Source: Angustibacter luteus (GTDB taxonomy: Bacteria; Actinomycetota; Actinomycetes; Actinomycetales; Angustibacteraceae). From it: a DNA stretch of 63,684 nt. Position numbers and translations under genes: made by a program. This document shows positions 1 through 63,684 of the stretch, piece by piece. Numbering within the stretch: the first letter of the stretch is position 1; each line of letters starts with the position of its first letter. Under the pieces are notes generated by a model, which saw only the letters and a list, made by a program, of their open reading frames with translations, made no database searches and had not been told where the DNA came from. The stretch spans positions 558,001 through 621,684 of the forward strand of contig NZ_BAABFP010000008.1 of the NCBI RefSeq assembly GCF_039541115.1, in the 5' to 3' direction.

Positions 1-167
1 GCCGCCACTCTCGCTGCAACGCATCGCTGGTCACGATGGCAACCTACGACGCGCGATCCAGGGCAGGCCACGTCTTGGGATGAACTCAATCGCGGCCGCA
101 CAAGCACGACCGCCCTCAACGCGGCAGATTCGGGCGAGCGTAGCCGCCCTCAACGCGGCGGATCCGG

Positions 168-599
168 TCACTCGTAGATGGTGGCCGCCTGTAAGGCGTC
201 GTTGACAACCTCCCATCCGTTGCCCGGAGGGACCCGGTCGCGGTTGTCGTAGTAGCCCCCCGAATCGGCGAGCCACGCGGCGAACGCCTCCAGGTACTCG
301 TGCAAGGCAACATTCGTCCAAGGGGCACCACCGGCGGCATCGATAGCCAGTGCTCGTGCGGTCGCGATGACCCTGTCCCGCCCGCCGGCCAGAGATGCCG
401 ACGGGCACCCGCCAGCTCCGCACTCGGTGTCGACGTCAGTATCGCCATGCTCGAACTCATAGTGAAAGCAGACATAGTGCATCCGCTCGAACACCTCATA
501 CTGGGCGGCGCTCTCGCGGACGGGTCGATGGCATCGCTGGCATTCGAGAGTCACGGCGGCAGCATGCCAGTTGCCGAGCAAGAGTTTGTGCCAAGCCAT
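168..599 (-). CDS. Hypothetical cassette protein; Cys/His-rich N-terminus and a conserved-looking C-terminal domain (WxNxxLxxYLEAFAAW...AATIYE)
   Basis: 143-aa ORF that exactly fills the gap between two repeat copies. Confidence 0.7.
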   Translation of the reverse strand: MAWHKLLLGNWHAAAVTLECQRCHRPVRESAAQYEVFERMHYVCFHYEFEHGDTDVDTECGAGGCPSASLAGGRDRVIATARALAIDAAGGAPWTNVALHEYLEAFAAWLADSGGYYDNRDRVPPGNGWEVVNDALQAATIYE

Positions 600-714
600 C
601 CGAACATCGGCACGACCGCGAAGGCTCAGCGGTAGAGCCGGGCGTCCTCCGTGCTCTGCCCTGGGGTTGTACGCCTGGCAGGCACTCGCGAATCCATCCC
701 CCTACCCTGCTGGC

Positions 715-951
715 ATGACCGATGACGGCGCCTCGGTTGGGTTCCCGGAAGACCTGGCAGGGCACTATTGGGCGCAGCTCGAGCGCACAGAGCCAAAGGG
801 CCGATGGCGGTTTGCCGTGCTCGACTACCAGAACAACGTCTTGCTGACGGGACTCGCGACCAGTGAGCAGCAAGCGGCTCGTATCGTACGTGCCTGGGAT
901 CAGATCATCGTCTCCGAGTTCGAGGGAAGCGAGGATCCGAGCATCGACTGA
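715..951 (+). CDS. Small hypothetical protein
   Basis: ATG at 715 within ORF 571..951; globular composition; lies between repeats. Confidence 0.55.
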   Translation: MTDDGASVGFPEDLAGHYWAQLERTEPKGRWRFAVLDYQNNVLLTGLATSEQQAARIVRAWDQIIVSEFEGSEDPSID

Positions 952-1098
952 TCGACGTCGCCGATCGGGCTGAGGCGTACCAAACCCGCACGGCGCAGGC
1001 CGACGGACAACGGCAGATTCGGTGGACGAACCGGCGGTTTGACTTACGTCTGGGTCGTACACGCCTCGCATGAGGGTCAGCACGCCGATACTGACGGT

Positions 1099-1347
1099 AT
1101 GACTCATCACCCGAGACTGACGACGACGTTTGGATACCTCGCCGTCGGCCTTGGCGTCCTTGCTTTCGGCCTGATCAGTGCCGCTGGCATGTCGAACATG
1201 GGGGACCCTGGACCCGGTGACTCGCTTGAACCGCCGCGCATCTTCTACGTCCTGACGGCCTGCGCTGGCGTTGCTGCAGTTCTCGCCGTCGCTGGGGGAC
1301 TCGCCTCTCTCGGCTCGTGGCTGCGATTCAGGCGCGACCAAGCGTGA
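1099..1347 (+). CDS. Small two-TM membrane protein
   Basis: Two hydrophobic segments; stop codon immediately followed by the repeat start CGTCCG. Confidence 0.6.
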   Translation: MTHHPRLTTTFGYLAVGLGVLAFGLISAAGMSNMGDPGPGDSLEPPRIFYVLTACAGVAAVLAVAGGLASLGSWLRFRRDQA

Positions 1348-1513
1348 CGTCCGAAGATCGGCACAACCGCGCGGATCGCGGCACATCCGGGCGAGCGAAG
1401 CCGCCTTCACCGCGGCAGACCCGGACGTAGACGGATTCGGTGCGTGCACTTCCGGCACGGCGCGTCGAACGTGGTGAACCTTGCCGGGTCGGCCGTTGGA
1501 CTTGTTCAGGCGT

Positions 1514-1813
1514 TCAGGGCGTGGCGTCAGGCTCGATTCGTCCTCGTCTGCGCGCCAGGCGCCAAAGAAGAGTTATGAGAATCGCGAGTCCCCAGGTAAC
1601 ACCAACGGCGCCATGAAGCAGCCGGTCCATTTTGGACCGACTCGGATCGCCCACGAAGCCGTCGCCGAGCCAGATCAACACCAAGAGAAAGAGCGGAGCA
1701 TCGTGCCAGCTCCACCGTTCAGGGAAGAGCTCACGACCGGCCGCAGCGGCCACGCACGCAGCTATCCCAAAGCCGATTGCCACGGCGTAGATAGCGACCG
1801 TCAGTACTTGCAC
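1514..1813 (-). CDS. Small three-TM membrane protein
   Basis: Hydrophobic segments in ORF 1514..1876; GTG at 1813 chosen because upstream codons run through the repeat. Confidence 0.55.
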   Translation of the reverse strand: MQVLTVAIYAVAIGFGIAACVAAAAGRELFPERWSWHDAPLFLLVLIWLGDGFVGDPSRSKMDRLLHGAVGVTWGLAILITLLWRLARRRGRIEPDATP

Positions 1814-1952
1814 ACGAAGAGGATCGCACGTCGCGATACGGCCGGAGCGGGCATCCGAACATCGGCACAACCGCACTCGATCAGCGGCAGATCCGGGCGA
1901 GCGTAGCCGCCCTCAACGCGGCAGATCCGGATGACTTGGTGAGAATGGACAG

Positions 1953-2348
1953 ATGTGGGAATGGGAGACGAGCGTGGTCCTGGTCCGGAGCGCCGCCGAT
2001 GAGCTGCTGTTCGTCCGGCAGGATTACGGACATCGCTTCTTCGGCCTGCCGGGCGGAAGAGTCGAGGCGGGCGAGGAGCCCCAGGCGGCCGCCGTTCGTG
2101 AGCTCTTCGAGGAGACCGGGTTGACGGCCGATACCGTGGCGTTCCTGCGGACCTACGACCTGGTGTACCCCGGAACCGACAGCAGCTACGGCGCGCACGT
2201 CTTCGTCTGTGACCGGTATTGGGGCGAGCTCGCGACGAACGTGCCCGACGAGATCTCGTCGGTAGGGTGGTGGTCCCTCGGTGAGCTGCCGTCGCCGCTG
2301 ACGCCCTCGGCCCACGTCGTCGTGCGCGACTTGACGAGGCCCTCGTAA
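1953..2348 (+). CDS. NUDIX hydrolase
   Basis: Nudix box GGRVEAGEEPQAAAVRELFEETG. Confidence 0.92.
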   Translation: MWEWETSVVLVRSAADELLFVRQDYGHRFFGLPGGRVEAGEEPQAAAVRELFEETGLTADTVAFLRTYDLVYPGTDSSYGAHVFVCDRYWGELATNVPDEISSVGWWSLGELPSPLTPSAHVVVRDLTRPS

Positions 2349-2445
2349 CGTCCGCTCATCGGCATGACCGCCCTCAACGCGGCAGATCCGGACGAGCGGG
2401 CCCCGCCCTAAAGGCGGCAGACCCGGATGTCTGCGGCCGAGCTGA

Positions 2446-2658
2446 CTAGCGACGGCGGGGCTGGCGATGGAAGTAGACAGTCATCGTGAGGTCGTCTTCG
2501 CCACCAGTCACTGCTGACTGAAACGTGATGTCTTGAACGTCGACGTCACCTTCGACCTCGATCGCATCAGCCAGACGCCGAAGGAGGGCAGGAACGAAGC
2601 CCTGGCCGTCGCCCGATGGGTTGCTGATCGAGAAGTTGAAGATGGTGTTGTCAGGCAC
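2446..2658 (-). CDS. Small hypothetical protein
   Basis: ORF 2446..2694, probable GTG start at 2658; lies between repeats. Confidence 0.55.
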   Translation of the reverse strand: MPDNTIFNFSISNPSGDGQGFVPALLRRLADAIEVEGDVDVQDITFQSAVTGGEDDLTMTVYFHRQPRRR

Positions 2659-2713
2659 CAGGCAATCATCGCGCGACCCATGCTGTCGCGCCATCAGCGG
2701 CAGATCCGGATGT

Positions 2714-2896
2714 TCAGTCGAGCCCTGATAGGTCGACGCCGGGCTTCATGGTGATGTCGAAGAAGTCCAGCAAGGAGTCAGCGATTAGGGGCGGCATCTC
2801 ATCGACGGCGCGCCGTACTCCAACCTGTGCCTCAATCTCCCAGGCAATGACACGGCGGAGCTGATCGAAGACTTCCGCACGGGTTATCTCGGTCAC
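2714..2896 (-). CDS. Small hypothetical protein (60 aa)
   Basis: Stop codon 1 nt from the repeat end CGGATG; helical composition. Confidence 0.55.
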   Translation of the reverse strand: MTEITRAEVFDQLRRVIAWEIEAQVGVRRAVDEMPPLIADSLLDFFDITMKPGVDLSGLD

Positions 2897-3027
2897 GGCA
2901 CCGATTGTGCCGGATCGTCAGGGCATCCACGGCACTGCCGCGATCAGCGGCAGATCCGGGCGAGCGGGTCGCCCTCAACGCGGCATGAGCGGAAGCGCTC
3001 CGGCGGTCAGTCCCTAGGAGCTGGGCC

Positions 3028-3249
3028 ATGGCGGCTCGGGTACGTGCGGACAACTTGCAGGTTGGTGACGTTGTAGTCCTGACGACGGCGTCGGGAGACC
3101 AGGCGCTGCGGATCCATGCGGTGATTCCGCGCACCGCAACGATCAAGTTCGTGGGACGAAGACCCGAGCACCCATCCGAGAGCGCCGGCCAGTTCAATTG
3201 GGGCTGGCCTCCGGACCACATGGTCGAACTCGTCGCTGGGGCGCACTAG
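3028..3249 (+). CDS. Small hypothetical beta-rich protein (73 aa)
   Basis: AGGAG upstream of the ATG; stop codon 3 nt before the repeat. Confidence 0.6.
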   Translation: MAARVRADNLQVGDVVVLTTASGDQALRIHAVIPRTATIKFVGRRPEHPSESAGQFNWGWPPDHMVELVAGAH

Positions 3250-3386
3250 GACCACCCGCTCATCAGCACGAGCGCGCGACACGCAGATCCGGGCGAGCGG
3301 TCACCCTCAACGCGGCAGATGCGGACGCTGCGGCGACTGAAACGACGGAGTGACCGGTAGTGGTGATGTAGGGCGCCGCCAGTGGG

Positions 3387-4214
3387 GTGCAGCAGACTGG
3401 TGTGGTGCAGGAGTTGGTGGAGTATCTGATCGACCTCGATGGTCTGGACAACGACCAGCAGGACGCGATCGGGCGAGCGGTGCTTGGGGCGATGGCACCG
3501 GTCGCTGCTCGATTTCAGATCGACATCCCTGGGGCGCGGCCCGGCGATCCTGAGGACATGTTGAACGCCGGCGAGGTACTCCGTGTCGCGGCGGGCAAGA
3601 CCTCCGAGAAGGACCGTGCCTACGCGACCTCAGGTTGGTTGGACGCCACGGATCCGGCCCTGTGGGAGGCCATGGTCACGTTCATGCCCTGGTCGTACGA
3701 CGGCGACGTCTGGAATGGCGATGGACGTCAGATCGTGGGGTTGCACGATGGCGAGGTCACCTACGTTGCACTCAATGACGAACAGCTATCCGTGCTCTCT
3801 GAGATCGTCGGGCCGGGCCGCCTCCTGCCCTGGGCGCAAGTGCGGTCCGAGCGCCGGGCGGCGCGGCGGGCATGGCTCCGCAGGAACCCTGTACTCGTGG
3901 GCGGCTGGCTGGCGATCATCGTGGGGATACTGCTCGTGCCGCTTCCAGGGCCCGGATTGCCGGTCATGTTGGCCGGCCTGGCAGTGGTTGCCGGAGCGTC
4001 GATCACCAGCAAAGCGCGCCGTCGCCGGGCCTCAACGGCCGACCGGCATCTCCCGCCGGGAGATTGCTCAGGCTGTGGGCACCCTTGGTCGGAGCACCGT
4101 GGCTCCGGCAACGACAGGCGAGGCATGTGCGGGGAGTGCGCGTACGAGTTCGAGCACGACCAGCGGGCGACAGAAGCTCCAGGTTGCCGCCTGTCCATCC
4201 CAGCAGCGCGATGA
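3387..4214 (+). CDS. Hypothetical protein with a PGPG-type TM hairpin and a C-terminal CxxCxH...CxxC motif
   Basis: LLVPLPGPG between two TM helices; stop codon abuts the repeat. Confidence 0.6.
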   Translation: MQQTGVVQELVEYLIDLDGLDNDQQDAIGRAVLGAMAPVAARFQIDIPGARPGDPEDMLNAGEVLRVAAGKTSEKDRAYATSGWLDATDPALWEAMVTFMPWSYDGDVWNGDGRQIVGLHDGEVTYVALNDEQLSVLSEIVGPGRLLPWAQVRSERRAARRAWLRRNPVLVGGWLAIIVGILLVPLPGPGLPVMLAGLAVVAGASITSKARRRRASTADRHLPPGDCSGCGHPWSEHRGSGNDRRGMCGECAYEFEHDQRATEAPGCRLSIPAAR

Positions 4215-4310
4215 TGTCCGGCCCTGAACGCGGCAGATCCGGGCGAGCGTAGCCGCCCTCAACGCGGCATGTTCGTGAACTGTTTTAGGTGGCGTGACAC
4301 GATCCTGGGC

Positions 4311-4892
4311 GTGAACCTGGCGAGCGAACTGCAGGAACTGGAGTCGCACCTTCGCTCCAGCGGCGCAGCGATCGGCGGGTTGCTACGCCCAGCACTGTCG
4401 CGCGGCGAAGTGCACGCGTACCTCGGTGACCAGTTCGACCATGTCCCCGAGGAGGTGGTCACCTGGTTCGGCTGGCACGACGGCGCGACCGAAGAGTGGT
4501 TCGCGCTCCCAGGAGGCCCCCGGCCCGAGACGTGGTTGCCCAACGGCACTCACCTTTACCCGCTGCACGCTGCGCTCGAAGTCCGGGACGAGCTGCTCGA
4601 CCTCGCTGGACCTGGCAAGACGTATGAGTCGATCACCTACCAGCCCTACTGGCTGCCGCTGGTCGGGAACGAGAGCCTGAGCCTGGTCGTGGACATGCGC
4701 GTGGGCGAGCCCACGCGGGTGCATCGGGCGTTCCCTCACGGCACCGGCTGGGATCAAGTCGTCGAGCCTTCACTGACGACGATGGTCCATGCCTGGAACC
4801 TCAGCTTCAGGGCCCGCAGGTACATCTGGGACGGCGGCGACCAGTGCTGGCAGGAGTACCAGCCTGACCCGGCCCATCCCCTCGTCACGTGA
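4311..4892 (+). CDS. SMI1/KNR4 (SUKH)-like immunity-type protein
   Basis: LRPALS..EV...VPEEVVTWFGWHDG and WLPL...LVVD pattern; start uncertain (4269 or 4311). Confidence 0.65.
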   Translation: MNLASELQELESHLRSSGAAIGGLLRPALSRGEVHAYLGDQFDHVPEEVVTWFGWHDGATEEWFALPGGPRPETWLPNGTHLYPLHAALEVRDELLDLAGPGKTYESITYQPYWLPLVGNESLSLVVDMRVGEPTRVHRAFPHGTGWDQVVEPSLTTMVHAWNLSFRARRYIWDGGDQCWQEYQPDPAHPLVT

Positions 4893-5003
4893 CGCCCTCA
4901 CCGCGGCAGATCCGGGCGAGCGTAGCCGCCCTCACCGCGGCAGATCCGGGCGCGTGCTATGACTTCCGAGGCGCACACTCTCCGCCCGCTCGTGCGGCGC
5001 GTC

Positions 5004-6215
5004 TCAGTGGCTTCGGAGTCGTTGGATCTCAGCGCGAGAGTGCTGCACAGCTGCGGTGTCTACCCCGTTGCTCTCGCTCAAGTCGTGAGCGAGGTCGAGG
5101 CATGCGGCGAGGACGTGCTTTTCCTGCCGTTTGCTCACAGCGTCGGGACGCCCTCTCAGAGCCGCCTTGCGGTCCTTGCGCCGCCGAGAGCGCTCGCCGG
5201 CCATTGCTGTGAGCTCGAGCTCGGTGATGGTGCCGTTGGCGACCTCCGGGGCCAGGACGTCGTGCAGCCAGTCGCGCTCGCGGTGCGCACCCCACCGCAG
5301 CGCTGCAATGAGCACGGCAACGCTGGCCGCGGTGATGCCGATCATCAGGGCGCTCACGCCGAAGCTGTTGGCGTTGGCGAGGGCGAGCATCGAGTCCCAG
5401 AGACCGTGGATGAGCATGGCCGAGAGCATCAGCAGGAGACCACGGCCTACTCGACGTGGCTGGGCCGGGGTGCCGACGAGGTAGATGATGCCGGCGGCGA
5501 AGATCGCGGTGTACATGGCGTGTGACGCGATCCCGGAGATCGAACGAATGACGAAGGTCTCCAGCACGGCGCCGACCTGGTTGACCCCGAAGTTCTCGTA
5601 GGCGGCGTTCTGGCCGTAGAGCATGTCTTCGAGGACTTGGAACCCCAGCCCGATGTAGGCGCCCACGATGAGGCCGTCGTAGACGGTGCGGATCACGAAC
5701 GGCGCGAGGCCGAGCATCAGCAGGAACACCGCGCCCTTGGCGCTCTCCTCCACGAACGGCGCGGTCAGACCTGCCTTCCAGTCTGTCGCCCACGCTTGCC
5801 CGAAGAACTTCGCGTACAGGTCCATCAGCGCAGCGTTGCCGGGTAGCGCCATCGCCCACGGGGCTCCAACGCCGCCGCCGACGAACGCAGTCACGGCCAA
5901 CAGGGCCGGCGTGCGCTCGTACCGATCGAAGTGGTTGAGACACAGCAAGAACACCAGGCAGAAGGAGCCGGTCGAGGCGACCGCGGCGAGGTTCGCGTCG
6001 GCGAACACCGCCGCCGTGGGTGCCGCGACCTCGTAGAGCTGGCGAGCTCCCATCGCGAGCAACAGGAGGTAGACCCACAGGCACAGGTTGCGAGGCTGGA
6101 ACAGGTGGAATCGGGCGCCCCACCCCGACTCCTGGATCGCGGCCTCGCGACGCGCGAGGAGCTCCTGGCCGTCGGAAGCGGCGGCATTGCCCGACACAGC
6201 CGTCGTGGTGCTCAT
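5004..6215 (-). CDS. PrsW-family intramembrane metalloprotease
   Basis: EESAKG, GLGFQVLED, HAMYT and HGLWD motifs; multiple TM segments. Confidence 0.9.
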   Translation of the reverse strand: MSTTTAVSGNAAASDGQELLARREAAIQESGWGARFHLFQPRNLCLWVYLLLLAMGARQLYEVAAPTAAVFADANLAAVASTGSFCLVFLLCLNHFDRYERTPALLAVTAFVGGGVGAPWAMALPGNAALMDLYAKFFGQAWATDWKAGLTAPFVEESAKGAVFLLMLGLAPFVIRTVYDGLIVGAYIGLGFQVLEDMLYGQNAAYENFGVNQVGAVLETFVIRSISGIASHAMYTAIFAAGIIYLVGTPAQPRRVGRGLLLMLSAMLIHGLWDSMLALANANSFGVSALMIGITAASVAVLIAALRWGAHRERDWLHDVLAPEVANGTITELELTAMAGERSRRRKDRKAALRGRPDAVSKRQEKHVLAACLDLAHDLSESNGVDTAAVQHSRAEIQRLRSH

Positions 6216-6841
6216 CAGGACCCGCCTTCGTCCTGAGCGAGGGAATCGATCATGTCATCGATCTCCGGTTGCAACTGGGTCAGCTGGCCCTCTTGGCCGG
6301 CGACCTGGATCTCGATGCCTCGACCGTTGACGACGAAGACCGTCGTGGCGCCGGCACCGACCGGGGTGGTGAAGGGCTGGGTCAGTCCGCGCAGGCCAGC
6401 CGCCGAGGTGATGTCCCGGGCCTCGCCTGAGACGTGGTACCCATCGTTCTGTGCACCGGTGATCCGCTCGGCCTGGTCGAGGAGACGAGTCGCGCTCTCA
6501 TCGAACGGGCCTTGCAGGATCGAGAACGCGACGCCGTCCTTCACCAGCACGGTCTGCTCGGCAGCCTGGTCGCCCATCCGGGGGTCGTCCGTGGTCCGCA
6601 GGCCAGCGACCACCCCCCAACCCGGCGGGACCGTCATGGTTACGTCCTCGGTGACCTGAAACGCCTCACCGGCGCGGGTCGTGTCGTCCCACGCAACCCT
6701 TGCGTCGCCCCACGGCATCACCCACGCCCACAAAGCGATCACGGCGAACGCAACCACGGCGTATGGAATCGACCGCCGATCCAATCCAAGCCAGCGGTGC
6801 TCCACCGGCACCCGTCGCGCATCCACCTGCACTGAGCTCAT
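6215..6841 (-). CDS. Membrane-anchored hypothetical protein, coupled to the PrsW gene
   Basis: Single N-terminal TM; stop overlaps the PrsW start. Confidence 0.7.
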   Translation of the reverse strand: MSSVQVDARRVPVEHRWLGLDRRSIPYAVVAFAVIALWAWVMPWGDARVAWDDTTRAGEAFQVTEDVTMTVPPGWGVVAGLRTTDDPRMGDQAAEQTVLVKDGVAFSILQGPFDESATRLLDQAERITGAQNDGYHVSGEARDITSAAGLRGLTQPFTTPVGAGATTVFVVNGRGIEIQVAGQEGQLTQLQPEIDDMIDSLAQDEGGS

Positions 6842-7246
6842 CGCGAACCCCCTCACGAGGCGACGGCACCCGTCGCAGACTGCTTCCACCCTAAATGACG
6901 CCTCACCCGTGCGGGTGACCGACGATACGCAGCCGAGGCCGAAGCACACCGGTCGGAATGAGTTCGGCCATCGCGTCCGGTCCCACGTGCCACGACCTCA
7001 AGGGATGACGCGGTGCATCCGATCATCGGCAGATCCGGTAACTCACCGGCCGTCCGGAACGCGGCGTAGTGACGCAGGTCGCTGGCAAGGCGATTCCAGT
7101 CCGCCGAGTAGCGGTGCCAGTGTCAAGCGAATGGCAGGTGATGTCGAAGGCTCCCTTGGGTCTGTTTCGTGGCCGCCACGGTCAGGGCTCCTTTAAGGTG
7201 AGGCCCGGTCAGGGGTGGGGTGTGCGTTTTGACTGAAGGAGACTGG

Positions 7247-8380
7247 ATGCGCCGGGCAGTGGTGGGCGCCGCACTCGCGGCCGCGTTGGTGACGAGCGCC
7301 TTGCCGGCGAGCTTGGCCTCTGCGGACGCCGCGACCCCGCTGCCTGTCGTGACGGCCCCCTTCGGGTTTTCACCCGACGGTGACGGCCGATATGAGGCGT
7401 GGGCCCTGTCAACGGGCCAGGTGCCGGCCGGATCGACCCTGACGCTGTCCATCGACCGCTCCGGGAGCCTGGTCCGCAAGCTCATCGTCATGTCAGCCGG
7501 CGGCGCTGTCATCACGTGGGATGGCAGGGACGGTGCCGGCCACGCCGTCCCGGACGCGACCTACTCGTGGAGGCTGACCGGCGAGGACGACCTGGGGCAG
7601 CCGATGACGGGTCCTACCGGCGGGTCGTCCCTGACCGGCACCGTTGTGGTCCGCCGCAGCGCGCCTGCGGTCATGCTCGTCGGCCCAGCCGTCAACGCCA
7701 CAGCCACGGCGGTGGGCGGGCACGTACCCCTGCGCTGGTCGCCGAAATCGTCTCTTCCCGCGGGCTACCGTGTCGAGTACGACGTGCGCTATCGGCAGCT
7801 GACGACCGACCCCCACGGCCGAATTCAGGTCAGCAACGTGTCACCGGTCGCCGACCACCACGAGACCATGCAATGGACGACACGCACCTCTGTGCTGTCG
7901 TGGCAGATCTGGTCACTGGCCAACCCGGCCATGACGGAGCAGTACACGGCCCGGTCGCGTGACAACCTCGGGCACGTGGGCACCTGGAGCCCGTGGCTGT
8001 CCTCCGCGGTCGCGTTGGACGACCGCTCAGCCGAGGTCTCCTACAGAGGCGGCTGGTCTCACCCTCGGGCCACCTCGGCGTACAACGGCACCTACTCGGT
8101 CACGACACGGGTGGGGGCCAACCTCTACACCAGCGGCAACGGCCGCGTGGTCTATGTGCTCGGCGCGCGTTGCCGTAGCTGCGGCAAGGTCCGCATCCAA
8201 CTCAATGGTGGTGGTCGCACGCGCTACATCACCGTTGACACGTACGGGTCCACGTCGACGTTTCGCCGCGTGCTCGCCAAGATCACCGTTCCCCGCGCCG
8301 ACTACACGGTCTTCGTCACCAACCTCGGCGCCGGCTCACGCAAGCGGATGGCCGTGGACGGCTTCGCGTTCCGGCTCTGA
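7247..8380 (+). CDS. Secreted protein with a FlgD-type Ig-like domain and further beta-sandwich domains
   Basis: Signal peptide; FSPDGDG and WDGRDGAG..VPDATY motifs. Confidence 0.75.
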   Translation: MRRAVVGAALAAALVTSALPASLASADAATPLPVVTAPFGFSPDGDGRYEAWALSTGQVPAGSTLTLSIDRSGSLVRKLIVMSAGGAVITWDGRDGAGHAVPDATYSWRLTGEDDLGQPMTGPTGGSSLTGTVVVRRSAPAVMLVGPAVNATATAVGGHVPLRWSPKSSLPAGYRVEYDVRYRQLTTDPHGRIQVSNVSPVADHHETMQWTTRTSVLSWQIWSLANPAMTEQYTARSRDNLGHVGTWSPWLSSAVALDDRSAEVSYRGGWSHPRATSAYNGTYSVTTRVGANLYTSGNGRVVYVLGARCRSCGKVRIQLNGGGRTRYITVDTYGSTSTFRRVLAKITVPRADYTVFVTNLGAGSRKRMAVDGFAFRL

Positions 8381-8483
8381 ACCTGGCTGCCTGGTGGCAA
8401 ACCGATGGTTCGCCTATGACCCGACGGCTCGGGCAGTGCGTGCGCCTGTCTTGTCCGACAACGACAGCGACGGCTGAGGTCGC

Positions 8484-8975
8484 ATGAGGTCGTCATCATG
8501 GCTATTGCTCGGATGCCTCGCCGTTGCAGCGAACAGTGCGGGGCTCGTGGCCGGTTGTTCGGACCCGGACCCGGGACCGAGGCAGGCTCAGCATGTCGCG
8601 AGTGGTGCGGACTGGCTGCTCGACGTGAGCCACGGCTACCAGGACCAGCTGTGCCTTGAACTCAGGAGCCGGGACGGTCGGCGAGAGTTCAGCGGCGGGT
8701 GTGGCTTCACAGACTCCTCCCCGAGGTCCGAGACGTACGGCGTCTTCGGAGGGCCGGGGGATGACGAGTTCGCCTACGGTCCGGTCTCCGCATCGGTGGC
8801 TGCGGTGGTGGCCACCAGGCCCGGCCACCCACCGGTGCGCATCACCCCGATCCCTATCAGTGGGTTCAAGCAGGCGGCCGCCGCCTTCGTGTACCGACTT
8901 CCCGATCACAGCGCGCAGTGGATCTTCACCGGTGAGGACGCCTCAGGCGCACAGGCGAAGCTTGGCGTTCGCTGA
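8484..8975 (+). CDS. Putative lipoprotein
   Basis: Hydrophobic N-terminus with VAGC lipobox-like motif; stop codon 3 nt before the last repeat copy. Confidence 0.6.
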   Translation: MRSSSWLLLGCLAVAANSAGLVAGCSDPDPGPRQAQHVASGADWLLDVSHGYQDQLCLELRSRDGRREFSGGCGFTDSSPRSETYGVFGGPGDDEFAYGPVSASVAAVVATRPGHPPVRITPIPISGFKQAAAAFVYRLPDHSAQWIFTGEDASGAQAKLGVR

Positions 8976-9181
8976 GTCACTCCGATCATCGGCACGAGGG
9001 TAGCGAGATCAGGGAAGTGGGGCGTGGCGCCGACCTCAAGTGCCCCAGTTCTCTGCATTCGACGGACGCACTCATCTCGGTGTGAGAGTGCGCTCCGGGA
9101 TCGTCTGGCGAGACGACACGTCGCCGGGACTGGAGCGGCGCCTAGGCTTGGTCACGAACCCCGAGGCCACGAAGGACGACG

Positions 9182-10387
9182 ATGCTGCACGCCAGGCGCA
9201 ACCCCAGCGCCCACCCGTCGATGGCCGCACTCGTCCTGGTCACCGGAATCGGCCCCCTCGCGGTGGACACCTACGTGGCCGGACTCCCCGAGCTGCAGCG
9301 CTCGCTGAGCACCTCGGCCACGATCGCCCAGCTCAGCCTGACGGCGTTCATCATCGGCATCGGCATCGGCCAGATCGTGCTCGGACCCTTCAGCGACGGG
9401 CACGGTCGCCGTCCGCTGCTGATCCTCGGCACCGTGGTCTTCACCGTCGCCTCCATCGCCTGTGCGCTGGCACCGACCGGCCCGACGCTGGTGGCGTTCC
9501 GGCTGGTGCAGGGCATCGTGGCGGGTTGCGGGGTGGCGGTCGGGCGAGCAGTGATCAGCGACCACTACGAGGGGGACGCCGCCGCCGCCCGATACGGCAC
9601 CCTGTCCGCGATCGTGTTCCTGGGGCCGGTGGTCGCACCAGCCATCGGCGGTGTGATCCTCGCCGTCGGCAGCTGGCGCACCATCTTCGCGTTCCTCACG
9701 CTGCTCGGGCTGGCCATGGTGGCCGCAGTGGTGCTGGCGATCCCTGAGTCACTGCCTCCTGAGCGCCGGCAGGGCCACGGCATCCAGCACAGCCTGGCGC
9801 GTATGGCCGACCTCGCTCGGGACTGGCACTTCATGCGGCACGTCGTGGTGCAGGCCCTGGCGACCGGTGGCTTCTTCGTCTACATCGGTGGCTCGTCGTT
9901 CGTGCTCGAGACGACGTACGGGATCACCCAGAGCCAGTACGCGTTGCTGTTCGCGACGAACGCGGCAGCCATGGCACTGTCCAGCCTGGCGTTCCGGCTG
10001 CTGGTCGTCCGGCTGGGGGCGGCGCGCCTGCGCACCGTCGGCGTGCTGACCGCGTGCGTCGCCAGCGCCGCCCTGGTGGTCGTCGCTCTCGGCGACCCGG
10101 GGCCGGACTCACCCCTCGCCGTCCCCTGGGTGCTGCTCAGCGTGGTGGTGGCGAGCATGGGCTGGTCGATCCCCGGCACGACGGCGTTGGCGCAGCAGGC
10201 CGGTCGGCGGTCGGGCGGCACGGCGGCCGCACTGCAGGGCGGGCTGACGTTCCTGGTCGGGGCACTGGTGACGCCCCTGACCGGCATCCTCGGCTACGAC
10301 TCGCTGCTGCCGATGGCACTGCTGATGCTCACGTTCTTCGTGCTCTCGACGTGCTGGCTGTTCGGTAGCCGCAGCACGCACGTCTAG
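9182..10387 (+). CDS. Bcr/CflA-family MFS drug efflux transporter
   Basis: DTYVAGLP and GPFSDGHGRRP motifs; ~12 TM segments. Confidence 0.92.
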   Translation: MLHARRNPSAHPSMAALVLVTGIGPLAVDTYVAGLPELQRSLSTSATIAQLSLTAFIIGIGIGQIVLGPFSDGHGRRPLLILGTVVFTVASIACALAPTGPTLVAFRLVQGIVAGCGVAVGRAVISDHYEGDAAAARYGTLSAIVFLGPVVAPAIGGVILAVGSWRTIFAFLTLLGLAMVAAVVLAIPESLPPERRQGHGIQHSLARMADLARDWHFMRHVVVQALATGGFFVYIGGSSFVLETTYGITQSQYALLFATNAAAMALSSLAFRLLVVRLGAARLRTVGVLTACVASAALVVVALGDPGPDSPLAVPWVLLSVVVASMGWSIPGTTALAQQAGRRSGGTAAALQGGLTFLVGALVTPLTGILGYDSLLPMALLMLTFFVLSTCWLFGSRSTHV

Positions 10388-11370
10388 CCGGCGAGGTCTC
10401 GGGCCAGCGCGGCCCCCGCGGACTCGAGCGCACCGAGATCGCCTGCCTCGATCACTGCGCGCAGCCCAAGTCGCGCCACGCCCGCGTCATCGAGCGCCCG
10501 TCGGCCGACGACCGCGACCACCGGCACCCTGCGCCGCGCGGACCGGGCCGCCACGACGGCGACGAGCTTGCCCTGCCCGGTCTGCGCATCCAGGCATCCC
10601 TCACCGGTGACCACGAGGTCCGTGCGGGCCAGCAGCTCGTCGAAGCGCACCGCGTCGAGCACCGCGTCCGCGCCGGACACCAGGTCCGCACCGTAGACCG
10701 CCCACAGCGCACCGGACAGGCCACCCGCCGCACCGGTCCGCGGCCGGCCACGGGGGTCGCGCGGCAGCCGGCCGGCGACCTCGTGCAGCCGTGCCGTCAA
10801 CGCAGCCACCTGGTCCGCCGTCGCCCCCTTCTGCGGACCGAAGACCTCCGCGGCCTGCTCGAACGGTGTCCAGACGTCGCAGAGCACCCGCAGCACGGCG
10901 TCGCCGATCCCGCCCGCCCGGGCAAGCGCCTCGAGGGCCCCCGCTCCGCCGTCCGTCGTCGCGCTACCGCCTACGCCGACCAGCACCTCGCGCGCGCCCG
11001 CAGCCACCGCCGCGGCGATCAGCTGACCGGTGCCGAAGGTGCTGGCGCGCAACGGGTCCCGCCGCTCGGCGGGCACCAGGTGCAAGCCGCTCGCGCTGGC
11101 GGTGTCGAGCGCCGCCCGGCCGTCACCGGCCAGCAGGAGCTCACCCACGACCGGCTCGCCCGACGGCCCGGACACGGTGTGCCGCACCAGCTCGCCACCC
11201 CACGCGGCGTGCAGCACCGCTGTGGTCCCCTCGCCACCGTCGGCGAGCGGGCAGGTGACGGCGTCTGCGCCCGCTCCAGCCAGTCCGGCCGCCAGGGCGT
11301 CGGCGACGACCTGAGCGCTCATCGTCCCCTTGAACGAGTCCGGCGCAACCAGCACCCGCAATCCAGTCAC
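10384..11370 (-). CDS. glxK: Glycerate kinase
   Basis: VAPDSFKGT, PLADGGEGT, GGSATTDGG and TGEGCLDAQT motifs. Confidence 0.92.
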   Translation of the reverse strand: MTGLRVLVAPDSFKGTMSAQVVADALAAGLAGAGADAVTCPLADGGEGTTAVLHAAWGGELVRHTVSGPSGEPVVGELLLAGDGRAALDTASASGLHLVPAERRDPLRASTFGTGQLIAAAVAAGAREVLVGVGGSATTDGGAGALEALARAGGIGDAVLRVLCDVWTPFEQAAEVFGPQKGATADQVAALTARLHEVAGRLPRDPRGRPRTGAAGGLSGALWAVYGADLVSGADAVLDAVRFDELLARTDLVVTGEGCLDAQTGQGKLVAVVAARSARRRVPVVAVVGRRALDDAGVARLGLRAVIEAGDLGALESAGAALARDLAG

Positions 11371-11409
11371 CAGGCCACGCTAGACGCACCCGGTCCTAGG
11401 CTCGACCCC

Positions 11410-12420
11410 ATGACCAGCGACGCGACGACGTCCGTGCGGCTCACCCAGTACGGCCACGGTGGCGGCTGCGCCTGCAAGATCCCACCGGGCGAGCTCGAGC
11501 AGGTGGTCGCCGGGCTCCCGGGCCTGGACGCAGGGCACGGACTGCCGCTGCTGGTCGGCCTGGAGTCCGGGGACGACGCCGCCGCGGTCGAGCTGCGCGA
11601 CGGGCTGGCGGTGCTCTCCACGACGGACTTCTTCACGCCCGTGGTCGATGACGCCTACGACTGGGGACGGATCGCCGCGGCGAACGCGCTGTCCGACATC
11701 TACGCCATGGGCGGGCGTCCGGTGCTCGCGCTGAACCTGCTGGGGTGGCCACGGGACGTGCTGACGATGGGCCTCGCGGCCCAGGTGCTGCGCGGCGGCG
11801 CGGACGTCGCCCGGCTGGCCGGGTGCCACCTCGCCGGCGGCCACTCGATCGACTCCCCCGAGCCGACGTACGGTCTCGCGGTGACCGGGATCGCCCATCC
11901 GGACCAGCTCATGCGGAACTCCACCGGCCGCCCGGGGCAGCCGCTGAGCCTGTCCAAACCGCTCGGCGTCGGCGTCCTGAACAACCGGCACAAGCGGACG
12001 GGCGAGGTGTTCGAGCACGCCATCGCCAGCATGACGGCACTCAACGACACCGCCTCCGGAGCGGCTGTCGCGCAGGGGATCCGGACGGCCACGGACGTGA
12101 CCGGCTTCGGGCTGCTCGGGCACCTGCACAAGCTGGCCAGGGCCAGCGGGGTCACCGCGGTGATCGACGCGGCGGCGGTCCCCTACCTCGACGGCGTGCG
12201 CGAGTCCGCAGCCCAGGGCTACCTGCCCGGTGGCTCGCAACGCAACCTCGACTGGGTGCGACCGCACCTGGACGCCGGCGGCGTGGACGACCTGGAGCTG
12301 CTGCTGCTGGCCGACGCCCAGACCTCAGGTGGGCTGCTGGTCGCCGGCGAGATCCCCGGCGCGCCGGTCGTCGGCGAGCTCGTCCCCGCGGAGCCCGGCG
12401 TCACCGTGCGTCTCCGCTGA
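11410..12420 (+). CDS. selD: Selenophosphate synthetase (Cys form)
   Basis: HGGGCACKI, TTDFFTPVVDD, AANALSDIYAMGG, DVTGFGLLGH and DAQTSGGLL motifs. Confidence 0.95.
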   Translation: MTSDATTSVRLTQYGHGGGCACKIPPGELEQVVAGLPGLDAGHGLPLLVGLESGDDAAAVELRDGLAVLSTTDFFTPVVDDAYDWGRIAAANALSDIYAMGGRPVLALNLLGWPRDVLTMGLAAQVLRGGADVARLAGCHLAGGHSIDSPEPTYGLAVTGIAHPDQLMRNSTGRPGQPLSLSKPLGVGVLNNRHKRTGEVFEHAIASMTALNDTASGAAVAQGIRTATDVTGFGLLGHLHKLARASGVTAVIDAAAVPYLDGVRESAAQGYLPGGSQRNLDWVRPHLDAGGVDDLELLLLADAQTSGGLLVAGEIPGAPVVGELVPAEPGVTVRLR

Positions 12421-14070
12421 CGTCAGGTCGAGCAGCACATCGGCGTGGGCCAGCAGCCGTGGGTCATGGGTCGCGACCACGACGGCCGCGGAGTGGGCCC
12501 CGGCATGCTCACGCAGGGCGTTGGTCAACCGTTGCGCCGCTTCGGGATCGAGGTGCTCGGTCGGCTCATCGAGCAGCAGGACCTCGCTGCCGACCAGCAG
12601 CGCGCGGGCGACCAGCAGCCGGCGCTGCTCCCCGCCGGACAGCGACCCGGCGTCCACCACGGTCGCCAAACCCTCCGGCAACCCGGCCAGCCACGCGTCG
12701 AGCCCGACCTGCTCGAGCGCGGTGGCGAGGTCGTCGTCCGAGGCGTCACCACGAGCCACCAGCAGGTTGTCCCGCACCGTCGTGGCGAACACGTGGGCGT
12801 CGTCCGCGTGGAACGTGACCCTACGGCGCAACCGGTGCGGGTCGATCGCGGCGAGGTCGGCGCCGCCGTACGTGACGGTGCCACGGACCGGTCCGAGCAG
12901 CCCGGCCAGAGTCAGCAGCAACGTCGTCTTGCCGCCGCCACTCGGTCCGGCGACCACCACGAGTTGACCGGGCAGTGCCGCGAGGTCGATGTCGTCCCAC
13001 ACCGTCGGGCCACCGGGCCAGCCCACCGCCAGACCGGACGCCACCAGCTCCGCCGGCTCGGGACCGGGGCCGTCGTCGCCGAACTCCGTGTCGACGCCAG
13101 CCGTGTCGTCAGGCGCTGGATCCGCCTGCAGCAGTGGCGCGAGCCGCCCTGATGCCAATGACCCGCGGACCAGCACGGTCGCTGCGGCCGGCAGCGGCGA
13201 GACGACGTCCGCGAGTGCGAGCGGGACCAGCGTCACGACGGCCAGCCACACCCGCCCGAGGTCGCCGTCCCGCACGGCTTCGGCGCCGACCACCAGCCCG
13301 GTGATGACGGCCGCACCGCACGACAGCGAACTCAGCGCCGCCGACCAGGCGGCCGGACGGGACGCCCGGTCCAGGGCCTGGGCGCGTTGCTGCTCGGCCT
13401 GCGCCGCCGCGGCGAGCCGGCCGCTCAGCAGCCCACTGACGGCCAGCTCGTCGCCGTGGTCGAGCAGGTCGTGCGCCTGGCCCGTGAGCTCGCCGGCCCA
13501 CTCGTCGGCGACCTGGTGCGCCCGCGCCGAAGCCAGTCCGGCCAGGGCCGGCGCGACGACGAGCGCCAGCAGCAGGCACCCGGCCAGCAGCAGTCCCGCG
13601 ACCGGCACGAGCGCCAGCACCACCAGGACGGCCGCCAGGACGACGACCCCGGCCACCGCGAACGGCTGCACCCCGCGCACCAGCACGTCGCCGACCAGCT
13701 CGACGTCGGCCCCGAGACGGGTCACCAGGTCACCCCGGCGCAGCCCGGCGATCGTGGCCCGGTCGGCGACGGACAGCCGCCGGTAGAGCTGCTCGCGCAG
13801 GTTCGCGGCAGCCGCCAGCGCGACGTCGTGCGAGACCAGCCGCTCGAGGTACCGGAACACGCCTCGAGAGATGCCGAGCGCTCGCACCCCGACGATGGCG
13901 ACCGACAGCGCGACCAGGGGCGGGTGCTCAGCCGCCCGGGAGATCAGCCACCCGGACACCCCGATGAGCGCGACCCCGCTGCCGAGGGCGAGCGCGCCCA
14001 GCAGCACCGCGACCAGCAGTCGGCGGCGTGACGGCGCCATGACCGCGAGGGTGTCGACCAGAGTGCTCAC
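12325..14070 (-). CDS. cydC: Thiol reductant ABC exporter CydC
   Basis: SGWLISRAA, RYLERLVSHD, Walker A GPSGGGKT and LSGGEQRR motifs; GTG overlaps the cydD stop. Confidence 0.9.
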   Translation of the reverse strand: MSTLVDTLAVMAPSRRRLLVAVLLGALALGSGVALIGVSGWLISRAAEHPPLVALSVAIVGVRALGISRGVFRYLERLVSHDVALAAAANLREQLYRRLSVADRATIAGLRRGDLVTRLGADVELVGDVLVRGVQPFAVAGVVVLAAVLVVLALVPVAGLLLAGCLLLALVVAPALAGLASARAHQVADEWAGELTGQAHDLLDHGDELAVSGLLSGRLAAAAQAEQQRAQALDRASRPAAWSAALSSLSCGAAVITGLVVGAEAVRDGDLGRVWLAVVTLVPLALADVVSPLPAAATVLVRGSLASGRLAPLLQADPAPDDTAGVDTEFGDDGPGPEPAELVASGLAVGWPGGPTVWDDIDLAALPGQLVVVAGPSGGGKTTLLLTLAGLLGPVRGTVTYGGADLAAIDPHRLRRRVTFHADDAHVFATTVRDNLLVARGDASDDDLATALEQVGLDAWLAGLPEGLATVVDAGSLSGGEQRRLLVARALLVGSEVLLLDEPTEHLDPEAAQRLTNALREHAGAHSAAVVVATHDPRLLAHADVLLDLTSAETHGDAGLRGDELADDRRAGDLAGDQQPT

Positions 14071-15758
14071 CGGGCACCCTCCGGGGCAGCGAAGGTCAGT
14101 GACGACACGACGACGTCGGCGTGCGCCGCGAGCGACTCCCGGTGAGACACGACGAGGACCGTGCGTCCCTGCCGCCGCAACAGGTCCAGGGCGGCGATGA
14201 CGACGTCCTGCGTGACTCCGTCCAGGTGCGCGGTCGGCTCGTCCAGCACCACCAGCTGGGCGTCGGCGAGCAGCACCCGGACGAGGGCGAGCCGCTGCCG
14301 CTGACCGGCCGACAGCCCCAGCCCGTCCCGACCCACCCGCGCGTCCCAGCCGCCGGCGACGTCGGCCACGACCGGCTCGAACCCGGCCGCCACTGCCGCA
14401 GCGGCCAGCCTGTCCTCGTCGACGGCGTGCGCGTCCGAGCGGCGTTCGAACAGCAACGCGTTGTGCCGCAACGTCCCCGGGACGAGCACCGGATCTTGGT
14501 CGAGCCAGCACAGCTGGTCCCACCAGGTCCGGGCGACCAGCTGGGACAGCGGAGTGCGCAGGCCGTCGACGTCCACCACCTCGGCGACGCCGTCGTCGAT
14601 CGTCCTCAGCCGCAGCACGACCTGGGCGGCGGTGGTCTTGCCGCTCCCGCTCGGGCCGGTCATCGCGACGACGGTCCCGGGCCGCAGCGTCAGGGTCAGA
14701 CCGTCCGGCGCCGACTCATCCCGACCCTCGTGCCGGACGACGACGTCCCGCAGCTCGATGATGGCGGTCCGCAGGTCTGGCGCGTCGAGGGTTCCGTCGG
14801 CCGGCAGCGGCTGCCCGAGCGCGGCGAAGGCGGCGTCCGCGGCGGCGAGCCCGTCGGTGCTCGCGTGGAAGTGCGTGCCGACCTGGCGCAACGGCAGGTA
14901 GACCTCCGGCGCCAGCACCAGCACGACCAGCGCGGTGCGCAGGCCGAGGTTGCCGTGCAGCAGTCGCAGGCCGACCTCGACGGCCACGAGCGCGACCGAC
15001 AACGTGGTCAGCAGCTCGAGCACGAGCGAGGACAGGAACGCCGTGCGCAAGGTCGCGTTGGTGGCGTGCCGGTGCGCTTGACCGAGCCGGCGGACCCGCG
15101 CCGCCGGTCCACGCTCACGGCCGAGCGCGACCAGGGTCGGCAACCCGACGAGCAGGTCGAGCACTTGCGACCCCAGCCGCTGCATGGTCACCAGACGACG
15201 CGCGGACGCATCGCGGGTCATCAGACCCACCAGGGCCATGAACAGCGGCACGAGGGGCAGGGTGACGGCGATGACCAGCGCCGAGAGCGGGTCCTGCCAG
15301 AGCACCACGGCCAGCAGCGCCGGGGTCAGCACGGCGGCCGCGACGAGCTGGGGCAGGTATCGGGACAGGTACGGCTGCAACCGTTCCAGCCCGTCCGTGA
15401 CCAGCGCGACCAGCGCCGTCCGCCCGCTGGACGTGAGCCCACCGGCGCCGAGGGAGGCGCCGTGCCGCAGCACGTCCTGCCGCAGCTGGGCCACCACCTG
15501 CGTGGCGGCGCGCTCGCCGTAGCGCTCCTGCACCCAGGCCAGCACGGCCCGCAGCAGCACCACGACCGCGAGGGCGCCGACCTGGGCGCGCTTCGCGCCC
15601 ACGTCGGCGCCGTAGAACACCGCGGCGACGACGTCCGCGAGCAGCAGTGCCTGGGCGACGACGAGGGCTCCGGTCGTCACGCCCACGGCGGCGGTCAGCG
15701 CGACGTACCGGCGGGCCGGCGCGACCTGGCGCAGCAGGCGTGGATCGAGCGCTGGCAC
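14067..15758 (-). CDS. cydD: Thiol reductant ABC exporter CydD
   Basis: YLPQL, LRTAFLSS, PEVYLPLR.VG..FHAS, GPSGSGKT and LSAGQRQR motifs. Confidence 0.92.
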   Translation of the reverse strand: MPALDPRLLRQVAPARRYVALTAAVGVTTGALVVAQALLLADVVAAVFYGADVGAKRAQVGALAVVVLLRAVLAWVQERYGERAATQVVAQLRQDVLRHGASLGAGGLTSSGRTALVALVTDGLERLQPYLSRYLPQLVAAAVLTPALLAVVLWQDPLSALVIAVTLPLVPLFMALVGLMTRDASARRLVTMQRLGSQVLDLLVGLPTLVALGRERGPAARVRRLGQAHRHATNATLRTAFLSSLVLELLTTLSVALVAVEVGLRLLHGNLGLRTALVVLVLAPEVYLPLRQVGTHFHASTDGLAAADAAFAALGQPLPADGTLDAPDLRTAIIELRDVVVRHEGRDESAPDGLTLTLRPGTVVAMTGPSGSGKTTAAQVVLRLRTIDDGVAEVVDVDGLRTPLSQLVARTWWDQLCWLDQDPVLVPGTLRHNALLFERRSDAHAVDEDRLAAAAVAAGFEPVVADVAGGWDARVGRDGLGLSAGQRQRLALVRVLLADAQLVVLDEPTAHLDGVTQDVVIAALDLLRRQGRTVLVVSHRESLAAHADVVVSSLTFAAPEGAR

Positions 15759-15762
15759 GCCG

Positions 15763-16806
15763 TCAGCGCCGCGCGAGCGGCGCCAGCCCCGTGGTGCCCT
15801 CGACGTGCGTGCTGGTCAGCCGCTGACGGAAGACCCAGTACGTCCACCCCTGGTAGGCCAGGACGAACGGGGTCAGGACCACCGCGACCCAGGTCATCAC
15901 CTTGAGCGTGTACGGCGTGGAGGACGCGTTCTCGGTGGTGAGGCTGAACGCGGGATCGGTCGTGGACGGCATGACGTCGGGGAACAGCGACCCGAACAGC
16001 AGCACCACCGCAGCCACGATCACCACCGTGGTCAGCAGGAAGGCCAGGCCCTCACGCCGCTGCCGGGTCGCGGCCACGGTGCCGACCAGCCCGAGCGCGG
16101 CCACGACGACGGCGGCCCACGTCCAGGTCTTGCCGTGCGCCAGCTGGGTCCAGACGGCGAACGCCGCCGCCACCACGAGGGTCACCGGCGCGATCCCGGC
16201 CGCAGCCCGACCCGCGCGCTCGCGCATGGGGCCGTCGGTCTTCAGGGCGAGGAACACCGCGCCGTGCAACAGGAACAGGGTGACGGTGGTCAGCCCGGCC
16301 AGCAGCGCGTACGGGTTGAGCAGCGTCCACAGCGTGCCGGTGAAGTGGTGGTCGGCGTCGATGGGGACGCCGGCGACGATGTTCCCGAACGCGACTCCCC
16401 AGAGCAGGGCCGGCACCCACGAGCCGACGGTGATCGCGAGATCCCACCGGGCGCGCCAACGGGGGTCGTCGATCTTGCCGCGGTACTCGAACGCGACCCC
16501 ACGCACGATGAGGGCGAGCAGGATCAGCAGCAGGGCCAGGTAGAAGCCGGAGAACAGCGTCGCGTACCACTCGGGGAACGCGGCGAACGTGGCGCCGCCG
16601 GCGACCAGCAGCCACACCTCGTTGCCGTCCCACACGGGGCCGATGGTGTTGATCATCAGTCGCCGGTCGGTCTGCGTGACCGCCTTGTCGGCGTCCCGGC
16701 TCAACGGCAGCAGCAGCATCCCGACCCCGAAGTCGAAGCCCTCGAGCACCAAGTAGCCCGTCCACAGGAGGGCGATCAGCACGAACCAGACGGTCGTCAG
16801 CTCCAT
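15763..16806 (-). CDS. cydB: Cytochrome bd oxidase subunit II
   Basis: LEGFDFGVG and IGPVWDGNEVWL motifs. Confidence 0.96.
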   Translation of the reverse strand: MELTTVWFVLIALLWTGYLVLEGFDFGVGMLLLPLSRDADKAVTQTDRRLMINTIGPVWDGNEVWLLVAGGATFAAFPEWYATLFSGFYLALLLILLALIVRGVAFEYRGKIDDPRWRARWDLAITVGSWVPALLWGVAFGNIVAGVPIDADHHFTGTLWTLLNPYALLAGLTTVTLFLLHGAVFLALKTDGPMRERAGRAAAGIAPVTLVVAAAFAVWTQLAHGKTWTWAAVVVAALGLVGTVAATRQRREGLAFLLTTVVIVAAVVLLFGSLFPDVMPSTTDPAFSLTTENASSTPYTLKVMTWVAVVLTPFVLAYQGWTYWVFRQRLTSTHVEGTTGLAPLARR

Positions 16807-16816
16807 GGCGCTCTCC

Positions 16817-18253
16817 TCAGTAGGCGAAGGACAGGGGGCGGTCGTCGTCCGGCGTCCGCAGCTGCGGCGGGTTCGCCGCCGGCAGCCCCTCGCGGACGTA
16901 GCGACGCATCAGGCCGAACCACACCACGGCCAGGGCCCCGTACAGCAGCGTGAAGCTGACCAGCGAGATCCACACGGTGGCGGCCGAGACCGGCGAGACC
17001 CCGTCGTGGGTGAGCATCCGGACCCCGTCGATGCCGGTCGGGTTCGGCGCCACCACCCACGGCTGTCGGCCCATCTCGGTGAAGATCCAGCCGAAGGAGT
17101 TCGCCAGGAAGGGGGCCGGGATGCACCACAGGGCCGCCAGCGCCCACCGGCGACTGGTCGGCACCCGCCCCTTTCTGGTCACCCACAACGCCCAGAGCCC
17201 CAGCACGGCACTGAGCGCCCCGAAGCCGATCATCAGCCGGAACGACCAGTAGGTGACCGGGATCAGCGGCTTGTAGTTGCCCGGTCCGAACTTCTGCTCG
17301 TACTCGGCCTGGAGGTCGTTGACACCCTTGATGGTCGCGTCGAAGTCGCCCGTCGCCAGCCACGACGTGAGCCCCGGGATGGTCAGCTGCCTGACGTCGC
17401 AACGGTTCTCGACGTCCCCGATCGCGAAGACGCTGAAGCCCGCCCCGGTCTCGGTGTCGCACAGCGCCTCCGCGGCCGCCATCTTCATCGGCTGCTGCTG
17501 GAACATGAGCTTGGCCTGCGTGTCACCGGAGACCGCGACCACGAGGCCTCCGACGAACAGCGCCACGAGGCCCAGCCGGATCGCCGGGCGGAACGTGTCC
17601 ACCGCACTGACGTCGCCGCTGTGGTGTGCTCGCGCGGCCCACCAGGCGGAGATCGCCGCGACGAACGTGCCGCCGACCACGACCGCCCCGCCCACGGTGT
17701 GCGGGAACGTCGCCAGGGCGGTCACGTTGGTGAGCAGGTCCCAGATGCTGATGAGCTCGGCGCGGCCGCGCTCGGCGTTGAACCGCACCCCGGCCGGGTG
17801 CTGCATGAAGGAGTTGGCGGCGAGGATGAAGTAGGCGGACAGCCAGGTGCCGATCGCGGCGAGCCAGATGGTCGCCAGGTGCACGCCGCGGGGCAGCCGG
17901 TCCCAGCCGAAGATCCACAGGCCCAAGAAGGTCGACTCGATGAAGAACGCGGCCAGACCCTCGATCGCCAGGGGTGCACCGAAGACGTCCCCGACGAACC
18001 GCGAGTACTCGCTCCAGTTCATCCCGAACTGGAACTCCTGGACGATGCCGGTGACCACGCCCATCGAGAAGTTGATCAGGAAGAGCTTGCCGAAGAACCG
18101 GGTCAGCCGCAGCCAACGCTCGTCGCCCGTGCGCCACCACACCGTCTGCATGATCGCGACGAGCGGCGCCAGACCGATCGTCAGCGGCACGAAGAAGAAG
18201 TGGTACACGGTGGTGACGCCGAACTGAAGCCGGGCCACGTCCAGCGCATCCAT
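16817..18253 (-). CDS. cydA: Cytochrome bd oxidase subunit I
   Basis: ARLQFG..HFFFVPLTIG, QEFQFGMNWS and EMGRQPW motifs. Confidence 0.96.
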   Translation of the reverse strand: MDALDVARLQFGVTTVYHFFFVPLTIGLAPLVAIMQTVWWRTGDERWLRLTRFFGKLFLINFSMGVVTGIVQEFQFGMNWSEYSRFVGDVFGAPLAIEGLAAFFIESTFLGLWIFGWDRLPRGVHLATIWLAAIGTWLSAYFILAANSFMQHPAGVRFNAERGRAELISIWDLLTNVTALATFPHTVGGAVVVGGTFVAAISAWWAARAHHSGDVSAVDTFRPAIRLGLVALFVGGLVVAVSGDTQAKLMFQQQPMKMAAAEALCDTETGAGFSVFAIGDVENRCDVRQLTIPGLTSWLATGDFDATIKGVNDLQAEYEQKFGPGNYKPLIPVTYWSFRLMIGFGALSAVLGLWALWVTRKGRVPTSRRWALAALWCIPAPFLANSFGWIFTEMGRQPWVVAPNPTGIDGVRMLTHDGVSPVSAATVWISLVSFTLLYGALAVVWFGLMRRYVREGLPAANPPQLRTPDDDRPLSFAY

Positions 18254-18358
18254 GAGCGCCTCCCTCACCCCGAGGAGTCGGGCCTTGCGCGCCCGCCTGG
18301 AAGCGATCCTAGGGCGTCAGGTCGGCTGTGCGGCGTGGGACCTAGGTCCCGCGAGCCG

Positions 18359-21300
18359 CTACACCTCGCGGCGGCGGCTCCACGCGACGGCGAGCCCACC
18401 GAGCACGATGAGCGACAACCCGAGCGCCAGGGGGCCGGTCGCCAGCCCACCGGTGCGGGGCAGCCGGCTGAGCTGGACGCTGGTGCCCTCGACGTCCGGC
18501 GTGCCGCTGCCACTGGTCGTCGACCCCGCCAGCACCGTGAAGGTGACGGCCACCGCACGGACGTTCCCGAGCGTGTCTGTCACCTCCACGGTGGCAGTGT
18601 CCGTTCCGGTGAAACCGGCCGACGGGGTGTAGACGAGCACCCCGTCCTGGACGACGACGCTGCCGTGCGACGGTGCGGCGACGACGGTCGGTACACCGCC
18701 GGGTGCCGTGGGTACGGGCACGCTCACCGGCGAGCCCACGGGCGTGGACACGCTGCGCTGGGCCAGCGACTGCGCCGTCCGCCGGTACGAGGTGCGCGCG
18801 CTCGAGCCGTCGTGCACCGCGTCGCCGGAGTACGTCGCCCGGACGCCGTGAGGACCGGCCTGCAGGGCCGCGGTCGCGACGCAGGACGTCGCAGGAAGCG
18901 TTGCGACACAGAGCGTCTGGCCGCCCGTGGCGAATCGGATGGTGCCGGTGGCCGTCGCCGGCAGCCCAGTGGCCGACAAGGTCGCCTGGGTGCCCTCGAC
19001 CGCCACCTGCGGGGTCGCTGACGCACTCAGTCGGGTGCTGAGCTTCGTGACGGCGAACAGGGTCGCGTCCTGGCTCGGCTCGTAGCGGGCGTCGCCCGAG
19101 TAGCTGGCCACCACGTGGTGGGTGCCGACCGCGAGGTCGGCCGGAGCGTCGCAGGACGAGGCCGGAAGCGTTGCGACACAGAGGACCCGACCGCCCGCGC
19201 GGAACGTCACGGTGCCGGTCGCGTCGGCGGGAAGGCCACTCTGCAGGACGGTGTCGGCCACGGCGTAGGGCGTGGCGGGGTGCGCGACCGCCGCCAGCAC
19301 CTGGGTCGCCAGCCGCACCACCGCGTACCCCGTGCTGGTCTGGGCCGCCTCGTGGTTCGCGTCACCGGAGTACACGGCCTGCACGACCAGGTCACCGACC
19401 GGGACGTCGGCGGGCGCGGCACAGGAGGTGCCCGGCAGGGTGACCGTGCAGAGCACGGCTCCACCGGCGCTGAACGTCACCGACCCCTGGGCGCCGGCCG
19501 GGACGCCGGAGAACGAGAGGGTCTGCGCGCTGCCGTAGCTGACCTGCGAAGCCGCGACGCCGGCATCGAGCACGACCGGGGCCTTGACCACGTCGAACGT
19601 CGTCGTCGCGGTGGCGGCCGCGTGCGTGAGGTCACCGACGTAGGTCGCGGTGACCGGGTAGGTCGCGACCACGAGGTCGGCCGGCGTCTGGCACGAGGTG
19701 GCCGGCAGCAGCGCGACGCACAGGGTGGTGCCGCCCGAGGTGAAGGTCACCGACCCGGTGGCCGCCGGGTCGACCCCGCTGAAGGACAGCGTGTCCGGGT
19801 TGCCGTACACGGTGGCGGCCGGGTTCGCGCTTGCCGCGAATGCCGCAGCGTCGATCAGTGCGACATCGAACGTGGTGTCGTCGTCCGATCCCGTGTAGTG
19901 CGCGTCACCCGAGTAGGTCGCGACCACCGGGTAGGTGGCGACGGCCAGGTCGGCGGGCGGCTGGCACGAGGTGGCCGGCAGGGTGATCACGCAGAGCGTG
20001 TCCGTGCCGGAGGTCAGCGTGACGGTGCCGGTCGCGCCGGCGGGCAGGCCGCTGACGGACAGGGTCGGCGCCGTGCCGGCCGGTACCTGGGCGGCGGAGG
20101 TGGCCACGACCACGGCGGTGCTCGCCTTCACGACCTCGAACGCGGTGTCGTCGGTGGCGGCCTCGTGGGTCGGGTCGCCGGAGTACGTTGCGGTCACCGG
20201 GTAGTCGGCGACCTCGAGGGCGGGGTCCGGGGTGCACGACGTGTCCGGCAGCGACGCGGTGCACAGCAGCACCCCGCCTGCCTCGAACCGCACCGTGCCG
20301 TTCGATCCGACGGCCAGCCCGGTGACGGACAGCACCGGGGGAGCCCCGAACTCGACGCTCGAGTCACTGACCGCCGCGACCAGCGTCGTGGCCAGCTTGG
20401 TGACCGTGACGGTCACTGCGTCGGTGGACCCGAGGTGGTTGCCGTCGCCGGAGTACGTGACGTGGACGGTGGTCTCGCCCACCGGCAGCGACCCGGGCAG
20501 GCACACGGCTTCCGGGAGGGTCGTCGTGCAGAGCACGTCCGAACCCGACGAGAAGGTGAGCGTGCCGGTCGCGCCCGACGGCAGGCCACCAGCGGTGATG
20601 GGGTCGTCGGCGCCGTACGTGACCGTGGCGGCAGCGGCCTGTGCGGTGACCGCGGTCGCCGCCTTGCCCACCGTGAACGTGGTGGACGTCGTCTGCGCCA
20701 CGTACGTCGTGTCACCCGAGTAGGTGGCGGTGACCGGGTACGTGCCAACGGGCAGCGGACCCGGGACCGCGCACGAGTAGCTGGGCATGGTGACGGAGCA
20801 GAGCGGCGTCCCGCCGGTGCTGAAGGCGACGGTGCCCGCAGCACCCGACGGCAGACCGTTCGTGGCCAGGGTGACGGCGTCACCGTAGGTGCTGGACGCC
20901 GGGTTCGCCTGTGCCACAAAGGCGGTCACCGACACCTGGTGGGAGGTCGTGGCTGGCAGTGCGTCCGCCGAGGACGCCTTGGCGGAGATCGTGTAGCTGC
21001 CGGTCGCGGCGGCTCCGACGTCGACCGGGATCGTCAGCGGGGGCAGCGACGAGCCCGGCGTCAACGCCGAGGCGGGTGCGTAGACGCAGGACACCAGCTG
21101 CCCGGACACGGTGCAGGAGTACCCCGCCGCGGTCGGCTGCGTCGGCGTCAGGCCGGGCGGCAGCATCGTGGTCACGGTGATCGGCTGGGACTCGCTGCCC
21201 TGGCCGGCGGCCAGCGCCGTGTCCACCGTCAGCACCGCGTGGTTACCGGCCACCAGGTGCCCGGCCTCGTCGTCCGACACCGCGACGGACAGCACCGGCA

Positions 21301-22339
21301 CCTGGCCGCTGAGCGTCGTCGAGCGCATCGTGTCGATCGCGTGGGTCTCGGTGCTGCCGCCCGTCGAGGCGGCCCAGCCGAAGGTCAGCTGCTGCGGCAG
21401 CCCGGAGACGCCGTCCACGTACGACGACGGGAACCCCAGGGCGGCCAGTCGCGCCGCGGACGGCAGCGGGCCGGTACGGGTCACGGTCGAGCCCCCGAGC
21501 GGGGTGACCTGGATCATCCAGCTGTCGGCGGGCACGGACACCCCGGAGGCGGTGGTGGTCGCCGACCCCGGGTTGATCGCGATCTCCACGGGGACCGGCG
21601 CCGGGCGCGTGGTGCCGGTCCGGTCGTCCAGCGCGCCGGAGGTCACCTGCGTGGTGTCCAGCACGCAGTAGCCGAGGTTGTCGTTGCCCGGTCCGCGGAC
21701 GGTGATGCTCTGCTGGACCCGGGAGCTGGCCGGGCAGTCGGTGCCGCCGAAACCGGATCCCTCGAAGTTGCCGTAGACGTCCAGCCCGAAACCCAGGTAG
21801 CCGTAGCTGACGCCAGGAGCGCTGTTGCTGCGCGTCGCGGAGTAGCCGAGCGAGCCGCCGAGCGGTCCGGGGTTGGCCGGGGGCGCGGGGTTCGTCGGGT
21901 CGGTCGCGGCCAGGATGAAGGCGATGCCGTCCGCACCCGGGTTGGTCGTGGCGTTCCACTGGTAGGTGTTGAACTGGATGTCCAGGCCCTGTGAGCTCGG
22001 CAGGCTCGTCGTGTTGTAGACGGTGCCGACGGCGTTGCCGACGTTGCGGGTCAGGCGCAGGGCACCGGAACCCGCCGGGTTGATCGGCGTGGACGCGCAC
22101 GCCGGGACGGGCATCTGGGCGACGTCCGTGCCGGCCGTCAGGCAGCCGGAGTTGCTGGCGCGCGACGGAAGGAACCAACCGCTGCCGGCGGTGCTGGCCC
22201 CGGCGAAGCTCTCGGTGGTCAGCGGCGTGGTCGGCACGACGGCACGGGCCCCCGACGCGGACACCCCGAGGGCAGCGAGCAGCACGACGGCAACCGCTGC
22301 GCTGTGCCGTACCAGCTGCGCTCGATGCGCACGAACCAT
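18359..22339 (-). CDS. Large sortase-anchored surface protein (L-type lectin-like domain, DUF11-like domain, 8 Ig-like repeats, Big_9-like domain, LPRTG)
   Basis: Signal peptide; GADGIAF and FGWAASTGG lectin-like motifs; eight Y(S/V)GD repeats; LPRTG followed by a TM segment and RRR. Confidence 0.85.
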   Translation of the reverse strand: MVRAHRAQLVRHSAAVAVVLLAALGVSASGARAVVPTTPLTTESFAGASTAGSGWFLPSRASNSGCLTAGTDVAQMPVPACASTPINPAGSGALRLTRNVGNAVGTVYNTTSLPSSQGLDIQFNTYQWNATTNPGADGIAFILAATDPTNPAPPANPGPLGGSLGYSATRSNSAPGVSYGYLGFGLDVYGNFEGSGFGGTDCPASSRVQQSITVRGPGNDNLGYCVLDTTQVTSGALDDRTGTTRPAPVPVEIAINPGSATTTASGVSVPADSWMIQVTPLGGSTVTRTGPLPSAARLAALGFPSSYVDGVSGLPQQLTFGWAASTGGSTETHAIDTMRSTTLSGQVPVLSVAVSDDEAGHLVAGNHAVLTVDTALAAGQGSESQPITVTTMLPPGLTPTQPTAAGYSCTVSGQLVSCVYAPASALTPGSSLPPLTIPVDVGAAATGSYTISAKASSADALPATTSHQVSVTAFVAQANPASSTYGDAVTLATNGLPSGAAGTVAFSTGGTPLCSVTMPSYSCAVPGPLPVGTYPVTATYSGDTTYVAQTTSTTFTVGKAATAVTAQAAAATVTYGADDPITAGGLPSGATGTLTFSSGSDVLCTTTLPEAVCLPGSLPVGETTVHVTYSGDGNHLGSTDAVTVTVTKLATTLVAAVSDSSVEFGAPPVLSVTGLAVGSNGTVRFEAGGVLLCTASLPDTSCTPDPALEVADYPVTATYSGDPTHEAATDDTAFEVVKASTAVVVATSAAQVPAGTAPTLSVSGLPAGATGTVTLTSGTDTLCVITLPATSCQPPADLAVATYPVVATYSGDAHYTGSDDDTTFDVALIDAAAFAASANPAATVYGNPDTLSFSGVDPAATGSVTFTSGGTTLCVALLPATSCQTPADLVVATYPVTATYVGDLTHAAATATTTFDVVKAPVVLDAGVAASQVSYGSAQTLSFSGVPAGAQGSVTFSAGGAVLCTVTLPGTSCAAPADVPVGDLVVQAVYSGDANHEAAQTSTGYAVVRLATQVLAAVAHPATPYAVADTVLQSGLPADATGTVTFRAGGRVLCVATLPASSCDAPADLAVGTHHVVASYSGDARYEPSQDATLFAVTKLSTRLSASATPQVAVEGTQATLSATGLPATATGTIRFATGGQTLCVATLPATSCVATAALQAGPHGVRATYSGDAVHDGSSARTSYRRTAQSLAQRSVSTPVGSPVSVPVPTAPGGVPTVVAAPSHGSVVVQDGVLVYTPSAGFTGTDTATVEVTDTLGNVRAVAVTFTVLAGSTTSGSGTPDVEGTSVQLSRLPRTGGLATGPLALGLSLIVLGGLAVAWSRRREV

Positions 22340-22442
22340 GACCCGACCCCTGTTGCTCGATGACTCCCCGGTCATCGCAGTGTCGGTGCGGTCAGTGGTC
22401 GACCTCAGCGGAACGTGACGTGCTTAGGCCGAACGGGTCACG

Positions 22443-23252
22443 TCAGGTCACCCCATCGGGCGACGCAGGGTCACCGAGCAGCGGGCTGGACGCGCTGCGC
22501 CGCAGGTGCGCGAGGACGTCGACGTCGGCGAGCCGGAGCGCCACGACCGCCAACGAGCCGGCGACGGCGCAGTCCAGGACGTAGTGGTTGGCGGTGACGA
22601 CCACGACCAGGAACGTGACCACCGGGTGCACCCAGATCACGAGCCGCCACTTCGAGCGCAGACTGCGGGTGATCGCCACCGCGACCAGCAGGGACCAGCC
22701 GAAGTGCAGGGAAGGCATCGCGGCGAACTGGTTGGCAATGCCCGTGCCCACCGGTCCGTAGACCGACATGCCGAGCGCGGTGGCCGTGTCGGTCATGCCG
22801 TCCCACCGGACGAGGCGGGGCGGGGCGAGCGGGAACAGGGAGTGCACGACGAGGGCCGCCGAGGTCAGCCAGAGCAGGGAGCGCCGGAACCGTGAGTACT
22901 GCGCCGGGCGGCAGATGAACAGCCAACCCAAAGTGGCGATGGTGAGCGGGAAGTGCACGCTGGCGTAGTAGGCGTTCGCGGCCTCGATCAGGTGCGGCAC
23001 GCGCATGGCCCACTCCTGCATGACGGCCTCGTCGGGCAGTCCGAGGGAGCGCTCCCAGTCCCACAGCCGGCGCGCGTTCTCGAGCGCGAGCTCCTCACGA
23101 CCCCCTGCCAGGTAGCGGCCCAGGGTGTAGACGATCCAGCCGGTGGAGATGATCGCCGCCTCGCGGCCGAGTCGCAGGGTGGCGCGTCGGATGCGTTGCG
23201 CCCGCGCGATGGCGGTGACGAGTGCGGTGTCGTCCACGGTGACCTGGGTCAT
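22443..23252 (-). CDS. PAP2-family (PAP2_3) membrane phosphatase/phosphotransferase
   Basis: FPLAPPR, AAMPSLHFGW and TANHYVLD motifs. Confidence 0.88.
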   Translation of the reverse strand: MTQVTVDDTALVTAIARAQRIRRATLRLGREAAIISTGWIVYTLGRYLAGGREELALENARRLWDWERSLGLPDEAVMQEWAMRVPHLIEAANAYYASVHFPLTIATLGWLFICRPAQYSRFRRSLLWLTSAALVVHSLFPLAPPRLVRWDGMTDTATALGMSVYGPVGTGIANQFAAMPSLHFGWSLLVAVAITRSLRSKWRLVIWVHPVVTFLVVVVTANHYVLDCAVAGSLAVVALRLADVDVLAHLRRSASSPLLGDPASPDGVT

Positions 23253-23863
23253 GCGTCGCGCGGGTCGGGCAGGCCGCCGCCGAGCTCGGTCATGGCGGCG
23301 TCGATCGCATCCGCGAGGGACTTCGCGGTGCCGCGGGGTTCCTGCTCCCACATCACGTAGCAGGTGCGCAACGCGGCCATCGAGCACGCCGCCACGAGGC
23401 GGGGGTAGCAGTCGCGGTCGGGGTCGGTCCCGCTGTGCGCCGCGACCACCTCGGCCATCAGCCGCTCGGTGGTGGCGAAGCTGGACATCAGGTACGGCAG
23501 CAGGGACGGCGTCTCGCGGAGCAGCCGCAGCAGCTCGAGCTGCTCGCGGATCGCCTCGCGGGACGAGGCTCGCACCCGTCCGACGATCGCCGCGCGGAGC
23601 GCCTCGACCGGCGACTCGTCCAGCGGCCGGGCCGCCAGGGCGGCGGCGAACTCGGCGTGCGCCCCGTCGCGGTGGGCGACGACGGCCTCTTCCTTGCTGG
23701 TGAAGTAGTTGAAGAAGGTGCGGGGTGAGACGTCCGCCGCGGCGGCCACCTCGTCGATGGTGAAACCGTTCAGGCCGCGCTCGACCGCGAGGGCGAAGGC
23801 GGCCTCGGCCAGCTCGTCCCTCGTGCGCTGCTTCTTGCGCTCGCGCAGTCCCCCGACGTTCAC
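23249..23863 (-). CDS. TetR-family regulator
   Basis: GLRERKKQRTR and TIDEVAAAADVSPRTFFNYF motifs. Confidence 0.92.
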   Translation of the reverse strand: MNVGGLRERKKQRTRDELAEAAFALAVERGLNGFTIDEVAAAADVSPRTFFNYFTSKEEAVVAHRDGAHAEFAAALAARPLDESPVEALRAAIVGRVRASSREAIREQLELLRLLRETPSLLPYLMSSFATTERLMAEVVAAHSGTDPDRDCYPRLVAACSMAALRTCYVMWEQEPRGTAKSLADAIDAAMTELGGGLPDPRDA

Positions 23864-23869
23864 GTCACC

Positions 23870-23910
23870 ATGCTAGGCAGATTTTTGCAGAATCTGCAAT
23901 TCTGCAGATT
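23870..23910 (-). promoter_or_regulatory. Probable leaderless promoter with palindromic operator for the TetR gene
   Basis: TTGCAG-18 nt-TAGCAT ending 6 nt before the GTG; overlapping inverted repeats TGCAGAAT-N5-ATTCTGCA and AATCTGCA-N4-TGCAGATT. Confidence 0.55.
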
Positions 23911-23929
23911 CCGCCACGACGCGAACGGG

Positions 23930-24205
23930 TCACACGTCGGGAGGTGTGGGGCTGGGGTGGGCGTCGGCGAGTGAGGTGACGACCTCGCCGGTGAGCCGCT
24001 GGCGGTCCCCCACCAGCAGGGTCGGGGCGACCTCGGACCAGGTGGCGAAGTGCGGCCGGAGCTGGTGGTCGACGAAGGCCGCCTCGTCCGCGTAGCGCTC
24101 ATACAGCAGGAACCGCCCGTCGTCGCCCGCGAGCTCGACGATGTCGAACCCGAGGCAGCCAGACTCGTCCCGGACCGCGGCGCTCGCGTTGGCCCGCTCG
24201 TCAAG
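23930..24205 (-). pseudogene. 5'-truncated ABM/quinol monooxygenase-like gene
   Basis: DESGCLGFDI..FLLYERYADEAAF.DH..PHF is present; the N-terminal strand appears to be missing. Confidence 0.6.
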
Positions 24206-24244
24206 CAGGCGTGACAGGCCCGATACATCGCCGCCAGGGTCGCC

Positions 24245-24560
24245 GGTGACCGGCGCGCTGTCCGGCAACCACCCGTCCACGTCGCCGGACTACGAGGCGG
24301 GCAACGGCGTCGTCCTCGTCGTGATCGACCCGCAGGCGTTCGTCGGGCTCGACGCGTTCCTGACCGACACCGGCCAGTGCGCTCGGGCGCTGCGGCAGAG
24401 CGCCCCCGTCGATCCGGCGCGACCCGTGCTGCTGCCGGGCGACGTGGAGAATGCGATCCGGGCCGCCCGCGGCGAGCTGCTGCCCCTCCCCGACCAGGTG
24501 CGCGACCAGCTGGCCGAGCTAGCTGAGCACCTTGGCGCGCGGACGCTTGCGCGCGGCTGA
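24245..24560 (+). pseudogene. C-terminal fragment of an Ldh_2 (AllD/YiaK-type) dehydrogenase
   Basis: GALSG...NGVVLVVIDPQAF...PVLLPGD; only ~100 aa of a protein normally over 300 aa. Confidence 0.7.
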
Positions 24561-25295
24561 GGACGGGACGTCGACCGGCACGTCGCCCTCGGCGTAGAGC
24601 TCCGCGACGATGCGCTCGTACCCGGCCTGCACGTGGGCCCGGATGAACTTCACGCTGGCCCCCTTCGAGTGCTTCTGGATGAGCTCGAGCAGGTGACGGT
24701 GGTCCGGCTCCCAGCTCTCGTGGTAGTCGGGGCGCAACGCCATCCGGGTGGTGAGGAAGCAGTGGATCTGCGAACGCAGCCCCTCCCACGCCCGGTAGAG
24801 CGGCTTGTTGTGGGCGGCGAGGTAGATGGCGTCGTGGAACCGGATGTCCCACTCGGCTGCCGCCGCCGGGGTGCGCATGGCCTTGGTAGCCCGGCTGAAC
24901 TCCTTCAGCACGGCCTCCATGCGGGCGAAGTCCTCGTCGGTGGCGTTCCGGCAGGCGTACTCCACCGCCAGCTGCTCGAGGGCGCGGCGCAGGCTGTAGA
25001 TGTGCTCGTGGTCCTCCTGGGACAGGGTGACCACCCGCGCACCGCGATGCCGCTCCAGGACGACGAGGCCCTCCTGCTCCAGGCGCACCAGCGCCTCACG
25101 CACCGGACCGCGGCTGACGCTCATGTTCAGCGCGAGCTCGTCCTCTCGCAGCCGCTCACCGGCGGGGAGCTCGCCCGAGACGATGGCCCGACGAAGGTCA
25201 TCCGTCACCTCGTCGGCCAGCACGCGTCGGCGAGCCGGGCCGAGGGCGGGAAGCGTCTGCGCCATGGCCATCTCCTGTAGATTCCAGACTGTCAA
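24519..25295 (-). CDS. GntR/FCD transcriptional regulator
   Basis: SGELPAGERL..VSRGPVREAL and FHDAIYLAAHN motifs. Confidence 0.92.
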   Translation of the reverse strand: MTVWNLQEMAMAQTLPALGPARRRVLADEVTDDLRRAIVSGELPAGERLREDELALNMSVSRGPVREALVRLEQEGLVVLERHRGARVVTLSQEDHEHIYSLRRALEQLAVEYACRNATDEDFARMEAVLKEFSRATKAMRTPAAAAEWDIRFHDAIYLAAHNKPLYRAWEGLRSQIHCFLTTRMALRPDYHESWEPDHRHLLELIQKHSKGASVKFIRAHVQAGYERIVAELYAEGDVPVDVPSSAARKRPRAKVLS

Positions 25296-25406
25296 CTTGC
25301 TGCAAAGATACTGACTGGACGCCTGCGGCGCGCACTCGCCACACGTCCCCGGCGCAGCGTGCCTCCCGCGTTCACACCTCGGAGAGCCGACCCAACGGGA
25401 TCCCCT

Positions 25407-25532
25407 TCACCATGCGCGCCAACAGCTCTGGGCCGTCCGGCCCGAGGGGTCGACCAAGATTCGAAACAGCGGCGTGCTCACCCGGCACGGCTGGATCGCG
25501 TTCACCCGGATGCCCGAGGACGCCCACTCCCC
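25407..25532 (-). pseudogene. Fragment of an SDR oxidoreductase
   Basis: EWASSGIRVNAIQPCRVSTPL resembles the SDR C-terminal motif. Confidence 0.5.
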
Positions 25533-25720
25533 TGTCCAGCCTGCCGCCCGCCTACGTGGAGGTCGGCTCGGTCGAGACGTTCCGGGACGAGAACATCGCC
25601 TACGCGCAACGCCTCTGGCAGGCGGGAGGTGCCGCCGAGCTGCACGTGCTGTCCGGCGGGTTCCACGGGTTCTGCGTCCTCGCCGCCCTCCCCCCGCTCC
25701 CCCCACCTCCGGACTCGTGA
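25530..25720 (+). pseudogene. C-terminal fragment of an alpha/beta hydrolase (HSL-type esterase)
   Basis: LPPAYVEVGSVETFRDE..YAQRL..AG...ELHV..GGFHGF. Confidence 0.7.
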
Positions 25721-25744
25721 CGGGGGTGGGGGGGGCGGATCGCG

Positions 25745-28600
25745 TCAGGGCGTCTGCACGTACCCCTTCAGGTGCAGGGACACGGCGCGGATCGAGCCGG
25801 TGTCGGCCGCCGCGGCGTCGACCACCGACAGCGTCCACGTGCCGTCCGCCACCGCACCGACCAGCGACGACAGCGGCTCGGCCGGCTGGTACGACCCGGT
25901 GTAGGGCGGGTTGAACGGCGCCTGCTGGATGTTGGTCGTCGCCGTGTCGGTGAAGACGGTCTGGCAGAAGTTCGCCCCGCTGCCGCCCGCCCGGTCGAAG
26001 AGCACGACCTGCTGACCGTCGGGTGCGGTCAGCGTCCCGACCAGGTCACGGTCGTAGGTGTGGTCGAGCCCCACCGTCTCGGACCCCTCGTCGTCCGAGC
26101 ACTCCGTCCCGTCGATCGAGAACGTGAGGTCGCTGATCCGGCCGGTCGCCGCGGGCACCTGGAGCGGCACGCTGGCACCGACGTTGCTGGCGTCCGGGAT
26201 CGGGACGGGCGGGCCCGCGTAGGAGATGTCGAGGACGTCGTCCGAGGGCTGCCCGGTCGGCAGGGACTGCTGCGAGACCTGCGGAGACAGCACTCCGACG
26301 AAGCTCACCCGGGCGCGCACGGCGATCGGCACGCCGGGCTCGTAGCCGGGCGCGAGCCGCACCGTGAACGGCGCCGGCGTCTTCGTCGCGCCGGCTGCGA
26401 TCGCGCCCGCCGACCGCACCGACGGCGTGATGGTCACACCCGGCGTCGAGGTGGACAGCTGGACGCTGACGCTGGTGGCCCGACCGTCACCCTCGTTGGT
26501 CAGCGGCACCGCCAGGGCACCGGTCTCGCCTGGCTCGAGGTAGGCGTCGCCGTCACCGGCTGGCGTGACCACAGGCTGGCCGGCCCGCACCAGGGGCTGG
26601 GCGGTCGCCCCGGTCCGGTTCAGCAGCCGGTTGGCCATCACGATCCCGTACCCGGTGTCGCGGTCCCAGCCGGGCTGCTCGATGTTGAGCGCCGTCCCGG
26701 TGATGGCGGCGCGCACCTCGTCCGGCCCGATGCCCGGGTTCCCACTGAGCACCAGGGCCGCGATGGCGGCCGCGTGCGGCGCCGAGGCCGACGTCCCGAA
26801 GAAGGGCGAGAAGTCCTCCACGGAGGTCTGCACGCCATCCGCCGCGGCGACGTCCGGCTTGCGGCGCAGCTCACCCCCGGTGGCGGTGAAGTTCCCCGGC
26901 GTGATGGCCGTGCCGTCCGGGTGGAAGAAGATCCGCCGGGGCCCGTCCGAGGTGAACGTCTCGGACTGCTGGGCTGAGGTGTACCGCCCCGGGAACGGAC
27001 CGGCGGGGTTCGGGACACCGGGCGCGATCTCGCGGGGGAAGGGGTCGTGCGCCGGGACGGCGGCGACGCTGTACGCGGCCGGCACCGCCGAGTGCCCGCG
27101 GGTGACCCCCGGCGAGCTGTAGGCGGTCAGCCCGCTGCCGTCCTCGAAGCGTCCCTGGAACGGCGTCACCTGGAAGTAGCGGTCGTCGCCCTTGAACTTC
27201 ACGACGGCCAGTCCGGCGGTTCCGCTCGGGAGGTAGAAGCCCTCGAAGGCCTGGTCGTCGCCGTTCTGAACGTCGTTGGAGAAGGCGAGCACGTTGCCCT
27301 CGTCGTCCACGGCGTACAGGTCGTAGTCGTTGCCGGAGTGGTCGAGCGGGTCGGCCCACTGCAGCAGCGTGGGCACCCCCGTCGAGTCCGGGCTGACCGG
27401 GTCGAGCACCTGGACGCCAGCCGCGGTCGGGTCGAAGTCGTGCGCGATCCCGGCGAACTTGCCCACGGTCTGGCCGGACGAGACGTAGTCACCCTCGTAG
27501 TTGCCGGCCGTGTGGTCGTCGACGTTCTGCTCGTTGCCGGCGGAGCTGAAGTAGAGCGCGCCGTCGGCGGTGACGTCGAGGACGGCTTGGGCGATCGGGC
27601 CGTCCTGGAACGGGGACTCGGCGTAGTAGAGGACGTCGTCCACGATGACGTCGGCACCGGCCGCCCGCAGGGCCCGGATGTTCGCGGCGAACCCCTCGGC
27701 GGAGTCGACGGCCGTCGCGAACGCGAGGTCGGCGGTGGGCGCGAGGTCGTGCACGATCTCGAGCATCGCGGTGCCCTCGTCACCCTCGCCGGCCTGGCCG
27801 GGCAGCACCTGGGTGTCGGCGGGCAGGTCACCGGACGCGATCGACGCGTCGAGCGAGTCCACGCCGTCCGACAGCACCCCGATCGTGACGCCCGCGCCCG
27901 CGACGTGACGGGAGGCGCGCACCGCGTCGACCGCGTGGGTCACGTCCCCTTCGGTGGTGGTCGAACCGGCAGCCAGCGCACTCATGCCGGTCTTGCTGGC
28001 CTTCGCGGTGCGCAGTGCGTCGGCCACGCGGGCGCGGCGCTGCTGGTCACGGACGTCCTTGGAGGCGGGAGCCGAGGGACGGTTCATCGACGCCGTCGTC
28101 CAGCCCATCGCCACCCTCACGTGGGAGACGCCCGGCAGCGCCGCCACCTGGGTGGCCGACGCGACCGGGATGTCAGCCTGCACCGTGCCCGCCTTCGGCC
28201 GGACGTCGTGCACCACCCCGCCCAGCGACGAGATGCCTTGCAGCAGAGCACTCTTCACGGTGCCCTCGACGGTGACGGCGGTGCGGCCCGTCTTGTCGAC
28301 CCGCAGGCCCGGGTCGACCTTGGCCACGCCCGGCGCCACCGCCTTGCCGCGCCGGACCTGGGCCGCGGCGAGCAGTCGGCTGTCCACCTTCTGCTCCGTC
28401 GTCGTGCGGGCCAGCTTCTGCTTCGCCAGCGCGTCGATCTGCGCGACGGCGCGAGCGGGCAGGGTGGCCCCCGCCAGGCTCGTCGGCGTCGGCGGAGCGG
28501 CGCTGCCGCTGGACGGCGCGAACGCGGCGGCCGGGACGGCCAGCGCCGTGCCTGCCACGGCGGCGAGCAAGGTGGAGCGCACACGGGACGGACGCAGCAT
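25745..28600 (-). CDS. Secreted S8 subtilase with a C-terminal proprotein-convertase P-domain
   Basis: GVLSDG, DEGTAM and FFGTSASAPH motifs; HTYDRDLVGTLTAP..GTWTLSVVD. Confidence 0.88.
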   Translation of the reverse strand: MLRPSRVRSTLLAAVAGTALAVPAAAFAPSSGSAAPPTPTSLAGATLPARAVAQIDALAKQKLARTTTEQKVDSRLLAAAQVRRGKAVAPGVAKVDPGLRVDKTGRTAVTVEGTVKSALLQGISSLGGVVHDVRPKAGTVQADIPVASATQVAALPGVSHVRVAMGWTTASMNRPSAPASKDVRDQQRRARVADALRTAKASKTGMSALAAGSTTTEGDVTHAVDAVRASRHVAGAGVTIGVLSDGVDSLDASIASGDLPADTQVLPGQAGEGDEGTAMLEIVHDLAPTADLAFATAVDSAEGFAANIRALRAAGADVIVDDVLYYAESPFQDGPIAQAVLDVTADGALYFSSAGNEQNVDDHTAGNYEGDYVSSGQTVGKFAGIAHDFDPTAAGVQVLDPVSPDSTGVPTLLQWADPLDHSGNDYDLYAVDDEGNVLAFSNDVQNGDDQAFEGFYLPSGTAGLAVVKFKGDDRYFQVTPFQGRFEDGSGLTAYSSPGVTRGHSAVPAAYSVAAVPAHDPFPREIAPGVPNPAGPFPGRYTSAQQSETFTSDGPRRIFFHPDGTAITPGNFTATGGELRRKPDVAAADGVQTSVEDFSPFFGTSASAPHAAAIAALVLSGNPGIGPDEVRAAITGTALNIEQPGWDRDTGYGIVMANRLLNRTGATAQPLVRAGQPVVTPAGDGDAYLEPGETGALAVPLTNEGDGRATSVSVQLSTSTPGVTITPSVRSAGAIAAGATKTPAPFTVRLAPGYEPGVPIAVRARVSFVGVLSPQVSQQSLPTGQPSDDVLDISYAGPPVPIPDASNVGASVPLQVPAATGRISDLTFSIDGTECSDDEGSETVGLDHTYDRDLVGTLTAPDGQQVVLFDRAGGSGANFCQTVFTDTATTNIQQAPFNPPYTGSYQPAEPLSSLVGAVADGTWTLSVVDAAAADTGSIRAVSLHLKGYVQTP

Positions 28601-28727
28601 TGGGGCCCCCTTCTGCTGGGCCCCGCGCACGGTCCTGCCTTCGAGCCGGCCGCACCCCGGAGCCGCTGAAGTCGCGACCGTACCGCTTGATCATGAAATG
28701 CCACAACAGTCCCGGACGTCCGGATCG

Positions 28728-29645
28728 TCAGGAGACCAACGACCGGGCCCGGCCGAGCAGGCCCCTCGCCGCCGTCGCCACCCGGGGCCGGCCGGCTCGG
28801 TGCAGGACCTCCGCGCGCACCTGGTGCTCGATCTCCCGGTTGATCGCTGGAAGGCTTGCCGCGCAGAGACTTCCCCCGGTGGGCAGGTCGTCCACGTCGT
28901 AACCGAGGAACGCGCAGTCCGCCGCCGCGAGGTCCCGCATCCGGCTCAGCGTGCGCGGACGCAGCATGGCCGGGTCCACGCTCGCCACGGACTCGTTGTC
29001 GCGGCCGACCGGGTGCAGCCCCACCCCCAGCTCGGCCAGCCGCGCGGACAGCCAGCCCACCGTGTCCGGCAGCCGCTCCGCGCGCCCTACGTGGTCGAAG
29101 CGCCGCAGGTCACCGCGCAGCAGGTCGCGCTGGGCGGTCAGGTGCCCGTCACGTCGCTCGATGCCGGGGTTCTCGTAGAGGTGGTCCACCAGCCGGTCCA
29201 GGTCCGCGAGCACCTGATCCAGCTCCGTGAACTGCACCAGGGCGTCGTCCGGCAGTCCGATCCGGGTCCGGTAGTACGGCGCCCGCACCAGGTACTTGCT
29301 GGACCACGTGCTCAGCAGCCGGGCCACCGGGTGCCGGACGACCGTGAAGACCGTGCCCAGCCCCTCGCGCATCAACCGGTCGTAGGCCGGGTCGGCGAGC
29401 CCGTCGACGGTCGGCCGGCCCCCGGCCGCCCCGTCCCAGATCGTCTGGCTGACGAGCGACTCCTCCCCGGTCGAGTACAGGAAGCGCCCCGGAAAGGGGA
29501 TACCGGCGCTGCGGGTCAGCGCGATGTTCAGCGACGTGCCAGCCGCCTTCGGCACCGAGATGAACAGCAGCCGCCACTGCGGGTGCAGGAACGCCAGACC
29601 GTTGTAGTCGCGCACCCAGGTGCTGAACTCCGCTGACTCGCTCAC
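28728..29645 (-). CDS. Sulfotransferase (Sulfotransfer_2 family)
   Basis: VPKAAGTSL (5'-PSB) and VRHPVARLLSTW (3'-PB) motifs. Confidence 0.82.
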   Translation of the reverse strand: MSESAEFSTWVRDYNGLAFLHPQWRLLFISVPKAAGTSLNIALTRSAGIPFPGRFLYSTGEESLVSQTIWDGAAGGRPTVDGLADPAYDRLMREGLGTVFTVVRHPVARLLSTWSSKYLVRAPYYRTRIGLPDDALVQFTELDQVLADLDRLVDHLYENPGIERRDGHLTAQRDLLRGDLRRFDHVGRAERLPDTVGWLSARLAELGVGLHPVGRDNESVASVDPAMLRPRTLSRMRDLAAADCAFLGYDVDDLPTGGSLCAASLPAINREIEHQVRAEVLHRAGRPRVATAARGLLGRARSLVS

Positions 29646-31618
29646 AGCTGTGCTCCTCTCGGGTCGATCGCGCCGCACGCGGTCACTTCGTAGAGCGTCA
29701 GGCGTCCCCCGCGGTCCACCGCCCGTAGGCCGGCGCGGCCGGCGAGGTCGACCATCCCGGCGTACTTGGCCTGACGTCGGTCACGGGTCCAGAAGGAGCT
29801 CTCACCGCCGACCACCCACCGCACCCCCAAGCGGTCCAGCGCGGGGCAGACCCGGGGATCCTGGGCGACCTGGTCGAGGTGACCGGCGACCAGCTCGCGA
29901 TCGGTGTCCCAGCCGCTCACCAGGTGCGGGAACAGGCTGCGTCGATCAGCCAGGGCATAGGACAGGGCGGTCCCGTTCCACGGACTTCCAGCCACCACGG
30001 CCCCCGGCGGCACCTCGTTCGCGAGGCGTTGCAGGAGAGCGCGTTCGCCGGGCCCGAGGTAGGCCGTTCCGGAGTAGCTCAGCCGGATCCTGGTGGTGTG
30101 GTCCCGCCAGGACAGGCCGCCGGAGCCCACCACCACGATGGTCAGCACCACCGCCACGGGCAGGACCGCCGCCGCCGGGCGCGCCACGCCGGTCACCTGC
30201 GGGAGGCGACGGGTCAGCGCGTCCGCCGCGGACAGCACCCCCGCGGCGGCGAGCGCGACCCCGGTCACCGGAGCGAGCGCGGCGAGCCGGAAGGAGTCGT
30301 TGTACCAGAGCCCGGTCAACGCCTGGGACAGTCGGCTGTCACTGCCGGCCGCGAGCACGAACAGCAGCGCACCCGCGACGTGTGACACGACGATCCACCG
30401 CGTGCGCGGCTCCCGCCACGCGACGACGGCCCCCACCACGACCGTCGCACTCAGCACCCAGGCGGCCGGCCCGCCGAGCTGGGCGTTGAGCAGCACCTCA
30501 CCAGCCGCCTGCGCCACCGACTCGCGGGCTCGCCAGTCGTGCTGGCTCACGGCGCGCACCAGTGGCGAGCTGGCGACGATCGTCGCGGCCAGGGCGGCGG
30601 CGGCCAGGACCCCCAGCAGGACGACCGCCGTCCGGCGCGGCCGGCGCACCCAGGCGGTCCGCACGCCGGGGGCAGCGGCGAGGGCCACCATCGGCAGCGC
30701 GAGGACACCGAACGCGAACAACCCACCCGGGTGGACGAGCGCCAGTCCGGGCAGCGCACCCAGGAGCACCAGTCCCTCGCGCCAGCCTCGCCCCTCGACG
30801 GAGCGCACCAGCAGCGCCAGCAGGCCGGGGAGAAGGCTGACGGCCATCGCGTTCGGCCACAGCACACCGAACGACAGCAGCAGGTAGGGCGCTGCGGTGA
30901 AGCCGGCGCTCAGCACCCCCGCGACGGCCGCCGCCAGCCGCCACCGCCGGCCGAGGGTGACGTGAGCCAGGGCGGCGCACCCGAGCGGCCAGGCCAACGC
31001 CGCGACGGTCATCGCCGTGAGGTTGGCCGCGCCGACGACGTCCACGACGGTCGACGTTCCGGGGCGCTTCGCGACGAGGGCGACGAGGTCGTGCCAGGCG
31101 CCCGGGTAGAAGCCCGGTTGACCGCTCCCTCGACCCGCCGCTGCCAGGTGCAGGCTGGAGCCGTCCTGGTGGTCGAGCACCCAGCGCACGGCGTTCAGGT
31201 GGAACACGGCGTCGTACGTCTGGGACAGCGCCCCGGGGCGGCCGATCCCGCGCCCGAGTGTCGCCAGCACCAGCACGGCTCCGGCGGCGACACCGAGTGC
31301 GGTGCCGAGGGTCGGCGGCGGGTCGAGCGGCTCGCGCGTGGACGCCGGCAGGCGGCGGACGAGCAGCGCGAGGGCAACGGCCACGCCGATCGAGACGGCG
31401 ACCGTCGGCCACCCCCAGGCCAGGCCGACGCCGCCCGCCAGGACGGCCGCCACCGACAGCACGGACGCGGACACGGCGGGGGCCGCACCGGCCGCGAGGA
31501 CGCCGCGCAGTCCGGCGGCCCGGACCACCAGCACCCCGGGGACGAGCAGCAGCGCGGCGGCGGCGAGCAGGGTAGGCACGGCGTCCCACCAGCTGCCCAG
31601 CACACCACCGCCGCTCAC
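29642..31618 (-). CDS. Polytopic membrane protein (DUF6541-like, possible GT-C glycosyltransferase)
   Basis: [18 protein letters not shown] and WYNDSFRL motifs; many TM segments. Confidence 0.72.
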
Positions 31619-32343
31619 GCCCGGGCCCGCAACGAGCTCACCGCGTGCGCGACCGAGCCCTGCGCCACGACGCGGCCGTGGTCCAGCACGACGCCTCGAT
31701 CGCACACCTGGTCCAGCAACGACAGGTCGTGGCTCACCACCACCAGGGTGCGGCCCTCCTGACGCATCCGGGCGACTCGGTCCAGGCACTTGCGGCGGAA
31801 GGGCTCGTCCCCCACGGCCAGGATCTCGTCCACCAGGAAGAGGTCGGGGTCCGTGTGCACCGCCACGGCGAAGGCCAGTCTCAGGAACATCCCGGACGAG
31901 TAGAAGCGGACCTGCGTGTCGAGGAACTCCTCGAGCTCGCTGAAGTCGACGATGGCGTCGAACCGTTGCCGCACCTGGGACGGCGACATGCCCAGGATCG
32001 CGCCGTTCAGGGCGATGTTCTCGCGGCCGGTGAGGTCGCGGTGCAGGCCCGCGCCGACCTCGATCAGGCCCGCGACGCGCCCGCGCACCAGCACCCGTCC
32101 CGCATCCGGGACCAGCACGCCCGCGACCAGCTTGAGCAGCGTGGACTTGCCGGAACCGTTGTGTCCCACCAGAGCCAGCGACTCGCCCTCGCGGACGTGC
32201 AGGTCGACGTGGTCGACGGCGCGGAAGCGGTGGTTCAGCTTGCGCCGCTGCGCCGACCAGACGGCGGACTCCTTCAACGAGCGGGTGTGCCGGCGGGTGA
32301 AGGACTTCTGCACCCCCTCCAGCACGACGCGCGGTTGGCTCAC
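31615..32343 (-). CDS. wzt: Polysaccharide ABC exporter ATPase (Wzt/TagH-like)
   Basis: [20 protein letters not shown] and DEILAVGD motifs. Confidence 0.9.
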
Positions 32344-33202
32344 AGCTGCTCCCCGAACCGCGGCGACAGGCGGGCGAAGGTCCACTGCCCCACACACAGC
32401 ACGGCGACGACGACGACCGTGGCGGCAGCCAGGTGGGCGGCGTCCGGACCGGTGCCACGTACCCCCGCGGCGCCCTCCCAGAAGGCCCGGTGCATCAGCT
32501 GCACGGCAACGGTGAGCGGGTTCGACAGGTAGGCGCTCAGCAGCGGGCCCTCGCCGAGCAGGCGGACCACCCGTTCCGTCGCGTAGAGCACGGGGGAGGT
32601 CCAGACCACCACGCTGAGTACCAGGTCGACGAGGTTCTCCACGTCACGGAAGAACACGTTCAGTGCGGAGAGAACCAGCCCCAGCCCGAGTCCGAAACCC
32701 GCCACCAGGAGTACTGCGCCCACGGCGCTGAGCACCCCGGCGGCGTCCGGTCGCCAGCCCGCGACGAGCGCACCGGCGGTCAGCACCAGCAGCTGCGGCA
32801 GCAGGTGGACCCCGGCGACGCACAGGCTCGACACCGGGAAGAGCTCCCGTGGCAGGTACACCTTGCGCACCAGGTCGGCGTTGGCCACGACCGAGCGCGT
32901 CGCGTTGCCCACCACCTCGCTGAACGCGTTCACCGCTACCAGGCCGGCGAACAGGTACACCGCGTAGTGGGGCACGCGAGATCCCTGCCCGAGCACCACC
33001 CCGAGCCCGAAGTAGTAGACGGCCAGCTGGACCGCCGGCTTGACGTAGCTCCACGCCAACCCGAGGACGGACCCGCGGTACCGGACGCGAAGCTCCTTGC
33101 GCACCAGCAGCACCGCGAGATCGCGCCGCCGGACGACGTCGAGCAGGCCCGCGCCGCGGCCGGGCGGCCGCAGGACGTCGAAGTCCGGTCGGGACAGCAC
33201 GC

Positions 33203-33206
<4 letters not shown>
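32340..33206 (-). CDS. wzm: Polysaccharide ABC exporter permease (Wzm-like)
   Basis: [20 protein letters not shown] and FFRD motifs. Confidence 0.88.
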
Positions 33207-37289
<4,083 letters not shown>

Positions 37290-37384
37290 CCCGCAGGTGA
37301 ACGCGACGCGTCGAGGGCCTGTCCCGCAACCGGACGCTCAGCGGCGGCGGCGCGCTGCTCATCCGACGGCCGTCGTCCGTTCAC

Positions 37385-38419
37385 GTGCGGGTCCGAGAGA
37401 CGCCACCGTCGCGACCTAGCGTCTGCGACGTGCGGACTCATCGAGTACCGATCGACCTGACCGTCGCCGACCGGACGGTGGCCTGCGTGGTGGTCACCAT
37501 GAACCGGCCTGACCTGCTGTCCCGCTGCCTGCACGCGGTCGCCTCCCAGATCCGCCGCCCGGACCTGCTCGTCGTGGTCGACAACGGCGACGACCCGGTG
37601 GCCGAGGCGATGCTCGCGGCCAGCCCGTTGCGCACCGTGTACCTGCCGTCCCGGCGCAACCTCGGCGGCGCCGGCGGCTACGCCCACGGGGTCCTGACCG
37701 CGGTGGCGCTCGGCGCGGACTGGGTCTGGCTCGCCGACGACGACGGCTACCCGGCCGACGAGTGGACGTTGTCGCGGCTGCTGGTCTGCGCCGCCGAGAA
37801 CGAGCTGGACGTCGTCTCGCCGCTGGTGCTGGACGAGGACGACCCGACCCGGCTGGCCTTCCCCCTGCGCCGCGGGCTGACCTGGCTGACCCGGCGCGAG
37901 CAGGTCACCGCGCGGACCCTGGTGCGCGGGACCGCCAACCTGTTCAACGGCACGCTGATGTCGGCGCACGCGGTGCACGCCGTGGGGGTGCCGGACCCGC
38001 GGCTGTTCGTGCGCGGCGACGAGGTCGAGATGCACCGGCGCGTTCGCCGTTCGGGGATCGGCTTCGGCACGTGCGTGGCCGCGGCGTACCTGCACCCGCA
38101 AGGGCGCGACGACTGGCAGCCGATCCTGGCCGGTCACCTGCAGGTGCTCGTCCCCCGGGACCCCTCGCGGCGCGAGACGACCTTCCGCAACCTCGGCTTC
38201 CTGACCGCCCAGCGGGGCCTGCGCTGGCGGCGGCTGCCGGACTCCGCGCGCTACGCGTGGTGGTACCTCGTGCACGAACGGGACGTCGGGGGTTGGCGTG
38301 AGTGGTCCAGGTTGTCCGCGCAGGGTCGCAGCGAGCGGTTCCCCGCGGTACCGCACGACCCACGCACCGACGCGGTCGCCGAACCGGTCGCGGAGCACGT
38401 GCCGGAGCCCGTCCCGTAG
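37385..38419 (+). CDS. GT2 galactofuranosyltransferase, GlfT1-like
   Basis: NLGGAGG, WLADDDG, NLFNG and RGDEVE motifs; start uncertain. Confidence 0.8.
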   Translation: MRVRETPPSRPSVCDVRTHRVPIDLTVADRTVACVVVTMNRPDLLSRCLHAVASQIRRPDLLVVVDNGDDPVAEAMLAASPLRTVYLPSRRNLGGAGGYAHGVLTAVALGADWVWLADDDGYPADEWTLSRLLVCAAENELDVVSPLVLDEDDPTRLAFPLRRGLTWLTRREQVTARTLVRGTANLFNGTLMSAHAVHAVGVPDPRLFVRGDEVEMHRRVRRSGIGFGTCVAAAYLHPQGRDDWQPILAGHLQVLVPRDPSRRETTFRNLGFLTAQRGLRWRRLPDSARYAWWYLVHERDVGGWREWSRLSAQGRSERFPAVPHDPRTDAVAEPVAEHVPEPVP

Positions 38420-38489
38420 CACGATGCGGCCGATCGTCCCCGCATGGGCGACAATCGTCGGACCAGCCGACGAAGGACGACCAGCCCTG

Positions 38490-38789
38490 ATGAGTGACCG
38501 ACAGATCCTCGAGCACGAACCTGCCGTGGTGCGCACCCGGCAGCTGCGCGACCTCGTCATCGTGTACGTGCTGGTCACTGCCCTCGTGTTCGTGCTCGCG
38601 TTCGGTCTCGCCGTGCTGCGCTGGGTCTTCGACTGGGGTCAGCCGCGGCAGGACTGGTCCGTGGGCGGCTGCCTCGCCTTCGCGGGCGAGGTCGCGCTCG
38701 TCGTCCCGCCGGTGCTGCTCGTCCTGGCGCTCGCCGGCGCTGCGCTGGTGCGGCTGCGCCGGAAGGTGCGCGGGCGCTCGTCCGACTGA
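38490..38789 (+). CDS. Small membrane protein
   Basis: Two TM helices; ATG at 38490. Confidence 0.6.
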   Translation: MSDRQILEHEPAVVRTRQLRDLVIVYVLVTALVFVLAFGLAVLRWVFDWGQPRQDWSVGGCLAFAGEVALVVPPVLLVLALAGAALVRLRRKVRGRSSD

Positions 38790-38852
38790 CGCCCCTCGCT
38801 CCACGGCGAGGATTCCGCGCCCCGCGCCACAAACTCGGTCGCCCGACCGGTT

Positions 38853-39494
38853 TCAGGCGCCGTTCCGCCCAGCAGTCCGGGCCGAGCGTCTGGCCGGCCG
38901 GACCCCGGCCATCGCGAGGACCATCTCGATCGTCGCCTGCAGGTCCTCCTGCGAGCGCCGCTCGTCCGGGTCGGCGACGTACTGCAGGACGATGCCGATC
39001 ACCGCAGCGACGATGACCCGGGCCAGGGTGTCGAACGGCACGGCGCAGGTCTCGGCGGCGTTGCTCGCGGCCTCCTGGCACCACGCGGCGACGATCCGGC
39101 AGTAGCGGTCCATCTGCCAGCGGGCCAGGCTCTCCATCCCCGGGGTCCGCAGGGCGTGGATGAGCAGCTCGTGCTGCATGAGCTGCTCCTGCGGCTTCCC
39201 GACGACCATGCGCTGCCAGTAGTCGTCCAGGCCTTGTCGAAGGGCGTGCTCGAGGCCGCCGTCCACGTCGGCGGTCGCCTGCAGGACCTCGCTGATCTCG
39301 GCCATCACGTCCTCGATGACGGCCTGCATCAGCAGGTCCTTGGTGGCGAACGCGTAGTGCAGGGTGCCGAGCGGCACGTCGGCCTCGGCGGCGACGCCGC
39401 GCAGCGTCGTCCCACTGACGCCCTCGCGCGCCATGACCTCCCGCGCGGCGTGCACGAACTGCCTGCGGCGCTCGGACGCCTTGACGTACACCAC
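38853..39494 (-). CDS. TetR-family regulator
   Basis: TLRGVAAEADVPLGTLHYAF HTH. Confidence 0.88.
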   Translation of the reverse strand: MVYVKASERRRQFVHAAREVMAREGVSGTTLRGVAAEADVPLGTLHYAFATKDLLMQAVIEDVMAEISEVLQATADVDGGLEHALRQGLDDYWQRMVVGKPQEQLMQHELLIHALRTPGMESLARWQMDRYCRIVAAWCQEAASNAAETCAVPFDTLARVIVAAVIGIVLQYVADPDERRSQEDLQATIEMVLAMAGVRPARRSARTAGRNGA

Positions 39495-39660
39495 CCGTCG
39501 TTCCCCTTTCGCGATGCCTTCGTGACCGAGTCTTGCACGGCCGGGGTCTTGCCATTCGGGTGAACCCCACGTACTTTCGCTCAAGTCGGTCGTCCGACCG
39601 ACTCTGCGCCCCCGTGGGGACGCGACAACGGTGTCGCGTCGACCCGAGAGGACCCCGTCC

Positions 39661-42600
39661 ATGCCGTCGTCCGAACTCCCCCGTGCCACCACCCGTGGTC
39701 GTCGGGGCCCCGCCCGCAGGACCGTGCGAACCACGGTCGGCCTGGCCACCCTCGCGCTCAGCATCGGCCTCGTCACGGCGCCGACCCTGACCGCCTCCGC
39801 CACCTCCCCCACCGCGCCGGTGACGAAGCCGCACCGCGTGGGGCCACCCACGGTCAAGACGGTCACCCTGGTCACCGGCGACGTCGTCCAGGTCACCAGC
39901 GGTGCCGACAAGCGGCACACAGTCACCCTGCTGCCCCGCCCGGACGGCACTGTCCCGCAGGCGGCCATCAACGACGTCCACGGGCACCTGTACGTCGTCC
40001 CCGTCGAGGCGTTCGGACTGCTCGCCGCCAAGCGGCTGGACCGCGACCTGTTCGACGTGACCGCCCTGCTGGCGGACGACTACGACGACGCCTCCCGCCC
40101 CTCGCTTCCGGTGCTCGTCGACTACGGCCGCGGCTCCACCGCGGCGACGCAGGCCAAGGCGGCCAGGCTCGACTCTGCCCGGCGCACCCTGACGATCCCG
40201 GCGCTCGGCGTCGCGGCGTTCGCCGCGGACAAGAAGCACGCCCGGGCCTTCTGGGACGACCTCACCACCGGCGCGGACCGGGCCGGCCACCCCACCGGGC
40301 TGGCGGACGGCGCGGCCCGGGTCGACCTGGACGGCCAGGTCACGGCCTCGCTCGAGCACTCCGTGCCGCAGATCCACGCCCCGCAGGCCTGGGCCGCGGG
40401 CTTCACCGGCACCGGCGCCACCGTGGCCGTGCTGGACACCGGCTACGACAGCACCCACCCCGACCTGGCCGGGCGGGTCAGCAAGACCGCGAACTTCACC
40501 ACCGACGCCACGGTCACCGACGGCAACGGGCACGGGACGCACGTGCTGTCCACCGTCGGCGGGACCGGCGCCGCGTCGGGTGGCCTGCGCAAGGGTGTCG
40601 CCCCCGGCGCCGACCTGATGGTCGGCAAGGTGCTCGGCGACAACGGCTCGGGCGAGGACTCCTGGGTGCTCGCCGGCATGGCCTGGGCTGTCGCCCAGGG
40701 CGCGGACGTCGTCAGCATGAGCCTCGGCAACGGCACGCCCGACGACGGGACCAATCCCCTCGCGCTCGCCGTCGACGAGCTGTCCGCGTCGTCCGACACG
40801 TTGTTCGTCATCGCTGCCGGGAACGAGGGCGGCAACGGCGCCTCGACCGTGTCGGCCCCCGGTTCCGCGGACGCCGCGCTGACCGTCGGCGCGGTCGACG
40901 TCCACGACGCGATGGCCGGCTTCTCCAGCCGTGGCCCGCGGGTGCGCGACGGAGCGCTCAAGCCCGACGTGGTCGGCCCCGGGGTGGACATCACCGCGGC
41001 ACGGGCCGCCGGCACCGAGCTGGGCCCGGTGGTCGACGAGTACTACACGACGATCAGCGGCACCTCCATGGCCACGCCCCACGTGGCCGGGCTCGCGGCG
41101 ATCCTCAAGCAGGAGCACCCGGGCTGGGACGGCGAGCGCCTGAAGTCGGCGATCGCGAACAGCACGGTGCAGGTCGCCGACGCGACCGGCTTCGACGCCG
41201 GCACGGGGCGGATCGACGCCCTGCAGGCGATCCACCAGGACGTGCTCGCCCCGGCCTCGCTGTCGCTGGGCAACTACTCCTGGCCCTACTCCGACCTGTC
41301 GCCGACCAGCACGACCCTGACGTACACGAACACCGGCGCGGCGCCGGTGACGCTGTCGCTCGCGCTGACCGGCGAGGACGGCGCGGCGGAGCCCACGGGC
41401 TCCATGAAGCTCGCGGCGTCCACACTCACCGTCCCGGCCAGCGGGACGGCGTCCACCGCCGTCGTCCTCGACCCGACCGTCGCCAAGGCGGGCGCCTACT
41501 CGGCCGTCGTCACCGCGACGGTGGCCAGCGGCGGCGGCACCGTGCGAACCGCGCTGGCCTACCAGCTCGAGCCCGAGCGGTACGACGTGAAGGTCACCAT
41601 CAAGCCCCGCGCCGGCTCGCAGAACGTCACGCACCAGCTCGGTCTGAGCGGGTACGGCGAGCCGTGGGTCTACGAGCAGCGGACCTTCGACGCCTCGACG
41701 GGCGCGCAGAGCGCCACGTTCCGGCTGCCGCCCGGCACGTACGGCACCGGCGCCATCTCGTTCGGCCTGGCCAAGGACGGCGCGCACGAGGGCGTGGTGT
41801 CCTACAACCCGTCGTTCACGGTGTCCAAGAACACCGAGATCGTGCTCGACGAGAACGCGGCCCGGCGCTTCGACTACCGGGTCGACAAGCCCGTCGTGGA
41901 CGGCGGCGCCATCCTCGACGTGTCCTGGAACGGTGACGCCGGGTACACCGGCTTCACGTTCTTCGGCTCCGTCGACCGGCTGTACGCCCAGCCGTCGAAG
42001 GGGCTGGCCGGTGGCACCGCGGCGGTTGCCGCGAACTGGCTGCTGAGCGAGCCCGAGGGCCTGATCGTGCCGCGCCGCGGCAAGGCCGTGCCGCTGCGGC
42101 CGGTGACGGCGGCCGGCGCCGTGGCGTACGAGACGCCCGTGCCCCGGCTGAACGGCGACCTGCGGGTCGTCGACGCCGGGCCGGCGGCCGCGCCCCGGCT
42201 GCGCAAGGTCAAGGGCGCCGTCGCGCTCGTGGCGGGGACCTGCACGGACCTCGGCGCGACCGCCGCGGCGTTGAAGAAGGCCGGTGCGGCCGCGATGGTC
42301 GCCTACGCCGGCCGGGGTCAGTCCTGCGCCGGGACCATGGAGGGCACGCCCGTGCTGCCGTCCTTCCAGGCCCGACCGATGGACGTCCCTGGCTTGCTCA
42401 CGCACTCGGCTGGGCGCGCGCACGTCGTCACCCACGCCAACACCGGGTACATGTACGACCTCGTGCACTACTGGGCGGACGGCGTCCCGAACGGCGGGAC
42501 CGTGGACGGCACCGGCCGCGCGGTCACGGCGCTCGTCGAGACGTACAACGGTCTCGGCAGCACCAGCAACGACGGCCTGCGGGTGGTCGAGGAGCTCATC

Positions 42601-43485
42601 GGCTGGGTCCCCGAGCGCGACGGTACGGCGAACATCGGCCTGGAGCGCACCGTGCGCTTCCCCTCAACCGTCACGCACTACGTGTCCACCGGCGCCGAGT
42701 GGGAGCGCACCGTCTCCGTGGTGGACGCCACGTACGGCGGCGAGTACGGCCGGCTGTGGGCGCCGCGGCAGACCTTCGCGGGCGGCGCCACGCACCGCGA
42801 GACGTGGTTCGGCGGGCCGATCGGCTCGCGCGTCTCGCCGCAGTTCCAGCTCACCAACGGCGCGCCGCCGCCGGTGCGCGAGAACGACGAGATGTTCCTG
42901 TCGATGGGCGCGTACACCGACGCCTACGGGCACATGGCGAACTCCGACCTGTTCAACGACCAGGAGTTCAACGGGAAGATCTACGCGGACGACGAGCTGG
43001 TGCTGGACATGTTCGCCTCGGTGTTCATGAACACCACCGTGCCAGCGGGCAAGCACCGGTACCGGGTGATCACGGACACCCAGCGGGACAACCTGTTCTG
43101 GCGGCTGTCGACGCGGGTGCGGACCGAGTGGGGCTTCGACTCGGACACCCCGGCCGACTTCCGGACCATCCTGCCGATGCTCGGCGTCGACTACCGGATG
43201 GCGCTCTCGGCGACGGGCAGCGCGCCCGCCGGGCGGTACCGGTTCGGCGTCGACTTCGTGATGCCGAACGGCGTCGCCACGGTGCCCGTCGTCAAGCGCA
43301 GCGTGGACGTCTCCTGGAACGGCGGCACGACCTGGAAGCCGGCGTCGCTGGCATGTGGGACGACGTCCTGCCAGGTCCGGGTCACCAACAAGTCCGGCGC
43401 CAAGGCGAGCCTGCGGGTCAGGGCCACGGACTCCGCCGGCCGCACCGTCTCGCAGGAGATCACCGACGCGTACTCGGTGCGCTAG
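39661..43485 (+). CDS. Large secreted S8 subtilisin-like protease
   Basis: Catalytic triad motifs VLDTG, GHGTHV and SGTSMATPHV; PA-like insert. Confidence 0.92.
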   Translation: MPSSELPRATTRGRRGPARRTVRTTVGLATLALSIGLVTAPTLTASATSPTAPVTKPHRVGPPTVKTVTLVTGDVVQVTSGADKRHTVTLLPRPDGTVPQAAINDVHGHLYVVPVEAFGLLAAKRLDRDLFDVTALLADDYDDASRPSLPVLVDYGRGSTAATQAKAARLDSARRTLTIPALGVAAFAADKKHARAFWDDLTTGADRAGHPTGLADGAARVDLDGQVTASLEHSVPQIHAPQAWAAGFTGTGATVAVLDTGYDSTHPDLAGRVSKTANFTTDATVTDGNGHGTHVLSTVGGTGAASGGLRKGVAPGADLMVGKVLGDNGSGEDSWVLAGMAWAVAQGADVVSMSLGNGTPDDGTNPLALAVDELSASSDTLFVIAAGNEGGNGASTVSAPGSADAALTVGAVDVHDAMAGFSSRGPRVRDGALKPDVVGPGVDITAARAAGTELGPVVDEYYTTISGTSMATPHVAGLAAILKQEHPGWDGERLKSAIANSTVQVADATGFDAGTGRIDALQAIHQDVLAPASLSLGNYSWPYSDLSPTSTTLTYTNTGAAPVTLSLALTGEDGAAEPTGSMKLAASTLTVPASGTASTAVVLDPTVAKAGAYSAVVTATVASGGGTVRTALAYQLEPERYDVKVTIKPRAGSQNVTHQLGLSGYGEPWVYEQRTFDASTGAQSATFRLPPGTYGTGAISFGLAKDGAHEGVVSYNPSFTVSKNTEIVLDENAARRFDYRVDKPVVDGGAILDVSWNGDAGYTGFTFFGSVDRLYAQPSKGLAGGTAAVAANWLLSEPEGLIVPRRGKAVPLRPVTAAGAVAYETPVPRLNGDLRVVDAGPAAAPRLRKVKGAVALVAGTCTDLGATAAALKKAGAAAMVAYAGRGQSCAGTMEGTPVLPSFQARPMDVPGLLTHSAGRAHVVTHANTGYMYDLVHYWADGVPNGGTVDGTGRAVTALVETYNGLGSTSNDGLRVVEELIGWVPERDGTANIGLERTVRFPSTVTHYVSTGAEWERTVSVVDATYGGEYGRLWAPRQTFAGGATHRETWFGGPIGSRVSPQFQLTNGAPPPVRENDEMFLSMGAYTDAYGHMANSDLFNDQEFNGKIYADDELVLDMFASVFMNTTVPAGKHRYRVITDTQRDNLFWRLSTRVRTEWGFDSDTPADFRTILPMLGVDYRMALSATGSAPAGRYRFGVDFVMPNGVATVPVVKRSVDVSWNGGTTWKPASLACGTTSCQVRVTNKSGAKASLRVRATDSAGRTVSQEITDAYSVR

Positions 43486-43492
43486 CCCGCCG

Positions 43493-43529
43493 CCCCTGGC
43501 CCCGACGTCCCCCACGTCGGGGCCAGGGG
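43493..43529 (+). terminator. Intrinsic terminator-like hairpin
   Basis: Perfect 16-bp stem CCCCTGGCCCCGACGT/ACGTCGGGGCCAGGGG with a 5-nt loop, just after the protease stop. Confidence 0.75.
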
Positions 43530-43574
43530 GTGGCTAGGGTCGACCCGACGGGCAGCCACCTGAGGGGAGCGGAC

Positions 43575-44054
43575 GTGACGACGAGAGCTGACTTCACCGA
43601 CGAGGAGTGGGTCCGGATCCGGCGCGCGCCCTTCGTGGCCGGCATGGCGATCTCGCTGGCCGACCCGGGTGGTCCGATCGAGATGAGCAAGGAGACGATC
43701 GCGACCATCCGGTCCGCGACGAACCCGCCGAGCCGCGAGCAGCTGCTCGCGGAGGTGGCGCTGGACATCCAGGCGATGAGCCAGCAGAAGCAGAACCCGC
43801 TGAAGGACTTCAAGCTCAGCAAGGACTCCAGCCCGGGGCAGCAGGTGCTCGACGAGCTGGGCGCGGCCGCCGGGCTCGTCTCGGCCAAGGCCACCGCGGA
43901 CGAGAGCGCCGGCTACAACCAGTGGCTGCTCGCGACCGCCCAGGCCGCTGCGGACGCCGCGAAGGACGGCGGATTCATGGGTTTCGGGGCGAAGCAGGTC
44001 AGTGACGGCGAGCAGGCCATGCTCGACCAGGTGAAGGCGACGCTCGGGATCTGA
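43575..44054 (+). CDS. Conserved-looking hypothetical protein
   Basis: GTG preceded by GGGGAG; FTDEEW and AK.GGF.GFG...VS..E pattern; strong high-GC codon bias. Confidence 0.75.
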   Translation: MTTRADFTDEEWVRIRRAPFVAGMAISLADPGGPIEMSKETIATIRSATNPPSREQLLAEVALDIQAMSQQKQNPLKDFKLSKDSSPGQQVLDELGAAAGLVSAKATADESAGYNQWLLATAQAAADAAKDGGFMGFGAKQVSDGEQAMLDQVKATLGI

Positions 44055-44258
44055 CGCCGGAGGCCGTCCTGGGCTCGAATGCTCGGACGTGGGGCCAGGG
44101 ACCCCCGCCGGACGACGGGACCCTGGCCTTCGCGCTGTCGGGGCTCAGTCGATCTGGAGGTCGATCTCCGTCACGTGTGGGCCGAGGATGGCGCGCCGTC
44201 GGCGCCGTACGCAGAAGGCCCCTTCCCTGCGTCGGGGCAGGTCGGGGGCCGTCTGAGA

Positions 44259-44304
44259 CGGAGCCGCCTATCGGAATCGAACCGATGACCTACGCATTAC
44301 GAGT
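44259..44304 (-). repeat. att direct repeat: 46-bp copy of the tRNA-Thr 3' half
   Basis: Identical to 59284-59329 (CGGAGCCGCCTATCGGAATCGAACCGATGACCTACGCATTACGAGT). Confidence 0.96.
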
Positions 44305-44785
44305 TCGATCTGACCAGATCCAAACCCTGGCTGGTGGTTCTGGAACCGGTCCTCCCCAGCACAGATCCAGAGCATCTTGCTCACGCCTCGTCCTGCATGG
44401 TTGTGCCTGTCCTGCCCACCACCTGCCCACCACCTGCCCCCTGGACAGCCGAGCGGGATGCCACCCATCCCCATGACCTGGGGTTGCTAAAACGGCCGCC
44501 CACCCCCACCACCTACTGTGCCTACAGAAGTATTCTCCCGGTATCGCCGGGCGGCCGTCACGGGCAGATCTGGCAACCCCCACTTGCCGGGGATGCCGGC
44601 GTCCCGGGCTGACGCGCCGGGCCTTGCAGTTGTGGAATGGGCGGTCGTCTCTCCTGCTCGCCGACCACGCCTCAGGGCTCACGGTTCGACGGACCTCGAA
44701 TCGGTCGACGCCGGTTGACTGAATTGAGCCACGACACAGCCGCTCATGGCACTAACCTCGCCAGAGCCAGGAGCGAGGAGGCACG

Positions 44786-45397
44786 ATGGCGACAGGCTGG
44801 CGCAAGAAGTGCGACTCGTATCAGGTGTTCGAGAAGAACATGAGGCGATCGCGTGCGTTCCTCAGGTTGTTTGAGGGGGCGGAGAAGCGATCGCCGGGCG
44901 CGCCGAAGGCGGACGAGCGCGAGCTGCTCCGCGGGGCGGTCGTGTTCTCTGTTGGCGCACTGGACAACTTCATGCACGAGCTCATCCTGGAGCTCGTGTC
45001 GAAGTTCGGCGGTGACAAGGCCCAGATGCGTGAGCCTCTCCGGTCAATCGCCAGGGATGACCCTGGCCTCAGCCTTCGGGTGGCTCTGGCGAGGGACGAG
45101 ACGTCCCGCGAGCAGGAGTTCCGGTCCGCGCTGGAGGGTTGGCTCGAGTCCAAGTCGTTCCACGGCGTGGAGAAGGTCAAGTCTGCGGCGTCCATGGCCG
45201 GGCTCCGGTTTCCCACCGGGCTCCCCGCCGGGTGGGAGGGAACACTTACGGCCTTCACCGAGGACCGGCACCAAATCGTTCACCGCGGCCAGGCGCCCGC
45301 GTACACCCGTGCCAAGGCCACCGAGTGCGTGGACCTCATCGCATTGATCGGCCAACGCATCAATGCCGAGGCGATCAAGGTCTACAACGCGGCCTAA
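44786..45397 (+). CDS. HEPN-domain protein (putative RNase)
   Basis: RHQIVH (RX4H) motif; LRGAVVFSVGALDNF helix typical of standalone HEPN proteins. Confidence 0.7.
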   Translation: MATGWRKKCDSYQVFEKNMRRSRAFLRLFEGAEKRSPGAPKADERELLRGAVVFSVGALDNFMHELILELVSKFGGDKAQMREPLRSIARDDPGLSLRVALARDETSREQEFRSALEGWLESKSFHGVEKVKSAASMAGLRFPTGLPAGWEGTLTAFTEDRHQIVHRGQAPAYTRAKATECVDLIALIGQRINAEAIKVYNAA

Positions 45398-45807
45398 GCC
45401 GCCCGGACTGCGGCCTCGACGCGGTCGGCGATGTCCTCCACGGGCTCGTGTTCCCAGACCCGGATGACCGTCCAACCCTCCAGGAGGAGGAGGCCGTCAA
45501 CGAGCGCGTCCCGCTCCCGGTTTCGGGCGATCTTCGGCGCCCAGTAGCCGGTGTTGGTCCGGGGTTCCTTGTAATGCTCTGGGCAGCCGTGCCAGTAGCA
45601 GCCGTCGACGAAGACGGCCACCCGTGCTCGCGTGAACACCACGTCGGCTGTGTAGCGGGCCGACGCCAGCGGTCGGTGGCACACGCGGAACCGCAGGCCG
45701 CGACGGTAGAGCTCGGACCGGAGGCGAAGTTCCGGCTTCGTGTCCCGCCGGGTGTTCGCCTGCATGTTTCTCCGCCGGCCCGGGTTGAGCGCCCACGATG
45801 CCGTCAC
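45394..45807 (-). CDS. vsr: Very short patch repair endonuclease
   Basis: NMQAN..RDTKPE, FVDGCYWHGC and W..IRVWEHE motifs. Confidence 0.93.
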   Translation of the reverse strand: MTASWALNPGRRRNMQANTRRDTKPELRLRSELYRRGLRFRVCHRPLASARYTADVVFTRARVAVFVDGCYWHGCPEHYKEPRTNTGYWAPKIARNRERDALVDGLLLLEGWTVIRVWEHEPVEDIADRVEAAVRAA

Positions 45808-45823
45808 AGGGTCGAGGCTACGA

Positions 45824-46603
45824 CTATTCGTCGCCGATGATGTCGTCGATCGCCTCGAGCATCCGCTCCTTCTCCGACGGGCGGAGCTTGAGCACACGGT
45901 CGTAGGCCAGGTCCAACTTCGAGCGCGACCTACGACCCGCAGCCATCCAGTTCCGCACGTCCCTCAGCTCGGCCCTCTTGAGGGCGCGCACGGCGGGCAG
46001 GACCTCGTCGAAGTCCTCGGGGTCCGGGAGGACGTCGCGCGCGGCCTCGTTGTGGTGGGCGCACTCGGTCTGGAGGTCGTCCGGGCTGGCGCCGCCGCGT
46101 CTCGCCCCGGGGACTCGGTGCCCGATCGTCATCCGTGCGAAGGAACCAGGTTCACCGGGGTACTCTTCGCCGGCCCCAACGCCGCAGACGACGCACCGTC
46201 GGCCGTCGCGCTCGATCACGACCTTCTCGGTGAGCTTGGACACCTTGTCCCGGGGATTGCGCTCTCCCAGCCAGACGCGCGTGCCGACGGCCTCCAGGCG
46301 GTAGGTGTTCGGCGGAAGACTGTGGTCGTCCTTGTAGGACCTAATGATCCAGTCGTCGGGCCGGAGGGCGCGCAGCCTGCGGTTGAGCTGCTCGGCGTCG
46401 TCCGCTACGCCATCAGTGCCCAGCCCCTCGCGCAGTTCCCGCATCGTGAACCGGTCCCCGACCTCTGCCTCGAAGTAGAGGTAGGCCGCCAACCGCTTCT
46501 CGCCACCGTAAGGCTGCCATTTGGTGCCGGGGGTTAGCTTGAGGTGCCACCACAGCGTGCCGTCGGGGGACTCTGGGCCGTCGGTCTTGTATTGCTGCTT
46601 CAC
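45824..46603 (-). CDS. HNH endonuclease, putative type II restriction enzyme (KpnI-like architecture)
   Basis: N-terminal wHTH-like RRLRALR..W.I.SY; CVVC...GH.VP...LQTECAHHN. Confidence 0.7.
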   Translation of the reverse strand: MKQQYKTDGPESPDGTLWWHLKLTPGTKWQPYGGEKRLAAYLYFEAEVGDRFTMRELREGLGTDGVADDAEQLNRRLRALRPDDWIIRSYKDDHSLPPNTYRLEAVGTRVWLGERNPRDKVSKLTEKVVIERDGRRCVVCGVGAGEEYPGEPGSFARMTIGHRVPGARRGGASPDDLQTECAHHNEAARDVLPDPEDFDEVLPAVRALKRAELRDVRNWMAAGRRSRSKLDLAYDRVLKLRPSEKERMLEAIDDIIGDE

Positions 46604-46650
46604 GTGACCAAATGATTGCAGAGAGCAACCGGGGGGCGCAGCAGAACGAC

Positions 46651-47595
46651 CTATTTCGACGCCTCCAGCGCGGCCGCGATTCTCCGGCCGACTGCCTCGG
46701 CAACGGGCGGCGGGAAGGCGTTCCCGACTTGGCGGTAGGCGGCGGTCTTGCGGCCGGCGAAACGCCAGTCGGTTGGGAAGCCCTGCACTGCCGCTGCCAT
46801 CCTGACGGTGAGCCGGGGGAGACCTTTGAAGCCGGGCGCTGGGGGGCCGTCTGCGATGCCCATGCCGTCGACGCCAAGGTCCCGCCAGGCCGCTTTCGCT
46901 CGCGTCGGACCGACGTCCGCGCCGCCGTGCTTCTTCGAGCCACCGACCAGCGCGGGTGCGATGCCCTGGGCCTTCTTGGCCCAGTCGCCGGCGCCCTCCC
47001 AGAGCAGTTCCCCCATCAGCGGTTCGAGGAGTTCGCCGACGGTCACCATCACACCGTCAGGTTCCGGCCAGGTGAAGTGCGTGGCCGCCTGGGGCTTCAT
47101 CAGCACCAGGATCGCCCGAGGCCTTGACTGCGGCACCCCGTAGTCGGCGGAGTTGAGCAGCTCCCAGCCGCAGTACTCGTAGCCGAGCTCCTCGAACTCC
47201 GCCACGATCTCGGCCCGGTACGCGTCGAACTTCTTTCCCAGAAGACCACGTACGTTTTCGATCATGACTGCCTGCGGATCGAGTTCACGTGCGAGGCGGA
47301 CCATTTCCGGGAACAGGTCGCGCTCGTCCTCGCGTCCAAGTTGCTTTCCCGCCAGGCTGAACGGGGGGCAAGGCACCCCCCCGGCCAAAAGCGTCACGCC
47401 ACGAAGGTCGCCTGCAGGCGTCCACTCGCGGACGTTGCCCTCGAGGACATCCCACTGGGGGCGGTTGTCACGGAGCGTGGCGCAGGCATGGGCATCAATC
47501 TCGACGCACGCCAAGTGGTCGAACCCTGCCCGCTCCAGCCCGAGAGCCTGTCCCCCAGCTCCGGCGCATACTTCGACGGATGTGTACCTGCTCAC
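46651..47595 (-). CDS. DNA (cytosine-5) methyltransferase, M.NgoMIV/M.NaeI-like
   Basis: AGAGG, GGVPCPPFS, ENV, QSRPR and RQVGNA motifs; TRD VGGSKKHGGADVGPTRAK. Confidence 0.93.
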   Translation of the reverse strand: MSRYTSVEVCAGAGGQALGLERAGFDHLACVEIDAHACATLRDNRPQWDVLEGNVREWTPAGDLRGVTLLAGGVPCPPFSLAGKQLGREDERDLFPEMVRLARELDPQAVMIENVRGLLGKKFDAYRAEIVAEFEELGYEYCGWELLNSADYGVPQSRPRAILVLMKPQAATHFTWPEPDGVMVTVGELLEPLMGELLWEGAGDWAKKAQGIAPALVGGSKKHGGADVGPTRAKAAWRDLGVDGMGIADGPPAPGFKGLPRLTVRMAAAVQGFPTDWRFAGRKTAAYRQVGNAFPPPVAEAVGRRIAAALEASK

Positions 47596-47839
47596 TACGT
47601 GGTCCTCTGGCTAGTCTGCGGAGGCGGGAAGCCGTAGACAGGATTTCATCACAGAGCGCCGACACTCCTGCGACACCACGCTGGATGGACTCGAACGTAT
47701 GAACGAACAGCCGGGCGACCGACCTCCTGCACCCTGCTCAGGGACGGGCCGGCGCCCCCGCCCCCGTCCTACCGCAACTCGGGTGCCGTAGCTGTTGCTG
47801 TGCGGGGTCGACGCCGTTTCGGCGGAGCGACTAGTGATC

Positions 47840-50587
47840 TCACTCGAGCGCAACCTCCTTGCAGTGGTTGCGTACTGGACAGCTGCGGCAGGTCGCCGCA
47901 TCGTCGATGCCCGCCGGCAGGAATCGCCCGGGGGTGGGAGCGATAGCCGAAGCACTCGGACTCGCGCGAGTTGAGGCTGCCTTGTAGGCCCGGTCCAGTG
48001 GCCGCGACCCAGACTTGGACCCGGCGAGCGTGAACAGCCATTCTGGATCAGCAGAACGCGACCCCTGAGGCTTGATCACTGCGCGGTCGACGGAACTCCC
48101 GCGCTGACCCGGCGTGAGAAACGGCCAAAGCCGGTTGGCAAGGGCGCTCGCGGCCAGCTCGTTGTTGACGAAACCAAGTCGCACGAGCGCGTTCCTCATG
48201 TTGCCGTAGAGCATGAGTAGATGGTGGGCCGCTTGAAACGCGGCCGTCGGACCCACTGCCCACTGAAGCGCGAACCTGCGTGGGCACGCCTGCCCTGCCC
48301 CTGCCGCGCGGGGGTCTATCTCTGCAACGGCCAGGTCCAAGCTCGCGGCGTCACAGTGAGCGTCCACGGTGAGCGGTCGCGCTGTGAGCGGTGGGAGGTC
48401 GGACCCCGGAGCCACGATCTCCGAAGGTAGGCCACCGGCTCGCTGACGTACGGCTGGACTGTCGTAGTCGGGGACGGTGAGAAGCGTGACAAGTGGCGAC
48501 GCGTTTTGAAGCTCTCCACCTACCCTTGCGATCCAACTGAGGGTCACCCCGCCGGTTTGCTCCACGCCATCAAGCCCTAGCCATAGCAAGTACAGATCGC
48601 CCAGTGCACCAAGTTCGGCCCGCGCCTCCAAGATCTCCAGCGTGGCTGCCGCCATGGTCGGGGAACGGCGCAGGTCTTCGAGGCGAAGCGGCCACCCGAC
48701 ACTTGGCCCGCGACTGGGAAAGGTGGTGGCACTAAGGTTCGCCAGGTGCACATCGCCAGGTGTTCGGGCAAAGCCAAGGGCATCAAGCCCGCGGAGCTCG
48801 CGGACGCCTGTAGCATCCGGGCGTCCGTCATCTTCGAACTCGACGTGCCGCCCGAGCAGCATGGTGACAACGTCGATGAGGCCGTCGGCGTCCAGCTCGA
48901 AGTCGGGTCCGCCAGTCAAGCCCTGAAGCTTCTGGCGGATGCTCTGCTGCTCGGCCCGCGGGACGCCGCGCATCCCGCGTTCAAGATGACCGTTGAGGAA
49001 TGTGACATGCTCGCGCAGCGAGACTCGCTCCCTGCTCGCCACTCGCCCCGCAAGCTGCAGAACGGTTTCGACTACGCCCTCCACCGATCTGGCCTCATCT
49101 ACGGTTAGGTCGGCCCAGGGCACGAGCCGCAGCGGATTTGACGCAGCGGTTTGCCAGCGCGCTACATCGCTTTCGGTCCCAGCCCTAGATCCGTGCGTCG
49201 CGACGTCACCGATGACCAGCGCGGTGAGCAACCGGGCTCGTTCCCGCCAGGACGTATCAGTACTGCAACCTTGAAAGAACGGGGTTGCGCGGCGCAGCAC
49301 GCCAACGAGGTCGGCAGCGTTGCTTCCACCGTCAACGTCCAGGAAGCCCGTCGAAGCCATGTCCAGCAAGTCTTCAGACGCAAGCCTGATGAGTGGGAGA
49401 CCGGTCTGGACCGGTTCTATGCAGCGGTGCAGGGCGAGCAGAAATATGCCCACCGGCAACTGTGCGAGATCGACGGTGCCGTCAGCTGCTTCAGTTCCCA
49501 GCCGTCGAATGAACCTGTCAACTTGGGCTGCCTGAGCTGCGTAGAGCGTTCCTCCCAGAGACTCAGCATTTTCTATCGACTCTCGGGTCAACTGCTTGAC
49601 CAACTCGGTGGGGCTGGCGCACTCAAGCACCCGGACCTTGCCGACCACGGCGTTGGAGTCAACGGGCTCGCCACGCAGAGCGTCTTCGAACGCAATCGCG
49701 GCTGGTGTGGGGGCGTCCCGCAAGGAGTCGACGTGGACCGGGCGCGGCATGTCCCAGGAGGTCGTAAAAAACCTACGCCAACTTTCGAACACCTCTGAGT
49801 GCTGGTCGTCGTGGACGACAAAACACTGATCAACGTACGAAAGCTCCCGGAGGAGCTGAAACAGTGCCCACTGCGGCGGAGTGAAGAAGTAGAAGCCGTG
49901 GTGGATCACCTGAATCCTCTGCGTTCCTGTGACAGGGAACAAGTGACGCAGGGCGCGATCCATTCGGTCTGCTAGCGCTCGCGCATCGGGATCCGCCTGC
50001 TTCCGAAACCGGTCAGGGTCGATCCAAAGATCGTCCCGCGTTGCGGTCAGGCCAGGGACATGGGTCTCGATGTCCTCCCAAGCGCGAACTGCGAGATTTG
50101 CGGTGGGATCTTGGGGCGTCACCTCGCTTGGATGGACTCCGGACGCCGCCAGGGTGACAACGGTGCGAGTGAACTCCCTCCGCCCACGCGTCACGACCCT
50201 GTACTGCTCGGGGGAGGCGTGCTCCCTACAGTAGGCCCTCAGTCTGTCTTCGAGCTGAATGTATTGCTGGATCCGGAGGCCTGACGCCCGGTCCTGCCAG
50301 GCGCTCATTTTCTCGCCGTAGCGCTTGGGGGAACTGAGTTCCGATGGGCTTGGCAGACCGTCGACTCTTAGTTCTTCGCCGCCCGCAAGCTTCGGCATCA
50401 CGATGGCGTCGATAAGCGTTGCGATGGGCAGAGCGACTGCTCCGCGCTCGCGTATCGCGCTCGCGAGGGTGGTTGTCGCCGTGACGTGCGCGGATTCGTT
50501 CCAGACGATCCCGCGCTCGGCCAGCGCCGCACGTACGATCGGGCCGCGCACCGAGTCGAAAGCGAGTGCTTCCCAATTGCCCATCAA
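47840..50587 (-). CDS. AddB/RecC-like inactive helicase-fold protein with a C-terminal 4-Cys motif
   Basis: HGFYFFTPPQ, LANLSATTFP, DLYLLWLGL..VTLSW, CPRRF and CRSCPVRNHC motifs. Confidence 0.65.
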   Translation of the reverse strand: MMGNWEALAFDSVRGPIVRAALAERGIVWNESAHVTATTTLASAIRERGAVALPIATLIDAIVMPKLAGGEELRVDGLPSPSELSSPKRYGEKMSAWQDRASGLRIQQYIQLEDRLRAYCREHASPEQYRVVTRGRREFTRTVVTLAASGVHPSEVTPQDPTANLAVRAWEDIETHVPGLTATRDDLWIDPDRFRKQADPDARALADRMDRALRHLFPVTGTQRIQVIHHGFYFFTPPQWALFQLLRELSYVDQCFVVHDDQHSEVFESWRRFFTTSWDMPRPVHVDSLRDAPTPAAIAFEDALRGEPVDSNAVVGKVRVLECASPTELVKQLTRESIENAESLGGTLYAAQAAQVDRFIRRLGTEAADGTVDLAQLPVGIFLLALHRCIEPVQTGLPLIRLASEDLLDMASTGFLDVDGGSNAADLVGVLRRATPFFQGCSTDTSWRERARLLTALVIGDVATHGSRAGTESDVARWQTAASNPLRLVPWADLTVDEARSVEGVVETVLQLAGRVASRERVSLREHVTFLNGHLERGMRGVPRAEQQSIRQKLQGLTGGPDFELDADGLIDVVTMLLGRHVEFEDDGRPDATGVRELRGLDALGFARTPGDVHLANLSATTFPSRGPSVGWPLRLEDLRRSPTMAAATLEILEARAELGALGDLYLLWLGLDGVEQTGGVTLSWIARVGGELQNASPLVTLLTVPDYDSPAVRQRAGGLPSEIVAPGSDLPPLTARPLTVDAHCDAASLDLAVAEIDPRAAGAGQACPRRFALQWAVGPTAAFQAAHHLLMLYGNMRNALVRLGFVNNELAASALANRLWPFLTPGQRGSSVDRAVIKPQGSRSADPEWLFTLAGSKSGSRPLDRAYKAASTRASPSASAIAPTPGRFLPAGIDDAATCRSCPVRNHCKEVALE

Positions 50588-53500
50588 TGGCTCCCTAGGT
50601 TAATCAGGTCCAGCCAGGAGTCTGGGCGAGGAGGGGCAGGTCGATTTTGGCGCGGAACAAGAACGGTCAGTTGATCCTTCGCACGCGTCAGGGCTACGTA
50701 GAGCAGGCGCGCCTCCTCGCGGGAGGTCTCCAGGTCGTCATCTGCCCAGGCCCGCGTGTCCGCGTTCGGAACGTTCGAGATCGAAGGGTTCTTTACACGC
50801 CATTCCCAAAGCAGGCGGGGCAGCTCGCCGTCCTTGCGGAGCACCGCCACGCGGGAACTCGCACGGCGGGGTGGCCCAAAACTGGTGGCAACGTAGGGAA
50901 TGAGAACTCGATCGAACTCCAGTCCCTTCGCCTTGTGCACGGTAAGCGCCGTCGTAGTTGCTAGCAGCCGGTCGTTATCGACGGGCTCATCCTCCAATCG
51001 GTTCGTCGCGATCTGGAGTTTCAGCCATGCCAGGATTCGCTCCAAGGTCGTGGACCCGTCCTGGTACTGGAGGTCCATCAGTGTGACCAGGTGGTCCAGG
51101 CAGGCTGCGTATCGCACACGCTCAGTTACATCGTCCGGCCCCGGCAGCACTGACGCGGCGGGCGCGAACGACCGTACGCATTCGATCACCCATGCCAGCG
51201 CAGGCATTCGGCGCGACAGGTCCAGAAGCGCTCGTAGCCTGTCGTGGACCGGCCGAAGGTCCGTCAAGTCGAGGGAACCCGTCGAGGCGAGAGTTGATAG
51301 GCGCGACTGCCAGTCAAGGAGCGCTGGGACGGGGTCCGTCCAGTCGCGGGCTCTGATGCCCCTCGGTGGCTCGCCAGCCAGGATGCCGGCAGCCCAGCGG
51401 GACTCGCAGAGTTCGAGCGTCGGACCAGCGGCATCCGGCTGGGTAACCGCCTCCAATAGCACGCGGAGTTCACGAACCGCTGGCGATGTATAGAAGCTGC
51501 CGCCCACGAGCAGCTCACAAGCCCCCCCTCGGTCGCGGACCTGGGATTGAACTTCGACCGCCTGCCAGTTGTTTCGGCACAGGATGGCGATGCTTGCTTG
51601 GGGGTGGGTTTCCCGCCACTCGAGGGCCAACGCCGCCGCTTCCGCTGCCGCCTGGGCAGGGCGAACTGGGCGCTTCGCCAGGGGCTGGCTCCTGTCGCTG
51701 CCAACGTTGCTCGGACGCAGCCGGTCCCGATCGCTGTAATCGAGGAGGCGATCCTGCGCCCAGGACGTGAAGAGCGGATGCAACGACTCCAGCAGACGTG
51801 GGCCGGATCGGAAGTTGGTGCTTAGCGAGAAGGGACGGAGAGCTTGCATCCCGCTAGCTCGCACTCGCCGCTCTAGCTCCCTGAATGCGCTGCCCTCCGC
51901 GCCTCGGAAGCGGTAGATGCCTTGCTTGGCATCTCCAACAACAAACAGACTTGCGTCAAGCCTTCTCGCGACCTCGATGATCAAGTCCATCTGCGCGGAA
52001 TCTGTGTCCTGGAATTCGTCAACAAAGAGAAACCTGGGTCTGCGGACCGGCGGATCGCTTTGCGCTCGGAGGGCGGCCAACGCGAGCGGGACCAGCTGTC
52101 CTGTGCTCACGACTTGTTCACGCAACGCATGCTCGGACATCGAGCGCGACACCTCACAGATCGCTGAGGTAACCGCATTACAGATCTGTGCCGGAAGGTC
52201 AGAACCGTCGAGCCCACCAAGGTCCACAGCGTCCGCGAGGCTGGCGTCGGGCTCATACGAAATGACGGGAACGCCGTTGTTCTCCAGCGCGTCCCAGACC
52301 TGCCGAAGGTGGTTTTGCCACTCATAGCTGGCTGGCACCTGTCTGTTGCTATAGGCGGTCACCAGGTCGGCGAGCTGTCGCGAGAGTGCTTGATCCACCA
52401 GATCGCGAAACTCCATGGTCAGCCTAGACACTGCCGATTCTGGACCGAATCCCACGGCCGCGCCGCCCGCCAGGGCGAGGCTCTTCGCGTAGGAATGGAT
52501 GGTGCCGATCTCCGCGGTTGCCAACTGAAGCATCCAGGCAACGACCGGCAGCACGCAGCGTCTCGATAGGCGCCGACGCAACAGCAAGGTGCGGGCAATT
52601 CGATGACGCATCTCCAGCGCGGCTTCCCGAGTGAACGTCATGAGCACAACGTCGTCGGCGCGCAGATTCCGGCGTTGAGCGTCGAGGGCGCCTGAACATT
52701 CCGACGTGGCGAGCAGAAAGAGAATGCGCTCTGACATCGTCTCGGTCTTGCCAGTGCCCGCTCCGGCTGTCACAAGGACGTTTGCGTCCGGGTCGGCATG
52801 AACGATGCGGTACTGACCGACGTTGATCTGTCCCGTTGCGTCGGCGGCTTGAAGTGCCGCCGAGAACGCCGCGTCGTTCTCACTAGGGAGCTGTCCGTCG
52901 ACAACCCAGCATCCCTCGACTGCGGCGGCTTCTGTCACGACGGCGCATTCCAGCATTCGGCTCTCCCTGAACGCCTGGTAGTCATCGTCTGAAAGCGAGT
53001 GGGTAACGGACCTCGGGGTTACAACGAAGACGCGAATACCGTATTGCAGCAGTCCGAGCACATCGTCCCAAGCGGGTGCCCCCGCGCCCAACCAAAGCAC
53101 CGAGTACCTCGGCAGAACCGGGAGGCCAAGAGATTGGCGCAGTACGTCCAGGCCCGTACTTGGATCTTGGTTTAGCACGGTGGCGGCGCGACTTGCAGAG
53201 TCGCGAAGCGGCTCGCTGGTCTCCGGTACTCGCTGAGGGCGGCGCGAGCGTAGCGCGCGCTCCACAGGCGCGAAGTCGGAGAACTCCAGGGGAGGCCCCT
53301 CTCCCTCGGCCGGCATCAGAGGATCAGGAAGGGGCCCTTCGGCTGGCGGGGGCACTTGCGGGCCCCGGACCGCCGTCATAGCGGAAACCGGCCAGACAAA
53401 GGCATCAACCTCAAGGCCGCCTTGGCCTGTGCGACGCGCGCGTCGGCCGGCGTCCCGCAATTCCCGGACCTCGGCACGAAGCCAACGACCGTCGGTCAGA

Positions 53501-53859
53501 GCGCTAGCCGCTTCGTAGAGGACGATCCAGACGCGTGTACCGCCTGCTTCCGCCGTCGCCAGATAGTCGCGATATGCAGCCGCCTCCATCCAATGGGACC
53601 GCTCGCCTGTGAAGGGGTCGACCTCCGACCGAGTTCGAAACGTCACTTCCCAATAAGCCGATTGCCCAGCCTTCGTGGTGTGAAGGTCTGGGGACCGCAT
53701 GCGGTGAGGTCCAGCCCCGACCAAGGGGGCTTGAGCGTTCGGCGTGTTATTGGTCGCCTCCCCGAGGCGCGTGACGAGGTAACCGTCAGCGAGAAGCCAC
53801 CTGGACCACGCGATCTCGCAACGTCGCCAGTGACTGTCGTCCTCCAGGTCGACCGCCAT
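50584..53859 (-). CDS. UvrD/AddA-like SF1A helicase with an N-terminal PD-(D/E)xK-like domain
   Basis: AGAGTGKT, TFTREAA, TIHS, DEFQD, GDAKQGIYRFRGA, NFRS, TVHKAKGLEF and LYVALTRAK motifs. Confidence 0.9.
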   Translation of the reverse strand: MAVDLEDDSHWRRCEIAWSRWLLADGYLVTRLGEATNNTPNAQAPLVGAGPHRMRSPDLHTTKAGQSAYWEVTFRTRSEVDPFTGERSHWMEAAAYRDYLATAEAGGTRVWIVLYEAASALTDGRWLRAEVRELRDAGRRARRTGQGGLEVDAFVWPVSAMTAVRGPQVPPPAEGPLPDPLMPAEGEGPPLEFSDFAPVERALRSRRPQRVPETSEPLRDSASRAATVLNQDPSTGLDVLRQSLGLPVLPRYSVLWLGAGAPAWDDVLGLLQYGIRVFVVTPRSVTHSLSDDDYQAFRESRMLECAVVTEAAAVEGCWVVDGQLPSENDAAFSAALQAADATGQINVGQYRIVHADPDANVLVTAGAGTGKTETMSERILFLLATSECSGALDAQRRNLRADDVVLMTFTREAALEMRHRIARTLLLRRRLSRRCVLPVVAWMLQLATAEIGTIHSYAKSLALAGGAAVGFGPESAVSRLTMEFRDLVDQALSRQLADLVTAYSNRQVPASYEWQNHLRQVWDALENNGVPVISYEPDASLADAVDLGGLDGSDLPAQICNAVTSAICEVSRSMSEHALREQVVSTGQLVPLALAALRAQSDPPVRRPRFLFVDEFQDTDSAQMDLIIEVARRLDASLFVVGDAKQGIYRFRGAEGSAFRELERRVRASGMQALRPFSLSTNFRSGPRLLESLHPLFTSWAQDRLLDYSDRDRLRPSNVGSDRSQPLAKRPVRPAQAAAEAAALALEWRETHPQASIAILCRNNWQAVEVQSQVRDRGGACELLVGGSFYTSPAVRELRVLLEAVTQPDAAGPTLELCESRWAAGILAGEPPRGIRARDWTDPVPALLDWQSRLSTLASTGSLDLTDLRPVHDRLRALLDLSRRMPALAWVIECVRSFAPAASVLPGPDDVTERVRYAACLDHLVTLMDLQYQDGSTTLERILAWLKLQIATNRLEDEPVDNDRLLATTTALTVHKAKGLEFDRVLIPYVATSFGPPRRASSRVAVLRKDGELPRLLWEWRVKNPSISNVPNADTRAWADDDLETSREEARLLYVALTRAKDQLTVLVPRQNRPAPPRPDSWLDLINLGSH

Positions 53860-53995
53860 CCTGATCCTTTCAGCCTCGGAAAGCTCACGGCCCTCCTGCG
53901 ACTCCGAGCATGCTCGGCACAGTCGCAGATCCAGGGATCCCTAATCTCTAGGCTCATACTGCCGAACTTTGGGGCAGACGATGGAGAACTAACCC

Positions 53996-55144
53996 TTGAG
54001 CAAGCCCACACCGACGTTCAATGCCCAGGTCGGGGCGGTGACCGAGAGCATCGGACCATGGATCGAGAACGACAGTCTCGATCACGCCCGACTTGAGCTG
54101 GCGCTTGCCCAAGTGGGCGCGGATGCTGCCGTTCGAGCACGAGTCGTCGCCATGTTGAGCGCGGCGCAGATCACCGTCGTCGGGGGCGACGAAGAGCTGC
54201 GCACTGGGTTGACCCACGACCAACGAATGCACAACGGCGTGGCACCTGACCCGAAGGCCCCCAGGAGAGCTGCGATCGCTGCGGCACGACGTGTTCTCGA
54301 GCTGGACCGTCGAGCGCATCGTCCTGACAAGCGTTTGCTCACGGCCGAGGAAGAGGTCGGGCTGAGTCTCATCATCCGTGGGACTGAGGAGAGGGCATTG
54401 CCTCGGGGCGGCTTGGCTGACCTATCGGGCGAACCCCGCGTCGCGGCCGACGCGATGGTTCTGCACAATGTGCGATTGGTCCACAAGATTGCGCGCGGGT
54501 ATCACGGACAGGGCTTGGAACACGATGATTTGTATCAGAGTGGTATCGCTGGACTCATTCGTGCGGTGGAGATGTTCGAGCCTGAGTCGGGATTCAAGTT
54601 TTCTACCTATGCGACCTGGTGGATCAGGCAGTCGATCACGCGGTCCATCGCGAACGAAAGCCGGCTGGTGCGCATTCCTGTGCACATGCATGAGCTCATC
54701 CAGCGCGTCCGAGCCACGCAGCAGAGCCTTACCTTTGATGACTTCGGCCCGTCGGTCTCTGCCTTGGCGACTGAGTGCGGGCTGTCCATTGGAAAGGTGA
54801 TCGAGTGCCTGCGACTGAGCCGACCGCCGCTTAGTCTGGACGCGGAGTACGGCGAAGATGGCTTTACATTGGGTGATCTCGTCGATCAGCAAGCCGATCA
54901 ACCCGAACACGTCGAGGTCGGTGGCTTCTTTCCTGAAGATGTCTGGCCATGGTTGTCGCGCCTGGATGCCCGAGGCAGGGAGGTCGTGCTGCGTCGGTTC
55001 GGGTTTCATCCCTTCGCTGAGCAGCAGACCCTCGACGAGGTCGGCCGCGCATACGGGGTTACGCGGGAACGGATACGCCAGATCCAGGTCGTGGCGATGC
55101 GTCAGCTCGGTGCGATGGCGGCGGAGCCTCGAGCTCGGCCTTGA
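53996..55144 (+). CDS. Accessory RpoD-like sigma-70 factor
   Basis: Region 1.2 LLTAEEE; region 2 FKFSTYATWWIRQSITR; region 4 TLDEVG..YGVTRERIRQI; TTG start uncertain. Confidence 0.9.
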   Translation: MSKPTPTFNAQVGAVTESIGPWIENDSLDHARLELALAQVGADAAVRARVVAMLSAAQITVVGGDEELRTGLTHDQRMHNGVAPDPKAPRRAAIAAARRVLELDRRAHRPDKRLLTAEEEVGLSLIIRGTEERALPRGGLADLSGEPRVAADAMVLHNVRLVHKIARGYHGQGLEHDDLYQSGIAGLIRAVEMFEPESGFKFSTYATWWIRQSITRSIANESRLVRIPVHMHELIQRVRATQQSLTFDDFGPSVSALATECGLSIGKVIECLRLSRPPLSLDAEYGEDGFTLGDLVDQQADQPEHVEVGGFFPEDVWPWLSRLDARGREVVLRRFGFHPFAEQQTLDEVGRAYGVTRERIRQIQVVAMRQLGAMAAEPRARP

Positions 55145-55390
55145 TGAGCCCCAGGCGCCGGCAAGCGCCATCACCAAGTTGTTAGGGGAGTGGAACTGCT
55201 CCCACTCCCGCTCCTACGAGAACGATCGGAGGCGACTCGACAACGCAAGCAGGCCATCGGCGTCTTCAGGCACGCTTCATCGTGACGGATGCCGAGCGTG
55301 AACTGCGTCCGGACGCGCCGCCCGCATCCATAGCGCGCAACCAGCTACCAGATCGGCGGCGAATGCTCACCGTGCGCGTACGGTGCAGAA

Positions 55391-56002
55391 ATGGCTAACC
55401 CCGTGGACGACGTGATCCGTCAATTCATGATGCCGAAGGCCGTTGCGATAACGGGTCGCTCGTCGAGTATCACGAACTCGTTCATCAACTCCATCATCCC
55501 AGTCGTCATCCCGACGCCTGAGGAGATTCGCAGAGCTCTCGAGATTCTCGACATGACGGAACAGGTTCGCTGCGCCTACTGCGCCGATCCTCACACCGAG
55601 TGGGACCACCTCCGACCGTTAGTGATCAACAAGCAGCCGACCGGCTATATCTCCGAGATCCACAACCTGGTCCCTTCATGCGGAAAGTGCAATCAATCAA
55701 AGGGAAACAAGCACTGGCGGGTCTGGATGCTCGGGTCCTCGCCCCTGTCCCCTGCCTCACGGGGGGTCTTCGACCTCGACGTGCTGGCGCTGCGACTCGA
55801 GCAGTACGAAGCTTGGAGTGCCCCCACTCGCCTCGACTTCGCCTCATTGGCCGGCCCGGCCCTCTGGGCCGAGCACTGGGATCACCACCGGCGGATCCTT
55901 GGCCTCATGCAGGAGGCGCAAGTCGTAGCCACCTCGATTCGCGAGAGTGTAAGGGCCGGCTACCTGGCACAAGCGCCGACGCGATATTCAGCCACCGACT
56001 GA
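55391..56002 (+). CDS. HNH endonuclease
   Basis: CAYC..EWDH..P...HNLVPSCGKCNQSKG. Confidence 0.88.
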   Translation: MANPVDDVIRQFMMPKAVAITGRSSSITNSFINSIIPVVIPTPEEIRRALEILDMTEQVRCAYCADPHTEWDHLRPLVINKQPTGYISEIHNLVPSCGKCNQSKGNKHWRVWMLGSSPLSPASRGVFDLDVLALRLEQYEAWSAPTRLDFASLAGPALWAEHWDHHRRILGLMQEAQVVATSIRESVRAGYLAQAPTRYSATD

Positions 56003-56493
56003 TAGTCGGGCGGCACGACACCGAGCCCGCCTGGGTCACGCATGCCGCTCGGAGGATGCCCGTGTTATCGAGGGTGCCGTGCATCAGAACTCGGCTCAAC
56101 GGCAGCGATTTCGAGCACTCAGCCGGACGCGCAGCTACGTCCCGAGCATGCGAGGCAACGCTTCAATGCTCAGCGTGGCGCCTGGCCACGCCGAGCCCAG
56201 AATCAATTTATCCGTGTTCATTACACCCAACGGTGGCGCCAAAGGCGCCAGCCTTGTGTCTAATAGAGTGGCGGCGCCGGATAGGCGCCTTGTCGATACT
56301 GAAGCAGATGCTTGATGCATTGGCAGGCCGCCCCCATAGGGGCGGCCGTGCCTTGTTTCCCACCCCCACCCCTTTGTTCGCCGAAAGAGACTGACTCAAG
56401 AGAACGCGTGAGTACCTGCAGGTCAGCGGCCTGCCGACACGTGCGGAACGCTCCCCGTGGGAGCCGTGGGCGTAGCAGTTTGAGGCGAAACCG

Positions 56494-56974
56494 CTACGGC
56501 GATCGATCCCCGCAACTTGGACACCGGCCCCTGCCGAGCCACCCTTGTTGGGCGACGTGTCGAGGCAAAGCGAGACAGCGCCGACCCGAGCCTGGCGCAA
56601 GAAGGCCAACGCGCACGGCCTGTCTGATCGACCGATCCAGACTCGAGGCGACGCTCTCGAGGGTCCCCGGTCCGACTTCTCCTTGTTGATCGACGGCAAA
56701 ATAGCCCGACCAACTCTCCCTGCCGAAACGGCGCGTGCCCGCTCTTCTCCATGCGCGAGACCGCTAAGAACCAGACCCTAAGCCAACCCGGGACAACCCC
56801 CCTCGCTCCCCCGATCTCTGCCGCCCAGGACTGAGCGACCGCCGCCCAGGTTCCTGAGCGGTCCTGAGGGCCAGCGAAATGAATCTTGTGCGCGACCCTG
56901 GCTTTGGCTGCCGATGCGCTTGCCTCGGCGGTGCCTGGCAGTGCCTTCAGTTGCTTGCTCATGGGACTCGACAA
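56494..56974 (-). pseudogene. Frameshifted small (winged-helix-like) protein of the mobile element
   Basis: Removing one T from the T4 run at 56698-56701 joins ...GHAPFRQGELVGLF to AVDQQ...RSIRQAVRVGLL...RCLALP...CPSC*. Confidence 0.45.
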
Positions 56975-57089
56975 GACCAGCCACCACCGGAACCTGACCT
57001 TGCCCTCGCGGGACTCCCCAACACGAGTCTTCCGGGGAGGTCGGCCTCGAGCCGGTCGCCGTCCGATCGCGGAGGCCAGCCAGCCCGAT

Positions 57090-57299
57090 TCACGGCCTCA
57101 CCATTCGATGGGCCGCTGAAGCGGCATCCTCATTCAGCCAGCGCTCCAGTTCCGACAACCGGTAGCGGTACTGCTTGCCGATCTTGTAGCGGGGCACACC
57201 AGATCTGGCGGCACAGTTGTGCAGCCAGCTTGGCGGCTTGTCCAGGAACCTGGCCGCCTCCCTGGTGCTTACAAACGGCTCAGGCAACTTGCTGGTCAA
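57090..57299 (-). CDS. Excisionase-like HTH protein
   Basis: STREAARFL...W...GVP.YKIGKQYRYRLSELERW. Confidence 0.82.
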   Translation of the reverse strand: MTSKLPEPFVSTREAARFLDKPPSWLHNCAARSGVPRYKIGKQYRYRLSELERWLNEDAASAAHRMVRP

Positions 57300-57421
57300 G
57301 ATCAGTCCTCCTCATCTTGGGCGCATTGAGTAACGCTAGACCCCATGTAATCGTCTTTCCATTAAGTCTGTCAAGACTCCATGCATGGACATGGGCCAGG
57401 GGGTCGGCTAGACTCACTGTC

Positions 57422-58123
57422 ATGACCAACGGCGCATCGGAGACCCGCCAGTCACTCGGCGCGAGGCTGCGCAGCCAGTTGGGCTCCCAGCCCCTCGCCG
57501 CCCTCCCGGCGGCCCCGCAGGCACAGACGCACGTTGAGGATGACCGCATCACCACGATGTGCCGCTTGGGGGAGGACTGGATCATCGGCATCGAGTTCGT
57601 GCGGGACGAGCTCGACCTCGACCGCCCGGTTGAGCTGACAATCCTCGCGGCCCGCAGTGACTCGGACGTGGCGCTCACCACCAGCGTGCTGCGCGCCATC
57701 CCACTCGGACAGCTCATCGATGCTGCCCGAGCGGTATCCCGCGACGCATCGGTGCTTTACGACGCGTACGAGGCCGCGATCGCGGAAGAGCTGATCGTGT
57801 GGACGCAGGATGCCCGACGCACCGGCGCAAAGCGCAGCGGTTTGGCATACGCGGCCCTAGCCGCGCGCTACGCCGACCTGGTCGCACGCGGAGATCGCAA
57901 GCCCGCAGAGACGCTAGGCGCAGAGTTGGACATGTCGCCTGTGACGGTCTCGCAACGAATCCGGGAAGCGAGGCAGTCGGGCCTTCTCACTCCCGCTGTC
58001 CCGGGCAGGGCTAGCGGTCGTCTAACCAGGGAAGCCGTGCGCTTGCTCGGCGACCTGTGGATGAAGGCTCATGGGAAGGTGCGGGCCAGCAAGGTTGAGG
58101 AGGCAGGAGATGGCCTGGATTGA
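57422..58123 (+). CDS. Island regulator-like protein with a C-terminal HTH
   Basis: PAETLGAELDMSPVTVSQRIREARQSGLL; divergent from the excisionase and overlapping the integrase start. Confidence 0.65.
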   Translation: MTNGASETRQSLGARLRSQLGSQPLAALPAAPQAQTHVEDDRITTMCRLGEDWIIGIEFVRDELDLDRPVELTILAARSDSDVALTTSVLRAIPLGQLIDAARAVSRDASVLYDAYEAAIAEELIVWTQDARRTGAKRSGLAYAALAARYADLVARGDRKPAETLGAELDMSPVTVSQRIREARQSGLLTPAVPGRASGRLTREAVRLLGDLWMKAHGKVRASKVEEAGDGLD

Positions 58124-59249
58124 GAAGCGAGCCGCGGGTTACATCGGGCGTTATCGCGATGCCAACGGACGGACGCGATCGACGCGGCTGATGCGCCGCA
58201 AGCGGGATGCCGTTGAGGCAGCCGAGCTGCAGGAGCGGCGCGTGAAACGCGGGGACTGGACGGACCCTGCCCTGGGCAAGATCACCGTAGGTGAGTGGTC
58301 CAAGCTCTGGCTCGCCGGGCTAGAGGTGACGCCTAAGACCAGGCACGGCTACGACGAGCGTCTCCGGTCGTTGATCCTCCCGCGCTGGCAGGACACGCGC
58401 CTGAACGCCGTCATGCTGTCCGAGGTCAAGGCCTGGGTCGCCACGATGGCGGGTGCCCGTGGCCGGTCCGCAAGTGACACCAGGCGACGCGACGCGGGGG
58501 CACAGCTGGTGCGGATGCTCGACGCAGCCGTCGACGAGGGGCTGATCAGGTCCAACCCTGCCAAGACCAAGGCCGGCAAGACCACGTACCTTCCCCGGGC
58601 CAAGAAGGCCAAATCGCACCGCTACCTGTCGGACAACGAGCTGCTGGCCGTGGCGGACGAGTGCGGTTCCTACGGCTCATTCGTCCTGCTCGCTGGGTAC
58701 ACGGGCCTACGTTGGGGCGAGATCACTGCCCTGCGCGTCCGGGACGTCAACCTGCTGCACGGCAGGATCACCGTCGAGCGCGCCCACTCGATGGTCGGCG
58801 GAAGGCTCCTCGTGGGGGACACGAAGACGCACGAGCGCCGCCAGGTGGTCGTGCCGGGCTTCTTGCGTGAGGACCTGTCCCGGCTGATGGTGGACAGGGA
58901 TCGCGACGACCTGATCTTCGTCAGCCCGGACGGGAGCCCGCTGGACAACCGGAACTTTTCTCAGCGCGTGCTCGCCAAGGCCTGGGTGCGTGCGGGCGTC
59001 GAGCGGCTCACGTTCCACGACCTGCGCCACACCGCGGCGAGCCTGGCGGTGGCGTCCGGGGCGAACGTGATGGCCGTCCAGCGCATGCTGGGGCACGCTT
59101 CTGCGGCGATGACGCTGGACACCTACGCGGGGCTGTTCGACGACCACCTGGTCGACGTGGCCGACCGCATGAGCGAGCGCGCGATGTCTAGCCGTGCCCA
59201 CTCCGTGCCCACTAGGGGCACGGAGCAGGTCACGGCATTGCGAGCCTAG
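58110..59249 (+). CDS. int: Tyrosine recombinase/integrase
   Basis: TGLRWGE, HDLRH, LGH and TYA catalytic residues; AGGAG RBS. Confidence 0.95.
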   Translation: MAWIEKRAAGYIGRYRDANGRTRSTRLMRRKRDAVEAAELQERRVKRGDWTDPALGKITVGEWSKLWLAGLEVTPKTRHGYDERLRSLILPRWQDTRLNAVMLSEVKAWVATMAGARGRSASDTRRRDAGAQLVRMLDAAVDEGLIRSNPAKTKAGKTTYLPRAKKAKSHRYLSDNELLAVADECGSYGSFVLLAGYTGLRWGEITALRVRDVNLLHGRITVERAHSMVGGRLLVGDTKTHERRQVVVPGFLREDLSRLMVDRDRDDLIFVSPDGSPLDNRNFSQRVLAKAWVRAGVERLTFHDLRHTAASLAVASGANVMAVQRMLGHASAAMTLDTYAGLFDDHLVDVADRMSERAMSSRAHSVPTRGTEQVTALRA

Positions 59250-59286
59250 GACTCGCGTTCAGCACCTGACCAGCAGGTCCTGTCGG

Positions 59287-59360
59287 AGCCGCCTATCGGA
59301 ATCGAACCGATGACCTACGCATTACGAGTGCGTCGCTCTGGCCGACTGAGCTAAGGCGGC
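59287..59360 (-). tRNA. tRNA-Thr(CGT)
   Basis: Cloverleaf with acceptor stem GCCGCCT/AGGCGGC, anticodon arm ACGCA-CTCGTAA-TGCGT and T-loop GGTTCGATTCC. Confidence 0.96.
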
Positions 59361-59425
59361 AGCGCCCCCGCGAAGGGGCACGAGCATCGAGTATAGAGGG
59401 CCGCGGGCAGTGCTCGTGCACGGAG

Positions 59426-60088
59426 TCACGGCGCGAGCAGCACCCGGGTCCAGATGTCGAGCAGGAGGCGCTCGACGTCCGCCGGACTGAACCCGCGCGA
59501 GGCGAGCAGCTCGTAGTACTCCGGCGCGTTGGTGGACCACACGAGGTCGGCGACCTGGTCGTCGGTCAGGTCGGCGCGCAGGTCGCCGGTGGCCCGCAGG
59601 TCGGCCGCGAAGAGCCGCATGTTCGCCGCCCGCCGGTCGGCCAGGGAGGTCAGCGCCGCTCCGGCCGCCGCGTCGGTGGCGGCCGCCTGGCGCAGCGCGA
59701 CCACCAAGGGCACGACCTGGGGGTGCCGCCGCACGATCGCCGCGGCGTACACCTCGAGCTTCGCCCGCGCCCCGGGGGTGGCGCGCACCTGCTGGACGTA
59801 GTCGCGCTCGATCGACGGCGTCGCCTGGCCACCGGGCGCGTCGGTCTCGTGACCGGCGAGCGCCTCGTCGATCAGCGCGAGGACCAGCTGCGGCTTGCGC
59901 CCCACCGAGGCGTAGACGGTGTCGACGGCCACCCCCGCTCGCCTGGCGATCGCGGTGACGGACGTCGCGGCGTACCCCTGGATGGCGAAGAGCTCGTGCG
60001 CGCTGCGCAGGACGGCGACGCGGGTGGCGGCCGCCTGAGCGGCCCGCCGCGGGGACCGGTAGGGGCGGGGGTTGACCGGCTCGCGCAT
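59426..60088 (-). CDS. TetR-family regulator
   Basis: YRSPRR..QA..TR and IARRAGVAVDTVYAS motifs. Confidence 0.88.
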   Translation of the reverse strand: MREPVNPRPYRSPRRAAQAAATRVAVLRSAHELFAIQGYAATSVTAIARRAGVAVDTVYASVGRKPQLVLALIDEALAGHETDAPGGQATPSIERDYVQQVRATPGARAKLEVYAAAIVRRHPQVVPLVVALRQAAATDAAAGAALTSLADRRAANMRLFAADLRATGDLRADLTDDQVADLVWSTNAPEYYELLASRGFSPADVERLLLDIWTRVLLAP

Positions 60089-60159
60089 GCGATCTACCTT
60101 AGCAATATTCGGCAGAACGCACTTCGGATGAACTGCCACCCCAGGCACGGAGGTGCCTC

Positions 60160-60681
60160 GTGGACGAGACGACCCTGACGACCGCGGTCTTCCGACCGGC
60201 CGGCACCGGAGCGGCGACCTGGGCGATGGGCTCGCTGTTCGAGCACCTGGTCACCGGGCAGGAGAGCGGCGACGAGCTGGGCGTGTCGCTCGTGCTGCAG
60301 CCGCCCGGCACGGCCACCCCGCTGCACGTGCACTCCCGTGAGGCCGAGGCGTTCTACCTCCTCGCGGGCACCATGACCTACCGGGCGGGCGAGCAGACCT
60401 TCCGGATGTCGGCCGGCGACTTCGTCTACCTGCCGAAGGCCGTGCCGCACGCCTTCCGGGTCACCGGGGACCGACCGGCGCAGATCCTCGGGATGACGGT
60501 GCCCGGTGCCCTGCTCGCGCTGTACGACGAGGTCGGGCTGCCAGCGACCGAGCGCCGCCTGCCCGGCGCCGACGGCCGGCCGATGCCCGAGGAGATCGCC
60601 CGCTGGAACGACGTCGGCCCGCGCTACGGACTGCAGGTGGTCGGCCCACCGATCCCGGCGGACGACGTCCCGGTGGGCTAG
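60160..60681 (+). CDS. Cupin-domain protein (quercetinase-like)
   Basis: PLHVHSREAEAFY and PKAVPHAF motifs. Confidence 0.85.
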   Translation: MDETTLTTAVFRPAGTGAATWAMGSLFEHLVTGQESGDELGVSLVLQPPGTATPLHVHSREAEAFYLLAGTMTYRAGEQTFRMSAGDFVYLPKAVPHAFRVTGDRPAQILGMTVPGALLALYDEVGLPATERRLPGADGRPMPEEIARWNDVGPRYGLQVVGPPIPADDVPVG

Positions 60682-60697
60682 GACCGCCGGCCACCAG

Positions 60698-62233
60698 CTA
60701 GCAGGTCAGCCCGTCCTTGGGTTTCGTGCCGCGCAGCAGGTAGGCGTCGACGGCCTTGTCCACGCACCGGCTGCCCCGCATGTACGCCGTGTGCCCGTCC
60801 CCGCGGTAGGTGATCAGGTGCCCGTCGGACAGCTGCTCGGCCAGACCCTGCGCCCACGGGTACGGCGTGGCCGGGTCGCGCGTCGTCCCCACCACCACGA
60901 TCGGTGGGCTGCCGGGGGCGGTGACCGCGTGCGGCTTGCCGGTGGCCGGCAGCGGCCACGAGGTGCAGGGCAGCTCGCCCCACGCCAGCAGGCCACCCCA
61001 GGTCGGCGCGGCCCGCTGGAACGTCGGCAGCTCCGCCTTCACGTCGGCGGCGCCGTCGCCCACCGGGCGGTCGAGGCAGTTGACCGCGTACAGCGCCGGC
61101 GTGCCGTTGCCCGCGTAGGTGCCGTCCGGCTGGCGGTCCGCGTACATGTCGGCCAGCTGCATCAGGCCGCGTCCGTCCCTGGAGAACGCCTGGTCCAGCG
61201 CCTCACGCAGGCTCGGCCAGAAACCCTTGTCGTACATGCCGAGCGCGATGCCGTAGCTGCCCCAACCCTCGGTCAGCGGCCGGCTGGGGTCGCCGGACGG
61301 GAGGGGCTTGGCGTCCAGCGACGCCAGCAGACCCTGGATGCGCTGCATCCCGCGACCGACGTCCGAACCGAGCGGGCAGCCGGACCGGTCGACGCAGTCG
61401 GCCACGAACGCCCGAGTGGCCTGCTCGAAGCCCTTCGCCTGGCCGAGGTCGATCTCGCGCGCCGACAGCCGGGGGTCGATCGCGCCGTCCAGCACCATCC
61501 GGCCGATGTTGGTCGGGAAGAGATCGGCGTACGTCGCGCCCAGGTAGGTGCCGTAGGACTTGCCCAGGTAGAACAGTCGCTTGTCGCCGAGGGCGGCGCG
61601 CAGCACGTCCATGTCCCGGGCCGCCGAGACCGTGTCGACGTGCCCCACCAGGGCGGGGTCGGCCCGCTGGCACCCGAGCCCCATCCCCTTGCCGATCGCC
61701 GTCATCCTCGAGACCTCGGCCGGGGTGTCCGGGGTCGGGTCCTGGCCGATGAAGGTGTCGGTCTGCGCGTCGGTCAGGCACTCCAGGGGGTCACTCGTGG
61801 CGACGCCGCGGGGGTCGAACCCGACGACGTCATAGGCGCGCCGGGTCGCGGCACTGATCGACGTGCTCGCCCGGCGGGCGTAGTCGACGCCGGAAGCGCC
61901 GGGGCCGCCGGGGTTGACCACCAGCGAGCCGAGTCGCTGCTTGGGCTTGCCGGCGGGGAGCTTGATCACCGACAGCGGGATCGTCGCCCCCGACGGGTCG
62001 GCGTAGTCGACCGGGACGGTGAGCTTCGAACACTGGTACCCGTCGCCGCAGTCCGTCCAGCTCAGCTTCTGGTCGTAGTAGGTGCTCAGCGCGTCCGGCA
62101 CCGCTGGAGCGCTGACGGACGGCGCGTTCGGACCGCTCGCCGCGGGTTCCGGGGCTTCGTCGCCCCCCGAGCAGCCCACGAGCAGCAGCAGCGCCGCGGT
62201 GGCGGCGGCGAGGACTGCCGGCCGCGCCCTCAC
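60698..62233 (-). CDS. TAP-like alpha/beta hydrolase lipoprotein (tripeptidyl-peptidase family)
   Basis: LVGC lipobox; NPGGPG, FDPRGV, GKSYG, DPATP and GDGH motifs. Confidence 0.88.
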   Translation of the reverse strand: MRARPAVLAAATAALLLLVGCSGGDEAPEPAASGPNAPSVSAPAVPDALSTYYDQKLSWTDCGDGYQCSKLTVPVDYADPSGATIPLSVIKLPAGKPKQRLGSLVVNPGGPGASGVDYARRASTSISAATRRAYDVVGFDPRGVATSDPLECLTDAQTDTFIGQDPTPDTPAEVSRMTAIGKGMGLGCQRADPALVGHVDTVSAARDMDVLRAALGDKRLFYLGKSYGTYLGATYADLFPTNIGRMVLDGAIDPRLSAREIDLGQAKGFEQATRAFVADCVDRSGCPLGSDVGRGMQRIQGLLASLDAKPLPSGDPSRPLTEGWGSYGIALGMYDKGFWPSLREALDQAFSRDGRGLMQLADMYADRQPDGTYAGNGTPALYAVNCLDRPVGDGAADVKAELPTFQRAAPTWGGLLAWGELPCTSWPLPATGKPHAVTAPGSPPIVVVGTTRDPATPYPWAQGLAEQLSDGHLITYRGDGHTAYMRGSRCVDKAVDAYLLRGTKPKDGLTC

Positions 62234-63387
62234 GCGTCCGTCCGCAGCTGCAAGGTCATCGCCTCGAGGGCGAGCAACGGGGCGACGTTCGCCCCGATCC
62301 GGTCGCGGGCGTCCCGGATGGCATCCATGCACCGCACGGCCTGCGACGGCGAGAGCCGGGCTGCCAGCCGCTCGACGTCCACCCGCATCTCGGCGTTGAT
62401 CAGCTCGGCGGTCGGGTCGGCGTGCAGGACCAGCACGTCCCGGTAGAGCGAGAGCAGGTCGAGCAGGGAGCGATCCACCATGTCGCGCACGAACCGGGTG
62501 GCTCGGCGTTTCTGGTTGTCCGACAACGTCTTCAGCTGGCCGCGTACGTGCGGCGGCTGGGTGCGGGCCTGGGGATCGGCGCCGAGCGCCCGCAGGAGGT
62601 CGACCCGCTCCGCCTCGTCCCGCTGCGTCGTACCGGCCTCCGCCTCGGCCTTCGCCGTGTCCAGCAGGGACGCCGCGTGCAGCACCGCGTCGCCGACCTC
62701 GCGCAGCCGCAGCGGCACGCCCAGGACGTCCCGGCGCCGGATCCGGGCCTGCTCGTCCGTGGCCAGCCGACGGGCCATCCCGATGTGGCTCTGCGCGGCC
62801 CGGGCGGCGAACGCCGCCATCTGCCGGTCGACGCCGTCGCGCTGGACCAGCAGGTCGGCCACCGCGTCCGGTGGCGGGGTGCGCAGCCCGACGTGCCGGC
62901 AGCGGCTGCGGATGGTCACCAGGACGTCGTCCGCGCTCGGTGCGCAGAGCAACCAGACCGTGCGGGCCGTGGGCTCCTCGATCGCCTTGAGCATCGCGTT
63001 GCCCGACGAGTCGTTCAGCCGGTCCGCATCCTCGACGAGGATCACCCGCCAACGGCCTGTCGAGGGACGGCGCTGGGCCAGCGGCAACAGCTCGAGGGCC
63101 TGCTGCCGGCTGATGATGACGCCCTCGGTGCGCAAGGTCGTCACGTCGGGGTGGCTGCCGGCGAGCACGGTGTGGCACGCGTGGCAGGCGCCGCAGCCGG
63201 CCTCGTCCTGCTCGCACAGCAGCGACGCCGCAAAGGCCCGGGCGGCCACCGACCGGCCGGACCCGGGCGGCCCGGTGAACAGCCACGCGTGGGTCATGCC
63301 GGAACCGTCGCCGCGCGAGGACCGGACGGCGCTGCGCAGCACGTCCACCGTCGGCTGCTGCCCGACCACCTCGTCCCAGACGCTCAC
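62230..63387 (-). CDS. holB: DNA polymerase III delta' subunit
   Basis: HAWLFTGPPGSG, C..C..C zinc motif, NAMLKAIEEP and TIRSRC motifs. Confidence 0.95.
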   Translation of the reverse strand: MSVWDEVVGQQPTVDVLRSAVRSSRGDGSGMTHAWLFTGPPGSGRSVAARAFAASLLCEQDEAGCGACHACHTVLAGSHPDVTTLRTEGVIISRQQALELLPLAQRRPSTGRWRVILVEDADRLNDSSGNAMLKAIEEPTARTVWLLCAPSADDVLVTIRSRCRHVGLRTPPPDAVADLLVQRDGVDRQMAAFAARAAQSHIGMARRLATDEQARIRRRDVLGVPLRLREVGDAVLHAASLLDTAKAEAEAGTTQRDEAERVDLLRALGADPQARTQPPHVRGQLKTLSDNQKRRATRFVRDMVDRSLLDLLSLYRDVLVLHADPTAELINAEMRVDVERLAARLSPSQAVRCMDAIRDARDRIGANVAPLLALEAMTLQLRTDA

Positions 63388-63684
63388 CGCTGCTCGCGCT
63401 CGCCGAGGTTGAAGATCTCTTCCTCCAGGGGCAGCGGCTGGGTCGCGCTGGCGGGCAGCGGGGCCGTCGCGTCGTCGCCCGCACCGGGGCGCTGGTCGCC
63501 GCCGACGGCCCGCATCGGGCGGGTCTGGGCAGGCGCGGCTTGGGTGGCGTCCTGGCGGGCGGCCTCCTCACGGGCCGCACGCTCGCGGGCCGCACGCTCG
63601 CGGGCCGCACGCTCGCGGGCCGCCTGCTCGCGGGCTGCCTGCTCCTCGGCCGCGCGCTCGGCTGCAGCCGCGGCGGCTGCGCGA
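63384..63684 (-). CDS. Partial CDS (C-terminal low-complexity tail), probably thymidylate kinase
   Basis: Frame ...ERAARERAAR...LEEEIFNLGEREQR* with the stop overlapping the holB GTG; identity inferred only from the usual tmk-holB synteny. Confidence 0.45.
   Translation of the reverse strand, partial: RAAAAAAAERAAEEQAAREQAARERAARERAARERAAREEAARQDATQAAPAQTRPMRAVGGDQRPGAGDDATAPLPASATQPLPLEEEIFNLGEREQR

Follow-up and report, generated by a model that had tools for sequence, protein, structure and literature searches.

A gene-cassette array in Angustibacter luteus points to a probable site-specific cassette system of Actinomycetota built from non-integron parts

The window, a stretch of 63,684 nucleotides from Angustibacter luteus, begins with an array of small genes separated by short direct repeats, and its comparison with related loci indicates that Actinomycetota probably have a site-specific gene-cassette system built from non-integron parts. 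As judged from sequence comparisons, each mobile unit extends from one core to the next and comprises a right arm, most often a single gene that may point either way, and a left arm; the sites of an array are directly repeated, and a clade of recombinases lies between two sites at fixed spacing. The recombinase would be the enzyme that moves the cassettes. An earlier, sequence-only reading of the window had proposed cassette capture and shuffling through a recombination site of its own, other than attC, and this proposal is supported both by similarity that breaks at the site core and by a tyrosine-recombinase clade tied to the site. Below, G000 is this genome, C8 and C5 are its contigs and G003 is a congener.

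The array and its genomic context

All 13 elements listed by the sequence-only reading were recovered, every one on the + strand, together with the 12 intervals between them, of which ten contain a single ORF and two a gene pair, with genes in both directions (Table 1). One further site lies at 9077. The elements are present, but each is a compound of one to three short sites and not the single unit of about 80 bp that had been described; likewise, the array is real but larger than first reported, as it runs 12.5 kb further left. Stop codons had been said to abut the elements: the ones at 1347, 2348 and 4892 meet the 10-bp left arm precisely at its outer edge, the reversed stop at 2714 is 1 nt beyond the right arm, and the stop at 4214 lies 5 nt outside. 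The reported lack of attC boxes was confirmed, as there are eight RYYYAAC matches in positions 1-9100 and none is within an element; no credible Rfam match to a structured RNA was found at the elements. Among the cargo labels NUDIX was borne out by Pfam, but 'SMI1/KNR4-like' is unconfirmed for 4269-4892, since this gene has no Pfam match at E ≤ 0.01; a genuine SUKH/SMI1 match (Pfam) sits just left of the window.

Table 1. Elements, cassette genes and right flank of the array (window coordinates)
Feature	Position	Strand	Remarks
Element 1	111..170	+	two sites, cores 121 and 155, 34-bp unit between
DUF7660-domain cassette gene	168..599	-	Pfam
Element 2	597..644	+	T-core site 607, 22-bp mini-unit, G-core site 629
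Cassette gene	667..951	+	no Pfam match; ATG at 715 a possible start
Element 3	1000..1025	+	one degenerate site, core 1010; decayed stretch back to ~950
Small hydrophobic protein cassette gene	1039..1347	+	no Pfam match; stop abuts left arm
Element 4	1348..1427	+	three sites: 1358 (T-core), 1378, 1412
Small hydrophobic protein cassette gene	1514..1813	-	no Pfam match
Element 5	1852..1933	+	three sites: 1862 (T-core), 1884, 1918; served as search query
NUDIX hydrolase cassette gene	1953..2348	+	Pfam E 2.9e-22; stop abuts left arm
Element 6	2349..2429	+	three sites: 2359 (T-core), 2379, 2414
Cassette gene	2446..2694	-	no Pfam match; start uncertain, 2658 or 2694
Element 7	2687..2712	+	single site, core 2697
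Cassette gene, 60 aa	2714..2896	-	no Pfam match; stop 1 nt outside right arm
Element 8	2937..2995	+	two sites: 2947, 2980
Cassette gene, 73 aa	3028..3249	+	no Pfam match
Element 9	3253..3327	+	two scored sites, 3263 and 3312; middle core decayed
PGPGW-motif cassette gene	3387..4214	+	homologues of two congeners at a chromosomal locus without sites
Element 10	4220..4279	+	two sites: 4230, 4264
Cassette gene, 207 aa as called	4269..4892	+	no Pfam match; stop abuts left arm
Element 11	4893..4952	+	two sites: 4903, 4937
Two-gene cassette	5004..6841	-	PrsW-family protease 5004-6215; 208-aa protein 6215-6841, no Pfam match
Element 12	7016..7041	+	single T-core site 7026
Two-gene cassette	7247..8975	+	FlgD-Ig-domain protein 7247-8380; 163-aa protein 8484-8975, no Pfam match
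Element 13	8979..9092	+	weak T-core site 8989 (score 4.9), host palindromic repeat ~9003-9060, last site 9077
Bcr/CflA-family MFS gene	9182..10387	+	conserved right flank, outside array

Window positions 1..9157 form the right part of a 25.2-kb island (G000:C8 ~541,935-567,158) with a G+C content of 66.8%, versus 72% for the contig. The island holds 34 scored elements, 21 of them outside the window on its left side, with C8:545,522 as the first, and no site at score 12 in its left 3.6 kb. The site matrix, which was trained partly on the array's own copies and is partly circular for loci fetched before its construction, gave 57 matches on the + strand of the island and 0 on the - strand, versus 0.72 expected. 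As had been noted, the element is not evident in the rest of the window (0 sites scoring ≥14 beyond 9200). Of the 25 exact copies of the 13-mer core that the 4.16-Mb genome contains, 14 belong to the array, and these are all on +. Genome-wide scatter, the ordinary behaviour of REP elements, was not observed, as 73 of 112 genome matches fall into five same-strand clusters and the other 39 are single.

The corresponding place in a congener holds 1.5 kb versus the 25-kb island, and the island is absent from G003, where a match to the array's glyoxalase cassette starts at the core and continues onward. Cassette content was checked for conservation across relatives and differs between congeners; this difference and the clustering of the element, on which the cassette reading could have failed, both came out in favour of it. 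A search for decayed sites beside ten congener homologues of the array cargo left 20 of 20 flanks within background; together with the site-free left 3.6 kb, this indicates that cargo genes also live outside cassettes.

Anatomy of the site

The site is 26 bp long, with a 10-bp arm, the core (T/G)CGGCA and another 10-bp arm. The arms are loosely symmetric, with matching information peaks at -10/-9/-8/-6 and +11/+13/+14/+15, and cross-core complementarity at the sixth arm position is 0.85 versus 0.25 for background cores (602 versus 946 sites). Arms of one site or one cassette match each other no better than arms taken from random sites do, except for a weak effect in the four innermost bases (p 0.005). 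At the first core position T and G both occur, which gives a mismatch if the overlap is six bases. The putative empty site-to-site units measure 20-22 bp and 34 bp, the latter forming tandem runs with 19-20 exact matches in one locus. Compared with shuffles, hairpin folding of the elements gave z values of -1.4 to +0.4 in nine of ten, and -2.3 in one. Stop codons concentrate at 0-1 nt from the edge of the arm and seldom extend into it; single genes run with the site direction in 145 cases and against it in 202. Some right arms are followed by GTT.

The partner recombinase

The recombinase that, in the sequence-only reading, might lie left of the window was found neither there nor anywhere in this assembly: no recombinase lies at either end of the array, and its left side carries APH, a NUDIX-DinB frame and then sugar-metabolism genes. 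The six tyrosine recombinases of G000 were rejected as partners, four having no site within 5 kb and two having one weak match each; the nearest relative (C8:369,010-369,891) has about 30% identity, is broken and falls outside the clade described below. Two other candidates were rejected as well: a MobA/VirD2-like relaxase abuts one mini-array but is not recurrent among the common neighbours at other loci, and a 93-aa protein occurs in eight loci of the genome set but is missing from the 25 neighbours seen most often in metagenome loci.

The partner that recurs at other loci is one clade of Xer-like tyrosine recombinases, ~305 aa long and lacking the integron signature, which is present in 14 loci that were found by the DNA. 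Its co-occurrence with the site is 5/11 versus 19/389 genomes (Fisher p 1.8e-4), and in 78 metagenome loci, chosen by the protein alone, 219 sites lie on the opposite strand versus 27 on the same strand (shuffle, 20). Sites are found ~55 bp before the start (32/70) and ~20 or 53 bp after the stop (36/67), with a scored site on a given side in only about half of the recombinase genes; these fixed distances on both sides imply that the recombinase is itself a cassette. The clade received an SH-aLRT value of 98 in a quick tree, with sites in 35 of 35 members versus 5 of 25 single matches outside, and the sites track this one clade, not its 38-60% identical relatives. Toxin-antitoxin-like pairs, named by eye, were seen among the neighbours of the recombinase. 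The best relatives on plasmids are 33-43% identical, with no clade member among the matches listed. Six array-bearing genomes, G000 among them, gave no clade member, and in G003 there is just a fragment; as the clade is missing from this genome, its array is an orphan.

The catalytic residues of tyrosine recombinases (R160, K186, H250, R253, H276 and Y285) are invariant in 16 sequences, and a Xer-type fold agrees with the best matches by sequence and by fold, which are XerD, XerA and Brujita Int; the AlphaFold model is weak (pTM 0.47, pLDDT 63) and adds only 'tyrosine recombinase'. Three clade members scored 43-64 bits against the integron-integrase profile TIGR02249, whose cut-off is 265. In the alignment of residues 41-290 with XerD 27-282 there is no long insertion of the integron I2 kind; the match to IntI4 covers only 228-294.

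These results bear on the idea of a divergent true integron, whose attC sites would fold into single-strand hairpins for an IntI acting from elsewhere. Such an origin would suit the layout, the cargo classes, the stops abutting the site, the toxin-antitoxin-like pairs and the GTT after some right arms, but it is hardly credible in view of elements with neither an RYYYAAC box, nor significant folding, nor arm pairing within them, of genes in both directions, and of a partner far below the IntI cut-off that aligns with XerD without the long insertion.

Alternatively, the cassettes may be real and moved by host XerC/XerD, as in Acinetobacter dif modules, the ~305-aa recombinase being a frequent passenger. 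The 10-6-10 layout of the site resembles dif, which has an 11-6-11 layout, and the six array-bearing genomes without the clade still have XerC/XerD-like matches. We regard this as unlikely, because the host's dif-like site (G000:C5:482352, located by its motif) is quite different in sequence from the cassette site, whose arms have no ATAA/TTAT boxes, show loose symmetry and do not switch orientation in any array; moreover, the sites follow one recombinase clade and occur across genera of several orders.

Distribution and breakpoints

An exact 31-mer retrieved 91 stretches from many actinobacterial genera, belonging to several orders, in same-strand arrays; 70 other loci contain 328 same-strand versus 16 opposite-strand sites. 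Singleton sites also exist. Viral contigs gave no exact match to a 25-mer, and targeting of tRNA was rejected, with a tRNA gene in 3 of 16 loci.

Cassettes common to different genomes are alike up to the site, where identity drops to random. Flank identity is 0.39 before and 0.85 after the start-of-cassette sites (n=10), and 0.84 before and 0.39 after the end-of-cassette sites (n=8), versus 0.36 at random, in a small set that is not independent (one triple of loci and one pair from one genome). All 16 cargo pairs that are shared agree in orientation. Such breakpoints fit cassettes that would be excised and re-integrated at the sites.

The breakpoints also bear on a selfish REP- or MITE-like repeat lying between accessory genes that move by homologous recombination or unrelated means. 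The 34-bp tandem runs, the singletons, the cargo homologues without sites and a site-repeat-site unit present in four places of G000 (element 13 and three others) would fit such a repeat; the last of these had been considered as a conserved 3' 'end element', which was rejected, as the unit is a copy of the host's scattered palindromic repeat with a site on either side. Against this explanation, which we find quite improbable, stand the strictly single orientation, similarity that breaks at the core with assorting arms, elements that in nine of ten cases fold no better than shuffles, the fixed spacing to the recombinase gene, and the different sequence of the host's ordinary palindromic repeat, which is scattered in both orientations.

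Genes of the IS110 family are the commonest mobile neighbour (16 loci, 8 of them within 400 bp of an element), and at least one IS end lies in the site core in 21 of 22 listed rows, which could mean that an RNA-guided IS110 recombinase builds the arrays. We consider this very unlikely: the cargo cassettes bear site arms and not IS ends, G000 has no such IS110, and symmetric arms fit a tyrosine recombinase. The IS110 separates CGGC from A within the core and carries ends of its own, as fits a parasite of the site.

Proposed mechanism

The recombinase would bind both arms as double-stranded DNA and exchange strands in the core, so that a pair of direct sites would excise a circle able to re-enter at any other site. 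Since the asymmetric core would preserve orientation, arrays could grow, be reshuffled and give rise to new loci with no need of a fixed attI or a common promoter. The cassette that encodes the recombinase would be gained and lost like the others, leaving orphan arrays such as this one. Tandem expansions of the 20-22-bp and 34-bp units probably arise by unequal sister-chromosome exchange or slippage, because these units are too short to circle. On balance, we lean towards an independently evolved, widespread cassette system in Actinomycetota, with one phage-derived arm-less tyrosine recombinase that is a mobile cassette, short double-stranded sites, platform-free arrays in which up to 30 or more genes face either way, and its own site-specific IS110 parasite.

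Significance

According to the IntegronFinder survey, Actinobacteria had no complete integrons, and the cause was left open (PMC4889954). Our results suggest that part of Actinobacteria has other cassette machinery, invisible to attC-based tools, and the 26-bp site provides a simple rule for finding exchangeable accessory genes in soil actinobacteria. The system also makes it possible to test directly if double-stranded sites are sufficient for cassette arrays, a question that bears on integron origin (PMC4792948); if true, this would be a living double-strand-only cassette system, corresponding to the stage before attC hairpins in models of that origin. The ~1-kb recombinase cassette and its short tolerant site could become a genetic tool for high-G+C bacteria.

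Comparison with known systems

The nearest named relatives of the recombinase are simple arm-less phage integrases, with ~49% identity to those of Arthrobacter phages (e.g., Isolde gp36); the mycobacteriophage Brujita Int has the same size and likewise no arm-binding domain. However, phage integrases integrate the phage genome, and the Isolde gene has no scored site in the 1.5 kb around it. REP elements are also short, intergenic and sometimes tandem, but the cassette sites have a single orientation, are confined to accessory islands, have no significant hairpin and mark breakpoints; neither scatter in both orientations beside core genes nor a stable hairpin was found. IS1111-attC elements target attC at a fixed position, and the IS110 subfamily likewise inserts at one position of the cassette-site core, a likeness that describes the passenger and not the arrays.

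pdif modules consist of accessory genes bounded by short double-stranded sites, each with a 6-bp spacer flanked by two arms, and crossover takes place at the centre of the site (PMC13141974). The cassette site has this layout too, and its breakpoints place the presumed crossover in the centre. In pdif modules, however, the XerC and XerD arms are distinct, orientation around the module is inverse and alternation is obligatory, whereas the cassette sites are all direct (57 versus 0 here, 328 versus 16 in the 70 other loci), have loosely symmetric arms unlike the host dif and are accompanied by a dedicated single recombinase that travels along.

With integrons the arrays share mostly single-gene cassettes between direct repeats, stops abutting the site, similar cargo and a tyrosine recombinase, and the orphan array is like the CALINs, integron arrays without the enzyme (PMC4889954). 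They differ in the 26-bp site without attC boxes or hairpin, in a recombinase scoring below the IntI profile cut-off and in having no fixed platform (attI/Pc) at one end, the recombinase being bounded by two sites, in or beside arrays. The system would work like an integron, yet it is neither an integron nor a dif-module system; lacking the defining properties of both, it appears categorically new as a system, and its chemistry would be ordinary tyrosine recombination.

The array and its genomic island

The array is real, larger than the sequence-only reading had described and widespread. The 13 elements, 12 intervals and abutting stop codons of the window (G000:C8:558001-621684) were all recovered when its sequence was re-examined, and the array reaches to the left beyond the window, while the recombinase guessed to lie there is absent from either end of the array. 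Genome-wide, A. luteus (G000) has 25 exact copies of the 13-mer core; this array accounts for 14, all of them on the plus strand. In a congener with a complete genome (G003), a distance of 1.5 kb separates the two flanking gene blocks, compared with 25.2 kb in G000, and the gap holds one unrelated 468-aa gene and zero sites. The G + C content of the island is 66.8%, against 72%. Pfam matches of the cargo include NUDIX, DinB, two glyoxalases, histidine phosphatase, short-chain dehydrogenase, SUKH/SMI1, DUF6869, DUF7660 and PrsW; most array genes have no Pfam match.

Coordinates of the array and of related or neighbouring features (C, contigs of G000; L, fetched loci)
Feature	Position	Remarks
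Array, 34 scored elements	G000:C8:545,522 to 567,077	13 of 34 in the window
NUDIX + DinB-like, one 391-aa frame in G000	L001:4838-6013	in G003, two genes at loci far apart
Separate small element close to the window end	window 55391-59249
HNH-like ORF (by eye)	window 55391-56002
Phage-type tyrosine integrase, 392 aa	window 58071-59249	no cassette site within 5 kb
Three-site mini-array	L004:5700-8300	same chromosomal position in G003: L267
Palindrome-between-sites unit	window 8979-9092
Palindrome-between-sites unit	G000:C8:379,416-379,633
Palindrome-between-sites unit	G000:C2:1,100,049-1,100,256
Palindrome-between-sites unit	G000:C4:49,488-49,541
Nine-site mini-array	L002:8403-15503 (G000:C4:463,403-470,503)	fourfold tandem of a 32-bp unit
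Two near-identical recombinase genes	L115:5957-8539	successive units
IS110 at site core	L062, L079, L088, L105, L109, L116, L130, L143 and others
Tandem runs of a 34-bp unit	L065, L081, L148	about 18-20 copies
Toxin-antitoxin-like pairs by recombinase	L192, L204, L205, L211, L245, L250

Anatomy of the site

Each element consists of one to three 26-bp sites joined by units of 20-22 bp or 32-35 bp. The alignment of 602 distinct copies, a selected set taken from HMM matches and anchored on the core (T/G)CGGCA, revealed two 10-bp arms with mirrored information, although symmetry was not imposed. Complementarity across the core at the sixth arm position was 0.85, compared with 0.25 in 946 background cores. 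The arm edges are backed independently by the stop codons of site-adjacent genes (198 forward and 264 reverse), which peak 0-1 nt outside the arm; within the range tabulated, only two forward and five reverse stops overlap it. The motif RYYYAAC is absent from every element, folding of the elements was no better than that of shuffles in nine of ten tests, and the arms are unmatched within the element or across the cassette, save for a weak four-base effect (381 segments). The site is thus unlike attC, and these three properties would fit arms that bind protein on double-stranded DNA.

The dif-like site of the host differs from the cassette site. The scattered palindromic repeat of G000 is a separate family. 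The tandem runs found at three loci are confusable with CRISPR arrays or VNTRs.

Distribution of the sites

The site matrix gave 112 matches in G000, 73 of them in five same-strand clusters and 39 single. The five clusters, on contigs C2, C4, C5 and C8, are all on the plus strand of their contigs; in G003 both orientations occur. With two candidates scored per genome, BLAST detected the element in at least 24 of 400 class-level genomes; the unpublished G280 is one of the 24. An exact 31-mer was found in 91 stretches (80 fetched) from Nocardioides, Cellulomonas, Actinotalea, Kribbella, Ornithinimicrobium, Lapillicoccus, Jiangellaceae and Kineosporiaceae, as well as in one Gaiellaceae MAG and one MAG (locus L118) labelled Candidatus Limnocylindria, which is outside Actinomycetota and may be mis-binned.

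After the removal of 10 overlapping loci, 70 remained, on which the site matrix was partly trained; further sites within 5 kb were on the same strand in 328 cases, compared with 16 on the other strand, and at least two sites were present in 55 of the 70. A single gene is present in 347 of 500 segments free of recombinase and IS110; 145 of these genes run along the site direction and 202 against it. In a rough test, a -10-like box was present right before the start of 102 of 626 cassette genes and 33 of 221 host genes, with a random expectation of 0.4%; as the box is equally frequent in both, many cassettes may have promoters of their own.

Cassette boundaries

The boundaries were compared between segments at least 80% identical at different loci, with the alignment reaching to within 25 nt of the site, a criterion that fixes the inner flank and leaves the outer flank free. 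In these few, partly dependent pairs, the identity at cassette starts (n = 10) rose from 0.39 in the 40 nt preceding the site through 0.52 in its left arm and 0.77 in its right arm to 0.85 beyond it. At cassette ends (n = 8) the values for these four stretches were 0.84, 0.88, 0.62 and 0.39; random pairs gave 0.36, 0.44 and 0.51. The orientation of shared cargo pairs was the same in 16 of 16. The glyoxalase cassette of the G000 array has a counterpart of 91% identity in the 19-element array of G003, with similarity beginning at the core.

For genes of this array, ten homologues in congeners lack sites above background, and a NUDIX gene that is flanked by sites in G003 has none in G000; genes thus occur both inside and outside cassettes, and both observations count against the cassette reading. 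We consider a cassette system, with the crossover falling within the core, very probable.

At the position of the three-site mini-array of G000, G003 has other genes without sites, including a homologue of this island's APH gene. A non-coding unit, in which the host palindromic repeat lies between two sites, is present in four places of G000; its two longest copies are 94% identical to each other, and the four copies hint at past movement within this genome. The nine-site mini-array lies directly 3' of the stop codon of a MobA/VirD2-like relaxase gene, with a mobC/NikA-like gene alongside, and cassettes may travel from cell to cell on an integrated mobilisable element.

Mobile neighbours and the recombinase

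When the 2,258 proteins of the loci were clustered, two mobile neighbours recurred: IS110, in 16 loci, and a tyrosine recombinase of ~305 aa, in 14. One IS110 subfamily is inserted in the site core, between CGGC and A, as seen at one or more junctions for 21 of the 22 rows listed, duplicates included. We read this subfamily, which is absent from G000, as a parasite of the site.

A close member of the recombinase clade was present in 11 of the 400 genomes; 5 of these 11 were element-positive, compared with 19 of the 389 others (Fisher p = 1.8e-4, the kin being non-independent), and for 4 of the 5 the distance between recombinase and element is at most 5 kb. At loci chosen by protein alone, with the HMMs built beforehand, element copies lie just upstream of the gene on the opposite strand. 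The independent test comprised 78 non-redundant loci of 80 metagenome loci fetched once the site matrix was fixed, and yielded 219 sites opposite to the gene strand, 27 on the same strand and 2 inside the gene; crude shuffles gave 20.

Of 70 loci, 32 have a site no more than 250 bp upstream of the recombinase start, mostly at about 55 bp; within the same distance downstream of the stop, a site is present in 36 of 67, at about 20 or 53 bp. Upstream of the start the core is G-type in 33 of 33 cases, and downstream of the stop it is T-type in 41 of 42. Two loci have the gene by itself, with a site on each side, in a segment of 971-972 bp. Intact recombinase genes of the clade are present in, for example, loci L080 and L114.

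In a quick tree, 35 sequences (9 obtained via DNA, 13 via protein search and 13 from metagenome loci picked knowing the 78-locus result) formed one clade with an SH-aLRT of 98, all 35 with sites within 1.5 kb; outside the clade, only 5 of 25 had a site match, each single. The catalytic residues are invariant in the 16 sequences compared. Aligned with XerD, the recombinase shows no long insertion; it fails the IntI profile and is ~49% identical to Arthrobacter phage integrases; its best 120 database matches bear generic names only. No clade member is present in G000 and five other array-bearing genomes, and G003 has a recombinase fragment inside its array. We consider it quite probable that this clade is the enzyme.

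The paired recombinase genes of one locus suggest duplication. The commonest neighbours of the recombinase in the metagenome loci are small gene pairs resembling, by eye, type II toxin-antitoxin modules.

Proposed mechanism

The site structure, the direct orientation, the core-to-core units and the recombinase gene bounded by sites are shown by sequence comparison. The recombinase would perform double-strand exchange within the core; direct sites would release circles able to re-enter elsewhere at other sites, with the orientation set by the core asymmetry. Gain and loss of the enzyme's own cassette would give rise to orphan arrays, i.e., sites without the enzyme in the genome. The T-then-G signature of the recombinase cassette recurs in the short mini-unit (79 of 98), from which it may be speculated that T-core sites are favoured as targets and that the mini-unit represents a collapsed form. 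The capture of new cassettes through chance near-sites is plausible, and is unsupported by the flanks of the ten congener cargo homologues. The explanation as a whole appears fairly likely.

Comparison with known systems

No description of this system was found in the literature surveyed by title and abstract opening, with most subscription journals outside the coverage. The available parts of two tyrosine recombinase classifications (PMC8138268, PMC3414803) describe no such system; the clade may fall in one of their named subgroups. Another study reports no complete integrons in Actinobacteria (PMC4889954). The array works like an integron, but the system fails the tests for IntI, attC and platform. 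The arm-spacer-arm site is shared with the dif modules of Acinetobacter, which differ in being bounded by inverse XerC/XerD sites in alternation (PMC13141974).
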